Assembly: GCA_963664705.1 (NCBI GenBank)
Contig: OY761556.1
Location: forward strand, 2,016,001 to 2,080,000
Origin: Acidobacteriota bacterium
GTDB lineage: Bacteria; Acidobacteriota; UBA6911
DNA: 64,000 nucleotides
Direction: 5' to 3'
Under the pieces are notes generated by a model. The model searched no databases. It saw only the letters and a program-made list of their open reading frames with translations, and was not told the origin of the DNA. A program made the translations under genes and the position numbers. Below are positions 1 through 64,000 of the stretch, piece after piece. The stretch's first letter is position 1. Each line of letters begins with the position of its first letter.

Positions 1-140
1 CACCGTCTGCAAAACGTCCTATGCCGATCGCAAAGGAAAATATCAGGGACAAAAACAGATTCGCCTTTCCCGCGTGTAATTGGACGCGGCGAATGCGCAA
101 ACGGATCCACCGAATGAGAAACATCGACATCAGATCCGGA

Positions 141-689
141 ATGATAAGGCCGCCAGTTTTCCAATTCATTCTGATGGCTGCGCTCCTGGTATTTTGCCCA
201 TCCTGCGGATACCGGGTTCGAAGCTCCGTCGGCAAGCTCCCCTCCGACGCACAATCGTTGGGCATTCCCACATTTCGCAACCTCACGTCCCAGTACAAGA
301 TAGAGCAGATCATTTCACGCGCGGTCTTAAGCGAATTTGCCGCAAGAACTCGCACGCCCGTTCATTCAAGCAGTTCCGGAGTCGATATGGTTCTTGTCGG
401 CGAAATCCGGAATGTCAGTTCGAGTCCCGTCAGCTTTGGCACGCAGGCCGGAGGTTCACAAACCACGGGTTCCACCTTTCTGGTCACCGTGGAGATGAGC
501 GTAAAGCTGGTGCGACTGAAGGACTCCGCTGTGATCTGGCAGAATGAGGATTTCCGGTTTCGCGAATCCTATGCTCTGAATAACAGCGTCCGGGACTTTT
601 TCTCCGAAGAAAACCCCGCACTGGAAAGACTTGCGAAGAACTTCGCCGCCAGCCTTGCCAGTGCTATCCTGCACCGGACACAGCCTTGA
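141..689 (+). CDS. lptE: LPS assembly lipoprotein LptE family
   Basis: Hydrophobic signal plus lipobox-like SCGY, then LGIPTFRNLT; directly upstream of holA (conserved lptE-holA order). Start moved from 21 to ATG 141, uncertain. Confidence 0.8.
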   Translation: MIRPPVFQFILMAALLVFCPSCGYRVRSSVGKLPSDAQSLGIPTFRNLTSQYKIEQIISRAVLSEFAARTRTPVHSSSSGVDMVLVGEIRNVSSSPVSFGTQAGGSQTTGSTFLVTVEMSVKLVRLKDSAVIWQNEDFRFRESYALNNSVRDFFSEENPALERLAKNFAASLASAILHRTQP

Positions 690-1684
690 CGACCTTGCAA
701 AGCACGGAAGCGCTCGAACGCGAACTGCGCGAAGGAAAATTTCGCCCGGTCTATCTGGTTCTCGGGCCGGAGGAATATCAGTGCAGGGAAGCCGTCCATC
801 TCTTGAAAGACAAACTGACTACACCGGATTCCCTGGCGTTTGACTATTCGGAGTTTGTTGCGGGTGAGACTCCGGTGGATGAAATTGTCGAGGCCGCCAA
901 TACTTTTCCGATGATCTCGAAACGACGGCTGGTCCTTGTTCTCGAAGCCGACGCCTTCAAGGATGCAGAACAGGAGGAGATTCTCGAAGCAATCCCATCG
1001 CTATCAATTCGAAGCACCCTAGTCCTGTCTGCAACAGATCTCGATCGCAGAAAGAAGTTTTATCGAACACTCAAAGATTCCACGTATGTTATCGAGTTCC
1101 CAAAACTCAATGGGCCGGCACTCGAAAAATGGGCAGAGGCCTATATCAAGAAGCAGGGATATCGGATTTCCGCGACGGCCATTAAGAAAATCTCTGATCT
1201 GGCGGGTTCTGACTTACAGAGTCTCGCAATGGAACTCGACAAGCTGCTGCTCTACGCGGGCAATGAGAAAACCGTTCCGGATACCATCGTCGATGATCTT
1301 GTGCGTGGAAGTCGGGAACAAACCATCTGGGATCTGATTGACGCAGTCGGCCGCCGTGACCGCAGCGGCGCACTGAAAGCCCTGGCCAATCTCATCGGAA
1401 TGGGAGAGCCCCCTCTACGCATCGTGGTCATGCTTGCGCGCCAGTTCCGGCAGGTCATTATTGTGCATGAAGGGCTGCGGGAAGGGATTCCAAACAGGGA
1501 AATAGGCGTTCTGGCTCAAATCCCTCCCTTCAAAATCCAGGACTTTATCAGAGACGCACGAGCAGTCCATCCGGATACCGTCCGAAGACTGTTTGTCCGG
1601 CTTGCAGACCTCGACCGGCAATTGAAGACTTCGAGTGCGGACGGACGCATGCTCCTGGAGAGCCTTCTCTGCTCGCTTTCTTAA
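686..1684 (+). CDS. holA: DNA polymerase III delta subunit
   Basis: PVYLVLGPEEY, ANTFPM..RRLV, ELDKLLLY and IWDLIDA motifs; convergent with rpsT. Confidence 0.93.
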   Translation: MTTLQSTEALERELREGKFRPVYLVLGPEEYQCREAVHLLKDKLTTPDSLAFDYSEFVAGETPVDEIVEAANTFPMISKRRLVLVLEADAFKDAEQEEILEAIPSLSIRSTLVLSATDLDRRKKFYRTLKDSTYVIEFPKLNGPALEKWAEAYIKKQGYRISATAIKKISDLAGSDLQSLAMELDKLLLYAGNEKTVPDTIVDDLVRGSREQTIWDLIDAVGRRDRSGALKALANLIGMGEPPLRIVVMLARQFRQVIIVHEGLREGIPNREIGVLAQIPPFKIQDFIRDARAVHPDTVRRLFVRLADLDRQLKTSSADGRMLLESLLCSLS

Positions 1685-1782
1685 TCAGGAAGACATCTGT
1701 GAAAATTCGTGGCTTAGAATACTGTCTCCTGCCACGAATTCTCACGAAGTAGAAAATCTCAGCAGATGGGAGGTTGGCCGGA

Positions 1783-2061
1783 TTAAGCCTTTGCAGTATT
1801 CAACGCAGAATTCAGGCGTTTGGTCAGCCGGGATTTTTGCCGTGAGGCAGCGTTCTTGCTGATTGCCTTTTTCTGCTGTGATTTGTCGATTACCGCATAC
1901 AGCTCGGCAAGCGAATTCTTGGCGTCATCCGCCTTGCCCGTATCCAGACTGTCATTGAACTGCTTCAAATAAGTTCGGAGACTGCTGCGATTGCTTCGGT
2001 TAATGCTGCGATGCTTCAAATTCTGCCGATGTGCTTTGAGGGCAGATGCGTGATTGGCCAT
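1783..2061 (-). CDS. rpsT: 30S ribosomal protein S20
   Basis: MANHASALKAHRQ...NRSNRSSLRT...KNAASRQKSRL; AAGGAG SD upstream of ATG 2061. Confidence 0.96.
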   Translation of the reverse strand: MANHASALKAHRQNLKHRSINRSNRSSLRTYLKQFNDSLDTGKADDAKNSLAELYAVIDKSQQKKAISKNAASRQKSRLTKRLNSALNTAKA

Positions 2062-2131
2062 CCTGAACAACTCCTTATTATTGTTTAAATCCAGCCTGGG
2101 ACCGCCAAAAGCTCGGTCTTATGAACCCCTT

Positions 2132-2160
2132 ACTTTACAAGCAGTTAAGATCCCTGTCAA
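2132..2160 (-). promoter_or_regulatory. sigma70-type promoter for rpsT
   Basis: Minus strand TTGACA-17 nt-TAAAGT. Confidence 0.6.
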
Positions 2161-2174
2161 TTCATATTTTATGA

Positions 2175-2203
2175 TTGACTTCAAAACAGGGCGGACCTAG
2201 AAT
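2175..2203 (+). promoter_or_regulatory. sigma70-type promoter for phoH-ddl
   Basis: TTGACT-17 nt-TAGAAT, back-to-back with the rpsT promoter. Confidence 0.6.
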
Positions 2204-2316
2204 TTTCTTTAGACATGCGAGCGCAATTCTCCATTAGTCTTTTGTTTGTTGAGGTTAGGAATCATTTCCTCTTCCGAAATCTACGCCCATCCGCGAGGTC
2301 AAGCAAAAACAGTTAG

Positions 2317-3285
<969 letters not shown>

Positions 3286-3308
<23 letters not shown>

Positions 3309-4392
3309 GCTGGGCATCATATTCGGGGGAAAATCCGGGGAATACGAGGTGTCGCTGACATCGGCGGCGTCTGTAATCAGCGCTCTGGATCCCGAGGAAT
3401 TTCAAATCACCGCAATCGGCATTACAAAATCGGGAAAATTAGCGGGTGCCGCAGAAATAGGCGGCATGCTGCCACCCGCAGTTCTGTCGAGAGTCCGGCC
3501 GAGCCCTGCGCTCGAAGCGGACAATTCCACAATGCGGATTATATCTGGACTCCCCGAAAAAGCAGATGATTTGCGGGACGCCCCAATGATTGTATTCCCG
3601 CTGCTTCACGGCCCCTATGGAGAAGATGGGACGATCCAAGGCCTTCTCGAAATTGCAGGAATCCCCTATATCGGCTGCGGTGTCTTGGCTTCTGCCGTGG
3701 GGATGGATAAGGATATTGCCAAGAAGCTATTTCTGCAGGCGGGCCTCCCGGCCACACCGTACCGAACCGTACTCTCACGGGATCTGAACGGCGACCTGTC
3801 AAAGCTTGAACGGTCCGTCTCGGAAGAATTCGGGTATCCGATGTTTTCCAAACCGGCCAATCTTGGTTCCTCCGTCGGGGTATGTAAAATCCACTCCAAA
3901 AGCGAGTTTGAGAGTGCGGTGCGCAGCTCTGCCCAATTCGACAGGAAGATTCTCATTGAAAAGGGGATTGACGGCCGCGAGCTGGAATGCGCCATCCTCG
4001 GCAATGACGATGCGCAGGCATCGGTCGTCGGCGAGGTCATCTCGGCCCATGAGTTTTACGATTACAATGCCAAATATGTAAATCCTGAAAGCCGCGTAGA
4101 AATACCCGCTCACATCGACAACAGAACGGCTGAAGAAATCAGAGATTTGGCTTTGCGCTCTTTCAAGGCAGTCGAAGGCTCCGGGCTCGCAAGAGTCGAT
4201 TTCTTTCTCGACCGCAAAACGGGGAAAGTCTGGCTGAACGAAATCAACACCATGCCTGGCTTCACGCCCATCAGCATGTACACAAAGCTTTGGGCCGCAA
4301 GCGGCGTTGCGTTCGTCGACCTGGTGCGAAGGCTCATCCGGTGTGGAGAGGAGCGTTTCCAGCAAAGAAATCAATATAGGATTTCCATTTAG
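3286..4392 (+). CDS. ddl: D-alanine--D-alanine ligase
   Basis: [45 protein letters not shown]. Confidence 0.96.
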
Positions 4393-4458
4393 ATCCATTA
4401 GGAATATATATACATCCTCGGGCCGATTAGGCATCGCGCCCGGCAGGAGGTTACGCCG

Positions 4459-4704
4459 ATGAGCAGCATAACGGGAGATGCAGAACTCCGAGAGCACTTA
4501 TTAAAGGAAAATGCGGAATACCGGCGGCTGGCCGCCGAGCATCATGCCTGTGATGATCAGCTGGAAAATTTTTCCAAGAAGCACTTTCTCAGTGAAGAAG
4601 AGGAGCTTCAGGAGAAGACTCTGAAAAAGAAGAAGCTGATGCTGAAAGACCAGATGTATTCCATCGTACAGAAGGCTCGCAAAGAAATGGAAGCAGGGGC
4701 GTAG
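4459..4704 (+). CDS. DUF465/YdcH-family small coiled-coil protein
   Basis: EYRRLAAEH...LKKKKLMLKDQM pattern; AGGAGG SD. Confidence 0.8.
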   Translation: MSSITGDAELREHLLKENAEYRRLAAEHHACDDQLENFSKKHFLSEEEELQEKTLKKKKLMLKDQMYSIVQKARKEMEAGA

Positions 4705-4734
4705 ATTCGTCGCTCGAGTTTTGGTTGAAAGCAT

Positions 4735-4764
4735 AAGGGGGGACTTCGAAATGCCCCCCTTTCT
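4735..4764 (+). terminator. intrinsic terminator
   Basis: AAGGGGGG...CCCCCTTT hairpin after the DUF465 gene. Confidence 0.55.
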
Positions 4765-4826
4765 ATTGCCGGTGCTCTTGATTTTTCACGTTTTCGGTCT
4801 CAACAGGGATAGAAGGGAAGCATGCT

Positions 4827-5429
4827 ATGGTAAGCGATGCCTACAGATTTGTGATTCCAGCGCTGGCGCTGGGCATCGTATTTTTCTGGTTCCACATTTT
4901 TTCTGTGGCCGTGATCTTTATTCTGCTGGCCGCGTTTGTATGCTTCTTTTTCCGTAATCCTAACCGGAATATTCCGGAAGGGAAGAATTTGGTTGTTTCC
5001 CCGGCGGATGGAAAAATCGTAAAGATCTCCCAGGGTCCCGGCTCAAATCAGACAATCTGCATTTTTCTAAATATCTTCAACGTTCACGTCAACCGATCTC
5101 CCATCGCCGGAGAACTGGTAAAATTCGAGTACAAGCGCGGAAAATTCAAGGTTGCCTATGACGAGGAAGCCTCGCGCGTGAACGAACAAAATGTCCTCAC
5201 GATCGCCGGTTCAGGCATCACGGTAACAGTGCAACAGGTTGCCGGGTTGATTGCCCGCCGGGTTATTTGCTGGAAAAAGCCGGGAAATGCGCTGGCCCGA
5301 GGTGAGCTGTTTGGACTGATACGATTCGGATCGCGCGTGGATGTTGTGGTCCCGGGAAATGTTACAATCAAAGTGAAAGTTGGCGAACACGTCCAGGGCG
5401 GCAGTTCCGTCCTAGGAGAATATGCATGA
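4827..5429 (+). CDS. psd: phosphatidylserine decarboxylase proenzyme
   Basis: FFRNP, SPADGK, NVHVNRSP and the RFGSRVD cleavage motif. Confidence 0.95.
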   Translation: MVSDAYRFVIPALALGIVFFWFHIFSVAVIFILLAAFVCFFFRNPNRNIPEGKNLVVSPADGKIVKISQGPGSNQTICIFLNIFNVHVNRSPIAGELVKFEYKRGKFKVAYDEEASRVNEQNVLTIAGSGITVTVQQVAGLIARRVICWKKPGNALARGELFGLIRFGSRVDVVVPGNVTIKVKVGEHVQGGSSVLGEYA

Positions 5430-6220
5430 GCCAGTCTCCTGAAGAACCATTGAAAGCCCCTGCGGCGCAAAACAGTCCTCGCAGACGCCTGGGGCGGTCT
5501 GTATATCTTCTGCCCAGTCTTTTTACGGTCGGAAATATCTTTTGCGGCTTCTACGCCATTCTCTCCACTATGTATGGCGCCTATGGCCACGCGGCTTATG
5601 CCATAGGCCTGGCGATCGTGCTGGATTCACTTGATGGAATGATCGCACGGTTGACCAATTCGACGAGCGGTTTCGGACTGCAACTCGATTCACTGGCCGA
5701 TGTCATCTCTTTCGGCATTGCCCCCTCCGTTCTTGCCCTCTGCTGGGGCTTGACGGCTGTAGATCAGCGACTGGCATGGATTGCTTCCTTCACCTTTACC
5801 ATCTGCGGAGCCATGCGACTGGCGCGATTTAATATTCAGGCCGAAAATTTGAAGCATTTTGTCGGATTGCCCATCCCCGCGGGAGGAGGTACGGTTGCCG
5901 CTCTGGTCCACTTCTTCGGCGATCCGGTCAAAAGCCGCCTGGGATCCAATCTGATGCTCGCCGGAGTGTTTCTGCTTGCGCTGCTGATGATCAGCACCAT
6001 TCGCTATTACAGCCTCAAACATCTCCCGCTTGGCAGGAAGTCTCACCAGACCATTCTGCTGATCGCCCTGTTCGTGGCATTGCTCTTCTTCCTCTCAAAA
6101 CCGACACTGCTGGTCCTGGCCATCGTCTATGTGCTTTCGGGCCCGCTGGCCCGATTGAGCGGGGGACATCGCAACAAACCGGGAGGGGAATTGACTCTGG
6201 CCAATACTCCGCAGCAGTGA
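5426..6220 (+). CDS. pssA: CDP-diacylglycerol--serine O-phosphatidyltransferase
   Basis: DSLDGMIAR...G..LDSLADVISFGIAP, RLARFN; overlaps psd. Confidence 0.94.
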   Translation: MSQSPEEPLKAPAAQNSPRRRLGRSVYLLPSLFTVGNIFCGFYAILSTMYGAYGHAAYAIGLAIVLDSLDGMIARLTNSTSGFGLQLDSLADVISFGIAPSVLALCWGLTAVDQRLAWIASFTFTICGAMRLARFNIQAENLKHFVGLPIPAGGGTVAALVHFFGDPVKSRLGSNLMLAGVFLLALLMISTIRYYSLKHLPLGRKSHQTILLIALFVALLFFLSKPTLLVLAIVYVLSGPLARLSGGHRNKPGGELTLANTPQQ

Positions 6221-6364
6221 TCTGATTAATGCCTTTTGCCAGATTCGTAAGGGCCAAAAGTCCTGGCCCCGAATTTGGCAAATTCCGGAATTAGGCATCC
6301 ATTCCTCTTTGGGCTGCGGCAGATTTCCAGACCGGACACTGTCCATCCGCGCTACAATGGATGG

Positions 6365-7111
6365 ATGCCAGTACATGAAGCCGAGGCCGTTGTCCTGAGG
6401 CAGTATTCCCTTTCCGATTCGGATCGTATTGTCGTTTTTGCGACCCGGGAATATGGCAAGGTGCGCGGCGTGGCCCAGGGAGTCAAAAAGCCGAAAAATC
6501 GTATGGCCGGCACCCTGGAGCCATTGAATCATATTCGCGTCGAGTTTTATTCAAAGGAGGGACGCGAACTCAGCCAGGTTCGCCAGGCCGAGTTGATTCA
6601 CCCCTACCTGGGGAAAAATCCATCGCTCCTGAGTGTTTATGTGTATAGCTATTTTGCAGAGATCGCCAACGAGATCGTGCAGGATGGTCAGCCCAATCAT
6701 CCGTTCTTTCGGCTTTTGCTGGCCTGCCTGCAGGCGGGAGATGCGCAGGGACCCAACCAGGCGCTGGTACGATACTATGAAGTCTGGAGCCTTAAACTTA
6801 GCGGCCTTCTTCCCAATTATGCCTATTGCTCGAATTGCGGCAAATGTGTTAAAGATGAAGGGTTTTTTGCCTGGATTGAATCCGGGCAAGTGCGTTGTTA
6901 TTCATGTGCCGCGGGGCGGGGATTGGGAATTGGCGCAGCATCGGCCGCATCCCTTGAAGCGATGATGAAATACGGCCCCGAACAGTTTATGGCACGGCCC
7001 CTGCCGCGGGATTCCGCCGCGGAACTCGAGCGCCTGTCGCAGAGACTCCTGGGGCTTCAATTGGAGAGGGAACTCAAATCCTACCGCATGTTGCGAGAGA
7101 TTCTTTCATAA
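6365..7111 (+). CDS. recO: DNA repair protein RecO
   Basis: EAVVLR...DSDRIV...GKVRGVAQG and CxxC zinc finger; upstream of glyQS. Confidence 0.92.
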
Positions 7112-7124
7112 CCAGAAGATTCCA

Positions 7125-8015
7125 ATGCCACCAAAAAATATTCAGCAGATTATCATGACACTCGAGCAGTTCTGGGACCGACAGGGCTGCATCTTACAGC
7201 AACCATACGACAATGAGGTCGGCGCGGGCACAATGGCTCCGGAGACCTTTCTTCGCGTTTTGGGTCCGGAACCCTACCGTGTCGCCTACGTCATGCCGTC
7301 GCGACGGCCGACGGACGGACGCTACGGAGACAATCCGAACCGTGTTCAAAAGCATCATCAATACCAGGTCATCATGAAGCCTTCACCCAAAAATATTCAG
7401 GATTTGTATCTTCAAAGCCTGATGGCGTTGGGAATCAATCTGAAGGAGCACGACCTGCGTTTTGAAGAGGACAACTGGGAATCCCCAACGCTCGGCGCCT
7501 GGGGAATCGGCTGGCAGGTCCTCCTGGATGGGCTTGAAATCACGCAGTTCACCTACTTTCAACAGGCAGGCGGACAGGATCTTGACCCGATCAGTGCCGA
7601 AATCACCTATGGACTGGAACGCATCGGAACCTTTATTGCGCAGGTAGACAGTATTTATGACCTGCAGTGGTCCAACAGCGTAACCTATCGAGACATCCGG
7701 CACAGGGAAGAAGTCGAATTCTCAAAATACAACTTCGAAGCAGCGAACGTCGACATGCTGTTTAAGCTGTTCTCCCTGTACGAGGAAGAAAGCAAGCGGC
7801 TTCTTGAAATGGACCTTGTCCTTCCGGCATATGATTATTGCCTGAAGTGCTCCCATACTTTCAATCTGCTCGATGCCCGGGGTGCGATTAGCGTAACCGA
7901 AAGAGTAGGGATCATCGCGCGCGTGCGGCAACTGGCTTGCGAGGTTGCGCGCCGTTATCTGGAGAGTCGCGAGAAGCAGGGATTCCCGCTGCTCGCATCA
8001 CGTACAGCATCTTAG
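7125..8015 (+). CDS. glyQ: glycine--tRNA ligase alpha subunit
   Basis: [36 protein letters not shown]. Confidence 0.98.
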
Positions 8016-8036
8016 GTGGAGCCATCCTAATCGATT

Positions 8037-10115
8037 ATGGAAAAATCAGAGCTCGTTATTGAGTTGGGCGTGGAGGAAATCCCGGCCTCGATGATCGAGG
8101 ACGCCTCGCGTCAGTTTACGGATTTGATTCTGGAGTCGCTAAAAGCGCAGCGGCTTGCCTGCGGAGAGGTGACTCGGTGGTATACTCCGCGGCGCGTCAT
8201 CCTGGGAATTCAGGATGTTCCCGTGCGCCAGGAAGATCTCGTGGAAGAGATTACAGGGCCACCCAAGAGCGTCGCCTATGACAATGCCGGCAATCCCACG
8301 AAAGCCGCGATGGCTTTTGCACAAAAAAACAGCGTCCCCCTTTCGAAACTGAAAATCGTTCAGACACCCAAAGGCGAATACATTTCCATCCAGCGGAAAG
8401 TCCGCGGAGAGAAGACGGCAAAACTGCTGGAACGTCTGATCCCGGCCGCAATCGGAAAAATTCAGTTTCCCAAGACCATGCATTGGAGCCCGGATCACTT
8501 CCGCTTTGCGCGCCCATTGCGCTGGATCGTAGCCTTGTTTGCCGGCAAAACCGTCCGGTTTACCATTGCCGATGTCGCTGCATCGAACTATACCTCCGGA
8601 CACCGTTTTCTTGGAAAGCCCAGAATTGCGGTTACCTCGCTCTCCACATTGAAAGAAAATTTGCGCGCAAATTCTGTCATGGTCGATCCGGTGGAACGAC
8701 TGGCCAAAATTCAGGAAGGACTGCTGCGGGAGGCAGAGGCCTGCGGCGGCACATTGCTGGCAGATCCCGATCTGCTGAGCACCGTTGTGAATTTGAATGA
8801 AGCGCCGTCCATCGTTCGCGGCAATTTCGAAGAGCGCTTCCTGGCACTGCCCAAGGAAATCCTCATCACGGTCATGCGGGAACATCAGAAATATTTCTGT
8901 GTTCTTAATGCGGAGGGACAGCTTCTTCCCGTTTTTCTTGCCGTGGTCAATATCGAATCCGACCGGGACCGGATCATCCAAACAGGTCACGAACGCGTCC
9001 TGCGTGCAAGGCTCGCGGATGCCGCTTTCTTCTGGGATACCGACCGCAAGACCCGGTTGGCCGACCGCGAAGAGGCACTGAAACATGTACTGTTCCAACT
9101 GAAGTTGGGATCTTATTTTGACAAAACGCAGCGCGTACTTTCATTACTCCCGAAGGTAGCGAACGCCCTGGGCAAGCCTGATCTGATTCCCGATCTGGAG
9201 ACGGCCTCGCATTTCTTCAAATGCGATCTCATCACGGAAATGGTGAAGGAATTCACCGACTTGCAGGGCGTAGTCGGTGGACTGTATGCACGCGCGGAAG
9301 GCTATCCGGAATCGGTCTGGCGTGCCGTATACGAACAGTACGAACCCAAATCCACCAATTCACCCTCTCCCGGTTCCATCACCGGCGCTATTCTCGCGCT
9401 TGTGGATCGCCTGGATACCGTATGTGGCTGCTTCAGCATCGGCCTGATTCCTTCCGGATCGGGAGATCCGTTCGCAGTTCGTCGACAGGGCAACGGCATT
9501 CTCAAAATTGTTTTCGATCATCGTTTGAGCATTTCTCTCCAAGATATGATTCAATGGAGTCTCCATGCTCATGGAAAAGACGTTTCTCAGGTAATCGACA
9601 GCCTGAAGGAATTTTTCGAGGGTCGACTACGCTTCCTGTTTGAAGAAATGGGCTATGCCTATGACTGCGTCAATGCAGCATTGGCCGCCGGTTTTGATGA
9701 TCCATTGGATGTATTGGAACGGCTGCGCGCACTTCAGGAACTCAGGCAGGAAGCTGACTTCCTGTCGCTGGCATCCAATTTTAAGCGCATCGTAAACATA
9801 CTGTCTCAGGCAGGAAATGAAACGGGCACTCTGGATGAGTCCAAGCTTCAGGATCCGGCGGAGATGGCTTTGTGGAAGAGCTACCTCCAGGTTCAGCCGG
9901 AAGTGGAGGCGGCCAGAAGAAATCATGACTATGGCGCGGCTCTGCGATCGCTTGCATCCATGCGCCAAGTCGTGGATGAATTCTTTAAGCAAGTCATGGT
10001 GATGGCCGAGGATCCGGCGCTTCGCCAAAACCGGATATCGCTTCTGTTTAGGGTTTCACAGATTTTCAGGAGTATCGCGGATATTTCCAGGATTGTCATC
10101 GAACGAGGCGCCTGA
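8037..10115 (+). CDS. glyS: glycine--tRNA ligase beta subunit
   Basis: ELGVEEIP, FARPLRW, EFTDLQG, SGDPFAVRR. Confidence 0.97.
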   Translation: MEKSELVIELGVEEIPASMIEDASRQFTDLILESLKAQRLACGEVTRWYTPRRVILGIQDVPVRQEDLVEEITGPPKSVAYDNAGNPTKAAMAFAQKNSVPLSKLKIVQTPKGEYISIQRKVRGEKTAKLLERLIPAAIGKIQFPKTMHWSPDHFRFARPLRWIVALFAGKTVRFTIADVAASNYTSGHRFLGKPRIAVTSLSTLKENLRANSVMVDPVERLAKIQEGLLREAEACGGTLLADPDLLSTVVNLNEAPSIVRGNFEERFLALPKEILITVMREHQKYFCVLNAEGQLLPVFLAVVNIESDRDRIIQTGHERVLRARLADAAFFWDTDRKTRLADREEALKHVLFQLKLGSYFDKTQRVLSLLPKVANALGKPDLIPDLETASHFFKCDLITEMVKEFTDLQGVVGGLYARAEGYPESVWRAVYEQYEPKSTNSPSPGSITGAILALVDRLDTVCGCFSIGLIPSGSGDPFAVRRQGNGILKIVFDHRLSISLQDMIQWSLHAHGKDVSQVIDSLKEFFEGRLRFLFEEMGYAYDCVNAALAAGFDDPLDVLERLRALQELRQEADFLSLASNFKRIVNILSQAGNETGTLDESKLQDPAEMALWKSYLQVQPEVEAARRNHDYGAALRSLASMRQVVDEFFKQVMVMAEDPALRQNRISLLFRVSQIFRSIADISRIVIERGA

Positions 10116-10316
10116 TATAAAATCCGTGCTACGGAAAGAATACTCTTTGAGATTGTTTGAGCTCTTTGCCCGATTGCAAGAGCTTCAATAATTTCAAAGA
10201 GGCTTTGGTTTTGGGAGAGCCTGGATCCAATGAACCGACTTCTCCCGGAATGCAATCAAACCAGGTGGCAGACCAGGTCGTTTTTTGGCCGGCTATCCAT
10301 ATTGAGGAATTAAAAA

Positions 10317-11633
10317 ATGATCGCCAAAGGAAAAGAAATTGCGCCCGCAACAGGCAAATTGGGCGTAGTACTTCCCGGAATGGGCGCAATCAGCTCTACA
10401 TTCATAGCGGGAGTGGAGGCAGTTAAAAAGGGAATCGCCAAGCCGATCGGCTCGTTGACACAAATGGGAACTATCCGTTTGGGGAAGCGCACGGAAGGGC
10501 GCATTCCCAAGATTAAGGATTTCGTTCCGCTGGCATCTCTCGACGACCTGGTATTCGGCGGTTGGGACATTTTCTCTGATAACATCTACCAGGCCGGATT
10601 ACACGCCGGTGTGCTGGAACGCAGCCTTTTGGATCAGGTGCGGCCCGAAATGGAGGCGATTAGCCCGTGGACCGCTGCTTTCGACAAAAACTATGTCCGG
10701 AAGCTCGATGGCACCCATGTAAAAAAGGGCGCCAATAAAATGGAATTAGCGGAACAGCTGCAGGATGATATCAAGGCGTTCAAAAAGAAGAACAACCTCA
10801 GCCGCATGGTCATGGTCTGGTGCGCCAGCACTGAAGTCTTCCTAAAGCCTTCTGCCGTACACCAAACCGTGGAGAGCTTCGAAGAAGGTTTGCGGAAGAA
10901 TGATCCGGATATCGCCCCAAGCATGCTTTATGCCTACGCCGCCATCAAATCCGGAATCGCTTATGCCAACGGCGCGCCCAACCTTTCGGCCGATATTCCG
11001 GCGCTGAATCGCCTCGCGAAAGATCACAACATTCCGATTTGCGGAAAGGACTTTAAGACCGGACAGACTTTGATGAAAACCATCCTGGCCCCCGGATTGA
11101 AGTCGAGACTCATCGGACTGAGCGGCTGGTTCTCCACCAACATCCTCGGCAACCGTGACGGTGAAGTGCTGGACGATCCGGATGCTTTCAAGACCAAAGA
11201 GGAAAGCAAGCTGTCGGTCCTGGAACACATCCTTCAACCGGATCTCTATCCGGACCTTTATTCGAATTATACTCACAAGGTGAGGATCAATTACTATCCT
11301 CCGCGCGGCGACAACAAAGAAGGCTGGGATAACATCGACATCTTTGGCTGGCTCGGATACCCAATGCAGATCAAGGTCGATTTCCTCTGCCGCGATTCCA
11401 TCCTGGCAGCCCCAATCGTTCTGGATCTCGTGATGTTCCTCGATCTGGCGCAGCGCTGCGGCATGAGCGGCATCCAGGAGTGGCTCTCCTTCTACTTCAA
11501 GAGCCCGATGTGCGCTCCAGAGCTTTATCCTGAACACGACCTGTTCATTCAGCTGATGAAGCTTAAAAATACGCTTCGCTACCTGCAAGGCGAAGATCTG
11601 ATCACGCACCTCGGCCTGGAGTATTACGACTAG
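10317..11633 (+). CDS. ino1: myo-inositol-1-phosphate synthase
   Basis: FGGWDI, GKDFKTGQT, NILGNRDG, RDSILAAP, SFYFKSP. Confidence 0.95.
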   Translation: MIAKGKEIAPATGKLGVVLPGMGAISSTFIAGVEAVKKGIAKPIGSLTQMGTIRLGKRTEGRIPKIKDFVPLASLDDLVFGGWDIFSDNIYQAGLHAGVLERSLLDQVRPEMEAISPWTAAFDKNYVRKLDGTHVKKGANKMELAEQLQDDIKAFKKKNNLSRMVMVWCASTEVFLKPSAVHQTVESFEEGLRKNDPDIAPSMLYAYAAIKSGIAYANGAPNLSADIPALNRLAKDHNIPICGKDFKTGQTLMKTILAPGLKSRLIGLSGWFSTNILGNRDGEVLDDPDAFKTKEESKLSVLEHILQPDLYPDLYSNYTHKVRINYYPPRGDNKEGWDNIDIFGWLGYPMQIKVDFLCRDSILAAPIVLDLVMFLDLAQRCGMSGIQEWLSFYFKSPMCAPELYPEHDLFIQLMKLKNTLRYLQGEDLITHLGLEYYD

Positions 11634-11645
11634 GAATCTGGCTTT

Positions 11646-11703
11646 AAACAAAAAAGGCGATTGAAAAGGTTTCAAAGCCTATTCAATCGCCTTTTTTGTT
11701 TTT
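11646..11703. terminator. bidirectional intrinsic terminator between convergent ino1 and ppdK
   Basis: AAACAAAAAAGGCGATTGAA...TTCAATCGCCTTTTTTGTTT inverted repeat with A and T tails. Confidence 0.8.
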
Positions 11704-11763
11704 GAACGTCGATCGCTCCAGGCTCGAAGGCCACCTGAGCCTTCGAGCCCGAAGAAAATCCAT

Positions 11764-14538
11764 TTATGCCGTGTGGCTGATGGTCTGCTGTGAACCCAAT
11801 GCCGCCTGAGCCGCAGCAAGACGAGCAATGGGTACGCGATAAGGCGAGCAGGAGACGTAATTCAGTCCTACGCGGTCGCAGAACTGCACCGAAGAAGGCT
11901 CGCCGCCATGCTCTCCGCAGATACCGACCTTGAGTTCCGGTCGTGTTTTTCGGCCTTTATCCGTGCCCATCTGAACCAGCTGGCCCACACCTGTCTGATC
12001 CAGAACCTGGAAGGGATCATCCTTGAAGATGCGGTTTTCGATGTAGAACGGCAGGAACTTACCGGAGTCGTCGCGAGAGATGCCGAATGTCGTTTGAGTA
12101 AGATCGTTGGTCCCGAATGAGAAGAATTCGGCCACCTCGGCGATCTTGTCCGCCGTCAGGGCAGCGCGCGGCAGCTCAATCATGGTTCCGACAAGATATT
12201 CGATAGATATCTTCGATTTTTCGCATACCTCCGAGGCCACCCGGCGGACGACATCGCCCTGCAGCTTCAACTCGCTGACATCCGCGACCAGCGGAATCAT
12301 GACTTCCGGATAAACCTTGACCCCTTTCTTCTGCATGTTCGCGGCGGCTTCAAAAATGGCGCGCGCCTGCATCTCCGTTATCTCCGGGAAGACAACCCCA
12401 AGGCGGCAACCTCTGTGGCCGAGCATCGGGTTCGCTTCATGCAGCGACTGCACTCTGTCCCACAGAGTTTTGGCATTGGCTTTCAGTTTGCGGGCAAGCT
12501 TGCGAGTGTCCTCTTCGCTATGCGGCAGGAATTCGTGCAACGGCGGATCCAGGGTACGGATGGTAACCGGGAATCCGTCCATGGCTTTGAAGATGCCTTC
12601 GAAATCCTTCCGCTGCAGGCGAAGAAGTTCGTTAAGCCCACCCTTGTACAGTCTCTTGGGTTCTTCGATTTCCTTCTTAAGCTTCTTTTTCAAATCCTGA
12701 AGCTCTTTGCGCTTCTTGGGGGATACGCCACGCGCAAGATCCGCCTCGACGGCATTCAGATCGCGCTCCAGCCGCTTGAAATCGAGAGAGCCGAGAATCA
12801 TCTGGCGAACAAAATCAATCCGGTCTCCTGCAAAAAACATGTGCTCAGTCCGGCAGAGTCCGATTCCCTGGGCACCGAAACCTCTTGCAATCGCGGCATC
12901 CATGGGGGTATCCGCGTTTGTCCGCACCTTCATTCTGCGGGCTTTGTCGGCCCATTCCATCAGCTGCTTGAAATCGTTCCCCAGTTCGGGATCGATAAGG
13001 GGGGCCTGTCCAAGAATAATTTGGCCGCTGGTTCCATCTACGGTGATCCAGTCACCCCGGCTGATCTTCACTCCATTGACCGTGAATTCATTCTTGGCAT
13101 AGTTGATCGCCACATCCCCGGCGCCCACGACGCAAGGTTTGCCCCAGCCGCGGGCAACGACCGCTGCATGACTGGTGGGACCACCCGTGGAAGTGAGAAT
13201 GGCTTGTGCGGCATCCATACCACGCACATCTTCCGGAGACGTTTCACGCCGTACAAGAATGACCTTCTCGCCCTTTTCCTTCAAGAGTTCCGCTTCTTTC
13301 GGGGTAAAGACCACTTTTCCTGAGGCAGCACCCGGACTGGCGTTAATGCCCTTGGTCAACACCTTCAGTTTGGCTTTAGGATCCACCATCTTATGCAGCA
13401 ACTGGTCCAGGTCGCCGGCCGGCACGCGCATGATGGCCGTCTTCTCGTCAATTAACCCTTCCTTCACCATTTCCACGGCGATGCGCACGCCTGCGGGTCC
13501 GGTTCGCTTTCCATTTCGAGTCTGCAGCATCCAGAGTTTTCCGCGTTCCACTGTGAACTCGAGGTCCTGCATATCCCGATAGTGTTTTTCGAGCTTATCC
13601 GCCAGTTGAACAAACTGATCGTAGATCGCGGGCATGTCTACCTTGAGCTCATCGATGTGCTTGGGTGTGCGGATACCGGCAACCACATCTTCTCCCTGAG
13701 CGTTCGACAGATAATCCCCAAACAGCCTTCTCTCACCAGTCGCCGGGTTTCTCGTAAAAGCGACGCCGGTTCCGGAATCTTCGCCCATATTTCCGAATAC
13801 CATTGTCACCACGTTGACGGCCGTGCCCAAGTCATCAGGAATTCTCTCTCTGCGGCGATATGCCTTGGCTCGATCTCCGTTCCAGGAACGGAATACGGCC
13901 TTGATTGCCTCTTCAAGCTGCTGGTACGGGTCAGCCGGGAAGTCTGATCCGGTTTCGGCTCGAATAATTTTTTTGAATTCCCTGCAGACATCGGCAAGAT
14001 CACCGGCTTTCAGATCCGTGTCCATCTTGGCTTTTACCGAGTGTTTGATCTTTTCCAACGCCTGTTCAAACAACTCGCCGTCGACGCCCAGAACAATCTT
14101 GCCGAACATCTGGATGAAGCGTCGGTAGGCATCAAGAGCAAACCTTTCGTTCGATGTAAGGCTTGCCAGCCCCTGCATCGTCTCATCATTCAATCCCAGA
14201 TTAAGAACCGTATCCATCATGCCTGGCATGGAGAACTTCGCCCCGGACCGTACGGAAACGAGCAGCGGATTTGTAATGCTGCCGAATTCTTTGCCTGTTG
14301 AGGATTCAACCTTCTTCAGCGCAGATAAAACCTGGTTCCACATCCCTTCGGGAAACTGGGCTCCGCTGGAATAATAGGCGTTGCAGGCCTGAGTAGTGAT
14401 CGTGAATCCAGGTGGGACCGGCAATCCTGCATTCGTCATCTCGGCAAGGCCGGCGCCTTTTCCACCGAGAAGATCTTTCATTTCACCGTTTCCGTCTGCT
14501 TCACCATCTGCAAATAGGTATACATATTTGATGGACAT
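11764..14538 (-). CDS. ppdK: pyruvate, phosphate dikinase
   Basis: LGGKGAGLAEM, SVRSGA..SMPGMMDT, TSHAAVVARG (phospho-His), GICGEHGG. Confidence 0.98.
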   Translation of the reverse strand: MSIKYVYLFADGEADGNGEMKDLLGGKGAGLAEMTNAGLPVPPGFTITTQACNAYYSSGAQFPEGMWNQVLSALKKVESSTGKEFGSITNPLLVSVRSGAKFSMPGMMDTVLNLGLNDETMQGLASLTSNERFALDAYRRFIQMFGKIVLGVDGELFEQALEKIKHSVKAKMDTDLKAGDLADVCREFKKIIRAETGSDFPADPYQQLEEAIKAVFRSWNGDRAKAYRRRERIPDDLGTAVNVVTMVFGNMGEDSGTGVAFTRNPATGERRLFGDYLSNAQGEDVVAGIRTPKHIDELKVDMPAIYDQFVQLADKLEKHYRDMQDLEFTVERGKLWMLQTRNGKRTGPAGVRIAVEMVKEGLIDEKTAIMRVPAGDLDQLLHKMVDPKAKLKVLTKGINASPGAASGKVVFTPKEAELLKEKGEKVILVRRETSPEDVRGMDAAQAILTSTGGPTSHAAVVARGWGKPCVVGAGDVAINYAKNEFTVNGVKISRGDWITVDGTSGQIILGQAPLIDPELGNDFKQLMEWADKARRMKVRTNADTPMDAAIARGFGAQGIGLCRTEHMFFAGDRIDFVRQMILGSLDFKRLERDLNAVEADLARGVSPKKRKELQDLKKKLKKEIEEPKRLYKGGLNELLRLQRKDFEGIFKAMDGFPVTIRTLDPPLHEFLPHSEEDTRKLARKLKANAKTLWDRVQSLHEANPMLGHRGCRLGVVFPEITEMQARAIFEAAANMQKKGVKVYPEVMIPLVADVSELKLQGDVVRRVASEVCEKSKISIEYLVGTMIELPRAALTADKIAEVAEFFSFGTNDLTQTTFGISRDDSGKFLPFYIENRIFKDDPFQVLDQTGVGQLVQMGTDKGRKTRPELKVGICGEHGGEPSSVQFCDRVGLNYVSCSPYRVPIARLAAAQAALGSQQTISHTA

Positions 14539-14853
14539 TGATGTTCTCCCGGGATAATCGTCGGATGTACTTCTGATTTACTGACACGCGCTTGTATATT
14601 ACCTCAAAATGGGATAGCGCTCAAAACCTTCGTTTCTGTTAAAACGAATAAAGTAATTGCCCTTATCGGAATTGTGTTTGCTTTAGATTTGATTATGCTG
14701 AGCTTAATTTGAGATCAGGGGATTGGTGTCGCAGGGTCGCATCCCCAACCTGGAATCGGCGAGCCGGCGAACCGGCATCGATAACCCCAGGCTGGGGTCA
14801 GCTTCTCGAATAGCCTAATTTTCATATCGGCAGGCGGCGGAAATAGATCAGGC

Positions 14854-15894
14854 TTATTTCGCCTCCCTGGCATTTAGGGCATTTTTCAACTCGGTGATCT
14901 CCTTCTCGAGACTCCTCAATTTGCGCATCATGTCCGGCAGTTTTGCAAAGACCGCCGTCGACCGCAGCCATGCGGAGTTTTCAAACGCCGGCGAACCCGA
15001 CATCACCGCTCCGGGAGCAATATCATGCGAGGTTCCGCTTTGCGCCGTAATGATTGCCTTGTCGCCGACCTCCAGGTGCCCGGCAAATCCTACCTGCCCG
15101 CCGACCCAGACGCCCCTCCCAAGTCTCGTGGAGCCCGCAAGTCCGACCTGCGCTGCCAACACGCAGTCCGGCCCAACCTGGGCTCCATGTCCAATCTGCA
15201 CGAGATTGTCCACCTTGGCTCCCCGGCGAATGATCGTATCCCCAACCGCCGCTCTATCAATGGTTGTATTCGAACCAATCTCTACATCGTCCTCGATTAG
15301 AACACGGCCGGTCTGGCAGATCTTATAAAAGCCCCCTTCTCTGGTGGGAGCAAATCCAAACCCATCGCTGCCAACCACGGCACCATTTTGCAGGATGACC
15401 CGGTTCCCAAGAATGCAATCCTCCCGAACAATGACATGGGAATGCAGCAGACAGTTGTTCCCGACCGAGACTCCCGGATAGAGAACGACATGCGGATGGA
15501 TTTCGACTCCGGAGCCGATCGTACATCCCTTGCCGATCACCGCATATGCACCGATACTGGCATCGTCCGGAATTTCCACGCCCTCCGCTACAACCGCCGT
15601 CGGATGCACTCCAACCTCAGGCTTTTGCGGAACGAAGAAAATTTCCAGCGCACGCGCAAAGGCAAGGTATGGATCCTCGGTTCGAAGGGAAGGTTTGTCG
15701 ATGGGCGCGATATCCTCACCTAAAATGATTGCAGAGGCATTCGTGGTTTTGATGTGGCTGACATATTTGCGGTTGGACACGAAAGTGATATCCCCCGGGC
15801 CGGCTTCATCAATCCCCGCAACCCGAAAAATTTCGACGTCGTTTTCAGCGACCATTCTGCAGCCTAATCGGAGAGCAATTTCGGAAAGCTTCAT
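14854..15894 (-). CDS. lpxD: UDP-3-O-acyl-glucosamine N-acyltransferase
   Basis: MKLSEIA start, hexapeptide repeats, GSDGFGF, KVDNLVQIGH. Confidence 0.95.
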   Translation of the reverse strand: MKLSEIALRLGCRMVAENDVEIFRVAGIDEAGPGDITFVSNRKYVSHIKTTNASAIILGEDIAPIDKPSLRTEDPYLAFARALEIFFVPQKPEVGVHPTAVVAEGVEIPDDASIGAYAVIGKGCTIGSGVEIHPHVVLYPGVSVGNNCLLHSHVIVREDCILGNRVILQNGAVVGSDGFGFAPTREGGFYKICQTGRVLIEDDVEIGSNTTIDRAAVGDTIIRRGAKVDNLVQIGHGAQVGPDCVLAAQVGLAGSTRLGRGVWVGGQVGFAGHLEVGDKAIITAQSGTSHDIAPGAVMSGSPAFENSAWLRSTAVFAKLPDMMRKLRSLEKEITELKNALNAREAK

Positions 15895-15998
15895 AAGACC
15901 CAACCTCGATTCCCACGCAAAATATGGCATTGCAACGTGTTATAGAAACGAAGCCCTATGGTAGTATTAAGCTCCACATGCGTCAAGGAGAGGCTGCT

Positions 15999-17618
15999 TT
16001 GGAGCCACCGGTAATAGCATCCGGAAATCGAAATGCCGGTTTGATGAGTGCGGCGGGATCGGTGAGCATCGCCATCATGGTCAGCCGGGTCCTTGGATTG
16101 ATGCGCGACATGGTCCAGGCGAGATATTTCGGCGCAGGGCTTTATACCGACGCTTTTAACATCGCCTTCAGGATCCCGAATCTTCTAAGAGATCTGTTCG
16201 CCGAAGGGGTTCTCAGCTCCGCATTTGTCCCCACCTTTATCCGCAGACTCACACAGGATGGCAAAGAGCAGGCCTGGTTGCTTGCCAACCGCGTCATCAG
16301 CATGCTGTTGATGATCATGGCCGCACTCACCCTGCTGTTCTTTTTCGGCGCACGTTTTTTTGTCTATCTGCTGGCTTCCGGCTATGCGCGGATACCGGGG
16401 AAATTCGATTTGACGGTTCAGATGACTCAAATCATGTCTCCTTTTCTGCTGTTCATTGCGCTCGCCTCCGTTGCCATGGGCATGCTGAATGCCTACGGAT
16501 CCTTCTTCATCCCCGCAATGGCATCCTCGATCTTCAACGCCTGTTGCATCCTTTGCGGGATCTTTCTTTCTCCCTTCATGCCCCGTTGGGGCCTTCACCC
16601 GATTGTTTCTATGGCCATAGGGGCACTGATCGGTGGCGCCGCGCAGTTTCTTATCATGGTACCTTCTGCTCGCAGATATGGGTTCCGGTTCCGGTTTGAC
16701 ATCCGCCCGTCCGATCCGGATCTCCAAAAGATCTGGCGCCTGATGCTGCCCGCCATCGTTGGGCTTTCCGCAACCCAGATCAACATTACGGTAGACTCTC
16801 AAATTGCTTCGATGTATGGAGACGGCCCCGTCTCCTGGCTCAACTATGGATTCCGCCTCATGCAGCTTCCTATCGGCGTATTTGGAATCGCTATCGCCAC
16901 CGTTACCCTGACATCCGTTTCCCATCATATCGCCCGGAATGAACCAGGCAAGCTCCAGAACACCCTCTCCTCCAGCCTTCGGCTGGCCGCATGTCTGACC
17001 TTCCCGGCTACCGTTGGACTGGTATTCTTTCGCAAGGAAATCGTTCAGCTGATTTTTGAACGCGGGTCTTTTCTGCCGGCCCACACGATAGAAACCAGCA
17101 AGGTGGTGATGTTTTATGCCCTGGGGCTGTTTTTCTATTCGGCGGTCAAGATCCTGGTTCCGACGTTCTATGCGCTCGAAGACACACGGACTCCGGTGCG
17201 GCTGAGCTTGATGACGGTTGCAGCCAAAATAGCTTTCAATCTTGCAATGATCCGATACCTGGGTTTTCTTGGTTTTCTCGGGCTGCCGCTTGCCACAACA
17301 TTCGCCTCCTGCCTGAACTTCGGCCTGCTGCTGAGGAAGCTCCGCACAAAGGCGAATATCGGGTCCATCATCGGAAGTCCGATGGTTTATTTGCGCATCG
17401 CCATCGCATCCCTGGTTATGGGCCTGCTGTCCCTACTGGCATATCGTGCCAGCGGCATGATCTGCTCCGGCACCGGGTTGACGGCACAAGCCTTGAGGCT
17501 GGGATTGGCCATAGCCGTTGCCATGGCCTCCCTGCTTCCGCTGCTCAAATTGTTCAGGGTTGAAGAAGGAAAGGCCCTGTATCGGATGGCCGCATCGTAC
17601 CTTGGGAAGGCTCAATGA
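15999..17618 (+). CDS. murJ: lipid II flippase MurJ (MviN)
   Basis: [35 protein letters not shown]; TTG start after AAGGAGAGG (ATG 15978 is an alternative). Confidence 0.93.
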
Positions 17619-18502
17619 CCAGAGATTTTCTTGCAGAATTTTCCACCTATCTGCGCGTAGAAAAAGGCCTTTCGCCAAATACAATCGCTTCCTATGGATT
17701 GGACTTGAAAAAGCTCAAACAGTACGCCGATGCCAGGGAACTGGATATCAGCAGGCTAAGCCAGGAGGATATCATCGGCTGGATTCAAGACCTGCTTGGC
17801 CAAGGCTTGGCTCCCAGGTCTGTCGCGCGATCGATCAATGCGGCTCGGAGTTTCTACCGCTATCTGGTAGGGGACCGGATCATTGATACCGATCCAACGG
17901 AAAACCTGGAGACGCCACGATCCCTGACGCCGCTGCCAAGATTCCTTACCCGAGAGGAAGTGGATAAACTGCTTCTGACCCCCGATACCGACACCGCCAT
18001 CGGCAGCCGGGACAAAGCGATGCTGGAAGTGCTTTATGCATCCGGCCTGCGTGTCAGCGAATTGGTCAGACTTGGAATGACACAAGTGGATCGAAATCTC
18101 GGTATCGTTTCGTGCGTCGGGAAGGGAAGTAAGGAACGTATCGTCCCTATTGGATCTGCTGCGGGCGAACAGGTCGATGCCTATATTCAGAAATTCCGGC
18201 CCCAGCTCTTGGGCAAAAGGAAGAGCAACTACCTCTTTGTCACACGCCGCGGCGGCCCTATGACCCGGCAGGGCTTCTGGAGGAATCTACGGGATTATGG
18301 AATCAAGGCCGGAATCACCAAATCACTGACTCCGCACATGCTCCGCCATAGCTTTGCCACACATCTGCTGGAAAATGGCGCGGACCTTCGCTCTGTGCAG
18401 CTCATGCTGGGGCATTCGGATATTTCGACAACGCAGATTTATACGCACGTTACGCGGGAGCGACTCAAGCAGGTATACCGAAAATTTCACCCGCGAGCGT
18501 GA
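17615..18502 (+). CDS. xerD: site-specific tyrosine recombinase XerD
   Basis: [55 protein letters not shown]. Confidence 0.93.
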
Positions 18503-18531
18503 AATATTTCACGCTGCAGGCAGCGATAGCC

Positions 18532-20877
18532 TCAGGTCCGTATCGTAAAGAGAAGAACCAGACCCGCCGCGCCGAAAAGCAGATTCGGAGCCCACGCCGC
18601 CAATACCGGAATCAGCAACCCATAGGCCCCCATCGCCTCGAAAACACCAGAGAGTCCCCAGTAGCTCATGGCAATCGCAATGCTCATCCCAACGCCAAAC
18701 AAGGCCCCCTTCTTCCCTGTCGAAAAGGAAAAGGGAACACCCAGAATGGCCATGACAAGACAACTCAGCGGAAAGGCTATTTTCTTATGGAGCTCAACCT
18801 GTAATTCTGTAGCATTATAGCCAGATTTCAAGAGATCTATAATGCATTTCCTTAACTCGAAATAGGTCATTTTAGCCGACTCTTTTGGCTGGAATATTTC
18901 CTTTTCAAAGTAATCGGCCTTTTCGGGCAACTGACAATACTCCTTGGTTATGCGCCGAAAACCCGTTGCCGCTGATTCATAGTCGCGGACCCAGCCATCC
19001 TCCAGAGTCCAAAGTCCATTTTTATCTACCAGAGCCCGGTTTGCATGGATACGCCGCAGTATCTTCACCTGGTTCATCTCGATATCGTAGATATTGAGAT
19101 CCACAAATGAATGCTGGCTATTGTCAAAATACTCGTAATTATAGATTCGGTTGGCCTCGCCAAAAATCCACTTCCGTTGAAGGCGCATGGCGGTTTGCGG
19201 CGGCTTTCCTTTGATTCTATTATGCAGATCATCCTGGACGCTATTAGCATAGGGAAGGACGTAATCCTGTAGCAGGTAAAGACTTGCGCATAGGCCGCAG
19301 GCAATCAGCAGCACCGGAACGGCAATACGGTAAAGGCTCCATCCACCCGCCTTGATCGCGGTGATTTCCGAATTTTTTTCCAGGATTCCAAAATTAATGA
19401 GAACGCCCAGCAGGACGGACATCGGCACCACAAGCATCAGGATGTGCGGTGTAAAAAAGGTGAAATAATCCAGAACCATGGAAGCGGGGATCTTGTTCTT
19501 GATGATGTCGTCGAGAAGATCAAAGAGCGTGAAAAGAACAAAGAGCGTTCCACAAACCATCAACGACCAGAAGAAATAGCCGAAAAACCCTTTGGAGATA
19601 TAGACATCCAGGACTCTTGGAAATCGGAATCGCGCAACGCGAGCCGTTGATTTAAGTAAACTGTTGTCCATTCCGGCGACGCGGTTCCGAATGCTTTTAA
19701 GGCGTTGATCCCAACCACCAAATCCGATGCGCCAGGAAATCCAGGATAGCATGTGGCCGATGGCATGGCTTTGTTCCACCCGGTAGAAAAAAACCAATCC
19801 AAGCGTAGTCAGGATCAGGTTGGCGCCCCAGGCTCCCAGCCAGGGATTCACTTTTCCCACCGATGCCAGGCGAATGCCGTTGGCAAACAGCATATAAAAA
19901 AGAATGACGAGGACAAGGCTTAATGCAAAGCCCGAGGTACGGCCGCCCCGGTGGGAACCGACTGCGAGGGTTAATCCAAGCAGCGCAAATGGGACGATGG
20001 CAAAAGGAAGCGCAAAACGCCGATTCAGTTCGATCAGTTGTTCCAGCCGCAGTTTGGGCGGCGATGTGCCGAAGGAATGCCATAAATAGGAGGTGCTTTG
20101 CTCGATGACCTTGCGCAGGCGAGTCTCCGTAGGCGAGGAGGTAAACCTGGGGCTCAAAGGAATTGGGATATCGGTGGTATTAAAGGTTGTAAGGGTATCT
20201 TTGCTGGGATCCTCCGGGTCGATGACGTAGCTTTTGCCGCCTTCAAGATGCAGTTGGAGACGCTTGTTGGAGGAATCGCTGACCCAGGATCCCGACTTTG
20301 CCATTATGGTGCGTGGAGACTTGGGGTCCGAGTTGTCGGACAGAAAGACGCGCGCCCAGCGCTGTTTGTCGACAGCGAGATCGTCCAGGTAGAAGACGAT
20401 ATTGGGAAAATCGTCGTTGCCCCCATTAAAAACTCGCGGCTGCACCTGGGAAGTTGCCTGGGTCAGACTAACGCGACTTTTCAGCTGGGCAATAACGTCA
20501 TTTGTTCTGGGAAAGATAACGGTTGTGACGATTCCGGTCATAAGGCCGACGAGCGCCCCAAAGATGAGAATGGGGCGCAGCAGCGTACGGATAGGAACTC
20601 CGCAGGCGCGCAAAGCGGTAATCTGGCTTTCGCCGGAGAGTCCGCTCAGGCCAATCAGAATCCCGATCAGATAGGAAAGAGGGAGAGAAAAGATAAGCGT
20701 TCCCGGAATAATGGCGGCGCTGATCAGGAGAATGGTTCCGAGGGAAGCGTTGCGCGTAATCAGGAGTTCGGAGAGGCTTCCGAGGTATTGAACAGATAGG
20801 ACAAAGGTCAGAATAATAACCGTGATGAAGAAAGGGGGAATGATCGAGATATAGAGGAGCTTATCAATCTTGCTCAT
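18532..20877 (-). CDS. fused LptF-LptG LPS export permease
   Basis: Two tandem YjgP/YjgQ domains in 781 aa (ESQITALRACG and NSEITAIKAGG; two AWxxN motifs). Confidence 0.9.
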   Translation of the reverse strand: MSKIDKLLYISIIPPFFITVIILTFVLSVQYLGSLSELLITRNASLGTILLISAAIIPGTLIFSLPLSYLIGILIGLSGLSGESQITALRACGVPIRTLLRPILIFGALVGLMTGIVTTVIFPRTNDVIAQLKSRVSLTQATSQVQPRVFNGGNDDFPNIVFYLDDLAVDKQRWARVFLSDNSDPKSPRTIMAKSGSWVSDSSNKRLQLHLEGGKSYVIDPEDPSKDTLTTFNTTDIPIPLSPRFTSSPTETRLRKVIEQSTSYLWHSFGTSPPKLRLEQLIELNRRFALPFAIVPFALLGLTLAVGSHRGGRTSGFALSLVLVILFYMLFANGIRLASVGKVNPWLGAWGANLILTTLGLVFFYRVEQSHAIGHMLSWISWRIGFGGWDQRLKSIRNRVAGMDNSLLKSTARVARFRFPRVLDVYISKGFFGYFFWSLMVCGTLFVLFTLFDLLDDIIKNKIPASMVLDYFTFFTPHILMLVVPMSVLLGVLINFGILEKNSEITAIKAGGWSLYRIAVPVLLIACGLCASLYLLQDYVLPYANSVQDDLHNRIKGKPPQTAMRLQRKWIFGEANRIYNYEYFDNSQHSFVDLNIYDIEMNQVKILRRIHANRALVDKNGLWTLEDGWVRDYESAATGFRRITKEYCQLPEKADYFEKEIFQPKESAKMTYFELRKCIIDLLKSGYNATELQVELHKKIAFPLSCLVMAILGVPFSFSTGKKGALFGVGMSIAIAMSYWGLSGVFEAMGAYGLLIPVLAAWAPNLLFGAAGLVLLFTIRT

Positions 20878-20984
20878 GAATGAAGACTAGCACAGGTCAG
20901 GGAAGAATTGCATCAAGCGCTTGTAAATAAAGGCGTTTCTGGAATTATTATCGTCAAATCAACCAGGATGTTTTTGCAAATATA

Positions 20985-21012
20985 ACTTCTGATAAGATAT
21001 ATTATGTAAACT
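20985..21012 (+). other. chromosome dimer resolution site (dif)
   Basis: ACTTCTGATAA-GATATA-TTATGTAAACT: 11-6-11 layout in an AT-rich intergenic region; right arm identical to that of B. subtilis dif. Confidence 0.85.
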
Positions 21013-21116
21013 AAAAATTATTTGTCTGAAACGCAATTATTGCTTTTAGCCACCGGAAATGTCTCACAGAACTCTCCTCCGGAGACTGACTCTCAATTGC
21101 CACTCCTGCCCATTTC

Positions 21117-21614
21117 TTACATCTTATATTTTCCGAGATCTTCGGGATTGAGATTCTCCAGCCATTTCCGGATGTCCTCCGGAGAGCTGCGGTCTGAAGT
21201 CAGAGTGGTGGTTGAAGTGCTGGAGGACTTTGAAATCACGTCCTCGGTGACAAAAATCGGGGAATCTGTTCTCAGAGCCAGCGCAATCGCATCCGATGGC
21301 CGTGAATCGACCGTAATCACCTTTCCCCCGGCATCCAGGAAGATCAGCGCATAGAACGTGTTGTCTTTCAATTCGGTTACCACGATCTTTGTGACTCGTG
21401 CGTTGAGATGATTCAGCAGCCCCTTCATCAGGTCGTGAGTCATAGGCCTCGGGGTATCTACCTTTTCAATCTGGAGAGCAATCGCATTGGCCTCAAAGAT
21501 TCCTACCCAGATCGGAAGCAGCGTATCGCTTGTCGCTTCCTGCAGTACCACGATTGGCGAATTGGTGAGTGGATCCATCATCAGACCTTTTATCTTAAAC
21601 TCGATTTCCTTCAT
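21117..21614 (-). CDS. bifunctional nuclease family protein (DUF151)
   Basis: LPIWVGIFEA, RPMTHDL, DSRPSDAIALA. Confidence 0.92.
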   Translation of the reverse strand: MKEIEFKIKGLMMDPLTNSPIVVLQEATSDTLLPIWVGIFEANAIALQIEKVDTPRPMTHDLMKGLLNHLNARVTKIVVTELKDNTFYALIFLDAGGKVITVDSRPSDAIALALRTDSPIFVTEDVISKSSSTSTTTLTSDRSSPEDIRKWLENLNPEDLGKYKM

Positions 21615-21720
21615 GATCCCTCCCGGCCCGGATTTTGAAAATCAGGGGCAAAATCCCGCGCGCCCCGCTGCGCGTCTTCGTTCTGGCAAGATTCCAGTCA
21701 ATACACGCCTTGGCGACAGT

Positions 21721-23055
21721 TCATGCGTTAATTCGGATTCCCTTCAAACTGTTAGGGCTGGCACCCGTGACCTCCACCATGATCAACTGGCCCATTAGGT
21801 CTTCCGGTCCGTCAAAATTGACAATCTTGTTCGTTCCGGTACGTCCCATCAGGTTGAAACGGCTTCGAGCTTTGTCTTCGACGAGCACCTCCACGATCCG
21901 GCCCAGATACGCCTTGTTCTTCTCATGCTGAATTCCCTTCTGGCGTTCCTGGAGCAATTGCAGCCGTCTTCCCTTCTCCTCCTCGGGTACATCGTCCGGG
22001 AAGCTCAGTGCCGCAGTATTCGGCCTCGGCGAGTACTTGAAGGAAAAGGCGCTATCGTATTGTACCTCATCGAGCAAACGCAGAGTATCCTCAAAGTCCG
22101 CTTCGGTTTCGCCCGGAAACCCAACAATAAGATCCGTGGAGATGGCAATTTCACGTGTTGCGCCGTGGATTTTTTTGATGACAGCCATATAGCTGTCTCT
22201 CGTGTAACCACGCCGCATGGTTTTCAGGACGCGTGTCGAACCGGATTGAACGGGCAGATGAATCTGGTTGCAGACTTGCGGACAGGTGATCATCACCTCG
22301 AGCAGCTCATCGGTAAAATCGCTGGGGTGCGGAGAGGTGAATCGAATCCTTTTCAGGCCATCGATTCCGCTCATTTTCCGAAGCAGCTTGGCAAAATTCA
22401 ATCCCCCAGGGGTTCTCTCCCGATAGGAATTTACCGTTTGCCCCAACAGCAGGATTTCGAAATAGCCCTTCGCTACCAGTTCTTCCACTTCAGCCAGAAT
22501 GTTCGAACTCGGTCGTACCCGCTCGGCGCCTCGCGTCAGGGGGACAACGCAGAATGCACATTGGCGGCTGCATCCTTCGCTGACCGTGACGCTGGCGCGC
22601 CATGAATTCTGTCGCAGCACATCCGATGTCTCGACCGGCCCGGGATCCTCATCCAGACGCAACTGCACCAGCGGAAACTCGCCACCAAGGCTCCGTTCGA
22701 CGAGATCTCTCATGACGTGCCCCTTTTGAGGACCCGCCAGGATGTTCACGAAGGGTGCCTTTTTGAGGATCTTTTCTCCCTCCAGCTGCGCCATGCAGCC
22801 CACCACGCCAACAACCATATTCTGCCGATGGTTTTTATGGCGCTTGATTTCGCCCAGGCGCGCATAGACTTTCTGGACCGCCTTTTCCCGGACGCTGCAT
22901 GTATTCAGGATAATGACATCCGCTTCCGAGGCATCGACAGCTTGTTCCATGCCACTATTTCGAAGGCTCCCGGCAATCTTCTCGGAATCCAGATCATTCA
23001 TCTGGCAGCCAAAGGTCTCAATCAAATACTTTTTATTCATACGACTAACAGCCAC
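21721..23055 (-). CDS. miaB: tRNA-2-methylthio-N6-dimethylallyladenosine synthase
   Basis: TFGCQMN, NTCSVREKA, radical-SAM CxxxCxxC, TRAM domain. Confidence 0.95.
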   Translation of the reverse strand: MAVSRMNKKYLIETFGCQMNDLDSEKIAGSLRNSGMEQAVDASEADVIILNTCSVREKAVQKVYARLGEIKRHKNHRQNMVVGVVGCMAQLEGEKILKKAPFVNILAGPQKGHVMRDLVERSLGGEFPLVQLRLDEDPGPVETSDVLRQNSWRASVTVSEGCSRQCAFCVVPLTRGAERVRPSSNILAEVEELVAKGYFEILLLGQTVNSYRERTPGGLNFAKLLRKMSGIDGLKRIRFTSPHPSDFTDELLEVMITCPQVCNQIHLPVQSGSTRVLKTMRRGYTRDSYMAVIKKIHGATREIAISTDLIVGFPGETEADFEDTLRLLDEVQYDSAFSFKYSPRPNTAALSFPDDVPEEEKGRRLQLLQERQKGIQHEKNKAYLGRIVEVLVEDKARSRFNLMGRTGTNKIVNFDGPEDLMGQLIMVEVTGASPNSLKGIRINA

Positions 23056-23060
23056 TATTC

Positions 23061-24767
23061 CTATTTCTGAGTTTGCCGCGAGTGCTCGATCATTTCCATT
23101 GCATGTCGGCGTGTGGTTTCGGTGATGGTTTCGCCACCGAGCATTCGTGAGAGTTCCTCAATTCTATCCTTATCGCTGAGTTGCAGCACCACCGTTTCGG
23201 TCCGGTTGCCGACAACCTCTTTGCTGACGTTGAAATGATTGCGGGCAAAGGCTGCAATCTGGGGCAGATGGGTCACACAAAGCACCTGATTCTCTTCCGC
23301 AATGTCCCAGAGCCGCTTCCCCACGGCCTCCGCAACTCTTCCCCCGATCCCGGCGTCCACCTCATCGAATACAAGAGTCCTTCCGGATTCATCTCCGCCG
23401 CAAACCGAGCGGATCGAGAGCATCAAGCGGGACAACTCACCTCCCGAAGCTATCTTCGCAAGCGGTTTCATTTCCTCGCCCTTGTTCGGGGCTATTAAAA
23501 ACTCTACATGGTCGATGCCATTGAGTCCATAAAAAGTCGGAACCTGTGCCTGCACACCGTCATGATTGCGGGGGTGGAACTGCACGCTCATTTCCATGCG
23601 TTCCATTGCGAGGGAAGCAAATTCCCGCCGTATCGCTTTTTCCAGGCCCGCGGCATCCCGTCGACGCTTCTCCGAAAGCTTTTCAGCCAGGGCTTTGTAG
23701 TCATCCAGATCCTGCTGCAGTTCCCGTTGCAGCCTTTCGGCCGAATCCGCATGGCAACCCAACTCATCCAGCTCTTTGATGCAGTTTGCAAGATAGCCCA
23801 GGACATCGGTGGTCGAGCTGGCGTACTTCTTTGTCAGTTTTTCCAGTGCGTATAGCCGTTCTTGCACCTGTTCCAGCCGCTCGGGGCTGAAATCGCAGCC
23901 GGCGGCATAATCCCTGGCGGCAAACGCTACATCCTCGAGCTTGTACCGGCTTTCCTGAAGTGTTTCACGATGAGCGCCCCAGAAAGCATCCAGCCGCGCC
24001 AAATCCTCCATCAGTCTTTCAAGGTGGCTCAGTTGAAGCAGGACAGAAGATTCGCTTTCATACAATGCCGTATAAATCCCGGAAGCAAGACCGAGTATCT
24101 TTTCTCCATTCGCAAGGAGGATCCGCTCATTTTCCAGCGCTTCCTTTTCTCCCGGCTGCGGATTCACGCTGCGGATCTCTTCGATCTGAAACTGAAGAAC
24201 GTCCATGCGGCGCAGACGCTCCTGTTCATTGGTGGCGATGGATTCGAGCATGCGAGCCGTATCGCGAAGCTTCCGGTAGCGGACCTTAACCTCATTCCGC
24301 AGAACAGAGTTGTCGCCATAGGCATCCAGCCACTCGAGATGGGTGGCAAGATCCAAAAGGGTGCGCTGCTCCTGCTGTCCGTGAATATCGGCGAGCTTTT
24401 CGCCAATTTCCTTCAGCGTCGCAACCGTAGCAAGGTGATTATTGAGAAAAACGCGATTTCTCCCGGAGACGGAGATCTCGCGACGGATTAGCAGCGTATT
24501 GTCTTCGGAATCAAAACCGGCATCTGCCAGCATCGCGGAGGCGGGGTGTCCGGATGCAATTTCGAAAAGCCCTTCAACCACCGCACTGTCGCACTCGGAA
24601 CGGATCATTTCCTGGGAAGATCTTGCTCCCAGAAGCAGGCCCAGTGCATCCACAAGGATGGATTTTCCGGAGCCGGTTTCACCGGTCAGCAGGTTCAATC
24701 CGCGGCCGAATTCGATCTCCAGCTCTTTGATCAGGGCCAGATTCCGGATTCGAATCAGACGAAGCAT
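23061..24767 (-). CDS. recN: DNA repair protein RecN
   Basis: TGETGSGKS, ASGGELSR, FDEVDAGIGG, VTHLPQIAA. Confidence 0.97.
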   Translation of the reverse strand: MLRLIRIRNLALIKELEIEFGRGLNLLTGETGSGKSILVDALGLLLGARSSQEMIRSECDSAVVEGLFEIASGHPASAMLADAGFDSEDNTLLIRREISVSGRNRVFLNNHLATVATLKEIGEKLADIHGQQEQRTLLDLATHLEWLDAYGDNSVLRNEVKVRYRKLRDTARMLESIATNEQERLRRMDVLQFQIEEIRSVNPQPGEKEALENERILLANGEKILGLASGIYTALYESESSVLLQLSHLERLMEDLARLDAFWGAHRETLQESRYKLEDVAFAARDYAAGCDFSPERLEQVQERLYALEKLTKKYASSTTDVLGYLANCIKELDELGCHADSAERLQRELQQDLDDYKALAEKLSEKRRRDAAGLEKAIRREFASLAMERMEMSVQFHPRNHDGVQAQVPTFYGLNGIDHVEFLIAPNKGEEMKPLAKIASGGELSRLMLSIRSVCGGDESGRTLVFDEVDAGIGGRVAEAVGKRLWDIAEENQVLCVTHLPQIAAFARNHFNVSKEVVGNRTETVVLQLSDKDRIEELSRMLGGETITETTRRHAMEMIEHSRQTQK

Positions 24768-24962
24768 CGGCTAAAAACCCTATTAAAGTTTATGGGTAAC
24801 GCGCGATCCGCAGTCTACCATATTTGGCCATCAGTCGTCAGTGGGGATGAACCGCACAGTTGTTTTGGATCTATCCAGCGACTGCTGACGTATATTCATA
24901 TTCGGAATATCGAACGGCAAGCCTTGCTGACAACCGTCCGCTGACGGCTGAGAACTATTGAC

Positions 24963-25751
24963 ATGCCCGGCATCCTATGGTTACTTCTGGAATTTATTAT
25001 TCACTATTTTCGCGGAGGGACTCCAATCATCCACCCACATACAGTTCTTTTTCAAGTACCACCCTCAACCCCGTTCGGCGGTTCGATCTTTGGTATGATT
25101 GGGCACATCAGCGGGGTTGCACTTTGCATCCTTATCCTGCTCGTGGCATTCTCCATTTTTTCCTGGACGATCATTCTGAGAAAGTGGCTGACATTCCGCC
25201 AGATTGAGCAGAAAAACCAGGCTTTTATCAGCCTGTTCCGGAAAAGCGCGCGGCTCAGCGAAGTGGGCTCCGCCTGCGAAATGTACCGCGGTACGCCTTT
25301 GTCCGGGATTTTCAGCGCCGGGTACCAGGAACTCAACGCGCAGATTCAAACGCTCGGTGCGCAGAAAACCGATCGACCGGTGCTCGTCGAACGGAACTTT
25401 ATCGGAATCCAGAGATCGCTTCAGCGAGCTGCCGCCGCCGAACTGTCGGTCATTGAACGCAGCATGAGCTGGCTGGCAACAACCGGTGCCGTAACCCCCT
25501 TTGTCGGCCTGCTCGGCACCGTGATCGGAATCATGAGCGCATTTCTGGGCCTTGGCGAAGGCACGACGTCGATTCAAGCCGTGGCGCCTGGCATTGCCGA
25601 AGCCCTGATCGCTACGGCCATGGGGCTCTTTGCCGCTATTCCAGCCGTCATCGCGTATAACCAGTTCATCAGCAGGATAAAAAACATTGCGGTTGAAATG
25701 GACGATTTCTCCTCCGAATTCCTGAATCTCGTAGAACGGAGCTTCAGCTGA
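24963..25751 (+). CDS. tolQ: TolQ (MotA/TolQ/ExbB family)
   Basis: LATTGAVTPFVGLLGTV, VAPGIAEALIATAMGL; first gene of the tol-pal operon. True start uncertain. Confidence 0.88.
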   Translation: MPGILWLLLEFIIHYFRGGTPIIHPHTVLFQVPPSTPFGGSIFGMIGHISGVALCILILLVAFSIFSWTIILRKWLTFRQIEQKNQAFISLFRKSARLSEVGSACEMYRGTPLSGIFSAGYQELNAQIQTLGAQKTDRPVLVERNFIGIQRSLQRAAAAELSVIERSMSWLATTGAVTPFVGLLGTVIGIMSAFLGLGEGTTSIQAVAPGIAEALIATAMGLFAAIPAVIAYNQFISRIKNIAVEMDDFSSEFLNLVERSFS

Positions 25752-25752
25752 C

Positions 25753-26181
25753 ATGGCCTTCACGACATCGCAAGGAAAAACTGCTACGTCCCTGTCGGAA
25801 ATCAATGTGACACCCCTGGTGGATGTCATGCTGGTGCTGCTCATCATATTCATGGTGACGGCTCCGATGTTGCAGACGGGAATAGAGGTGCAGCTTCCGG
25901 AAACCAGAAATGTTAAAGAAGTGAATCCGGAGCAGCGAATCATCATTTCTATCAGCCGCGATGGGCTCATTTACTATGGAGCGGATGCAATCAAGTTTGC
26001 GTCCATTCCGGGGCGCTTGAAAAAGGATGCCAAAGGCCCGAAGGATGCCATCTTTTTAAGAGCGGACATCGATGTGAAATGGAAGTATATCGTTTCCGTA
26101 ATTGATGCCATTCGCGGTGCGGGCTATAACGAGATTCGTCTGGTTACAAAGCCATTTACCAAAGAAGCAACAAACCGATAG
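25753..26181 (+). CDS. tolR: TolR (ExbD/TolR family)
   Basis: SEINVTPLVDVMLVLLIIFMVTAP. Confidence 0.9.
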   Translation: MAFTTSQGKTATSLSEINVTPLVDVMLVLLIIFMVTAPMLQTGIEVQLPETRNVKEVNPEQRIIISISRDGLIYYGADAIKFASIPGRLKKDAKGPKDAIFLRADIDVKWKYIVSVIDAIRGAGYNEIRLVTKPFTKEATNR

Positions 26182-26196
26182 GGCTTCTGATCCGAA

Positions 26197-26994
26197 ATGG
26201 ATAATGATAACCGCAGGGAAACACTGCTGAATATCCCGCTTATCCAGGAGCGCTATGGGAAGTTCTTTATCGCCTCTCTGGGAATCCACGGCATCGTGAT
26301 TCTGATGTTGATTTTCGGCGGATATCTGCTTCCTTCAAATCCTATTATGATCGGCGGCGGTGTGGGGGGCGGGACTGGCGGTGACACCACAACCGTCGGG
26401 GTCGTGGATGAGCTTTCCGGGGGCGCCGGCATGTATAAACCCTCGATTGTTCCCCGTCCGCCGGCTCTTAAGGAAAAGCCCGAACCGAAGGATGAATCCA
26501 AGGCCATTCCACTTCCGCACACTTTGGAATCAAAAAAGAAAAAGCCGGACACCGCGAGAGAAACAAAACCGGCTCCCGATTCCAATGCAATACCGACCGC
26601 TCCGGAACCAGGCTCCGGGGGCGCCGGAGGTCATAGCGGAGGCAGTGGTGGCGGCTTCGGAGGAGGCAGCGGTGTTTCAATTGGCCCGGGATCCGGCGCC
26701 TTTGGGGATTCCATGTATGCGCGGACCGTTGAAAAGAGAATCAGCGATGCCTGGCAAAAGCCGCCCGATAACGTGCACGTCGAAATTGTTTTTAGTTTCC
26801 TCATCCTTGCGAATGGCAAAGTCACAAACATCAAGATGGAAAAATCGTCGGGGAATCCGACTCTGGATAGGTATGCCGAACGCGCGATACTCGACTTGAC
26901 CAATCCACAACGCCCGCTGCCGGCTCCACCGCCGGAATACAGGGGGCGCCCGATAACGTTCGTTGCACAGTTTATCTATCCACCGAGCCAATGA
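26197..26994 (+). CDS. TolA/TonB-like energy transducer
   Basis: N-terminal TM with SxxxH, Pro/Gly-rich linker, TonB-C-like SSGNPTLD; sits between tolR and tolB. Confidence 0.82.
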   Translation: MDNDNRRETLLNIPLIQERYGKFFIASLGIHGIVILMLIFGGYLLPSNPIMIGGGVGGGTGGDTTTVGVVDELSGGAGMYKPSIVPRPPALKEKPEPKDESKAIPLPHTLESKKKKPDTARETKPAPDSNAIPTAPEPGSGGAGGHSGGSGGGFGGGSGVSIGPGSGAFGDSMYARTVEKRISDAWQKPPDNVHVEIVFSFLILANGKVTNIKMEKSSGNPTLDRYAERAILDLTNPQRPLPAPPPEYRGRPITFVAQFIYPPSQ

Positions 26995-27014
26995 TCAGTT
27001 TACAAAGGAAAAAA

Positions 27015-28361
27015 ATGGCCGCCAAAATAGTGACATTCACGCTGCTGATCCTCAGCACTGTGCTGCCCTCTCTGTTCACGCAGGATCTCCCGCCGGTAAC
27101 CGTTCGTCCGAAACCAAACGAAGAAGTGATTCTTGCGGTTGTGGATGTTCAGCCTGCCAATAGAGAAAACTCAACCGAGCTTTCGGAGATCATCAAGACC
27201 TTCAATCAGGTTCTATGGGATGATCTCTCGTTTGCCGGGTATTTTACGATGGCCGGCCGCAGTTTTTACCCTCCCAAGCCCATCATTCGGCCGGAGGATC
27301 TGAATTATGACGAGTGGGGCAGTCTGCCGTTCAAAGTGAGCTACCTGTCGGCGGGAACCCTGAATATCACGGGTGGAACCCTCCGGGCAGAGCTTCGCAT
27401 CTTTGACATGAAGGGCCGGCAACCGGGCCCCGGGCAGATCATTACCGGAGATCCGGCTCAGATCCGGACAATCGCTCACCGCTGGGCGGATGAGATCGTT
27501 TATCAGTTGACCGCCGGAGCATCCAGAGGTATCGCATCCACGAAGATTGCCTATGTTTCCAGGAAAGGAAATGCCAAGGAGATCTACATCGCCGATTATG
27601 ACGGGTTTAATGCCCAGGCATTCACCCATAGCGGGACGCTGAATCTGTTTCCGAACTGGGCTCCCGACAACTCCAAGTTGGCGTTTGTCACCTATCGCAC
27701 CGGCAAGCCCGAAATCAACATCTATTCATATCTGGATGGCTCCAGGCTTCAATTCCCGATCTTCAACTCGCTGGCCTCAACCCCGGCCATAGCCCCGGAC
27801 GGAACCGAAATCGCCTATGCGCTCAGAACGCCGCGTGGGGATACTGATCTGTATATTTCAAAACTGGATGGCTCCGACCGGAGGGACATTACCAACAACC
27901 CCTCTATCGATACTTCCCCAACATGGTCCCCATCAGGACGTCAGATAGCTTTTGCCACTGACAGGATCCAGACAGGGGCGACCCAGATTCACATCTGTGA
28001 TGTCGACGGCACCAACGTAAGGAGAATTGTCAAAGAAGGTGGAGACTCCGATTCCCCGGCATGGTCTCCGGACGGAAAGTTTATTGCGTTTCACTGGAAG
28101 CCGCGGCTGAGCACCAGCTACGACATCTTCATTGCCGAGGTCAGCACCGGGAGGATCCGTCAACTGACCAGCGGCAGCGGCAGCAACGAGGGACCGACCT
28201 GGGCGCCAGATAGCCGGCATATTTCCTTTCAATCGAATCGTACGGGAACGACTCAGCTTTATATTATGCTTTTGGATGGATCCGAGCTCCGCATGATAAC
28301 CAAGCAGGGGAATAACAGCAGCCCCGCGTGGAGCGGCTATTTCCGTTCCGCGGAAAAATAG
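27015..28361 (+). CDS. tolB: Tol-Pal beta-propeller protein TolB
   Basis: AHRWADEIV, TKIAYVS, repeated PxWSPDG motifs. Confidence 0.92.
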   Translation: MAAKIVTFTLLILSTVLPSLFTQDLPPVTVRPKPNEEVILAVVDVQPANRENSTELSEIIKTFNQVLWDDLSFAGYFTMAGRSFYPPKPIIRPEDLNYDEWGSLPFKVSYLSAGTLNITGGTLRAELRIFDMKGRQPGPGQIITGDPAQIRTIAHRWADEIVYQLTAGASRGIASTKIAYVSRKGNAKEIYIADYDGFNAQAFTHSGTLNLFPNWAPDNSKLAFVTYRTGKPEINIYSYLDGSRLQFPIFNSLASTPAIAPDGTEIAYALRTPRGDTDLYISKLDGSDRRDITNNPSIDTSPTWSPSGRQIAFATDRIQTGATQIHICDVDGTNVRRIVKEGGDSDSPAWSPDGKFIAFHWKPRLSTSYDIFIAEVSTGRIRQLTSGSGSNEGPTWAPDSRHISFQSNRTGTTQLYIMLLDGSELRMITKQGNNSSPAWSGYFRSAEK

Positions 28362-28501
28362 TGAATTTTCTGACGATGTGTTTTCCGGCATCGGGCTGCG
28401 TGCTATACTCCGATTGATCGGATATAAATCCGTATCCGGGAGCACTGCTATTAATCAAACCTCGACGAAAACCAGAAACACGTGATGAAGGAGATACCGC
28501 A

Positions 28502-29269
28502 ATGAGAAGCTCATTGTACAGGTTCACTGCCGCGGTCATCGTTCTGACGGCTTTGATGCTTTCTGGAACGAGCTGCAGAAAGAATCCCCCAGTTCAACCG
28601 CCTGCCCCGGCGAAAGAGACGCCTCCACCGCCTCCTGCGCCGCCGACTCCGGCTCCCACGATTTCCTTGAGTGCGTCTCCATCCGCCATTGAGCGAGGAC
28701 AGTCTGCAACGCTTTCATGGAATTCCACCAACGCCACGGGCATAACCATCGATAATGGCGTGGGGACCGTCGAAGCCTCCGGCAGCCGTGCGGTACGGCC
28801 GCAATCTTCCACGACGTACATGATTCGTGCAACCGGCCCCGGCGGCAATGCTGTGGCCGAGGCCAGAGTCACGGTCACGGTTCCAACCGTCGTTACACCA
28901 CCGCAGCCTCAGCCCATTAGCGACACCGAGTTCTTCACCTCGAGTATCAAGGATGCCTTCTTTGATTATGATCAATACAGCATCCGTGAGGATGCCAGGC
29001 AAGCTTTGATGGCTGATGCCCGCGCATTGGCGCAAAGACCTGGAATCCGGATAACGATTGAAGGGCATGCCGATGAGCGCGGGTCCGAGAAATACAATCT
29101 CGCACTCGGCGACCGAAGAGCCAATGCGGCGAAGGAATTTCTGGTCAGCCAGGGAGTCGATGCCAGCCGTATTGATACCACTTCGTACGGCAAAGAGCGG
29201 AATTTCTGTGAAGAGCATACCGAGGAATGCTGGCAGCTGAACCGCCGCGCTCATCTGGTAATGCGCTAA
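28502..29269 (+). CDS. pal: peptidoglycan-associated lipoprotein with extra beta domain
   Basis: Lipobox-like GTSC; IEGHADERGS..YNLALG.RRA; SYGKE; NRRA. Confidence 0.92.
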   Translation: MRSSLYRFTAAVIVLTALMLSGTSCRKNPPVQPPAPAKETPPPPPAPPTPAPTISLSASPSAIERGQSATLSWNSTNATGITIDNGVGTVEASGSRAVRPQSSTTYMIRATGPGGNAVAEARVTVTVPTVVTPPQPQPISDTEFFTSSIKDAFFDYDQYSIREDARQALMADARALAQRPGIRITIEGHADERGSEKYNLALGDRRANAAKEFLVSQGVDASRIDTTSYGKERNFCEEHTEECWQLNRRAHLVMR

Positions 29270-29303
29270 GCAAGGATACTGGTTTGAAATCGCGGGAGGG
29301 CGG

Positions 29304-29336
29304 AAGGACTGCCGCAACAGTACTTCGGCCCTCCCT
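29304..29336 (+). terminator. GC-rich hairpin after pal
   Basis: GGGAGGGC...GCCCTCCC stem; weak U tail. Confidence 0.4.
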
Positions 29337-29401
29337 GTCCATTACCCCGTCAATCTGTGCCATAATACTGTGTGCAATCCCTGTTCAATAGGAGAAAGCG
29401 C

Positions 29402-30244
29402 ATGAAGCGAACACTGATTTTTTGCCTGCCCGTATTCCTGCTGTGCATCCTTCAGGCAGCATCGGCCGGCACAAGAGAGGATCTCCTGCGTTTGCAGAGC
29501 GATGTCAATGCGATGCAGGCTCAGATCCGAGACATTGATAGGAAGTTTGACGAACGCTACGATGGCATAAAAAGCCTGGTGGTCCAGCTGAACGACCAGG
29601 TGGCTAAATCGAGCCTGATATTGGATCGAATTGCCAGATCGCTCGAATCCCAGGCCGCCGGTACAAAGTCCAATGACCAGGCATTTTTGCAGGAGGTGCA
29701 TAACCTGTCGCTAAAGATGGACGATGTTACAACCCGCTTGTCCGCTCTGGCGCAACAGGTCAACGATTTGAAAGTGCAGGCCAAAGCGATAGCGACGGAG
29801 CCGGCAGCCAATTCGGTTGTTTCGCCACAATCGATCTTCGATCAGGCCTACAGTGATTACGTCCAGGGGAATTTCGATCTCGCAGCACAGGGTTTCTCGG
29901 ACTATCTGCGGAATAATCCGGCTTCAGACAAAACCGCGGCCGCGCAGTTTTATCTTGGCGACTCCTATGCACAACAGAGCAAAATATCTCAGGCTATCAC
30001 CGCCTTCACGCGGGTCATCAATGATTTCCCCGATGCAGAACAGGCAGCCAGCGCTTTGTATAAACGTGGAAGGGCTGAACTGCAGATGAAGGAAAGCGAC
30101 AACGCCATCGCCGATTTCAGGGCGGTGGTCGACAAATTCCCCGCTGCGCCCGAAGCGGAGCGGGCAAAAGACGAACTCCGGAAGTTGGGTGTCAGCATTA
30201 CCAAACCGGCAGCTGCCAAAGAGCCGCGCCGGCGATCAAAGTGA
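29402..30244 (+). CDS. cpoB: CpoB/YbgF coiled-coil plus TPR protein
   Basis: Signal peptide, coiled coil and TPR repeats ([15 protein letters not shown]); follows pal. Confidence 0.85.
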
Positions 30245-30254
30245 GGTACACATA

Positions 30255-30698
30255 ATGGCTTCTCTGAACAAAGTTCTGCTCATCGGACATCTTGGAAAAG
30301 ATCCTGAAGTCCGCTATACGCCGGATGGTGCCGCTGTTGCTTCCTTCAGCCTCGCAACCAGCGAGGTGTTTAATGACAAGAATGGCACGCGCCAGGAGCG
30401 CACCGAGTGGCACAGGATCTCTGCCTGGGGCAAGCTGGCCGATATCTGCAAACAGTATCTTGCCAAAGGACGGCAGGTTTACATCGAGGGACGTATTCGA
30501 ACCCGCGAATATACGGATCGCGAAGGAATTAAGCGATATGCGACCGAAATTGTCGCCAACCAGATGATTATGCTGGGCGGACGTCCCCAAGGCGGAGAAG
30601 CGGGATACCAGTCCGGTACATCCGTCGCCAGACCGGTCGCAGATGCCGACCAGGCCTTCGGCGATCCGGGAATCACCGATAGCGATATTCCCTTTTAA
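30255..30698 (+). CDS. ssb: single-stranded DNA-binding protein
   Basis: [23 protein letters not shown]-terminal DIPF. Confidence 0.97.
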
Positions 30699-30704
30699 TA
30701 CCTG

Positions 30705-30741
30705 CGGGAGGGAGAGTGCATTCCGGTCCTCCCCCTCCCGC
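30705..30741 (+). terminator. hairpin after ssb
   Basis: GCGGGAGGG...CCCTCCCGC stem. Confidence 0.45.
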
Positions 30742-30767
30742 GTCATTTATTAGCAAGGCGGTTGTGC

Positions 30768-31820
30768 GTGTCAAAGGATTCCAAGCAAAAAAGACTGACC
30801 GAGTGCAGCAGTGCCGGTGGTTGAGCCAGCAAAATGAGTCCGGCGGTGCTGGACAAAGTTTTATCAAAGCTTCCACGCCAGGAGGACCCGCGTCTGCTGG
30901 TGGGCTTTGGAAAAAAGGATGATGCCGGAGTTTATCTTCTTCATGATGGACTCGCCCTGGTACAGACAACCGATTTCTTCACCCCTATCATCGACGATCC
31001 TTATCAGTACGGACAGATAGCCGCCGCCAATTCCCTTTCCGATGTCTATGCCATGGGGGGGCGTCCCATTACTGCCCTCTCCATAGTCTGTTATCCCGAA
31101 GACGGCGATCTCGAGATGCTCGAGCAAATCCTGGTCGGCGGCATGGACAAGATGATTGAAGCCGGCTGCACGGTAGTCGGCGGCCACATGGTGCGCGACG
31201 CCGAAGTTAAATTCGGCTACGCCGTCACCGGCACCGTTGATCCCAAGAACGTATGGACCAATGCCGGCTCTCATCCGGGGGATGTGCTGCTTTTAACCAA
31301 ACCTCTCGGCACTGGAGTGATCGCGACTGCTATTCGCGCCGGGAAATCCGAACCTGAATGGACCCAGGCTGCCATAGATGTAATGCGCCAACTGAATAAG
31401 GACGCGGCCATTGCTCTCGACGCGGTGAAGGATTCCATCCATGCGGTCACCGATATAACGGGATTCGGCTTCATCGGCCACACTCTCGAAATGGCGACCG
31501 GAAGCGAAGTCAGCATTCGCATCGAAAGCGGCAGCATCAGGCTGATTCCAGGAGCGATGGAGTGCGTGCGGCTGGGGTGCATCGCCGGCGGACTGAAAAA
31601 GAACCGCGCTTTTGTCGGCGCCGATGTGCAGTTCGCGGACGGAGTTTCTCCGGAATTGCAGCAACTGCTGTTCGATCCGCAGACATCCGGCGGACTGCTG
31701 ATCTCCATTCAGCCGGAAGCGGCGGAAGAAGCTTCCCGGTTGCTGGAAGCCGCCGGCTGCCAGGCCATGCGCATTGGCACCGCCATCGAAAAGATGGCTT
31801 TTCCCGTCCTGGTCATCTGA
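30768..31820 (+). CDS. selD: selenide, water dikinase, selenocysteine-containing (UGA at 30822-30824)
   Basis: In frame from GTG 30768: RLTECSSAGG-UGA-ASKMSP, matching the SelD C/U-x-x-K motif; also DDAGVY, TTDFFTP, AANSLSDVYAMGG, DPQTSGGLL. Confidence 0.93.
30838..30854 (+). promoter_or_regulatory. bacterial SECIS-like hairpin of selD
   Basis: GUCCGGC-GGU-GCUGGAC stem-loop starting 13 nt after the UGA. Confidence 0.65.
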
Positions 31821-31933
31821 TCCTTTGGGAATATTCGACCGGGACCGTCTGCGCCTCGGCGAGCATCTCGCCGGCAAAATCCCAGTTGTGTCCACGACAC
31901 TGATGCCGCCGCGACGGCGACGGTTCCTGCATG

Positions 31934-32653
31934 CTAAAAGCGGTATTTGGCCTTCTTGACATCCTGGCGGAAATCCGGCCCCTGAATTTCTACCTCCCGA
32001 CACATCTCAAACAATCGCGAACGAAGACGCATGCCTATTCGGTCCGTCAAATTCTCCTCCCCCTGTTTGACAGGCTTGTCGAGGTAATTGGAGGTAAAAA
32101 TAGTCAGCTTCTCGTCGTTATAGCGACAGTTGATGATGTGCGCAATGGTGTCCCGCACCCAGTCCGTCGGCTTGTTGGCTCCCAGTTCATCCAGGATCAG
32201 TACCTTCGCCTCCAGTACAGGCCGCAGCACCTCCAATTCCGAGGTTTGAGAAACGGAATTCCAGCTGGCCTGAATCTCGCGAAGTAGATCCCTGAAATCA
32301 TAGAAGAGCCCGCCATCCCCCTTTTCCATGATCACCTGCTTCAGCAGGGCAACCGCAAGATGTGTCTTGCCGACGCCGCAAGTCCCAAGCAGAAGCAGCC
32401 CCACATCGATCTGGGGATATTTATCCAGGAATCGCTGGACGTAGAGCTTTGCCTTCTTTTGAGATTCATTTTGCGGCAGGTATGATTCCAGATCGCAATG
32501 CTCATACCGCTTCGGGATGCGTGCTTCGGCCAGAAGCCTCTCGACCCGGACCGAGCTCATGCAGGTACATCGGCGTACACCCCCTTCCACCGGTTCCCAT
32601 CCGGAACCGCTGCAAAGAGGACAAGCTGGGAGTAATGAATTTTCAGTGGTCAT
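31934..32653 (-). CDS. DnaC/IstB-like AAA+ ATPase with N-terminal Zn-binding motif
   Basis: CPLC...[36 protein letters not shown]. Confidence 0.85.
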
Positions 32654-32729
32654 TGGAAACCTGAGGATATCACAAGTGCCTGGGGCCTGCGCGAATTATT
32701 GAAATTGAATTATGGTACGCAAAACACAC

Positions 32730-33869
32730 TTATTGCGAATTGGGAACAGCTGCCTTTGGTGCGGGCTTTGGCGGAGGAGGACCTGGCACCGCGGCAACCT
32801 GAAGCGCCTTTAACTCGGCATACATCTTTTGAACATTTGACGGAAAAAAATTCTGGAATCGATACTTCGAATACTTTTCCGGCACCGCAATATCCCGGAC
32901 GGCCTGATCCAGACCATCCCCGCGATCCACCGATTCCTTTACCAGCGACTGCAGTGATTCAAAATAGCCCAGGAAATTCTGGATATCCTTTTTAGTCCCC
33001 ACTGTTCCATGGCCGGGGACAAATTTTTCGGCATCCAGTTTTAGCACTTCTTCCAGTGTTTTCATCCAGGACAAAATGGATGCATCCTGTACATTGGGAA
33101 TGGCTTCATTAAAAAAAAGATCCCCAACAAATACAATCTTTTGAGCCGGCAGCAGCATCACCACATCCCCGTCGGTGTGCCCTTTTCCAAGGTACAGAAT
33201 CCGGACTTCCTGTTTTCCGTCCAGAATCTTCAAGCTGTCATCCAGGGTAACAGATGGCGCCCCTATTTTTAGCTTGGACATCGTCTGGATGTATTCGTCA
33301 CGCGTCTTGATCTGCTCGCGCAGCCGTTGCAGAAGATCCGGGTCCTTCGTCTTGGCCATATCTCGGCGCAATCTTTCGACCTGCGCTTGCGCCACGGATA
33401 TTGTCCTGTTGAGCGAGGGGAGGTCTCCTTCGAGGACCTCCCGGCGCGCCGCGGTGCTTCCGATCAATTGGGCGTCCGGGAAGGCCTGGTTTCCATGGGT
33501 ATGATCGGCATGTGCATGGCTGTTGACAACATAACGGATAGGCTTTGGCGTAACCGATCGAATGGCATTCAGTAATGCCTGCCCAGCCTCGGGAGTGAAG
33601 TGGGTGTCGAATACGAGAACCGAATGCTCCAGCACAACGAATCCGGCGTTGCTTACAGCATCCCCATCCGGGCTGACAATCCTTACGAATACATTATCCG
33701 CAAGCCTGGTCAGATCCGAGCTTTCCTTTGAGTACGCGGCGGTCGAAAACAGACACCACAGGCCTGTCATCACGCAAGCCCATCGGACTATTTGTTTAAT
33801 TGCAGAAAATGAAAGAATGGAAGGACCTCGCGTTTCAGAAATTCGACATGCGCTGCACCGGCGCTTCAA
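32730..33869 (-). CDS. exported metallo-beta-lactamase-fold hydrolase
   Basis: SHAHADHTHGN, GHTDGD, GDL, VPGHG motifs; signal-like N-terminus; start uncertain (perhaps about 33770). Confidence 0.85.
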   Translation of the reverse strand: MKRRCSACRISETRGPSILSFSAIKQIVRWACVMTGLWCLFSTAAYSKESSDLTRLADNVFVRIVSPDGDAVSNAGFVVLEHSVLVFDTHFTPEAGQALLNAIRSVTPKPIRYVVNSHAHADHTHGNQAFPDAQLIGSTAARREVLEGDLPSLNRTISVAQAQVERLRRDMAKTKDPDLLQRLREQIKTRDEYIQTMSKLKIGAPSVTLDDSLKILDGKQEVRILYLGKGHTDGDVVMLLPAQKIVFVGDLFFNEAIPNVQDASILSWMKTLEEVLKLDAEKFVPGHGTVGTKKDIQNFLGYFESLQSLVKESVDRGDGLDQAVRDIAVPEKYSKYRFQNFFPSNVQKMYAELKALQVAAVPGPPPPKPAPKAAVPNSQ

Positions 33870-35004
33870 CCAGCATCACCGATTTCTGATTCTTCGATCG
33901 CCCCCGGTAGAAAGTAACCTTCACACTCTCACCGGGACGTTTTGTCTCCAAAACCAATCGAAGCTCCTCAAGCGAACCAACCGGCTTTCCATCTATTTCA
34001 GTCAGAATATCGCCGCCCACCAGGATCCGCTGGTTGAACAGGATGGCCATTTGATTGGCGCCTTTGATTCCGGCCTGATCGGCGGAACTGCCGCGGTATA
34101 CGCGGGCAATCATGATTCCGCTCTGCACGGGCAGATTGAGTTCCGAGGCAAGATCTTCGTTCAGCTCATATCCTTCGATGCCGAACCAGGGTCTACGAAC
34201 ACGTCCCTCCCGGATCAACTCCGTCACGACGCGGCGAATGGTATTGGCAGGGATCGCAAAACCGATTCCGATGCTCCCGCCTCCGCGGATTGTAAAAATC
34301 GAGGTATTGATCCCGATCATCTCACCGGCGGTATTCAGCAATGGCCCACCTGAATTTCCGGGATTGATGGCCGCATCGGTCTGAATAACATTGTCGACCA
34401 GCGTGCCTTCTTCAGTTTTGATGCGGCGGCCCAGGGAGCTTACAATGCCCGTGGTCATTGAATTCTGAAGGCCCAGGGGATTTCCGATAGCCAGGACTTT
34501 CTGCCCAACCTTCAATGCGCTGGAATCCCCCAGAGTAATAGGATGCAGCCGGTCCTTGGGAGCGCCGGAAATCCTGATCACGGCCAGGTCGTTCTGCTTA
34601 TCGTACCCGATGACCTTGGCCCGGTATTTCGTATGGTCCGGCAACGAAACTTCCAGGCTATCCGCGGACTCAATGACATGATAGTTGGTAAGAATATTTC
34701 CGTCCGTATCCAGCACGCAGCCGCTTCCGGTCCCTCCATCGGTTGCGACGGGCGCGAAGAAGAAATCGTATTCCACTACCTTTTGGGTAATGTTGACGAC
34801 TCCCGGACTTACCTGGTCATATACACGGATATTTGTCTGCTCTTCGCTGCTGAGGGAGGCCTGGCCGGCTGGAGCAAATGCAAAAGCTGGCTTCGACGGC
34901 TCCTTTGGGCTGTATCCAGGGATCAGATCCCATTTCAGCGCCATCAGAGTGGCCGAACTGGAAAGAAGAACGGCGATGATGATATTTCTTACTGGGTGCC
35001 TCAT
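33835..35004 (-). CDS. HtrA/DegP-family serine protease with PDZ domain
   Basis: LTNYHV, DLAV, QTDAAINPGNSGGPL, C-terminal PDZ. Confidence 0.93.
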   Translation of the reverse strand: MRHPVRNIIIAVLLSSSATLMALKWDLIPGYSPKEPSKPAFAFAPAGQASLSSEEQTNIRVYDQVSPGVVNITQKVVEYDFFFAPVATDGGTGSGCVLDTDGNILTNYHVIESADSLEVSLPDHTKYRAKVIGYDKQNDLAVIRISGAPKDRLHPITLGDSSALKVGQKVLAIGNPLGLQNSMTTGIVSSLGRRIKTEEGTLVDNVIQTDAAINPGNSGGPLLNTAGEMIGINTSIFTIRGGGSIGIGFAIPANTIRRVVTELIREGRVRRPWFGIEGYELNEDLASELNLPVQSGIMIARVYRGSSADQAGIKGANQMAILFNQRILVGGDILTEIDGKPVGSLEELRLVLETKRPGESVKVTFYRGRSKNQKSVMLVEAPVQRMSNF

Positions 35005-35005
35005 A

Positions 35006-35047
35006 AAGCAAAAGAGCCTCCTGGAGCCGGGTATGGTCCAGGAGGCT
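35006..35047 (-). terminator. intrinsic terminator after the substrate-binding protein gene
   Basis: AGCCTCCTGGA...TCCAGGAGGCT stem followed on the minus strand by CTTTTGCTTT. Confidence 0.6.
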
Positions 35048-35055
35048 TTCCTTCT

Positions 35056-36189
35056 CTACCTGAATTGAATCGAAATGCCGCTGCCGGAAATATTCAGATC
35101 CATGGCAAGCGAAGTCTTTGCCAGATCGGGAACCGGCACTTTGGCGGTCATCCGCAAAATACTCATATTCAGTTTATATTCTCCCGGAGGAACCGCCTTG
35201 GTGAACTTGCAGTTTCCATGGTTTCCTTCCGTCAGAATCGGCGTGGACTGATAGGATCCGGATGCGCCTTCCAGAACGAGGACGAAACCGTCCAGACGAT
35301 CCATATTCCAGCTGCCGCCGGACTTGTTGATGCTGACGTTGATGGTTTTGGGAGCCTTCTTGGCGGCATCTTCCTTCTTGTCCGCTTCGCCTCGATCCCT
35401 TGATTTTTTGACAATGTCGCCAATCCAGGTATCGATCATTTTTTGAAGTTCACCGGATGATTTCAGACGATCGATGGTGGCATTAACCTTGGCCAACAAC
35501 GCAGTCTCACCCTTCCGCACCACCGCCACATACTTGTACTTATTAACCTGCTCCGGCAGAGTGGTGGTGTTCGGATAGCTGTTGAAGCTGCTGTAGGAAA
35601 TCATGATCTCATCGCCAATGACCGCGTTGATTTCAGCGCGGTTCAATGCACCCAGGGCATCATCCAAGGTAGGGAATTTCTTGACGGTGATATCTTTTTG
35701 GGTGGCCAGGAAGGTATCCGCCGGACGCCCGGAGGCAACGCCGACCATCTTCCCCTTCAGACTCGCAAGGTCCTTAACATCAAAGTCATTGCGCTGATGA
35801 GCAATCACATCGCTGCTCTCATAATACGGCTGTGAAAAAGCGAAATCCTTTTCTCTGGCCGGATCACTGGCGATCGCGGAAATCACTACCTCAGCCTCGC
35901 CGTTCTTGAGCAGATCGAGAACGTGATCATAGCCATTGGCTTTCACCCAGTTCACCTCGATATTGAGATCTTTCCCAATCTCGTTTCCGAGATCTATGTC
36001 GAGGCCTTGAACGCCGGTTCCCGCGCCAAACTCAAACGGAGCATTCCGGGCATCCGTGACGATGGCGATCTTTTTATGTTTCTTCATGCTTGCTTCGGCG
36101 CTGGGGATTTCTTTTTCTTTCTTACCGCAACCGATTGCGATCAGCATCAAGCCGACCATCATCAAAACAATGTATTTTGTTATTCGCAA
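35056..36189 (-). CDS. family-3 (polar amino acid) substrate-binding lipoprotein with C-terminal extension
   Basis: Lipobox IGC; APFEF, GLDIDL, AFSQPYY, LLAKVNATIDRLKSSGEL; about 100 extra aa; TTG start after GGAGG. Confidence 0.85.
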   Translation of the reverse strand: MRITKYIVLMMVGLMLIAIGCGKKEKEIPSAEASMKKHKKIAIVTDARNAPFEFGAGTGVQGLDIDLGNEIGKDLNIEVNWVKANGYDHVLDLLKNGEAEVVISAIASDPAREKDFAFSQPYYESSDVIAHQRNDFDVKDLASLKGKMVGVASGRPADTFLATQKDITVKKFPTLDDALGALNRAEINAVIGDEIMISYSSFNSYPNTTTLPEQVNKYKYVAVVRKGETALLAKVNATIDRLKSSGELQKMIDTWIGDIVKKSRDRGEADKKEDAAKKAPKTINVSINKSGGSWNMDRLDGFVLVLEGASGSYQSTPILTEGNHGNCKFTKAVPPGEYKLNMSILRMTAKVPVPDLAKTSLAMDLNISGSGISIQFR

Positions 36190-36439
36190 GTCTTACCTCC
36201 TTGGAGATATATAGGAGCTTCAATTCATTGCATTACGATTGCATGGGTATTCTAGCCAAATTAGCATTATGACCAAAGCTTTTTTAACATTCTTAGTTTC
36301 TAAAAGTATCGGGGAGGCTCCTCGCTGAAAGCCGGGCACTTCGTTCCCTTCCCCCAGTAGCGTCCTAAAGCCCTCTGGAAGGGGGCCGGCCATAGGATCC
36401 TCTAAATACATTAGATGCGATTCGGAGACCATTGTTCCG

Positions 36440-37627
36440 CTACAGATCACGCTTTCCATAAGTAAACGACATCGAACCGGCCGCTAGCAGACAAAAAGCG
36501 GCTCCGAGCATGCAAACGCCCCCATAGCCCCGTAATCCAAACAGAATCCCTGACATAAGTGTAGCAAGACCGATGCCCAATTGGGAAAACGAGTTCTTTA
36601 GGGCTACAAAAGCTCCTCGCGAGCCGGAGGGGACAATCTCGGTCAGGACAGCCTCCATCGGTCCCTGCCGGAATGCAGCCGCCAGACTGACCAACCCAAA
36701 AACCAGAAACATCATCTTGCCCCACTGGAGCTTGGGAAGAAGAAGCAGAAACCCCGCGAGTGCGACGCTGCTGACGACAACCTGCAATCGCTTTCCGATT
36801 CTGTCGGCAATAGCTCCTGCGAATGGAGACGCCAGCAAGGCCGCTCCACCCGCAATCAGAAATACCAGGCCGATCCGACTGCTCGGAATGCCAAAGGCAC
36901 CGTGAAGCCATTCACCGAAAAACGCAAGGAACCCCATTGTCCCCGCTGAAGCAAAGAAAGAACTCATCAAGGCGCCAATCGCGCCCGGGAATTTAAGGAA
37001 TCCGGCATAGATTCTGATAGTTTCGACAACGGGCGTGCGCCTCGCCTGTGCTGCGGTCGTGGAGAGATCTCTCAGAAAAACCTGGACCGATATAAGCAAA
37101 ATCAGACTAACCAGCGCCATGACTCCAAACACCGAATTCCATCCATACCGCTCGCCAAACCATGAGCCCAGTGGCACTCCGAGGACAAGGGCGGCATAAT
37201 AGGATGAAAATATGGAACCCATCGCCCAACCTCGATTTTCATAGGGGAAAAAATCGGCGGCATACGATATCGTGTTCAGGCTGAGCATGCTCGCTCCCAT
37301 GCCGGTCAAAATCCTCCCACATAAAAGCGCGTAAAATCCGTTGGAAAAATAGGAGGCACAGGAGCCAAGGCAAAAGACAATCAGACCGGTCATCAGGCCG
37401 CGCTTGCGTCCAAACACATCCGAGACGCGGCCCCAGATGAGAACCGAGAGCCCCGCGCAAATCGAATACCCGGTGAAGAGCAACCCTATTTCTGAAAAGG
37501 ACCGGCCGAATTGCATCCGGATCGCGGGGAGAAGCGGACTGAGGATCTGATTGTCCGCAACCCCGACAAAGAGGATAAGAAACAGACACGCAACAACCCT
37601 TCGTTGGTCTCTCTGCCGGAGTGTCAT
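36440..37627 (-). CDS. MFS transporter
   Basis: GRVSDVFGRK and GAIADRIGKR motif A; about 12 hydrophobic segments. Confidence 0.9.
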   Translation of the reverse strand: MTLRQRDQRRVVACLFLILFVGVADNQILSPLLPAIRMQFGRSFSEIGLLFTGYSICAGLSVLIWGRVSDVFGRKRGLMTGLIVFCLGSCASYFSNGFYALLCGRILTGMGASMLSLNTISYAADFFPYENRGWAMGSIFSSYYAALVLGVPLGSWFGERYGWNSVFGVMALVSLILLISVQVFLRDLSTTAAQARRTPVVETIRIYAGFLKFPGAIGALMSSFFASAGTMGFLAFFGEWLHGAFGIPSSRIGLVFLIAGGAALLASPFAGAIADRIGKRLQVVVSSVALAGFLLLLPKLQWGKMMFLVFGLVSLAAAFRQGPMEAVLTEIVPSGSRGAFVALKNSFSQLGIGLATLMSGILFGLRGYGGVCMLGAAFCLLAAGSMSFTYGKRDL

Positions 37628-37633
37628 GCCAGA

Positions 37634-37993
37634 TTATTCGAAGTGCTTGATTTGCAGGTGCTCCGCTGCAATATCGGTCTGATCCACGACAGATGCGGCC
37701 GCAACGCCCATTGCAATGACAATGGCTTCGCTGATTTCCTCAGGCGTCGCCCCGAACTTCTTTGCCTTTTTGATATGTCCGCTCAAACAGCCCTGGCACT
37801 TGAAACCCAGGGCCGCGGCAATCGCAATGAGTTCCTTGGTTTTCCGATCTATTTTGGATTTCTTGTAGGTCTCCTGGTAGAACTCGAAATAGATCTTTTT
37901 CATCCGCGCTTCGACCATCGTATAGGATGGCCATTTACCCTGCGGCTCTGGTGTGATCGCGTTTTCCTGTGGGGCATCCGACGGATTCTTCAT
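37634..37993 (-). CDS. carboxymuconolactone decarboxylase/AhpD-like protein
   Basis: IDRKTKELIAIAAA...CQGCL..H...GATPEEISEA. Confidence 0.88.
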   Translation of the reverse strand: MKNPSDAPQENAITPEPQGKWPSYTMVEARMKKIYFEFYQETYKKSKIDRKTKELIAIAAALGFKCQGCLSGHIKKAKKFGATPEEISEAIVIAMGVAAASVVDQTDIAAEHLQIKHFE

Positions 37994-38123
37994 ACCATTA
38001 TCCTCATTCGAGTTCCGAAGTATTGAGCGATACTAACATATTCCATTGATGATTTACGATTGACGAATGACGATTGTATCGCGTTGATCGCAGCAAACCG
38101 CCCATGGAATCCGGTACCCAGCC

Positions 38124-38588
38124 CTAGAGTATTCTTTCCATGATCCAGGCATCCTCCACCGGGTCGGTGTAGTAATTCAGGCGTGTCCCGGCAATCCGGA
38201 AATTGTGGCGATTGTAGAAAAGTATGGCGGTTTGATTGGACTTGCGAACTTCAAGGAAGCACCGGTTGCATCCCCGACGAATGCCCTCGGAGTAGGCATT
38301 CTCCATCAGTTCCGTGCCAATACCCTGCCGGTGATATTCCGGAAAGACTCCGAGTTTCAGAATCTCCAGATTATCGTAAATGGATCGCGCCAGAAAGAAA
38401 CCGGCGATCGACTCCCTTACCGATGGAGAACTGATCACAGCCTTGCATCCGAAATATTCGGGGAATTCTTCCAGAAACCGCCGGTAGTTGTCGTTGCCCC
38501 AAAACGCCAGTTTAACCTGGTCTTCAAGCGGTTGCAGGAAAGGAATGTCGTCGACGGTCAGGCGGGCAACATAGCAATTTGAAATCAT
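38124..38588 (-). CDS. rimI: ribosomal-protein-alanine N-acetyltransferase
   Basis: GNAT motif RQGIG, FLEVRKSN..A, R.NYY.DP.EDA; follows tsaB. Confidence 0.88.
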   Translation of the reverse strand: MISNCYVARLTVDDIPFLQPLEDQVKLAFWGNDNYRRFLEEFPEYFGCKAVISSPSVRESIAGFFLARSIYDNLEILKLGVFPEYHRQGIGTELMENAYSEGIRRGCNRCFLEVRKSNQTAILFYNRHNFRIAGTRLNYYTDPVEDAWIMERIL

Positions 38589-38589
38589 C

Positions 38590-39300
38590 TCAGCGCTTTT
38601 TGCTTTTGTTTTTGAGGGCATCCGGAGGCCTTATATACATGGGGTCGGCAGCGATATCTTCGCCCGAACGCCAGACCCGTTTTCGCGCAAGTGCCAGCCT
38701 GCCTATCCGTGCCGCCAGAAACAAATCTGCTTCTATTGCACGGTTCAATATCCCAGGTTTGCTTTTTATCTCCTCCAGCCGGCACGCCTTCAGCTCACCA
38801 ACAATATATGTATGCCTGTCTGAAAGGTGATGTTCAAGATCAGAAATGCTGGAAAGTGCAGGCTTCCCGGATGACCGAATTCTGCCGTTTTTGCCCAGAT
38901 AGGTGCCACAGTACAGCTGGGAGCGGTGTGCATCCAGTACTGCAAGAATTTTTCCATCCAGGTAGGAAAATTGATGGGCGATGGCATCCAGTCCGGAAAC
39001 TCCTGCAAATGGAATGGCCAGTGACTGAGCTAACCCCAGGGCCGTCGCAATTCCGATCCGAATGCCCGTAAAGGAACCGGGACCGATGCCAACGGCAACC
39101 AGATTCAAATCTCCCAATCCCCATCCGACTCTGCCCAGTAGAAAGTCGATTGAGCTTAATAATAGAGCCGAATGCGTTTGCAGTGAATTCAGGCGAAGTT
39201 CCGCGCGCAATTCTTCACCTTCCAGTAAGGCGACACTACCCCGCACGGATGAGGTATCAAAAGAAAGAATCTTTGGGGCCACGCTCACAGGCATCATCAT
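38590..39300 (-). CDS. tsaB: tRNA threonylcarbamoyladenosine biosynthesis protein TsaB
   Basis: ILSFDTS, THS, GPGSFTGIRIG, P.YIRP. Confidence 0.92.
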   Translation of the reverse strand: MMMPVSVAPKILSFDTSSVRGSVALLEGEELRAELRLNSLQTHSALLLSSIDFLLGRVGWGLGDLNLVAVGIGPGSFTGIRIGIATALGLAQSLAIPFAGVSGLDAIAHQFSYLDGKILAVLDAHRSQLYCGTYLGKNGRIRSSGKPALSSISDLEHHLSDRHTYIVGELKACRLEEIKSKPGILNRAIEADLFLAARIGRLALARKRVWRSGEDIAADPMYIRPPDALKNKSKKR

Positions 39301-39430
39301 TGACAACAGCAGGAAGCGGATTATATACTGCAGCCTCTTTATATACAAGGATTTGTGATCCGGTTCCCGTAGTTAAATCCAAGAATTTCCGCGAAAATCC
39401 GCGGTTGAATCCCCTCGGAAAGCCAAGTTG

Positions 39431-41932
39431 ATGGAAGACCTCACCCCAATGATGAGACAGTATCATGAGGTCAAGAGGCGCTTTCCCGGCAAACTGGTCT
39501 TCTTTCGCCTCGGCGATTTCTATGAAATGTTTTACGAGGATGCGGTACTTGCGTCCCGTGAACTTGAAATCACCCTGACCTCGCGCAATAAGGATAAAAG
39601 CGGGGCTCCCATTCCCATGTGTGGCGTGCCCTATCACTCGGTCGACGGCTACATTGCCCGTTTGATGAAAAAGGGATACAAGATTGCCATCTGTGAGCAG
39701 GTGGAAGATCCGCGCAGCGCAAAGAAACTCGTTCACCGCGAAGTAACAAGAGTACTGACTCCCGGGACTGTCGTGGAGGAAATGCTCCTGGAGCCGAAAG
39801 ATCACAATTACCTGGGCAGCCTTTGCATCCATGAGGAGGGTGTAGGACTCGCGTTCATGGATCTTTCCACTGCCGATTTTCTCGCGACCGAGTTTTCGTC
39901 GGACGAATCCTGGCATAAGGCGATCGATGAACTGACGCGTTTTTCGCCCAGGGAAATTGTTCTCTCTGAAGGTTCCAGCGAGGAAGTAAGGCAGCGACTG
40001 GTCCGCGACTGGTCCGACTCATGGGTATCCAGCCCGATCGACGACTGGACATTTAATTATGATTACGCGCAGCGGATCCTTCTTGAACATTTCGGACTCG
40101 CCAGCCTGGATGGGCTTGGGGCGTCCGGAAAATCACTGTCTGTCTGCGCCGCCGGCGCACTGATACACTATCTGCGCGATTCGCAATTGACCGCGCTGGG
40201 CAAAGTCGCAACCCTGCGCTTTTTCGAGCCGTCCGACTTTCTGAAGCTTGACGCCTCCACGGTTACGAACCTCGAACTGGTTCAGACTCTGGATGGATCC
40301 AAGAAGGGTTCGCTTTTCTCATTTCTGGACATGACACACACGGGCATGGGAGCGCGCCTGCTAAAATCCTGGCTGCTGCTGCCGCTGCTCAATCTTGAGG
40401 AATTACAGAGGCGGCAGGATTCCATTGAAGTCATGACATCCAGCATTCAGATGCATGGGCGCCTCACGACACAGCTGTCTGAAATTCACGACCTGGAAAG
40501 GCTGATCAGCCGTGTGATGGTCGGGGTTGCCACCCCCCGGGAGCTTCTTGCTTTGAGGGACTCCCTCCGGGTTATTCCCGCCATCCGGGATCTTTTGACC
40601 GTGTTCCCTTCCCCGCGAGTTTCGGAAATTCGCGCAAATCTGGACCCACTGGAAGACGTTGTTCTTTTGATCGAAACCGCAATCTCGGACGATCCGCCGG
40701 CGTCCGCATCCGATCCCGGAATCATCCGGAACGGGTATTCCCCGGAACTGGATGAATTGCGATCCATTCGTCATAGCGGCAAAGGATACATTGCATCGCT
40801 CGAGGCCCGGGAACGGCAGAAAACGGGAATCTCATCGCTCAAGGTGAAGTTCAACCAGGTTTTCGGATATTTCATCGAAGTCACAAATTCCAACCTTTCC
40901 CAGGTGCCTTCGAACTATATCCGAAAGCAGACACTGGTCAATTGCGAGCGTTTTGTAACCGAGGAATTGCAGCAATACGAGGAAAAAGTTCTTGGTGCGG
41001 AAGAGCGGATTGCAACGTTGGAGAAAGAACTGTTTGGCCAGGTGCGCAAATCCGTGGCCGTGCAGGGACTGCGAATCCAGACAACGGCGCGCCTTCTCGG
41101 CGAACTGGATGCATATGCCTCGCTATCCGAAGTCGCCGTCAAAAACGGCTATGTTCGCCCCAGGTTGACTGCCGGGGATGAGATATTTATCCGTGACGGC
41201 CGCCACCCCGTCGTCGAGTTGCAGAGTCAGCCCTTCATTCCGAATGACTTGTATCTCAACTCCACGACCGATCAACTGATTGTTTTGACCGGGCCGAATA
41301 TGGGTGGAAAGTCCACCTACCTTCGGCAGACCGCGCTGATCGTTATCCTGGCGCAGATGGGTTCTTTTGTTCCCGCCGGCGAAGCGCGACTTGGATGCGT
41401 CGACCGCATCTACACACGCGTCGGCGCTTCCGACAACCTGGCACGCGGAAGATCCACCTTCATGGTGGAAATGATTGAAACGGCAAACATTCTGAACACC
41501 GCTACAACGCGCAGCCTCATTCTGCTTGATGAAGTCGGCCGAGGCACGGCTACATTTGACGGACTGTCTCTGGCCTGGGCGATTGCGGAATACCTGGTGC
41601 AGAATCCTGTCCATCGCGCAAAAACTCTTTTCGCCACGCATTATCATGAACTGACAAAAATGTCCGAGGTTCATCCCGGCGTCAGGAATTATTGTATGGC
41701 GATTCAGGAGGTCGGCAAGGAGATCGTCTTTCTACGAAAAGTCACTCCAGGCGCCGCCGACAAAAGCTATGGTATCGAGGTGGCTCGTCTCGCCGGGATG
41801 CCCCGGGATGTCCTGACCAGGGCGAACAAAATTCTCGAAAAACTTGAAAGAAAAGAAATAGACCTGACGGGTCGCGCGCACAGACGTTCGACGGATGAAG
41901 TGCTGGATGAAATGCAGAAGTCGCTTTTTTAA
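39431..41932 (+). CDS. mutS: DNA mismatch repair protein MutS
   Basis: TPMMRQY, FRLGDFYEMF, GPNMGGKST, DEVGRGT, ATHYHEL. Confidence 0.98.
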   Translation: MEDLTPMMRQYHEVKRRFPGKLVFFRLGDFYEMFYEDAVLASRELEITLTSRNKDKSGAPIPMCGVPYHSVDGYIARLMKKGYKIAICEQVEDPRSAKKLVHREVTRVLTPGTVVEEMLLEPKDHNYLGSLCIHEEGVGLAFMDLSTADFLATEFSSDESWHKAIDELTRFSPREIVLSEGSSEEVRQRLVRDWSDSWVSSPIDDWTFNYDYAQRILLEHFGLASLDGLGASGKSLSVCAAGALIHYLRDSQLTALGKVATLRFFEPSDFLKLDASTVTNLELVQTLDGSKKGSLFSFLDMTHTGMGARLLKSWLLLPLLNLEELQRRQDSIEVMTSSIQMHGRLTTQLSEIHDLERLISRVMVGVATPRELLALRDSLRVIPAIRDLLTVFPSPRVSEIRANLDPLEDVVLLIETAISDDPPASASDPGIIRNGYSPELDELRSIRHSGKGYIASLEARERQKTGISSLKVKFNQVFGYFIEVTNSNLSQVPSNYIRKQTLVNCERFVTEELQQYEEKVLGAEERIATLEKELFGQVRKSVAVQGLRIQTTARLLGELDAYASLSEVAVKNGYVRPRLTAGDEIFIRDGRHPVVELQSQPFIPNDLYLNSTTDQLIVLTGPNMGGKSTYLRQTALIVILAQMGSFVPAGEARLGCVDRIYTRVGASDNLARGRSTFMVEMIETANILNTATTRSLILLDEVGRGTATFDGLSLAWAIAEYLVQNPVHRAKTLFATHYHELTKMSEVHPGVRNYCMAIQEVGKEIVFLRKVTPGAADKSYGIEVARLAGMPRDVLTRANKILEKLERKEIDLTGRAHRRSTDEVLDEMQKSLF

Positions 41933-41944
41933 ATCAAGAATGAA

Positions 41945-43654
41945 ATGCCGGTTGCGAACATGGTCAACAGCGGTCTGAAAATTAACGCCACCCTCCTTCA
42001 CACGATCATCCTCGCGCTGATCTGCCTCCCCTATTGCATAAATCTGGGGAAATCATCCATTTGGGATGCAAACGAGGCTTTTTATGCAGAAACGCCGCGG
42101 GAAATGATGGTTCGAGGTGACTACCTGGCGCCTCATTTCAACTTTCAGCCCCGCACGCAAAAGCCTCCCCTGACCTACTGGATTGTCCTTGCTTCTTATA
42201 AGCTATTTGGCGTCGACGAATTTGCGGTTCGCTTCCCCAGCGCCCTGGCAGCAATCGGCACGATATTGTTTTCCTACGGAATGGCAGCCATTCTGTTCGG
42301 ACGACGTGCTGCCCTGTTTGCGGCAGTCATTACCGGGATAACGGCGCGCATCTTTATACTGGCGCGCCGCCTTCCCATCGATATTCTGCTCGTCTTCTTT
42401 CTGACGGGAGCGCTCTTTTTTCTCATTCGCGCCATTCAAAGATCCGACAGGCGCAGCTGGATTTTCTTTTACATATTTGTCAGCCTGGGCTTTCTTACAA
42501 AAGGTCCCATCGCTATCTTCCTTCCTGTCGGCACCTATATTCTCTGGAGTCTGTGGGCAGGCAAGGAAAAGCATCCCATCCGGTCATTCTGGCAAGCGCT
42601 CTTGGATACGCGTCCTGTGCTGGGAGCACTTCTCTTCGCCGGTATTGTTCTGCCCTGGTACGTGCTTATCTACAGAGCTCACGGCTGGCTGTATATTTCA
42701 CCGTTTTTTCTTCGCGACAATTTCGGCCGTTTCGCGGCTGAATCTTTGGGCCCCTCCCGGAGCGTGCTTTATTATTTTTCCATTTTCGCAACGGACTTCT
42801 TCCCGTGGTCTCTTCTGGGATTGCCCGCTGTTTACTACCTGTGGATTCATCGCAAAGAGCGCCTTTTAAAAAACACGGCCTTCGGCCTGCCCGCTCTGTG
42901 GTGCCTTCTGATATTTGCGTTCTTCTCGCTCTCCAGAAATAAGCAGGAATATTACATCGCGCCAATGTATCCGGGCGCAGCCCTGCTTCTTTCAGGCATC
43001 CTTGACAGAATAGCCGGCAAATCGGCCTTCCGCGAAGAGCTTAAGGGCTGCGCATTTTGGAACTGGATTTATGGAACGCTGGCGATTCTTCTCCTGTTGC
43101 TTGCCTCCTTCATGCCGTATATTCTCAGCTTCTTTATGCCCGGCATCACACCCGTGCTAGACTATGGCCCGTCGATTGTTTTACTGGCAGGGGCCTTATC
43201 GTGCCTGTGGAGCGTGCTGCGCGGCAAACAAATGGGTTCTTTTTTTGCGGTGGCGTCGTCGCTGTGGGCTATTTACCTGACTTGCGCGCTTGTGTATTTA
43301 CCCGCTTTGGAAACGTCGCGTCCGGTAAAGGATTTTTGCAGAACGATTGAATCCAGATTTCAATCGAACGACGAGGCCGGATATTTCGGTACAGCGCTTC
43401 CCAGCATGGCGTATTATCTTCGCCGGCCTATTTTCGAGGAAAGCAGTTCGGAGCAGATGATGCAGAAATTTCAATCAGGAAAGCGGATTTTCTGCGTATT
43501 GAGTCAAAAGGACTTTGCCTCTTTCTCCGACAATAAGGACCTTCATTTACATATACTCGACCGACATGCCAGGTTCTCAGTACATCTTAATACTGTTTTA
43601 AACGCCGGACATCACACGGGGAATGAGCTGCTGCTCGTTTCGAATCGGCCTTAG
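41945..43654 (+). CDS. ArnT/PMT-like membrane glycosyltransferase
   Basis: NEAFYAETPREM, KPPLTYW, AVRFPSA, LTKGP; many TM helices. Confidence 0.88.
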   Translation: MPVANMVNSGLKINATLLHTIILALICLPYCINLGKSSIWDANEAFYAETPREMMVRGDYLAPHFNFQPRTQKPPLTYWIVLASYKLFGVDEFAVRFPSALAAIGTILFSYGMAAILFGRRAALFAAVITGITARIFILARRLPIDILLVFFLTGALFFLIRAIQRSDRRSWIFFYIFVSLGFLTKGPIAIFLPVGTYILWSLWAGKEKHPIRSFWQALLDTRPVLGALLFAGIVLPWYVLIYRAHGWLYISPFFLRDNFGRFAAESLGPSRSVLYYFSIFATDFFPWSLLGLPAVYYLWIHRKERLLKNTAFGLPALWCLLIFAFFSLSRNKQEYYIAPMYPGAALLLSGILDRIAGKSAFREELKGCAFWNWIYGTLAILLLLLASFMPYILSFFMPGITPVLDYGPSIVLLAGALSCLWSVLRGKQMGSFFAVASSLWAIYLTCALVYLPALETSRPVKDFCRTIESRFQSNDEAGYFGTALPSMAYYLRRPIFEESSSEQMMQKFQSGKRIFCVLSQKDFASFSDNKDLHLHILDRHARFSVHLNTVLNAGHHTGNELLLVSNRP

Positions 43655-43688
43655 CTGGCACTGGGCTTGGCAGGAGCAGCCCGAAGAT

Positions 43689-44669
43689 ATGAAAACTAAA
43701 CTTTTCGCAATTTTAAAGATCGCCGTAACAGCATTGCTGTTTGTTTTTATTTTTCGCAAAATCGATTTTCACCAGTTCGGGGAAACCCTTCGTAATGCGC
43801 GGCTGGACATCCTTGCCCTTGCATTTATTGTCCTCTGGGCCGGCCACTATATCTGCATTTATCGCTGGCGCATGCTCATGCGTCCTCTGATGCCGGTTCT
43901 TTCTCTTGCCCAGTTATTTGGGATTTACTGTATCGGATTGTTCTTCAATCTGACGTTTCCCACCGTCGTAGGCGGAGATGTAGTCAAGATGTATTATGCC
44001 GGCAAGCCTTCGAAGTCTTATGCGGAGAGTTTTGCGTCCACGTTTCTCGACCGTGATGCCGGCATGCTGGCTATGATGATTATTGCCTGCTACGCCATCC
44101 TCGTGCACCCTGTCCATGTGCCCAAGGTTCCGGTTCCTTTCATTGTATGGAGCGGATTCGTGGCCTTTGTTGCGGTCAATGTGGGTATATTTTCTCCCTA
44201 TTTTCATCAGATACTTACAGGCTTGCTGAACCGTCTGCACCTGGGCAAAATCGCCGCAAAAGTGGACACCATTTCAAACGCATTCCGCATCATGGGCAAG
44301 CACAAATCGGTTCTCGTTCTGTCGCTTGTTATCTCATTCATCAATCAACTGCTGGTCATCGCGGTGACCTGGATTCTGGCGCTCGGGCTGCGCATTCAAA
44401 TCTCGTGGGTGCATTGTCTGATCTTTATTCCGGTAGTTACACTCATATCGATGATTCCGATCAGCCTCAACGGCATGGGCCTCCGCGAATATGCATTTAT
44501 GAGCCTCTTCGGCGCGGTTGGAATTCCTGCCTCATCCTGTATCGCGCTGGGACTACTGACATCTCTCTTCATCATCCTGTCTTCTATTCCGGGCGGCATC
44601 GTGTATATCTTTTTCCGGAACCGGTCAGACATGCAGCAGTTGGCTGAAATGGAAACCGAATTCTCATGA
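43689..44669 (+). CDS. lysylphosphatidylglycerol synthase TM-like / flippase-like membrane protein
   Basis: RW, FFNLTFPTVVGGDVVK, PISLNGMGLRE. Confidence 0.85.
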   Translation: MKTKLFAILKIAVTALLFVFIFRKIDFHQFGETLRNARLDILALAFIVLWAGHYICIYRWRMLMRPLMPVLSLAQLFGIYCIGLFFNLTFPTVVGGDVVKMYYAGKPSKSYAESFASTFLDRDAGMLAMMIIACYAILVHPVHVPKVPVPFIVWSGFVAFVAVNVGIFSPYFHQILTGLLNRLHLGKIAAKVDTISNAFRIMGKHKSVLVLSLVISFINQLLVIAVTWILALGLRIQISWVHCLIFIPVVTLISMIPISLNGMGLREYAFMSLFGAVGIPASSCIALGLLTSLFIILSSIPGGIVYIFFRNRSDMQQLAEMETEFS

Positions 44670-45643
44670 GCGAACTTGTTTCCATCATTGTCCCTGTCTA
44701 TAACGAACGCGAGAACCTTGAACCGCTGGTCCGCTCGCTCACCCGTGTTCTGGACCAGACCGGCGAGGACTATGAAATTCTTTTTGTCGACGATGGGAGT
44801 AGCGACGGCAGCGCGGACTACCTGGACACTTTGCCCACGGTGAACCCTCGGATCAAAATAATCCACTTTCGCAGGAATTTCGGGCAGACAGCCGCCATGT
44901 CCGCGGGATTCGATCATGCACGGGGATCCATCCTCATTCCAACCGATGCCGACCTGCAGAATGATCCAGAGGACATTCCAGCGATCCTGGCAAAATTGCG
45001 CGAGGGCTATGATGTTGTCAGTTGCTGGCGCCAAAAAAGACAAGATAAATGGCTTACCCGCCGTCTTCCATCCCAAATAGCCAATGCCCTGATATCCAGG
45101 ATCGGTGGCGTTCCTTTGCATGATTACGGCTGCACTCTGAAGGGTTATCGCCGTGAAGTGGTGGAGCATATCCGCCTATACGGCGAAATGCATCGGTTTA
45201 TCCCGATTTATGCCTCGTGGGCAGGAGCCCGGGTCACCGAAATCCCCGTGCGTCATCATCCACGCACGGCCGGCGCAAGCAAATACGGCCTCAGCCGTAC
45301 CTACAAGGTCGTCCTGGATCTTCTGACCGTGAGAATGCTTGGACGCTATTCGACAAAACCCATGTATTTTTTCGGGGGAGTCGGTCTCATCTCCTGCGCT
45401 GCGGGCTTTCTATGCGCCCTTTTGACCCTGGGTGATAAGTATCTCAACGGTGTGAAGGCACACAACAATCCGCTTCTGCTGCTGGCCGTGTTTCTCTTTC
45501 TACTGGGAGTCCAATTCATCCTGATGGGATTGGTGGCGGAGTTGGTCATCCGCACCTACTTTGAATCTCAGGGAAAGACTCCTTACATCGTGCGCCGCCT
45601 GAACGGCACTTTCGCACGCGAGGATATGTCCGCCAAGCAGTGA
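44666..45643 (+). CDS. GT2 polyprenol-phosphate glycosyltransferase (ArnC/GtrB-like)
   Basis: VPVYNE, DDGSSD, RNFGQTAA, DADLQNDP, two C-terminal TM helices. Confidence 0.92.
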   Translation: MSELVSIIVPVYNERENLEPLVRSLTRVLDQTGEDYEILFVDDGSSDGSADYLDTLPTVNPRIKIIHFRRNFGQTAAMSAGFDHARGSILIPTDADLQNDPEDIPAILAKLREGYDVVSCWRQKRQDKWLTRRLPSQIANALISRIGGVPLHDYGCTLKGYRREVVEHIRLYGEMHRFIPIYASWAGARVTEIPVRHHPRTAGASKYGLSRTYKVVLDLLTVRMLGRYSTKPMYFFGGVGLISCAAGFLCALLTLGDKYLNGVKAHNNPLLLLAVFLFLLGVQFILMGLVAELVIRTYFESQGKTPYIVRRLNGTFAREDMSAKQ

Positions 45644-45753
45644 ACATGGGAGTACAATAAATTTGTGGGTTTGAGAGTACGATCGTTGCAAAATACAAGC
45701 TATAAACTTGGGCAGGTCGACTAAAGCACCTGCAAGCAGATTGGGAGACTCCA

Positions 45754-46527
45754 TTGTTTTCAGAACAGTTTGGGTTTCGGCAGCATGCGCTCGTTAACTT
45801 CGTGGGGGGTGGAGGAAAAACCGCTTTAATTCATAAGCTGATGGAGGAGTATTGTTCCTGCGGGCCCGTGCTTTGCACGACCACTACCAGGATCCATCCG
45901 CCCGATCCCAGCGAAGGCCTGGTTGTGATCTCCAGCGATAATCTTCAGCTGCTCACCACAATGGTGGACAAGGTCAGCCGGAACTGCACGAGTCGTTCGT
46001 ACAAGCTCGTGGTTACCCGGCACTTTATGACTCCGAATTTATTGAGGGGTGTTCCGCCCGACTTCGACAACTCTCTTTCCCGAGATCTGTTTCCCATCCT
46101 TTTGAATGAGGCCGACGGAGCCGCAAGTTTTTCCATCAAGATTCCACGCGAAGGCGAGCCGGTTTTGATGGAGAATGCGCAGTACCTCGTGCCCGTAATC
46201 GGAATCGACTGCCTCTACCAGCCGCTCGGTCCGGAAGTCGTCTTCAGATTCCAGTCCCCCATGGCGGAACAACTCTCGCTGCAACCGGGCGAACGGATTA
46301 CTCCGGATGTTGCGGCGCGCATCCTTATGCACCCAGAGGGCGTCTGCAAATACTGGAAACCCGGAATGACCATCATTCCTTTCATTAACAAGGTGGATGG
46401 TCCAGCGCAGGATTCCTCCGCACATGATCTTGCCGCCTCCATACTTAAGAACGGAAATTTCCCCGTTCAGCGCGTTGTATACGGCAGCGTGCTCCAGGGA
46501 AGAGTCGATTCCTTTTCGCCCGCATAG
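45754..46527 (+). CDS. yqeC: selenium cofactor biosynthesis protein YqeC
   Basis: VGGGGKT, TTTTRI, EADGA...K.P...EPV, FINKVD. Confidence 0.8.
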   Translation: MFSEQFGFRQHALVNFVGGGGKTALIHKLMEEYCSCGPVLCTTTTRIHPPDPSEGLVVISSDNLQLLTTMVDKVSRNCTSRSYKLVVTRHFMTPNLLRGVPPDFDNSLSRDLFPILLNEADGAASFSIKIPREGEPVLMENAQYLVPVIGIDCLYQPLGPEVVFRFQSPMAEQLSLQPGERITPDVAARILMHPEGVCKYWKPGMTIIPFINKVDGPAQDSSAHDLAASILKNGNFPVQRVVYGSVLQGRVDSFSPA

Positions 46528-46532
46528 CGCTG

Positions 46533-47348
46533 ATGACCATTCAACAGCTGACCAGCAAGGACAACCCGCTTCTTAAAGACATCCGCCTGGTTTCGTCCGG
46601 AATGCGGCGGGCGCCCAAAGAACTGGTCATTGCGGAAGGATTGCGCGTTCTCGAAGAAGTTGAACAATCCCCTTTTACGATCGAGGCGGTGGTTTTTTCG
46701 GATGATTTCGGGTCAGCGCCGCGCGAAAAGAACTTGCTCGATCGATTTCAATCAAAGCTATCGCGACTCTATTGCGTCAGTAGTGTTCTCTTTCAAACCA
46801 TATCCACCGTGCAAACTCCGCAGGGGATCCTCGCGCTGGTGCGTGTCCCGGCTCTGTCTATATCGTCCGCCCCGAAATCAAGGAATCCGCTGCTCATCTG
46901 CGCCTGCGGTCTTCAGGACCCGGGAAACCTCGGGACACTCATCCGCACAGCCGCAGCCGCGGATGCCAATATGTTTTGTACCACCAAAGGCACCGTTTCC
47001 GCGCGCAACCCGAAAACCATTCGTTCCAGCGCCGGATCTTTTTTCCGAATTCCGATTCTCGAGCAGGTTGACATCCGCGAATTCCAGCAATACTGCATCG
47101 GTCACTCCATTCGCCTGTTTCGCACCGACGCACAGGAGGGCGTAATCTATACGGAGGCGGATTTGAAGTCTCCCTGTGCCGTTCTTTTGGGCAACGAGGG
47201 AAGCGGATTTGCGGAACAACCGATCTCCGAACTGCCGGCGATCCGAATTCCTATCGCAAAGGGTGCCGAATCCCTGAATGTAGCCACTGCTGGAGCTGTC
47301 ATTCTTTTCGAAGCCCGCAGGCAGCACGGGTGGACTGAAGACCTATGA
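46533..47348 (+). CDS. TrmH/SpoU RNA methyltransferase
   Basis: QDPGNLGTLIRTA, GNEGSG, ESLNVA. Confidence 0.92.
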   Translation: MTIQQLTSKDNPLLKDIRLVSSGMRRAPKELVIAEGLRVLEEVEQSPFTIEAVVFSDDFGSAPREKNLLDRFQSKLSRLYCVSSVLFQTISTVQTPQGILALVRVPALSISSAPKSRNPLLICACGLQDPGNLGTLIRTAAAADANMFCTTKGTVSARNPKTIRSSAGSFFRIPILEQVDIREFQQYCIGHSIRLFRTDAQEGVIYTEADLKSPCAVLLGNEGSGFAEQPISELPAIRIPIAKGAESLNVATAGAVILFEARRQHGWTEDL

Positions 47349-48682
47349 ACAAATCGCTTTTCCCTGAATCGGATGAGCCGTCCGTAACGCCCGATGCCCC
47401 GCTGGCAGAGCGTCTTCGCCCGAGAACACTCGATGAGATCGTTGGCCAGCAACATCTGATCGGAGAAGGAAAGGTTCTGCGTGCGATGGTGGAGCAGAAC
47501 CAGTTGACATCGATCATTCTTTGGGGACCTCCAGGCACCGGCAAAACCACGCTCGCCCGCATCATGGCAAAGCAGACACACTCTCCGTTTGTTTTCTACA
47601 GCGCAGTGCTTTCGGGCATTAAAGAGATCAAGACCGTTATGGCGGAGGCGGAATCCCACTCACGCAGAAATCTGGGAAGAACCGTTGTGTTTGTCGATGA
47701 AATTCATCGCTTCAACAAAGCTCAGCAGGATGCATTTTTGCCTTATGTGGAATCAGGCGTCATCCTATTGATCGGTGCCACGACCGAAAACCCATCCTTC
47801 GAAGTAATCAGCCCGCTGCTCTCCCGGTGCAAGGTTTACGTGCTCAACCCGCTTCAGCCCTCGGAAATTGTTGAAATATTGAAGCGTGCCCTTACCGACG
47901 AAGCGCGCGGCCTTGGCAGTGTTTCGATCTCCGTATCCGACGAAGTGCTGCAACAGCTCGCCATCTTTGCCAATGGAGACGCTCGCATTGCCCTGAACAT
48001 ATTTGAGCTGGCCATTTCACTGAAGAGCGGGAAAAAGTCGGGAGAAGCGCTGGTATTGAATACGGCCGATCTGGAATCCGCACTCCAGCGGAAGATCCTG
48101 CAATACGATAAATCCGGCGAGGAGCATTACAACCTTATCTCCGCCCTTCACAAATCCATGCGCAACAGTGATGCCAATGCCGCCCTATATTGGCTCGGAC
48201 GAATGCTGGAGGCCGGCGAGGATCCGGTGTATATCGCCCGCCGCATGGTTCGCTTTGCCTCTGAAGATGTCGGATTGGCCGATGTCCGTGCTCTGAGCGT
48301 TGCCTTGGACGCCACGGAAGCGGTACGGCTGATAGGCCTTCCGGAATGCAAACTGGCGCTGGCGCAGGCTGCTGTTTATCTATCGGTGGCACCCAAGTCG
48401 AATGCTCTGTATACCGCCTATTCGAGCGTGGCTTCTGACGTACAAAGGACTTTTAATGAACCTCCGCCTTTACAAATCCGCAATGCGCCCACTAAGCTCA
48501 TGGAAGAATTGGGCTATGGCAAGGGCTATCAGTATGCCCATGACCTAAAAGAAAAAGTGGCGGACATGGAGTGTCTGCCCGATTCTCTTCGCGGCCGGCA
48601 GTACTACCATCCCTCAGACCAAGGAATGGAACGGCGCATCCGGGAAATCCTCGCCGAAATCAAGCAGCGCAAAAGCCATTAA
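47345..48682 (+). CDS. rarA: replication-associated recombination protein A
   Basis: PLAERLRP, GPPGTGKTT, DEIHRFNKAQQD, GATTENP, SALHKSMR. Confidence 0.96.
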   Translation: MNKSLFPESDEPSVTPDAPLAERLRPRTLDEIVGQQHLIGEGKVLRAMVEQNQLTSIILWGPPGTGKTTLARIMAKQTHSPFVFYSAVLSGIKEIKTVMAEAESHSRRNLGRTVVFVDEIHRFNKAQQDAFLPYVESGVILLIGATTENPSFEVISPLLSRCKVYVLNPLQPSEIVEILKRALTDEARGLGSVSISVSDEVLQQLAIFANGDARIALNIFELAISLKSGKKSGEALVLNTADLESALQRKILQYDKSGEEHYNLISALHKSMRNSDANAALYWLGRMLEAGEDPVYIARRMVRFASEDVGLADVRALSVALDATEAVRLIGLPECKLALAQAAVYLSVAPKSNALYTAYSSVASDVQRTFNEPPPLQIRNAPTKLMEELGYGKGYQYAHDLKEKVADMECLPDSLRGRQYYHPSDQGMERRIREILAEIKQRKSH

Positions 48683-48709
48683 CGCCAAGGGGAATCCCGC
48701 CGTGACACC

Positions 48710-48851
48710 TAATGCCTCATACTATTTGTCGAGGGCGAGGCCCTTCGGATTGCGGTGGCTTGCCCCCGCCTTCGGCTACTGTAATTATCAAAGGCGTCAG
48801 TAAGCTGCCGGACTCCATGGCGAGCCTCTTCGCAAATGATATACGGCATTG
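48710..48851. mobile_element. MITE/REP-like palindromic element, full copy
   Basis: Imperfect terminal inverted repeats TAATGCCTCATACTATTTG...CAAATGATATACGGCATTG, internal palindrome, and related copies at 50836 and 62030. Confidence 0.7.
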
Positions 48852-48961
48852 GGCGGGACGCGTCCTCATTGTCGGTACACGGTTTTTTGACATTTGCTTG
48901 TTGTAAATGCGACTGGAAGGTGGTTGATATAAATCAAACCATTTGCCCAAGAGAGGAACCA

Positions 48962-50737
48962 ATGAACTGCAAAGCGTTCTTTTTCGCGCCTTTTCTCCTC
49001 CCGTTCCTGTTTGCCGCATCTGCGGCGGCGCAAGATGCAAAAATCACCGCAATGAATCCGAGAGGCATTCTTCCTCTCATACGCAGGATACCGATGGCCC
49101 CGCGGCCAGCAACGCTGGATGGCAAGGTTATTTATCTGGTCGATTCAAGGTATCCGCGCACCCGGGAATTTGTTGAAGAACTGCATAAGGTGCTCCAGGA
49201 ACAATATCCGAAAACCACCTGGGTCCTTAGGGACAAGTTCGGAGGCTATGTCGATGATGATCCAAAGCTGTGGGCCGAAATCAAGGAGAAGGGGCATGGA
49301 ATGATTATGGCCCTTGGCCATTGAAGCACCTGCTCGCCGTCGGTCGTCGGCCATTGTGTGACAGCAGAGAGCTTGGGAATTCCAACAGTGCCAATCATTA
49401 CTCAAAGGTTTCGCGAACTTGTGACCGCCATCGCCTTCAAAAAGGGAATTCCGAGCATGCGGATGGTCTACACACCGCATCCGGTCACAGACCGGCCGGC
49501 GGCGATGTGCCGGAAATACCTGCAGGGCAATGACCCGGTTACAGGCAAGCCGATCCTGCAGGAGATCGTGGAAGGGTTGATGAAACCTGTCTCGAACGAA
49601 GATAAATCGACCGGCTTTCTCCCTCGACCGCCCCGTGTCCGGTTGCTGCCTCCGGACACCGCCGAAAACCTGGACAATTACTTCTATGATAATAACCTGA
49701 CGGACGGGCTTCCGATCGTACTTCCTACGGAAAAGAAGGTAGCTGAGATGCTGAAAGCGACCAGCCGCAAGCCTGACGAGATTGTCGGCAAAATGGCCGC
49801 TTCCACTCCACACGAAGCGTGGGAGTATACCGTTGAAATGGTTGCCGTCAATGCCGTGATGTCGGGAGCAAAGCCGGAATACTTCCCTGCAATTCTCGCC
49901 CTGGCCTCAACCGGTCAGACTGCCTTGGTCAGTTCCACATCCTCCTATGCAAGAATGGCATTGTTCAATGGGCCCATCGTGCAGGAAATGGGCATGAATT
50001 CAGGTGTCGGCGCCATGGGACCTTTTAGCCGAGCCAACGCCACCATCGGCAGGTGCTGGACATTGATGTCCAAGAATATTGGAGGGTCGGGCAAAATCGG
50101 TGAAACCTACATGGGGACTCAAGGGAGCAACCTCAATTATAACAACCTCTGCTTTCCGGAAACCGAAGACGCTTTGCCTCCCGGGTGGAATCCATTTCAC
50201 GTGCAGAAAGGACACAAGCGGTCCGAAAGCGTGGTGAGTGTTTTTGGCGGTTGGAGCCTCAGCGATATCTGCTGGTATACGCCCACGCCCATCTATCAGG
50301 TCATCCGTGGATGGCTGGAGCATTTCTTCTCCACCAGCGTAACCGGAGCCACACTTATCCTGGATCCGATGGTCGCCGCCGATGTAGCCTCCGCCGGGTT
50401 CAAATCCAAGGAGGACTATGCCGATTACCTGATAAGGAATACCGGAACGCCAGCCTGGCTTTATTGGCAAACCCGGCAGGCAGAGCTGGAACAAGCTCGG
50501 AAAGGCGTAGAGCCTTTTGCTACCTATTTGAAGGCTGGCGAAAACGGGGTAATCCCCCTATCGCGTTTTACGGGAAAGCTGGTCTTGGGTGTGCCGGTGA
50601 ATGCATTCGCGTTCGGTACTCTGGCCTCAGACCGCACGCCGATCGAGATCATCGTAACTGGAGGAGGAACCAACACCTATTGGGCTGGCGGCGATTTTAT
50701 GTATTCGGGCAGCGCTTCGATCGACCATTGGAGATAG
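48962..50737 (+). CDS. exported UGSC-family-like selenoprotein (UxxC; UGA at 49322-49324), 591 aa
   Basis: ORFs ending 49324 and starting 49358 are in the same frame, separated only by TGA: MALGH-U-STCSPSVV...GIPTV. GAGAGGA SD and signal peptide at 48962. Confidence 0.85.
49336..49351 (+). promoter_or_regulatory. SECIS-like hairpin
   Basis: GCCGUC-GGUC-GUCGGC (one U-U mismatch), 11 nt after the UGA; GGU apical loop as in selD. Confidence 0.55.
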
Positions 50738-50835
50738 GTGAAGCAACGAGAATGAAACTGTAGCCCGCTTGACCGCCAGCATCTTACGGGCAAGAGCACA
50801 GCTGGCTCTATCGCAGCCGTTGCCGCCGGGACGGC

Positions 50836-50882
50836 TAATGCCGCATACCATTTGTCGAGTACGATGCACTTCGGACGGCGGC
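50836..50882. repeat. truncated copy of the MITE-like element
   Basis: TAATGCCGCATACCATTTGTCGAG...CTTCGGA matches 48710 onward. Confidence 0.65.
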
Positions 50883-50884
50883 GC

Positions 50885-52084
50885 CTAGCTCATCAGAACC
50901 GGTTCAATGCGCTCGAGGGCCCAATTGATTTCATCTTTCGTGATGACCAGCGGCGGCGCAAACCGAACGGTGTTTTCATGCGTTTCCTTGCAGAGCAGTC
51001 CCTTCGACATCAGCATTTCACAGAACCGTCTGGCCCCGCCGGACTCGGGATGCAATTCAACGCCGATCAATAATCCTTTCCCGCGCACATCCTTAATATG
51101 CGGACTCCTGATGCGCCTTAACTCATTCTGGAAATAATCTCCCATGGCAGCGGCGTTTTCGATCATCCCCTCTTCCACTAGAACCTTCAGCGCCGTTCGC
51201 GCGATGGCACAGGCAAGCGGATTTCCTCCGAATGTGCTGCCATGCTCTCCTGGCCGCAGCACTCCCAGGACTTCCACATTCGATAATACCGCCGAGATAG
51301 GATAAAAGCCTCCAGACAAGGCTTTGCCGATAATGGTCAGATCGGCCTCAATTCCATCGTATTCTTCAGCCAGCAGACGCCCCGTTCTCCCCAGCCCGGT
51401 CTGGATTTCATCCAGAATAAAAACCACATGGTTCTTCTCACAAATCGCCTTGGCTCGAGACAGGAATCCCGCCGGGGGCACGATGACGCCGGCCTCCCCC
51501 TGTATAGGTTCGACCAGGAAGCCAACTGTGTTTGGCGTGATCGCCTTCTCAAGAGCCTCCGCATCGCCAAAAGGAATTACGGTGAATCCGGGTGTAAACG
51601 GACCGAAGTTTTCCCGATAGTATTCATCCGTACTGAAACTCACGATGGTAATTGTGCGGCCATGAAAATTATTGGCACAGACAATGATCTCCGCCTTGTG
51701 GCGGGGGACCCCCTTTACCTGATATCCCCATTTCCGAACGGCTTTGATAACCGTTTCGACAGCCTCCGCGCCGCTATTCATCGGCAACACCTTGTGGGAA
51801 TGGGTCAGATCGCATATTTCCCTGTAAAACAAACCCAACTGATCATTTCGAAACGCGCGTGAAGTCAACGTCAGCTTCCGCGCCTGCTCCTCCATGGTTT
51901 TCAGTATTCTGGGATGACAGTGTCCCTGGTTGACCGCCGAATAGGAGGACAGGCAATCGAGGTATCGATTCCCATCCACATCCCATACCCAGACGCCTTG
52001 CCCCCTGGCAAGAACAACATCCAAAGGCTTGTAATTGTGCGCGCCGTATTCTTCCTCGAGGCGGATAAACTCCGTGCTGTCCAT
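50885..52084 (-). CDS. rocD: ornithine--oxo-acid transaminase
   Basis: [45 protein letters not shown]. Confidence 0.95.
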
Positions 52085-52280
52085 GGCTCCTCCTGTTCTT
52101 CCCTGACATAGAAATAGCATAAAAACCGGGCCGGTCCCACCTGATCCGTCATTGGAAACCGGCCAGGGCGGGAAGGCTGGTTTCAATTTTTGAAGCAAAT
52201 CCGGTGGAATTTGTCGGAAGCCGGTACTATCCTTTTCCCTTCTAAACAGAGGCCTTCCGGCCCTAAATCAAGGAGAGTAC

Positions 52281-53165
52281 ATGTCGAGCGCAAAAAAGGT
52301 GCTTAAACTGGGGATGCCGAAGGGGAGCCTGCAGGAGTCAACCATCGAATTATTTCGAAGGGCGGGCATTCGCATCGCTTCGAGCGACCGATCCTACTTC
52401 CCCTATTGTGATGATGAGGAAATCGAAGTCATGCTGATCCGTTCCCAGGAAATGGGAAAATACGTTCAGGATGGCCTGTTCGATGCCGGAATCACAGGCC
52501 AGGACTGGATCCTGGAAACCAGTGCCAATGTAAAGGAGATCTGTGAACTGGTCTATGGCAAATCAGGATTCAAGCCGGTCCGTTGGGTATTGGCGGTCCC
52601 GGAAAGCTCAAAAATCCGCTCGATAAAGGATCTTCAAGGCAAGCGGATCGCAACCGAACTCGTCAATTACGTCACGCGGTATCTGGCGGCCAGGAAGGTA
52701 AAGGCAAAAGTCGAGTATTCCTGGGGCGCCACGGAAGCAAAGGCGGGGATACTGGTTGACGCGATTGTCGAGCTCACCGAGACAGGCAGATCCCTGAAGG
52801 CCAATCAACTGCGGATCGTGGAGGATGTGCTCGCATCAACCACGCGCTTCATTGCCAATAAGGAAGCCTGGCGCGATCCCTGGAAGCGCGAAAAGATGGA
52901 AAATATCGCAATTCTCCTCAAGGGTGCGCTGGCCGCCGAAGGCATGGTTGGATTGAAAATGAATCTGAAGGAAAAAGATCTCGAGAAGGTAATGAGCATC
53001 CTTCCCTCTCTCAAGAGACCCACGGTCAGCCCGCTTACATTGCCCGGATGGATGGCACTGGAAGTCGTCGTCGAGGAAAAGATTGTAAAGCGGATGATTC
53101 CCGACCTGAAGAGGGCCGGAGCCGAGGGAATTATCGAATACCCGCTGAACAAGCTGATTGCATAG
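52281..53165 (+). CDS. hisG: ATP phosphoribosyltransferase (long form)
   Basis: [30 protein letters not shown]-terminal regulatory domain. Confidence 0.95.
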
Positions 53166-53184
53166 CACCCCTGCGCTTTATGGA

Positions 53185-53220
53185 GCGGAGGCGAAGGCTC
53201 AAAAGAGCTTTCGCCTCTGT
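53185..53220. terminator. hairpin between convergent hisG and phosphatase genes
   Basis: CGGAGGCGAAGGCTC-AAAA-GAGCTTTCGCCTCTG. Confidence 0.6.
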
Positions 53221-53226
53221 ATTCTC

Positions 53227-54792
53227 CTAGCGCTCTTCAAATATCTCTGAAAGAATTCGCCCTTCCGCTCCGCTAGGTATCTCTACTCCCAGCAGGCTGG
53301 CCAATGTCGGAGCCACGTCGTTCATTGCGATTGTCTGGTAGAAACGCTTCGCCTTGATCCCCGGCCCCATGAAAATCACGGGAACGTGCGAATCATACCC
53401 AAAGGGCGTCCCATGCGTGGTGCTCGTCCCGCCCATGGCAATGTAGTACGGATCCAATATTATGTAGATATCCGCTCCACGACTGAAGGAATAGCCATTT
53501 GCCACGCGGCGCGCAACACGGTCGCCTGAAGGCACGCCTCGCATAAGCTGCTCGCGCGTGTATACCCGGAATACATGGGGCAAGGACTGAATGGCCTTCG
53601 CAGCTTCAGCCGCGACCTCCGATTCGCTCAGCTTCTTTGCCCGGATCAGGTCCCAGTTGAGATAAATCGACTCTTCCGGCGAAGCAGCAATCCAGTTGCC
53701 GTCGCCATATTTGTCGGCAAGCGCTTTCTTGGCTGCATTCAGAATTGCGGAAACCTCCACCCTGCCACCCGGCATTTTTCGTTTGGTGTTGACCTCGGGC
53801 ATAGGGGCCACACCATGATCCGCAGAAAAAACTACGGTCACATTGGCCATTCCCACCTGGGCGTCGATGTATTTAAACAGCTTCCCGAGTAGGCGGTCTG
53901 TTGCAATGGAAACTTCACGCACCTGCTGCGAATCCGGACCATTGGCGTGCCCGACATAGTCATTCGAAGAAAAGCTGATCATGAGCAGGTCCGTATCCGA
54001 ATCCAATCCAAGCTTTTCACCCTTAATTGCAGACTCGGCCATTTGCTCGATCAGTTCATTACCAAAGGGAGTGAATCGAAGCGTGCCGTAGAGTTTAGGG
54101 CCCACGTCTGCGGAAAGCTTGGTACCAAGCCACTCGATGCCTTTGTACTTGTCCGCGGGCCTTCCCGAATTGAATTCCTTTACCCAGGCCGGAAGCTCCG
54201 GCAGGTAGTAGGAGCTGGTGACAAAATTTCCCGACCTGTCATCGAACCAGTAAACCGCATCCGCCATGCGTCCGGTCGCCAGAATTCCACTGTAATCCTT
54301 GAACGATATCCCCACTACATGGTTTTTGCCTTGCCCCGCAATCTTGATTTCATCGCCCAGCGTGCTCACCAGAAGGTTCTGAGGCGAAGACCCGGAACCG
54401 CCGTTGCCTCCTACCTGCTGAACACTGGTATCCTGTGCCGACTGAATCACCTTTCCCGCCGACCGGTCATACCAGGAATTACCGATGATTCCGTTTACCG
54501 AAGGAAAGGCTCCTGTTAAAAATGCCGCATGGCCAACCGAGGTAAAAGTTGGAAAGTGCTCATAGTGGGCGTTAGTGAAGACGGCTCCCCGCGTCAGCAA
54601 TTGTTTGAACCCACTCTTGTATTCGCTGCCAAACCGGGTCAGATAGTCGTAGCGGAATTGATCTGCAATGATCGCCACCACAAGTTTGGGCTTGGTCGAG
54701 GGATGAACCGGCGCCTTCTCGACCTTCACGGGAGCTTGCGCAAATACTTCCAGTGCTGCAAGAGCAAATATGAGCAAAATCAGCTTCTTCAT
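53227..54792 (-). CDS. exported alkaline phosphatase superfamily protein (PafA-like)
   Basis: Signal peptide; DQFRYDYL, TFTSVGH (Thr nucleophile), DYVGH, SADHG, HGTP..YD.HVP. Confidence 0.9.
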   Translation of the reverse strand: MKKLILLIFALAALEVFAQAPVKVEKAPVHPSTKPKLVVAIIADQFRYDYLTRFGSEYKSGFKQLLTRGAVFTNAHYEHFPTFTSVGHAAFLTGAFPSVNGIIGNSWYDRSAGKVIQSAQDTSVQQVGGNGGSGSSPQNLLVSTLGDEIKIAGQGKNHVVGISFKDYSGILATGRMADAVYWFDDRSGNFVTSSYYLPELPAWVKEFNSGRPADKYKGIEWLGTKLSADVGPKLYGTLRFTPFGNELIEQMAESAIKGEKLGLDSDTDLLMISFSSNDYVGHANGPDSQQVREVSIATDRLLGKLFKYIDAQVGMANVTVVFSADHGVAPMPEVNTKRKMPGGRVEVSAILNAAKKALADKYGDGNWIAASPEESIYLNWDLIRAKKLSESEVAAEAAKAIQSLPHVFRVYTREQLMRGVPSGDRVARRVANGYSFSRGADIYIILDPYYIAMGGTSTTHGTPFGYDSHVPVIFMGPGIKAKRFYQTIAMNDVAPTLASLLGVEIPSGAEGRILSEIFEER

Positions 54793-54845
54793 TGAATTCC
54801 TCTCGTTGTAAATTCCCGCTGAATGACGCGCTTTTCAGTGCGAGG

Positions 54846-55121
54846 TTAACCGATGACCACATTCCAGTCCCGGATTTCCCATTTTGGAACCAGCCCGTTA
54901 AGAACATAGGGATCCTGGCGAATGAACTCCTCGATCACAGCCCTATCCCGGCAATGAAAGATGAGGACAGCCTTATCCGTCGGCTCGGTCAGGGCTCCGC
55001 CCAGAATCAGATCTCCTCTTTTGAAAGCCTCTCCGGCCAGTCGGAGGTGCTCCTCCCGAAATGTGGCTCTTCGTTCAATGTAATCCTCGACGACATGGTA
55101 GATCAGCAAGTAATATTTCAT
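54846..55121 (-). CDS. YciI-like protein
   Basis: RRATFREEHL, LGGAL, DPYVLNGLV. Confidence 0.88.
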   Translation of the reverse strand: MKYYLLIYHVVEDYIERRATFREEHLRLAGEAFKRGDLILGGALTEPTDKAVLIFHCRDRAVIEEFIRQDPYVLNGLVPKWEIRDWNVVIG

Positions 55122-55249
55122 CTTTGGCTCAGTGTCGGACGTGTGGAAAAATGAGTTTATTCTATTTGTGTTTCCGTTGAATTTGGAAAACGCCTGCGCT
55201 ACTTTATGAGGTCCACCAACAACAACCAACTATAACCCGGAGCAAGCCT

Positions 55250-56788
55250 ATTTACCGCGAAAATATCCTGATTCTGGATTTTGGTTCTCAGTATACACAG
55301 CTCATTGGAAGAAGGATTCGTGAGCTTTCCGTATACTGCGAGATCGTACCCTATTATTCCGCCATGGAAAAGATCCAGGCGCTGCGCCCATCGGGCATCG
55401 TACTATCCGGTGGGCCGGATTCCGTCTGCCGCGAAGGGAGCCCGTCCCTTCCCCTTGAGTTTTTTGATATTGGACTCCCGATCCTGGGAATCTGCTATGG
55501 GCTGCAGCTGATCTCGCAGAAATTGGGAGGGCGCGTTGTTCCCGGAGGCGATCGCAGGGAATTTGGCAAGGCGACGGTCGAGGTCTCGGAATCGGATACG
55601 CTCTTTGCCGGTCTGCCGGATCGATTCCAGGGCTGGATGAGCCATGGAGACCGCGTCGAACAGCTTCCCGAGGGCTTTCATGTCCTGGCCACGTCAGGAG
55701 GGATTATAGGCGCTGCTGCGGATGAATCGCGAAAGATCTGGGGTCTTCAGTTTCATCCTGAAGTCGTCCACACACACAACGGGGCACAGATTCTCGAAAA
55801 TTTTGTAACCCGCGCCTGCGGGTGCAAGCGCGAGTGGACCATGGCCGCCTTCATTGATTCTGCGGTGAAGGACATCTCTACCCGAATCGGCTCGAACAGT
55901 GTGATATGCGGTCTCAGCGGCGGAGTGGATTCCACGGTGGCCGCTCTGTTGGTTCACAAAGCTATTGGCGACCGTCTGACCTGCGTGTTTGTAGACAACG
56001 GCCTGCTGCGCAAGGATGAATTTAAATCGGTCCTGTCCGCATTTCGTGAACGTCTGCATCTGAAAGTGCTGGGAGTCGACGCAGAGGATCGTTTCCTCGC
56101 AAAGCTCCGCGATGTTGAGGAACCGGAGCGCAAACGCAAGATCATTGGGGAGGAGTTTATCCGCGTATTTGAAGCGGAAGCCCGTAAACTGGGCAATCCG
56201 CCATTCCTGGTCCAGGGGACCCTGTACCCGGACGTCATCGAATCCACATCGGTCCGCGGCCCCTCCGCCGTCATCAAGTCACACCACAATGTTGGCGGGT
56301 TGCCCAGCGACATGCAATTTGAGTTGGTCGAACCGCTTCGCGAGCTATTTAAGGACGAGGTTCGAAAAGTCGGCCTGGAATTGGGAATAGAGGAGCGCTT
56401 TATCTTCCGCCATCCCTTCCCCGGGCCCGGTCTGGCGGTGCGAATTCTCGGATCGATTACCAGAGAGCGCCTTGATCTCCTCCGCGAGGCGGATGCCATC
56501 GTCCAGGAGGAGATTGAGCGCGAAGGATTGATCAAGGAACTCTGGCAGGCCTTTGCCGTGCTCCTGCCCATCCGCAGCGTCGGAGTCATGGGCGATGACC
56601 GGACCTATGAAAATGTGGCCGCCCTCCGCATTGTGACCAGCATGGATGGAATGACCGCGGATTGGGCAAAGATTCCTTACAGTGTTTTGGAAAAAATCTC
56701 TACGCGTATCGTGAACGAAGTACGCGGAATCAACCGGGTGGTGTACGACATTACGTCCAAGCCGCCGGGTACCATTGAATGGGAGTAG
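55250..56788 (+). CDS. guaA: GMP synthase (glutamine-hydrolysing); apparent ATT start
   Basis: The frame upstream of ATG 55364 encodes the conserved [14 protein letters not shown]; also [39 protein letters not shown]. Confidence 0.95.
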
Positions 56789-56791
56789 CCA

Positions 56792-59700
56792 GTGCCTGAA
56801 GCAACGCCTTTTGTGCACCTTCACAATCACTCCGAGTACAGCCTGCTTGACGGTGCTGCCAAAATCAGCGGCCTGGTGGATACGGCTCTGGCGATGGGAA
56901 TGCCGGCCCTGGCCATTACGGACCATGGCAATCTCTTTGGCGCTCTTCAGTTTTATAACACTGCCAAGAAGAAGGGGCTGAAGCCGATCATTGGTTGTGA
57001 AATCTATGTTGCCAAAGAAAGCCGACACAAAAAAATTGGCGGCGGAGATCAATCCAATCACCTGGTGCTGCTCGCGGAAAATCTGACCGGGTATCATAAT
57101 CTGAGCAAACTGGCGTCGTACGGTTTTCTGGAAGGTTTTTACTATAAGCCTCGAATCGATAAAGAACTGCTAGCGCAGCACAGCGAAGGTCTCATCGCCT
57201 CTTCAGCATGCCTGAAGGGAGCCGTTCCCCAAAAGCTGACCATGGAGCAGCCCGAGGCTGCTCTGGCTGAGGCGATGGAGCTCCAGGATATTTTCGGCAA
57301 AGGCAACTTCTACCTGGAACTGCAGGATCACGGACTCGCCGCTCAGAAAAAGGTAAATCCGGCAATCCTCGAAATTGCCCGCAAAACCGGGATTCCTCTG
57401 ATTTGTACCAACGATACGCACTATCTGCGGCGCGATGACAGCGTCGCGCATGACGTTCTGCTCTGCATTGGTACCGGCAAGCTTGTCAGCCAGCAGGACA
57501 GAATGCGTTACGAAAGCGACCAGTTTTACTTCAAGTCCTATGACGAGATGCATAAGCTTTGGGGAGAAATTCCGGAATCGCTCTCCAACACTCTGCGGAT
57601 TGCCGAGCGTTGCCACCTGGAAATCGAGACCGAGCAGCCGCTGCCTCCTTTTGATGTGCCTCCGGGCTATACCGCCGACAGCTATTTCGAAAAGACTGTG
57701 CGTGAGGGGTTCCAGGAACGGCGCGCTTATCTCGAAAACCTTGCGGCCCAGGGCCAGCTGAAAAATCCACTCACCGATTATGAAGTGCGTCTCGATTTCG
57801 AAATCGAGATGATCAAGCAGATGCAGTTTTCGAGCTATTTCCTGATTGTCTGGGACTTGATCAAGTATGCGCGCGACCACGATATTCCGGTCGGCCCCGG
57901 GCGCGGGTCCGTCGTGGGCAGCCTCGTTGCCTACAGCCTTAAAATAACGGATATCGATCCGCTTCAGTACGCTCTGTTTTTTGAACGATTCCTCAATCCC
58001 GAACGCATTGCGCCGCCCGATATTGACATGGATTACTGCATGAACCGTCGGGCGGATATGATCGATTATGTCAACCGGAAGTATGGCCGGGACAAGGTCT
58101 GCCAGATCATCACATTTGGTACCATGGCGGCGAAAGGCGTTATTCGCGATGTCGGGAGAAGTCTCGATATCCCTTACGCGGAAGTCGACCGCATTGCCAA
58201 ACTGATCCCGGACGAACTGAACGCCACGATAGATAAGGCCCTGGAACAGGAGCCGCGCCTGAAAGAGGAGATGAAAAATCCTCAGATTGCCAACCTTATT
58301 GAAATTGGCAAGCGGCTCGAAGGACTATCGCGTCACTCCTCAACCCATGCCGCCGGAGTTGTGATTGCACCCAAACCTCTTGTTGAACTTGTTCCGCTTC
58401 AAAAGACGAACAAGGATGAAATCACAACCCAATACAGCATGAAGGACCTGGAGTCGATCGGCCTCCTGAAAATGGACTTTCTTGCCCTTACGACGCTCAC
58501 CGTTATCGACAGCGCCGTGAAACGCGTCAAGAATGAAAAGGGCATCGATCTGGATCTCTCTTCCGTCGCGCTGACCGACACAAAGGTATACGATCTTTTT
58601 TCGGAAGGCAGAACGAACGGGATATTCCAGTTTGAAAGCGGCGGGATGAAAGCCGAATTGCGCAGGCTCAAACCGGAGCGTTTCGAGGACCTGATCGCGC
58701 TGAATGCATTGTATCGTCCCGGTCCCATGGACATGATCCCGGAATTCATCAAGCGCAAACAGGGACTAATCGAAGTAGAATATCCCCATCCCGTTCTTGA
58801 AGAAATTCTGAAAGAAACCTACGGCATCATTGTTTATCAGGAACAGGTCATGCAGATCGCCAGCAAGATGGCGGGTTTCTCGCTTGGCCAGGCCGATATT
58901 CTTCGCAAAGCCATGGGAAAGAAGATGGCCTCTGTCATGCTCTCGATGCGGGATAAGTTTATCGAAGGCGCACGACAGCAAAAGATACCGGAAAAGGCAG
59001 CGGCCCAGGTATTTGACCTCATGGAGCAGTTTGCGCAATACGGGTTCAACAAATCGCATGCGACCGCCTATGCCCTTCTGGCCTATCAGACGGCCTACCT
59101 TAAAGTTCACTACCCGGTGCAGTTCATGGCGGCCCTGCTCACCAGTGAAATCGGGAACACGGATAAGATCGTCATGTATATTGCCGAATGCAAGGACATG
59201 AACATCTCGGTGTTGCCGCCTGATATCAACGAGAGTTCCGTCGACTTTAAATCCCAGAACGATACGATTCGATTTGGAATGCTGGCGATTCGCAATGTGG
59301 GAGAAGCAGCGATCCGCTCGGTTCTGGAATATCGCGATAAAAATGGAAGGTTCCGCAGCCTCTTCCAGTTTTGCGAAGAAGTGGATTCCCGGACGCTCAA
59401 TAAGCGTGTACTCGAAAGCCTGGTCAAGAGCGGAGCACTGGACTCTCTTGGCTGGAAGCGCTCTCAATGTATGGCAATGATCGACACCGCCATCGAATAC
59501 GGCCAGAAGGCTCGCCGCGACCGCGAAAGTGGACAGAAAGGCCTGTTCTCGGATTCATCGGCCGGCCGCTCCGCTGTCGTGGAACCTACCGCTCCGGATA
59601 TTCCGGAATGGGAAGTAGAACAGAGGCTGTCCTTTGAAAAGGAAACCCTCGGATTCTATGTCTCCGGCCATCCGCTCGATCGTTTTGTCCGGGAGGTTAC

Positions 59701-60253
59701 GCGCTTCAGCAAAAAAAGCATCGCGGATTACATCAGTGAGGGGAAAAGCACCGAGTGCCGCATCGCCGGAATCGTCACCGATTTCAGGCAGCGCCGGACC
59801 AAAAAGGGCGATCTGATGGGCGTCTTTAATCTTGAGGATCTCAGCGGGGCCGTGGAAACCGTTGTCTTCCCAAATTCCTATCCCAAGTTCGAACCCTATA
59901 TGAATGCGGATTCTCCGATCCTGGTTTCCGGACGATTTGAACTGGAAGATGGGCGCGGCGCCAAGTTTGTTGCCTCAGACGTGCAGCCCATGACGGGTCT
60001 GGCAGAACGCAATGCCAAGACATTGCGCATCCGGGCGGATCTCTCCAATCTGTCTCCCGCTACGGCCACCACCTTGCACCGCCTTCTCGAAAGCAATCGC
60101 GGCGATACCGGCGTTGACGTGGAACTGTATTCTCCATACGATTTCCGTGTTAACATTCAATCCTCTGATTTTGTGAAGGTGAAGTCGAGCCCCGAACTGA
60201 TAGAACAGATTGAAAGCATCTGCGGTCCGGGCTCAGTTTATGTCGTGATCTAG
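56792..60253 (+). CDS. dnaE: DNA polymerase III alpha subunit
   Basis: FVHLHNHSEYSLLDG, GPGRGS, PDIDMD, YGFNKSH; no intein evident. Confidence 0.98.
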   Translation: MPEATPFVHLHNHSEYSLLDGAAKISGLVDTALAMGMPALAITDHGNLFGALQFYNTAKKKGLKPIIGCEIYVAKESRHKKIGGGDQSNHLVLLAENLTGYHNLSKLASYGFLEGFYYKPRIDKELLAQHSEGLIASSACLKGAVPQKLTMEQPEAALAEAMELQDIFGKGNFYLELQDHGLAAQKKVNPAILEIARKTGIPLICTNDTHYLRRDDSVAHDVLLCIGTGKLVSQQDRMRYESDQFYFKSYDEMHKLWGEIPESLSNTLRIAERCHLEIETEQPLPPFDVPPGYTADSYFEKTVREGFQERRAYLENLAAQGQLKNPLTDYEVRLDFEIEMIKQMQFSSYFLIVWDLIKYARDHDIPVGPGRGSVVGSLVAYSLKITDIDPLQYALFFERFLNPERIAPPDIDMDYCMNRRADMIDYVNRKYGRDKVCQIITFGTMAAKGVIRDVGRSLDIPYAEVDRIAKLIPDELNATIDKALEQEPRLKEEMKNPQIANLIEIGKRLEGLSRHSSTHAAGVVIAPKPLVELVPLQKTNKDEITTQYSMKDLESIGLLKMDFLALTTLTVIDSAVKRVKNEKGIDLDLSSVALTDTKVYDLFSEGRTNGIFQFESGGMKAELRRLKPERFEDLIALNALYRPGPMDMIPEFIKRKQGLIEVEYPHPVLEEILKETYGIIVYQEQVMQIASKMAGFSLGQADILRKAMGKKMASVMLSMRDKFIEGARQQKIPEKAAAQVFDLMEQFAQYGFNKSHATAYALLAYQTAYLKVHYPVQFMAALLTSEIGNTDKIVMYIAECKDMNISVLPPDINESSVDFKSQNDTIRFGMLAIRNVGEAAIRSVLEYRDKNGRFRSLFQFCEEVDSRTLNKRVLESLVKSGALDSLGWKRSQCMAMIDTAIEYGQKARRDRESGQKGLFSDSSAGRSAVVEPTAPDIPEWEVEQRLSFEKETLGFYVSGHPLDRFVREVTRFSKKSIADYISEGKSTECRIAGIVTDFRQRRTKKGDLMGVFNLEDLSGAVETVVFPNSYPKFEPYMNADSPILVSGRFELEDGRGAKFVASDVQPMTGLAERNAKTLRIRADLSNLSPATATTLHRLLESNRGDTGVDVELYSPYDFRVNIQSSDFVKVKSSPELIEQIESICGPGSVYVVI

Positions 60254-60270
60254 GTGTCATAGGAACTGAG

Positions 60271-61152
60271 ATGGAAGCCACGGATTCAACACAAGCGGAG
60301 ATTGAACGGCTGCGAGCAGAAGTGCAGCGACTCAAAGGGGACGACGGCGTCGCCTATCAGCGAACTCTTCTCGCGCGGCATGATCTGCGCCCCTATACGC
60401 TGGATTATGTAGAACGCCTCTTTCGGGATTTTTCCGAAATTCACGGAGACCGGCGCTATGGCGATGATGCCGCGATCGTCACCGGCATGGCGGTCTATCA
60501 TGGCACTCCCGTGATGGTTGTTGGCCATCAAAAGGGCCGGGATATCCGGCAGCGCCAGCATAGAAATTTCGGCTGCCCGCAGCCCGAAGGCTATCGCAAA
60601 GCCCTGCGGGCGATGAAACTGGCTGACAAATTCTCGCGCCCCATCATCACCTTCGTCGACACGCCGGGAGCCTACCCTGGAGTCGGAGCGGAGGAGCGTG
60701 GTCAGGCCGAGGCCATTGCCTTCAACCTTCGCGAAATGGCACGGCTCGAAGTCCCGGTTATCGTCTGTGTCGTTGGCGAGGGAGGAAGCGGAGGCGCATT
60801 GGCTATTGCGGTCGGCAACAAAGTCCTGATGCAGGAAAACGCCATCTACTCGGTTATCACTCCGGAAGGATGCTCCGCCATTCTTTGGAAGGATCAAGCA
60901 CAGGCTCATGTGGAGGCCGCCGCTGCTGCCTTAAAAATCACGGCTTCCGATCTGAAATCCATGGGTTTGATCGACGAAATAGTCCCTGAACCGCCCGGCG
61001 GCGCCCACGCGGATCATGCGGCGGCAGCCGATTTCCTCGACCGGCACTTGCGTCCCAGCCTTGAAGCGTTGATGAGAATTTCCGGAACAGACTTGAGGAA
61101 ACAGCGTTACGAGCGATTCCGCGCCATTGGAGCCGTATCCGTTCTCTCCTGA
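60271..61152 (+). CDS. accA: acetyl-CoA carboxylase carboxyltransferase alpha subunit
   Basis: HGDR, PEGYRKALR, DTPGAYPG, GEGGSGGALA; follows dnaE. Confidence 0.96.
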   Translation: MEATDSTQAEIERLRAEVQRLKGDDGVAYQRTLLARHDLRPYTLDYVERLFRDFSEIHGDRRYGDDAAIVTGMAVYHGTPVMVVGHQKGRDIRQRQHRNFGCPQPEGYRKALRAMKLADKFSRPIITFVDTPGAYPGVGAEERGQAEAIAFNLREMARLEVPVIVCVVGEGGSGGALAIAVGNKVLMQENAIYSVITPEGCSAILWKDQAQAHVEAAAAALKITASDLKSMGLIDEIVPEPPGGAHADHAAAADFLDRHLRPSLEALMRISGTDLRKQRYERFRAIGAVSVLS

Positions 61153-61210
61153 ACTTCCGGTATCGTGGATTTGCGGGAATCGGGAGCGCGCTCTCTTTTG
61201 ACGGCTCCGG

Positions 61211-61903
61211 TTAGTTGCGAAGTCCCTTCAACTGAGTGCGGTAGACGTAGCGAACAATGCGTGCGCGCTCGGATTCGCTGATGGCCAGAAATCGCACACC
61301 CGCACGATACATCATTTGATTTTCAGCCGGGCTGTCCGAAAACACTACCCTGCAGGGTATTCGAATCAATGGCGCATCATCCGGCAGAGATAATTTGATC
61401 TCCAACAGGGTATTTTCCGGAATCGGCTTTGCGCATCGTATCCCCACCCCCCCCGCGCTGACATCGCTTGTGGTCGTTCGGAGATTGAAGGGAATGTCGG
61501 TATCGGTCCGGGCATCCCTTTGAGTGCCGGTAATTTCCACCGGTATCATGCATTTTACGCGGAAATTCTGACGACGCTGAATACGGGCGATGGCACTGCT
61601 TTGGATGATTGTCAGCTGCGGCAATCCCTCCGAGTGCATTTCATCGACCATGCCCGAAAATTCATGGGGGACGTAGTCTCTGACGAAATTGAATGCGAGT
61701 ATCTGATCTTTATGCGCCAACAGACGCATTCCCGCATGGGTTGGCCAGGCGATGATCAGCTTACCCTGGGCTATATCGCTGACACGACTATAATACGTGA
61801 CGCTGGTGTCATCCCCTTCAATACGCACCTGCAGGAGTTCGTTGACATCTATCTGGATGTCCACTTCTTCCGAAAATTCGTTATTCGATTCCGGCATACC
61901 CAT
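61211..61903 (-). CDS. YcgR-like PilZ-domain (c-di-GMP-binding) protein
   Basis: QRRQNFR (RxxxR) and DVSAGG (DxSxxG) motifs with an N-terminal beta domain. Confidence 0.88.
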   Translation of the reverse strand: MGMPESNNEFSEEVDIQIDVNELLQVRIEGDDTSVTYYSRVSDIAQGKLIIAWPTHAGMRLLAHKDQILAFNFVRDYVPHEFSGMVDEMHSEGLPQLTIIQSSAIARIQRRQNFRVKCMIPVEITGTQRDARTDTDIPFNLRTTTSDVSAGGVGIRCAKPIPENTLLEIKLSLPDDAPLIRIPCRVVFSDSPAENQMMYRAGVRFLAISESERARIVRYVYRTQLKGLRN

Positions 61904-62029
61904 GCAAGATCCCGCTATCCATTATCTCCTTTGGCTCTTATCGGCCGTTATCCCGTCCTATATAGCGATATTACAGCGGCAGGCCAGGCTTTCAAAAACC
62001 TCGCCTAATGGGAGCGCAGGCTTCCCGGC

Positions 62030-62139
62030 TAATACCGCACATTCTTTTTCGAGGGCGAAGTCCTTTGGAGTGAAGTAGTTTGCCACCGCCTTCGGCTTTT
62101 ATGGCTCTCAAAGGCGGCAGCAAGACGCCGGCGCTTCCA
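62030..62139. repeat. diverged copy of the MITE/REP-like element
   Basis: TAATACCGCAC...TCGAGGGCGA...CCGCCTTCGGCT...TCAAAGGCG.CAG.AAG collinear with 48710-48817. Confidence 0.7.
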
Positions 62140-62144
62140 GCCGA

Positions 62145-64000
62145 CTAAATGCGGCCGAAATTGCGCTCGATTTCGTACATACTGAAACGCAGGATAACCG
62201 GTCGACCGTGAGGACAATTTGTGGGTATTCGCGTAAGCGACAGCTGATCCAGCAGCCATTGCATTTTCTCTGGGGTCAGGGGCATGTTCACCTTGACGGC
62301 GGCACGACAAGCGGTGCTCACACAAATTCTGTCCCGAATCCGCTCGACATCCAGCGTTCTCTCTTCATTTTCGAGACCCTCCAGAATCTCCGACAACAGT
62401 CTGCGATAGTCGGAATCTTTCGCCATGGCAGGGACCGAGCGGATCAGGATAGTGTTGCCGCCAAAGTGCTCGACCGTAAAACCGTTCCGGTTCAATTCCG
62501 GGACCATTCGATCAAATAGTGCGACCTGATGCGGAGGCAATTCCACGGAGAGAGGAACGAGCAGCCCCTGCGTCTCCAACGAACTGTTCTGGGCACCCGC
62601 CGCCATTTTTTCATATAGGATGCGCTCATGGGCAACGTGCTGATCAATGATGAGGAGTCCCTGGCTGTCGCAGGCAAGAATATAGCTTTCCTTCAACTGT
62701 CCCAGTATGCGTACCTCACCGGATTGAAAGGGGCGATCGACCCGCTCCGAAGCTCCCAGCAGCATAGTGGGCAGAATACGCAATGAAGCGTGATCTTCGA
62801 TTCCGGCCGAATCCATCGGCGGTGTCTCGCGGAACGGGTAATTCAGAGCACGCTGGAACGGATTGGGTGCGGCGGCCGGCGGTGTAAAATCAAATGTGCT
62901 TGCATACGCTGCCTCCCGGTTCAGCGGAGAAGCATATTGCAGCGCATTGATACCCATGGGATTGGATGAGGGGGCCAACTCCCGGTGTTCATAAACAGGA
63001 ATGCTGGTAGTCTTTACCAGGGCCTGCTCAATTGTATCGAGCACAAGCTTATGCACCGTGCTCTGATCGCGGAATCGAATTTCTGTTTTTGCCGGATGCG
63101 CGTTTACATCCACCTCATCAAAAGGCAATTCCACAAAAAGGATCACAACCGGATAGGCGGAAGAGGGCATGCAATTTCTGTACGCCTGTCGGATTGCACT
63201 GGTGATGACCTTGTCCCGCACCATCCGCCGATTCACATAAAAGAATTGGGAATAGGCATTTGTTCTTTGTTCATGCGGACGTGAGCTGAATCCGCGGATA
63301 CTCACGGGGCCCGTTTGACCGGACAGCTCGATCAGATTATCCAGAAATCCTTCCCCGAAAATCTGATAAACCCTTTCTCTGATCTCCGTGACAGCGACCG
63401 CATCCATCAGTACGCGGCCGTCGCTTTCCAATGTAAATCGAATCTCGGGATGCGCCAGGGCATAGTGCGTCACCAACCTGGCAATATGACCCAGCTCCGT
63501 GTCATGCGACCTGAGAAATTTCCTTCGGGCCGGCACATTGAAGAATAAATCACGAACCGTAATCTCCGTCCCTTTGTCCCAGGGTATCGGTTTCACGGCA
63601 CGCATTACTCCACCCTGGATCTCCAGTTCCGTTCCGGAAATGGAATCGGATCCGCGCTGTCTTGTTTTGAGTGTGAGACGCGAAATGGAGGCAATCGAGG
63701 GAAGCGCTTCTCCTCGGAACCCAAGCGTGGCTATTGCCGTCAAATCGTCGGCCGTCTGCAGTTTGCTTGTCGCATGATGTTCAAAAGCCAGAATTGCATC
63801 ATCCGGGCTCATCCCCTCGCCGTCATCTCGAACCTGGATGGAGCGCTTCCCTCCCGACATGATGGCGACGTGCACGGCCCGGCATTGCGCATCAATCGAG
63901 TTCTCCAGCAACTCCTTCACCACAGACGCCGGCCGCTCCACGATTTCACCGGCGGCTATCTTGTTCGCTAGAATTTCAGGGAGAACCCGGATCTTATTCA
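62145..64000 (-). CDS. mutL: DNA mismatch repair protein MutL (start codon cut by the window edge)
   Basis: NKIAAGEIVERPASVVKELLENS, GFRGEAL, DQHVAHER, CPHGRP. Confidence 0.97.
   Translation of the reverse strand, partial: NKIRVLPEILANKIAAGEIVERPASVVKELLENSIDAQCRAVHVAIMSGGKRSIQVRDDGEGMSPDDAILAFEHHATSKLQTADDLTAIATLGFRGEALPSIASISRLTLKTRQRGSDSISGTELEIQGGVMRAVKPIPWDKGTEITVRDLFFNVPARRKFLRSHDTELGHIARLVTHYALAHPEIRFTLESDGRVLMDAVAVTEIRERVYQIFGEGFLDNLIELSGQTGPVSIRGFSSRPHEQRTNAYSQFFYVNRRMVRDKVITSAIRQAYRNCMPSSAYPVVILFVELPFDEVDVNAHPAKTEIRFRDQSTVHKLVLDTIEQALVKTTSIPVYEHRELAPSSNPMGINALQYASPLNREAAYASTFDFTPPAAAPNPFQRALNYPFRETPPMDSAGIEDHASLRILPTMLLGASERVDRPFQSGEVRILGQLKESYILACDSQGLLIIDQHVAHERILYEKMAAGAQNSSLETQGLLVPLSVELPPHQVALFDRMVPELNRNGFTVEHFGGNTILIRSVPAMAKDSDYRRLLSEILEGLENEERTLDVERIRDRICVSTACRAAVKVNMPLTPEKMQWLLDQLSLTRIPTNCPHGRPVILRFSMYEIERNFGRI

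Follow-up and report, generated by a model that had tools for sequence, protein, structure and literature searches.

The gene described here lies on the forward strand of the window, by which we mean the whole 64,000-nucleotide stretch analysed, and all of its features are on that strand. A single frame of 591 codons runs from an ATG at 48962 to a TAG at 50735-50737, and its sole internal stop is the TGA at 49322-49324. Read as selenocysteine, this codon places U121 in the context MALGH-U121-STCSPSVVGHC and forms a UxxC motif with Cys124 (49331..49333), the predicted resolving cysteine, which is conserved at +3. A Shine-Dalgarno-like AGAGGA (48952..48957) is found 4 nt ahead of the ATG. The full gene (48962..50737), delimited from sequence, Pfam, alignment and a structural model, encodes a 591-aa selenoprotein in which a UGSC domain (Pfam residues 41-183; 49082..49510) is fused to a second domain, Unknown_1 (approximately residues 225-591; 49634..50734). 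The gene is solitary, with rarA/mgsA on one side and a convergent ornithine aminotransferase gene on the other. Promoter and terminator scans at the locus returned signals at chance level only, and an Rfam search of 48600-51000 gave no match.

Residues 1-23 (48962..49030) are predicted to form a Sec-pathway signal peptide, with a hydrophobic core and an A-A-A/QD end. A heuristic hydrophobicity-and-charge rule is positive for this segment, the N-termini of close relatives are likewise hydrophobic, and the export signal suspected in an earlier note on this DNA is regarded as probable. The same note had proposed that two adjacent open reading frames are one gene with a recoded TGA, that the second frame has no convincing start, and that standard annotation would divide the gene. 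This is what we find. A table-11 caller splits the locus into 48836/48962-49324 and 49358-50737, the downstream piece has GTG 49358 as its only possible start with no purine-rich site ahead of it, and coding conservation extends to both sides of the TGA. Among the 120 best protein database matches, 119 begin beyond the Sec position, showing that the same split is present in the databases.

Decoding of the in-frame TGA

The TGA at 49322-49324 is almost certainly recoded as selenocysteine, as judged from paralogues, relatives, Cys homologues and a contig from a second study. One TGA occupies the U121 column in 31 of the 35 UGSC paralogues of this genome, and TGA is likewise found in 36 of 39 site-covering matches from 32 loci of other genomes, the remaining three having TCC, AAC and CTG. 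TAA, TAG or TGG never appears in this column among the 39. Every one of the 31 Sec paralogues and of the 35 related Sec genes has Cys at +3, as in the UxxC motif noticed earlier. The other 52 database proteins that cover the site form a biased set, Sec forms being truncated there; 23 of them have Cys in the column, 20 as CxxC, and an identical GHCSTC is found in six Cys homologues (P0088, P0127, P0204, P0235, P0252 and P0259). Four of the 35 paralogues have neither Sec nor Cys at this position, and 29 of the 52 library homologues have other residues or gaps. Part of the family thus works without this nucleophile.

The earlier note also stressed that the motif, H-U-S-T-C, is not UGSC. The window gene does carry USTC, and the literal UGSC motif occurs in 7 of the 31 Sec paralogues. 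This genome alone has 11 different UxxC variants, of which USTC is one.

The chance that the TGA really terminates translation, encodes Trp or arose as a sequencing error, the locus then being two genes or a pseudogene, is close to negligible. It could be argued from the hairpin described below, which is weak alone, from the Trp that one of the 52 library proteins (P0163) has in the column, and from the split UGSC and Unknown_1 genes of other genomes. Conversely, the TGA falls within the UGSC domain and not between the domains, and the column counts given above favour recoding. A contig from an independent study spans 49079-49576 with 0 differences, TGA included, and because of this agreement the TGA is not a base-call error. 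TGA also terminates ordinary genes in this genome.

As noticed earlier, a hairpin with a GGU-containing loop begins 11 nt after the UGA. We assign it as a putative SECIS element (49334..49351; stem 49336-49341/49346-49351, with one U-U mismatch) on the basis of frozen wobble sites, folding and the bacterial SECIS model. That model, as summarised in PMC13188914, places the element 16-37 nt from the UGA with G first in the loop, and the GGUC loop at 17 nt fits it. Taken alone, the window hairpin has no unusual stability (z of +0.34 to +1.74 relative to dinucleotide shuffles and of -0.09 relative to synonymous shuffles). The third positions of codons 125-130 are fixed at 91, 94, 94, 94, 100 and 86% in 35 distinct related Sec genes, which are not independent samples; at the other fourfold sites of those genes, 0 of 170 reach 90% and the median is 47%. 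Support for this candidate element is comparative rather than thermodynamic. For the interval from +10 to +39, the mean z of the 31 paralogues versus synonymous shuffles is -0.99, a better fold than that of control intervals (-0.12). Stems differ between paralogue clades, and a five-member D-U-G-S-C-T-K clade is negative in this interval and folds into a hairpin of greater length (z -1.7 to -3.7).

The genome encodes the machinery that such decoding requires, with two copies each of selA, selB, selC (tRNA-Sec) and selD over cut-off; a third RF01852 match over cut-off is a tRNA-Ser. One selenophosphate synthetase gene, selD, lies in the window itself (30792..31721, forward strand; TIGR00476, 368 bits). 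It has its own in-frame TGA at 30822 (G-G-U-A-S-K) and is a second probable selenoprotein gene of the window. Elsewhere, a second Sec cluster (L087, G000:3066000-3082000, G000 being this genome) comprises selB, selA, a selD fused to a CMD domain and tRNA-Sec, and adjoins genes for a corrinoid protein, two URO-D-like proteins and RACo. Sequence identity is only 34% between the two SelB proteins and 41% between the two SelA proteins. Two SelB/SelA sets, together with short and long SECIS types, raise the idea of two parallel Sec-decoding systems.

A molybdopterin oxidoreductase gene with one in-frame TGA (G000:4400667-4401947, reverse strand) probably encodes a formate dehydrogenase selenoprotein. 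ARAGORN reports a 72-nt tRNA with a TCA anticodon (G000:1625651-1625722, reverse strand) that is missing from the Rfam tRNA-Sec list. Counting selD and this oxidoreductase with the 31 Sec genes of the UGSC family, the genome has at least 33 Sec genes, a lower bound, as the coding-potential scan was noisy (259 candidates, with 17 of the 31 known genes recovered). Published record selenoproteomes hold 39-63 genes spread over many families (PMC5029168, PMC12013277, PMC13188914), compared with 31 Sec genes from one family here and 45 UGSC matches in a congener.

Family, copy number and gene neighbourhoods

The N-terminal domain belongs to Pfam UGSC (PF24696; 93.1 bits against a cut-off of 25), which bears out the family resemblance seen earlier. 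It scores 70.4 bits against the NF041046 equivalog cut-off of 125, and the window protein is thus a divergent fused subfamily and not an NF041046 equivalog. UGSC was described as a major selenoprotein family of the GOS data, "likely" thioredoxin-like and with UxxC as its motif (Table 2), and its fusion to Unknown_1 was shown in the same paper (Zhang and Gladyshev 2008, PMC2398784). Residues 295-346 of the window protein match, by eye, the printed Unknown_1 alignment in Fig. S1A of that paper. The fusion to an uncharacterised domain is confirmed, as the C-terminal domain has no Pfam or NCBIfam family. However, neither the UGSC family nor the Unknown_1 fusion is new, both having been published in 2008, and the description of the locus as an undescribed system has to be withdrawn. 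A 2026 review (PMC13188914) still lists the family without a function. The gene is therefore a real selenoprotein gene of a known, functionally orphan family. In the papers searched, we came across no description of the predicted exported form of the fusion, of its approximately 30-fold expansion or of a GrdB/PrdB link of UGSC proteins, and the main text of the UBA6911 preprint does not contain "selen".

This expansion extends to the congeners. We counted 35 UGSC matches in the genome, which is 6.89 Mb long, in a single contig, 98% complete and with 6.2% contamination, and all 24 sampled congeners have 9-45 each, the highest number being in G006. Among other genomes of the class, 2 of 16 have one match each; across the phylum, 17 of 200 have 1-2 and the others 0, with at most 16 candidates scored per genome. 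The closest loci are listed as Acidobacteriota, one as UBA6911, with a best identity of 88%. The expansion recurs in other phyla, since the genomes of a Desulfobacterales and a Dehalococcoidales locus contain 28 and 11 matches. The 35 paralogues are old, with a median identity of 33%. One pair, in contrast, is 99.8% identical and lies inside a 2.36-kb cassette with different flanks, which points to recent movement of the module. The two cassettes (G000:3995159-3997515 and 6758069-6760425) contain the fusion and a DUF4352-like gene, are 99.6% identical and have unrelated flanks. Because old, divergent copies occur together with a near-identical pair in different surroundings, contamination cannot explain the copy count. 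By the heuristic hydrophobicity-and-charge rule alone, 27 of the 31 Sec copies have a Sec-type signal, one a Tat-like signal and three none, and three of the four non-Sec copies are without a signal; several relatives also have Tat-like signals.

The two domains appear to be an obligate pair that travels together. All 35 Unknown_1 matches of the genome lie within the 35 UGSC frames, and both domains are present at 18 of 20 loci elsewhere, either fused or nearby within the fetched stretch, in either order. Split UGSC and Unknown_1 genes exist in other genomes.

The other copies in this genome are found amid W/Mo oxidoreductases, esterases, TonB-like receptors, SnoaL-like proteins and MFS transporters. 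Zones within 5 kb of a paralogue, which make up 5.5% of the genome, include 7 of 25 aldehyde:ferredoxin oxidoreductases (AFOR), 5 of 20 Mo-hydroxylases, 4 of 16 carboxylesterases and 8 of 35 TonB-like receptors, compared with 5/51, 2/25 and 1/7 for control families. The enrichment is 3-5-fold, for families chosen post hoc and without multiple-test correction. In the clustering of 62 stretches (61 loci plus the window), an AFOR is near 13.

These neighbours could mean that the protein handles a metal, metalloid or cofactor, through W/Mo delivery or organometal lyase chemistry, in the service of the W/Mo oxidoreductases beside it. The Tat-like signals of one paralogue and of several relatives would fit such a role. 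We nevertheless find this very doubtful. Most copies, including that of the window, have no W/Mo neighbour, and most are predicted to be Sec-exported, whereas the AFORs inspected lack a signal peptide. In addition, there are few conserved metal ligands: the AMAG-C Cys, found in 11 of 11 stand-alone Unknown_1 copies, is absent from the five fused forms compared.

An exported DUF4352-like protein of approximately 190 aa is a candidate accessory subunit, as judged from gene order. Nine copies are encoded in the genome (L062:5946-6512 and eight relatives), and eight of them abut a paralogue. The gene is found beside all five paralogues of the sister clade of the window gene, but not beside the window gene itself; the tree that names this clade was made by a quick method, has two long branches meeting, and was used for this purpose only. 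DUF4352-like genes also stand beside fusions in L095, L096, L099 and L101.

The protein could alternatively bind or sense solutes, the UxxC motif serving as a redox switch or covalent trap, together with TonB-like receptors and an Ig-like partner. Expansion and diversification of this kind resemble those of solute-binding families, TonB-like receptors and DUF4352-like proteins are near paralogues in the numbers given above, and some family members have neither Cys nor Sec. Such a role is quite unlikely in our judgement, as the costly Sec is retained with the +3 Cys in 31 of 35 copies, signal-less stand-alone UGSC and Unknown_1 pairs sit in enzyme operons, and ABC permease genes are not regular neighbours.

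In 9 of 32 related loci the next gene on the same strand encodes a GABA-transaminase-like class III aminotransferase. This link was seen in a single clade of related genomes; the paralogue here that belongs to this clade (L066) has no such neighbour. Several loci (L093, L103, L108, L119, L100 and others) share a conserved string of genes for a nuoF-like protein, a small subunit, an exported methyltransferase-like protein, an SDR, the UGSC fusion and the GABA-transaminase-like protein, sometimes with a convergent AFOR.

The best lead to the substrate is an operon of congeners (L148, L149 and L155), in which a trxB-like gene abuts a stand-alone, signal-less UGSC gene. It further contains DUF6282, stand-alone Unknown_1, two DHDPS-like aldolases, both non-Sec and Sec fusions, four family III CoA-transferases and a dehydratase, with Mo-hydroxylases adjoining. 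In this genome (at L067), DUF6282, both aldolases and two non-Sec fusions are retained. Among the 67 neighbours scanned at 18 further loci, which are varied and mostly metabolic, no third partner is shared, and no universal neighbour of UGSC fusion genes was found.

Several other families are expanded in this genome, including about 25 AFOR, 20 Mo-hydroxylases, 35 TonB-like receptors, 14 URO-D-like proteins and the L060:7030-8016 type of exported protein, of which there are 25 and for which Pfam gives no match. Three long library proteins, P0216, P0218 and P0256, are exported, measure 845-1254 aa and contain CGCGLC motifs; the first two match the query in two stretches.

Predicted folds and the GrdB/PrdB resemblance

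AlphaFold2, run on a 147-sequence alignment with Cys in place of Sec, gave a confident model of residues 25-591 (pLDDT 94.7, pTM 0.93). In the model, five beta-alpha units build up the N-terminal domain, and UxxC follows the third strand, ahead of the next helix. The top structural matches of this domain are receiver, flavodoxin-like and Rossmann-like domains (Z 8.3-10.6). The best 50 matches listed are receiver, Rossmann-like or binding-protein domains, with no thioredoxin-fold chain among them, and no thioredoxin-family HMM in Pfam or NCBIfam matches the protein. The modelled structure thus favours a fold other than thioredoxin. Foldseek with the whole model returned weak alpha/beta matches only, and a sequence search of solved structures gave nothing significant (best E 2.1 with the protein, 0.073 with the profile).

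A relationship emerged at the profile level. The N-domain profile aligns with GrdB/PrdB-type selenoproteins from 25 loci (hhalign 96.2%, E 2e-9, 73 columns), and the alignment is in register: U/C falls on U/C, followed by the +3 Cys, E-x-x-G-I-P-T-V and P-H-P. A single GrdB from a grdA/grdE operon gave 86.6%, compared with 0.4-17% for eight alpha/beta control profiles from the same genome. The homology spans only about 75 residues around the Sec. PF07355 has no match to the window protein at E up to 1 and none in the genome. GrdE/PrdA (PF09338) likewise has 0 matches in this 98% complete genome, and was found in the positive control, G029. The alignment suggests that the UGSC active site is of the GrdB/PrdB type rather than the thioredoxin type. 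Within the phylum, PF07355 matches 37 of 151 genomes, and many PF07355-positive genomes encode short PrdB-like selenoproteins (L124-L147), mostly with P-V-U-P-x-C.

These results bear on the more conventional view, in which the protein is an ordinary UxxC enzyme of the periplasm that reduces thiol-disulfides, peroxides or sulfoxides, and Unknown_1 binds the client. UGSC has been classed with the thiol oxidoreductases (PMC2398784, PMC13188914), UxxC sits at a helix N-terminus in the model, and both a trxB-like neighbour and a DsbD in the genome would fit such an enzyme. We consider this unlikely. The top fold matches are receiver- or flavodoxin-like, and the sole significant profile link found is to GrdB/PrdB. 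Nor would general redox upkeep account for 35 divergent copies amid catabolic genes, and 0 of 10 AhpC/TSA-type matches in the genome have a TGA.

Folded alone, Unknown_1 is also modelled confidently (pLDDT 93.7). Foldseek found no match at E <=0.001, and a wide structural search of 48,161 chains had a best Z of 4.8, with none >=5. This domain of approximately 370 aa has no known structural relative, which does not by itself show that the fold is novel. Its conserved polar residues are D248, T256, N359, R364 and E400, and loop 321-331, with a variable S-T-x-S at 325-328, differs between clades. No similarity was found to one GrdE (0.5%) or to one DUF5940 (GrdC-like) protein, and no invariant Cys or Ser is available for a pyruvoyl site.

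Proposed function and comparison with known systems

The known Grd and Prd enzymes work in the cytoplasm, with coupling to energy conservation, and GrdB acts in the same way as PrdB. For D-proline reductase, PMC11229817 describes D-proline as held on PrdA while the Sec of PrdB attacks its alpha-carbon, and reports the U151C variant to be inactive. By analogy, we tentatively propose that the window protein is a periplasmic Se-nucleophile reductase that cleaves a carbon-heteroatom bond of a small organic substrate. Comparison shows that UGA 49322 and the RNA element after it are conserved, and the decoding set of SelA, SelB, tRNA-Sec and SelD is present in the genome. After removal of the signal peptide, the two domains are predicted to pack as one unit, with U121-x-x-C124 at a helix start of the flavodoxin-like domain. 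As the GrdB/PrdB homology implies, the selenolate may attack an activated carbon, at a C-N bond like those split by proline and glycine reductases or at another C-X bond beside a carbonyl or onium centre, and Cys124 would release the product, leaving a Se-S bond. Unknown_1 could bind and activate the substrate in place of PrdA/GrdE, its variable loops setting the specificity. The Se-S bond would be re-reduced by DsbD, of which the genome encodes one full copy, in the periplasm, or by thioredoxin reductase in the case of the cytoplasmic forms.

Specificity set by loops would explain why 35 copies at a median identity of 33% are kept in one genome, and the GABA-transaminase-like neighbour would fit an omega-amino-acid product, like the 5-aminovalerate of Prd. 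Many divergent exported copies amid scavenging genes also fit a family that splits many related substrates. Several points count against bond cleavage. Unknown_1 is unlike the one GrdE compared and has no invariant pyruvoyl-site residue with which to activate a substrate, and a periplasmic location would lack the energy coupling of known Grd and Prd enzymes. The solitary window copy, the lack of a universal neighbour, the homology span of only about 75 residues and the members without Cys or Sec weigh in the same direction.

Taken further, the cleavage proposal would define a class of periplasmic selenoenzymes, in which a GrdB/PrdB-type selenolate domain and a substrate-binding domain of new fold carry out reductive C-N/C-X cleavage with tens of specificities per genome. 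This broader picture is possible, and we hold it more loosely still. If true, it would imply extracytoplasmic cleavage of organic matter by anaerobes of sediment, peat and digesters, would give the orphan UGSC family a function, and would mean that this family by itself ranks an Acidobacteriota genus with the bacteria richest in selenoproteins. Since gene callers cut these genes at the UGA, the selenium demand is largely hidden in annotations. The GrdB/PrdB link indicates which chemistry to seek, and the fusion, being soluble, probably exported and a single chain of which natural Cys orthologues exist, lends itself to expression, crystallisation and screening.

Compared with the published UGSC/Unknown_1 fusion, the window protein has the same N-domain, place of UxxC, partner domain (with its AVN.VM.G..PEY.P...NG segment) and domain order. 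It differs in its predicted signal peptide, in having USTC instead of UGSC, in its length of approximately 590 aa and in the absence of the Cys conserved in the Unknown_1 figure. It further differs from the published family in its 35 copies per genome, its NF041046 score below cut-off and its modelled flavodoxin-like fold, the papers on UGSC regarding the fold as probably thioredoxin-like. Thioredoxin-fold UxxC selenoproteins (Trx, DsbA-like and DsbG-like), some of which are exported, share the UxxC redox motif, whereas a beta-alpha repeat with receiver/flavodoxin-like matches is predicted here. With PrdB and GrdB, the window protein shares U-x-x-C, the following helix, the E-x-x-G-I-P-(T/V)-V strand and P-H-P. 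In contrast to them, it has no third Cys of the UxxCxxC type, carries an unrelated partner domain fused in cis and is predicted to be exported.
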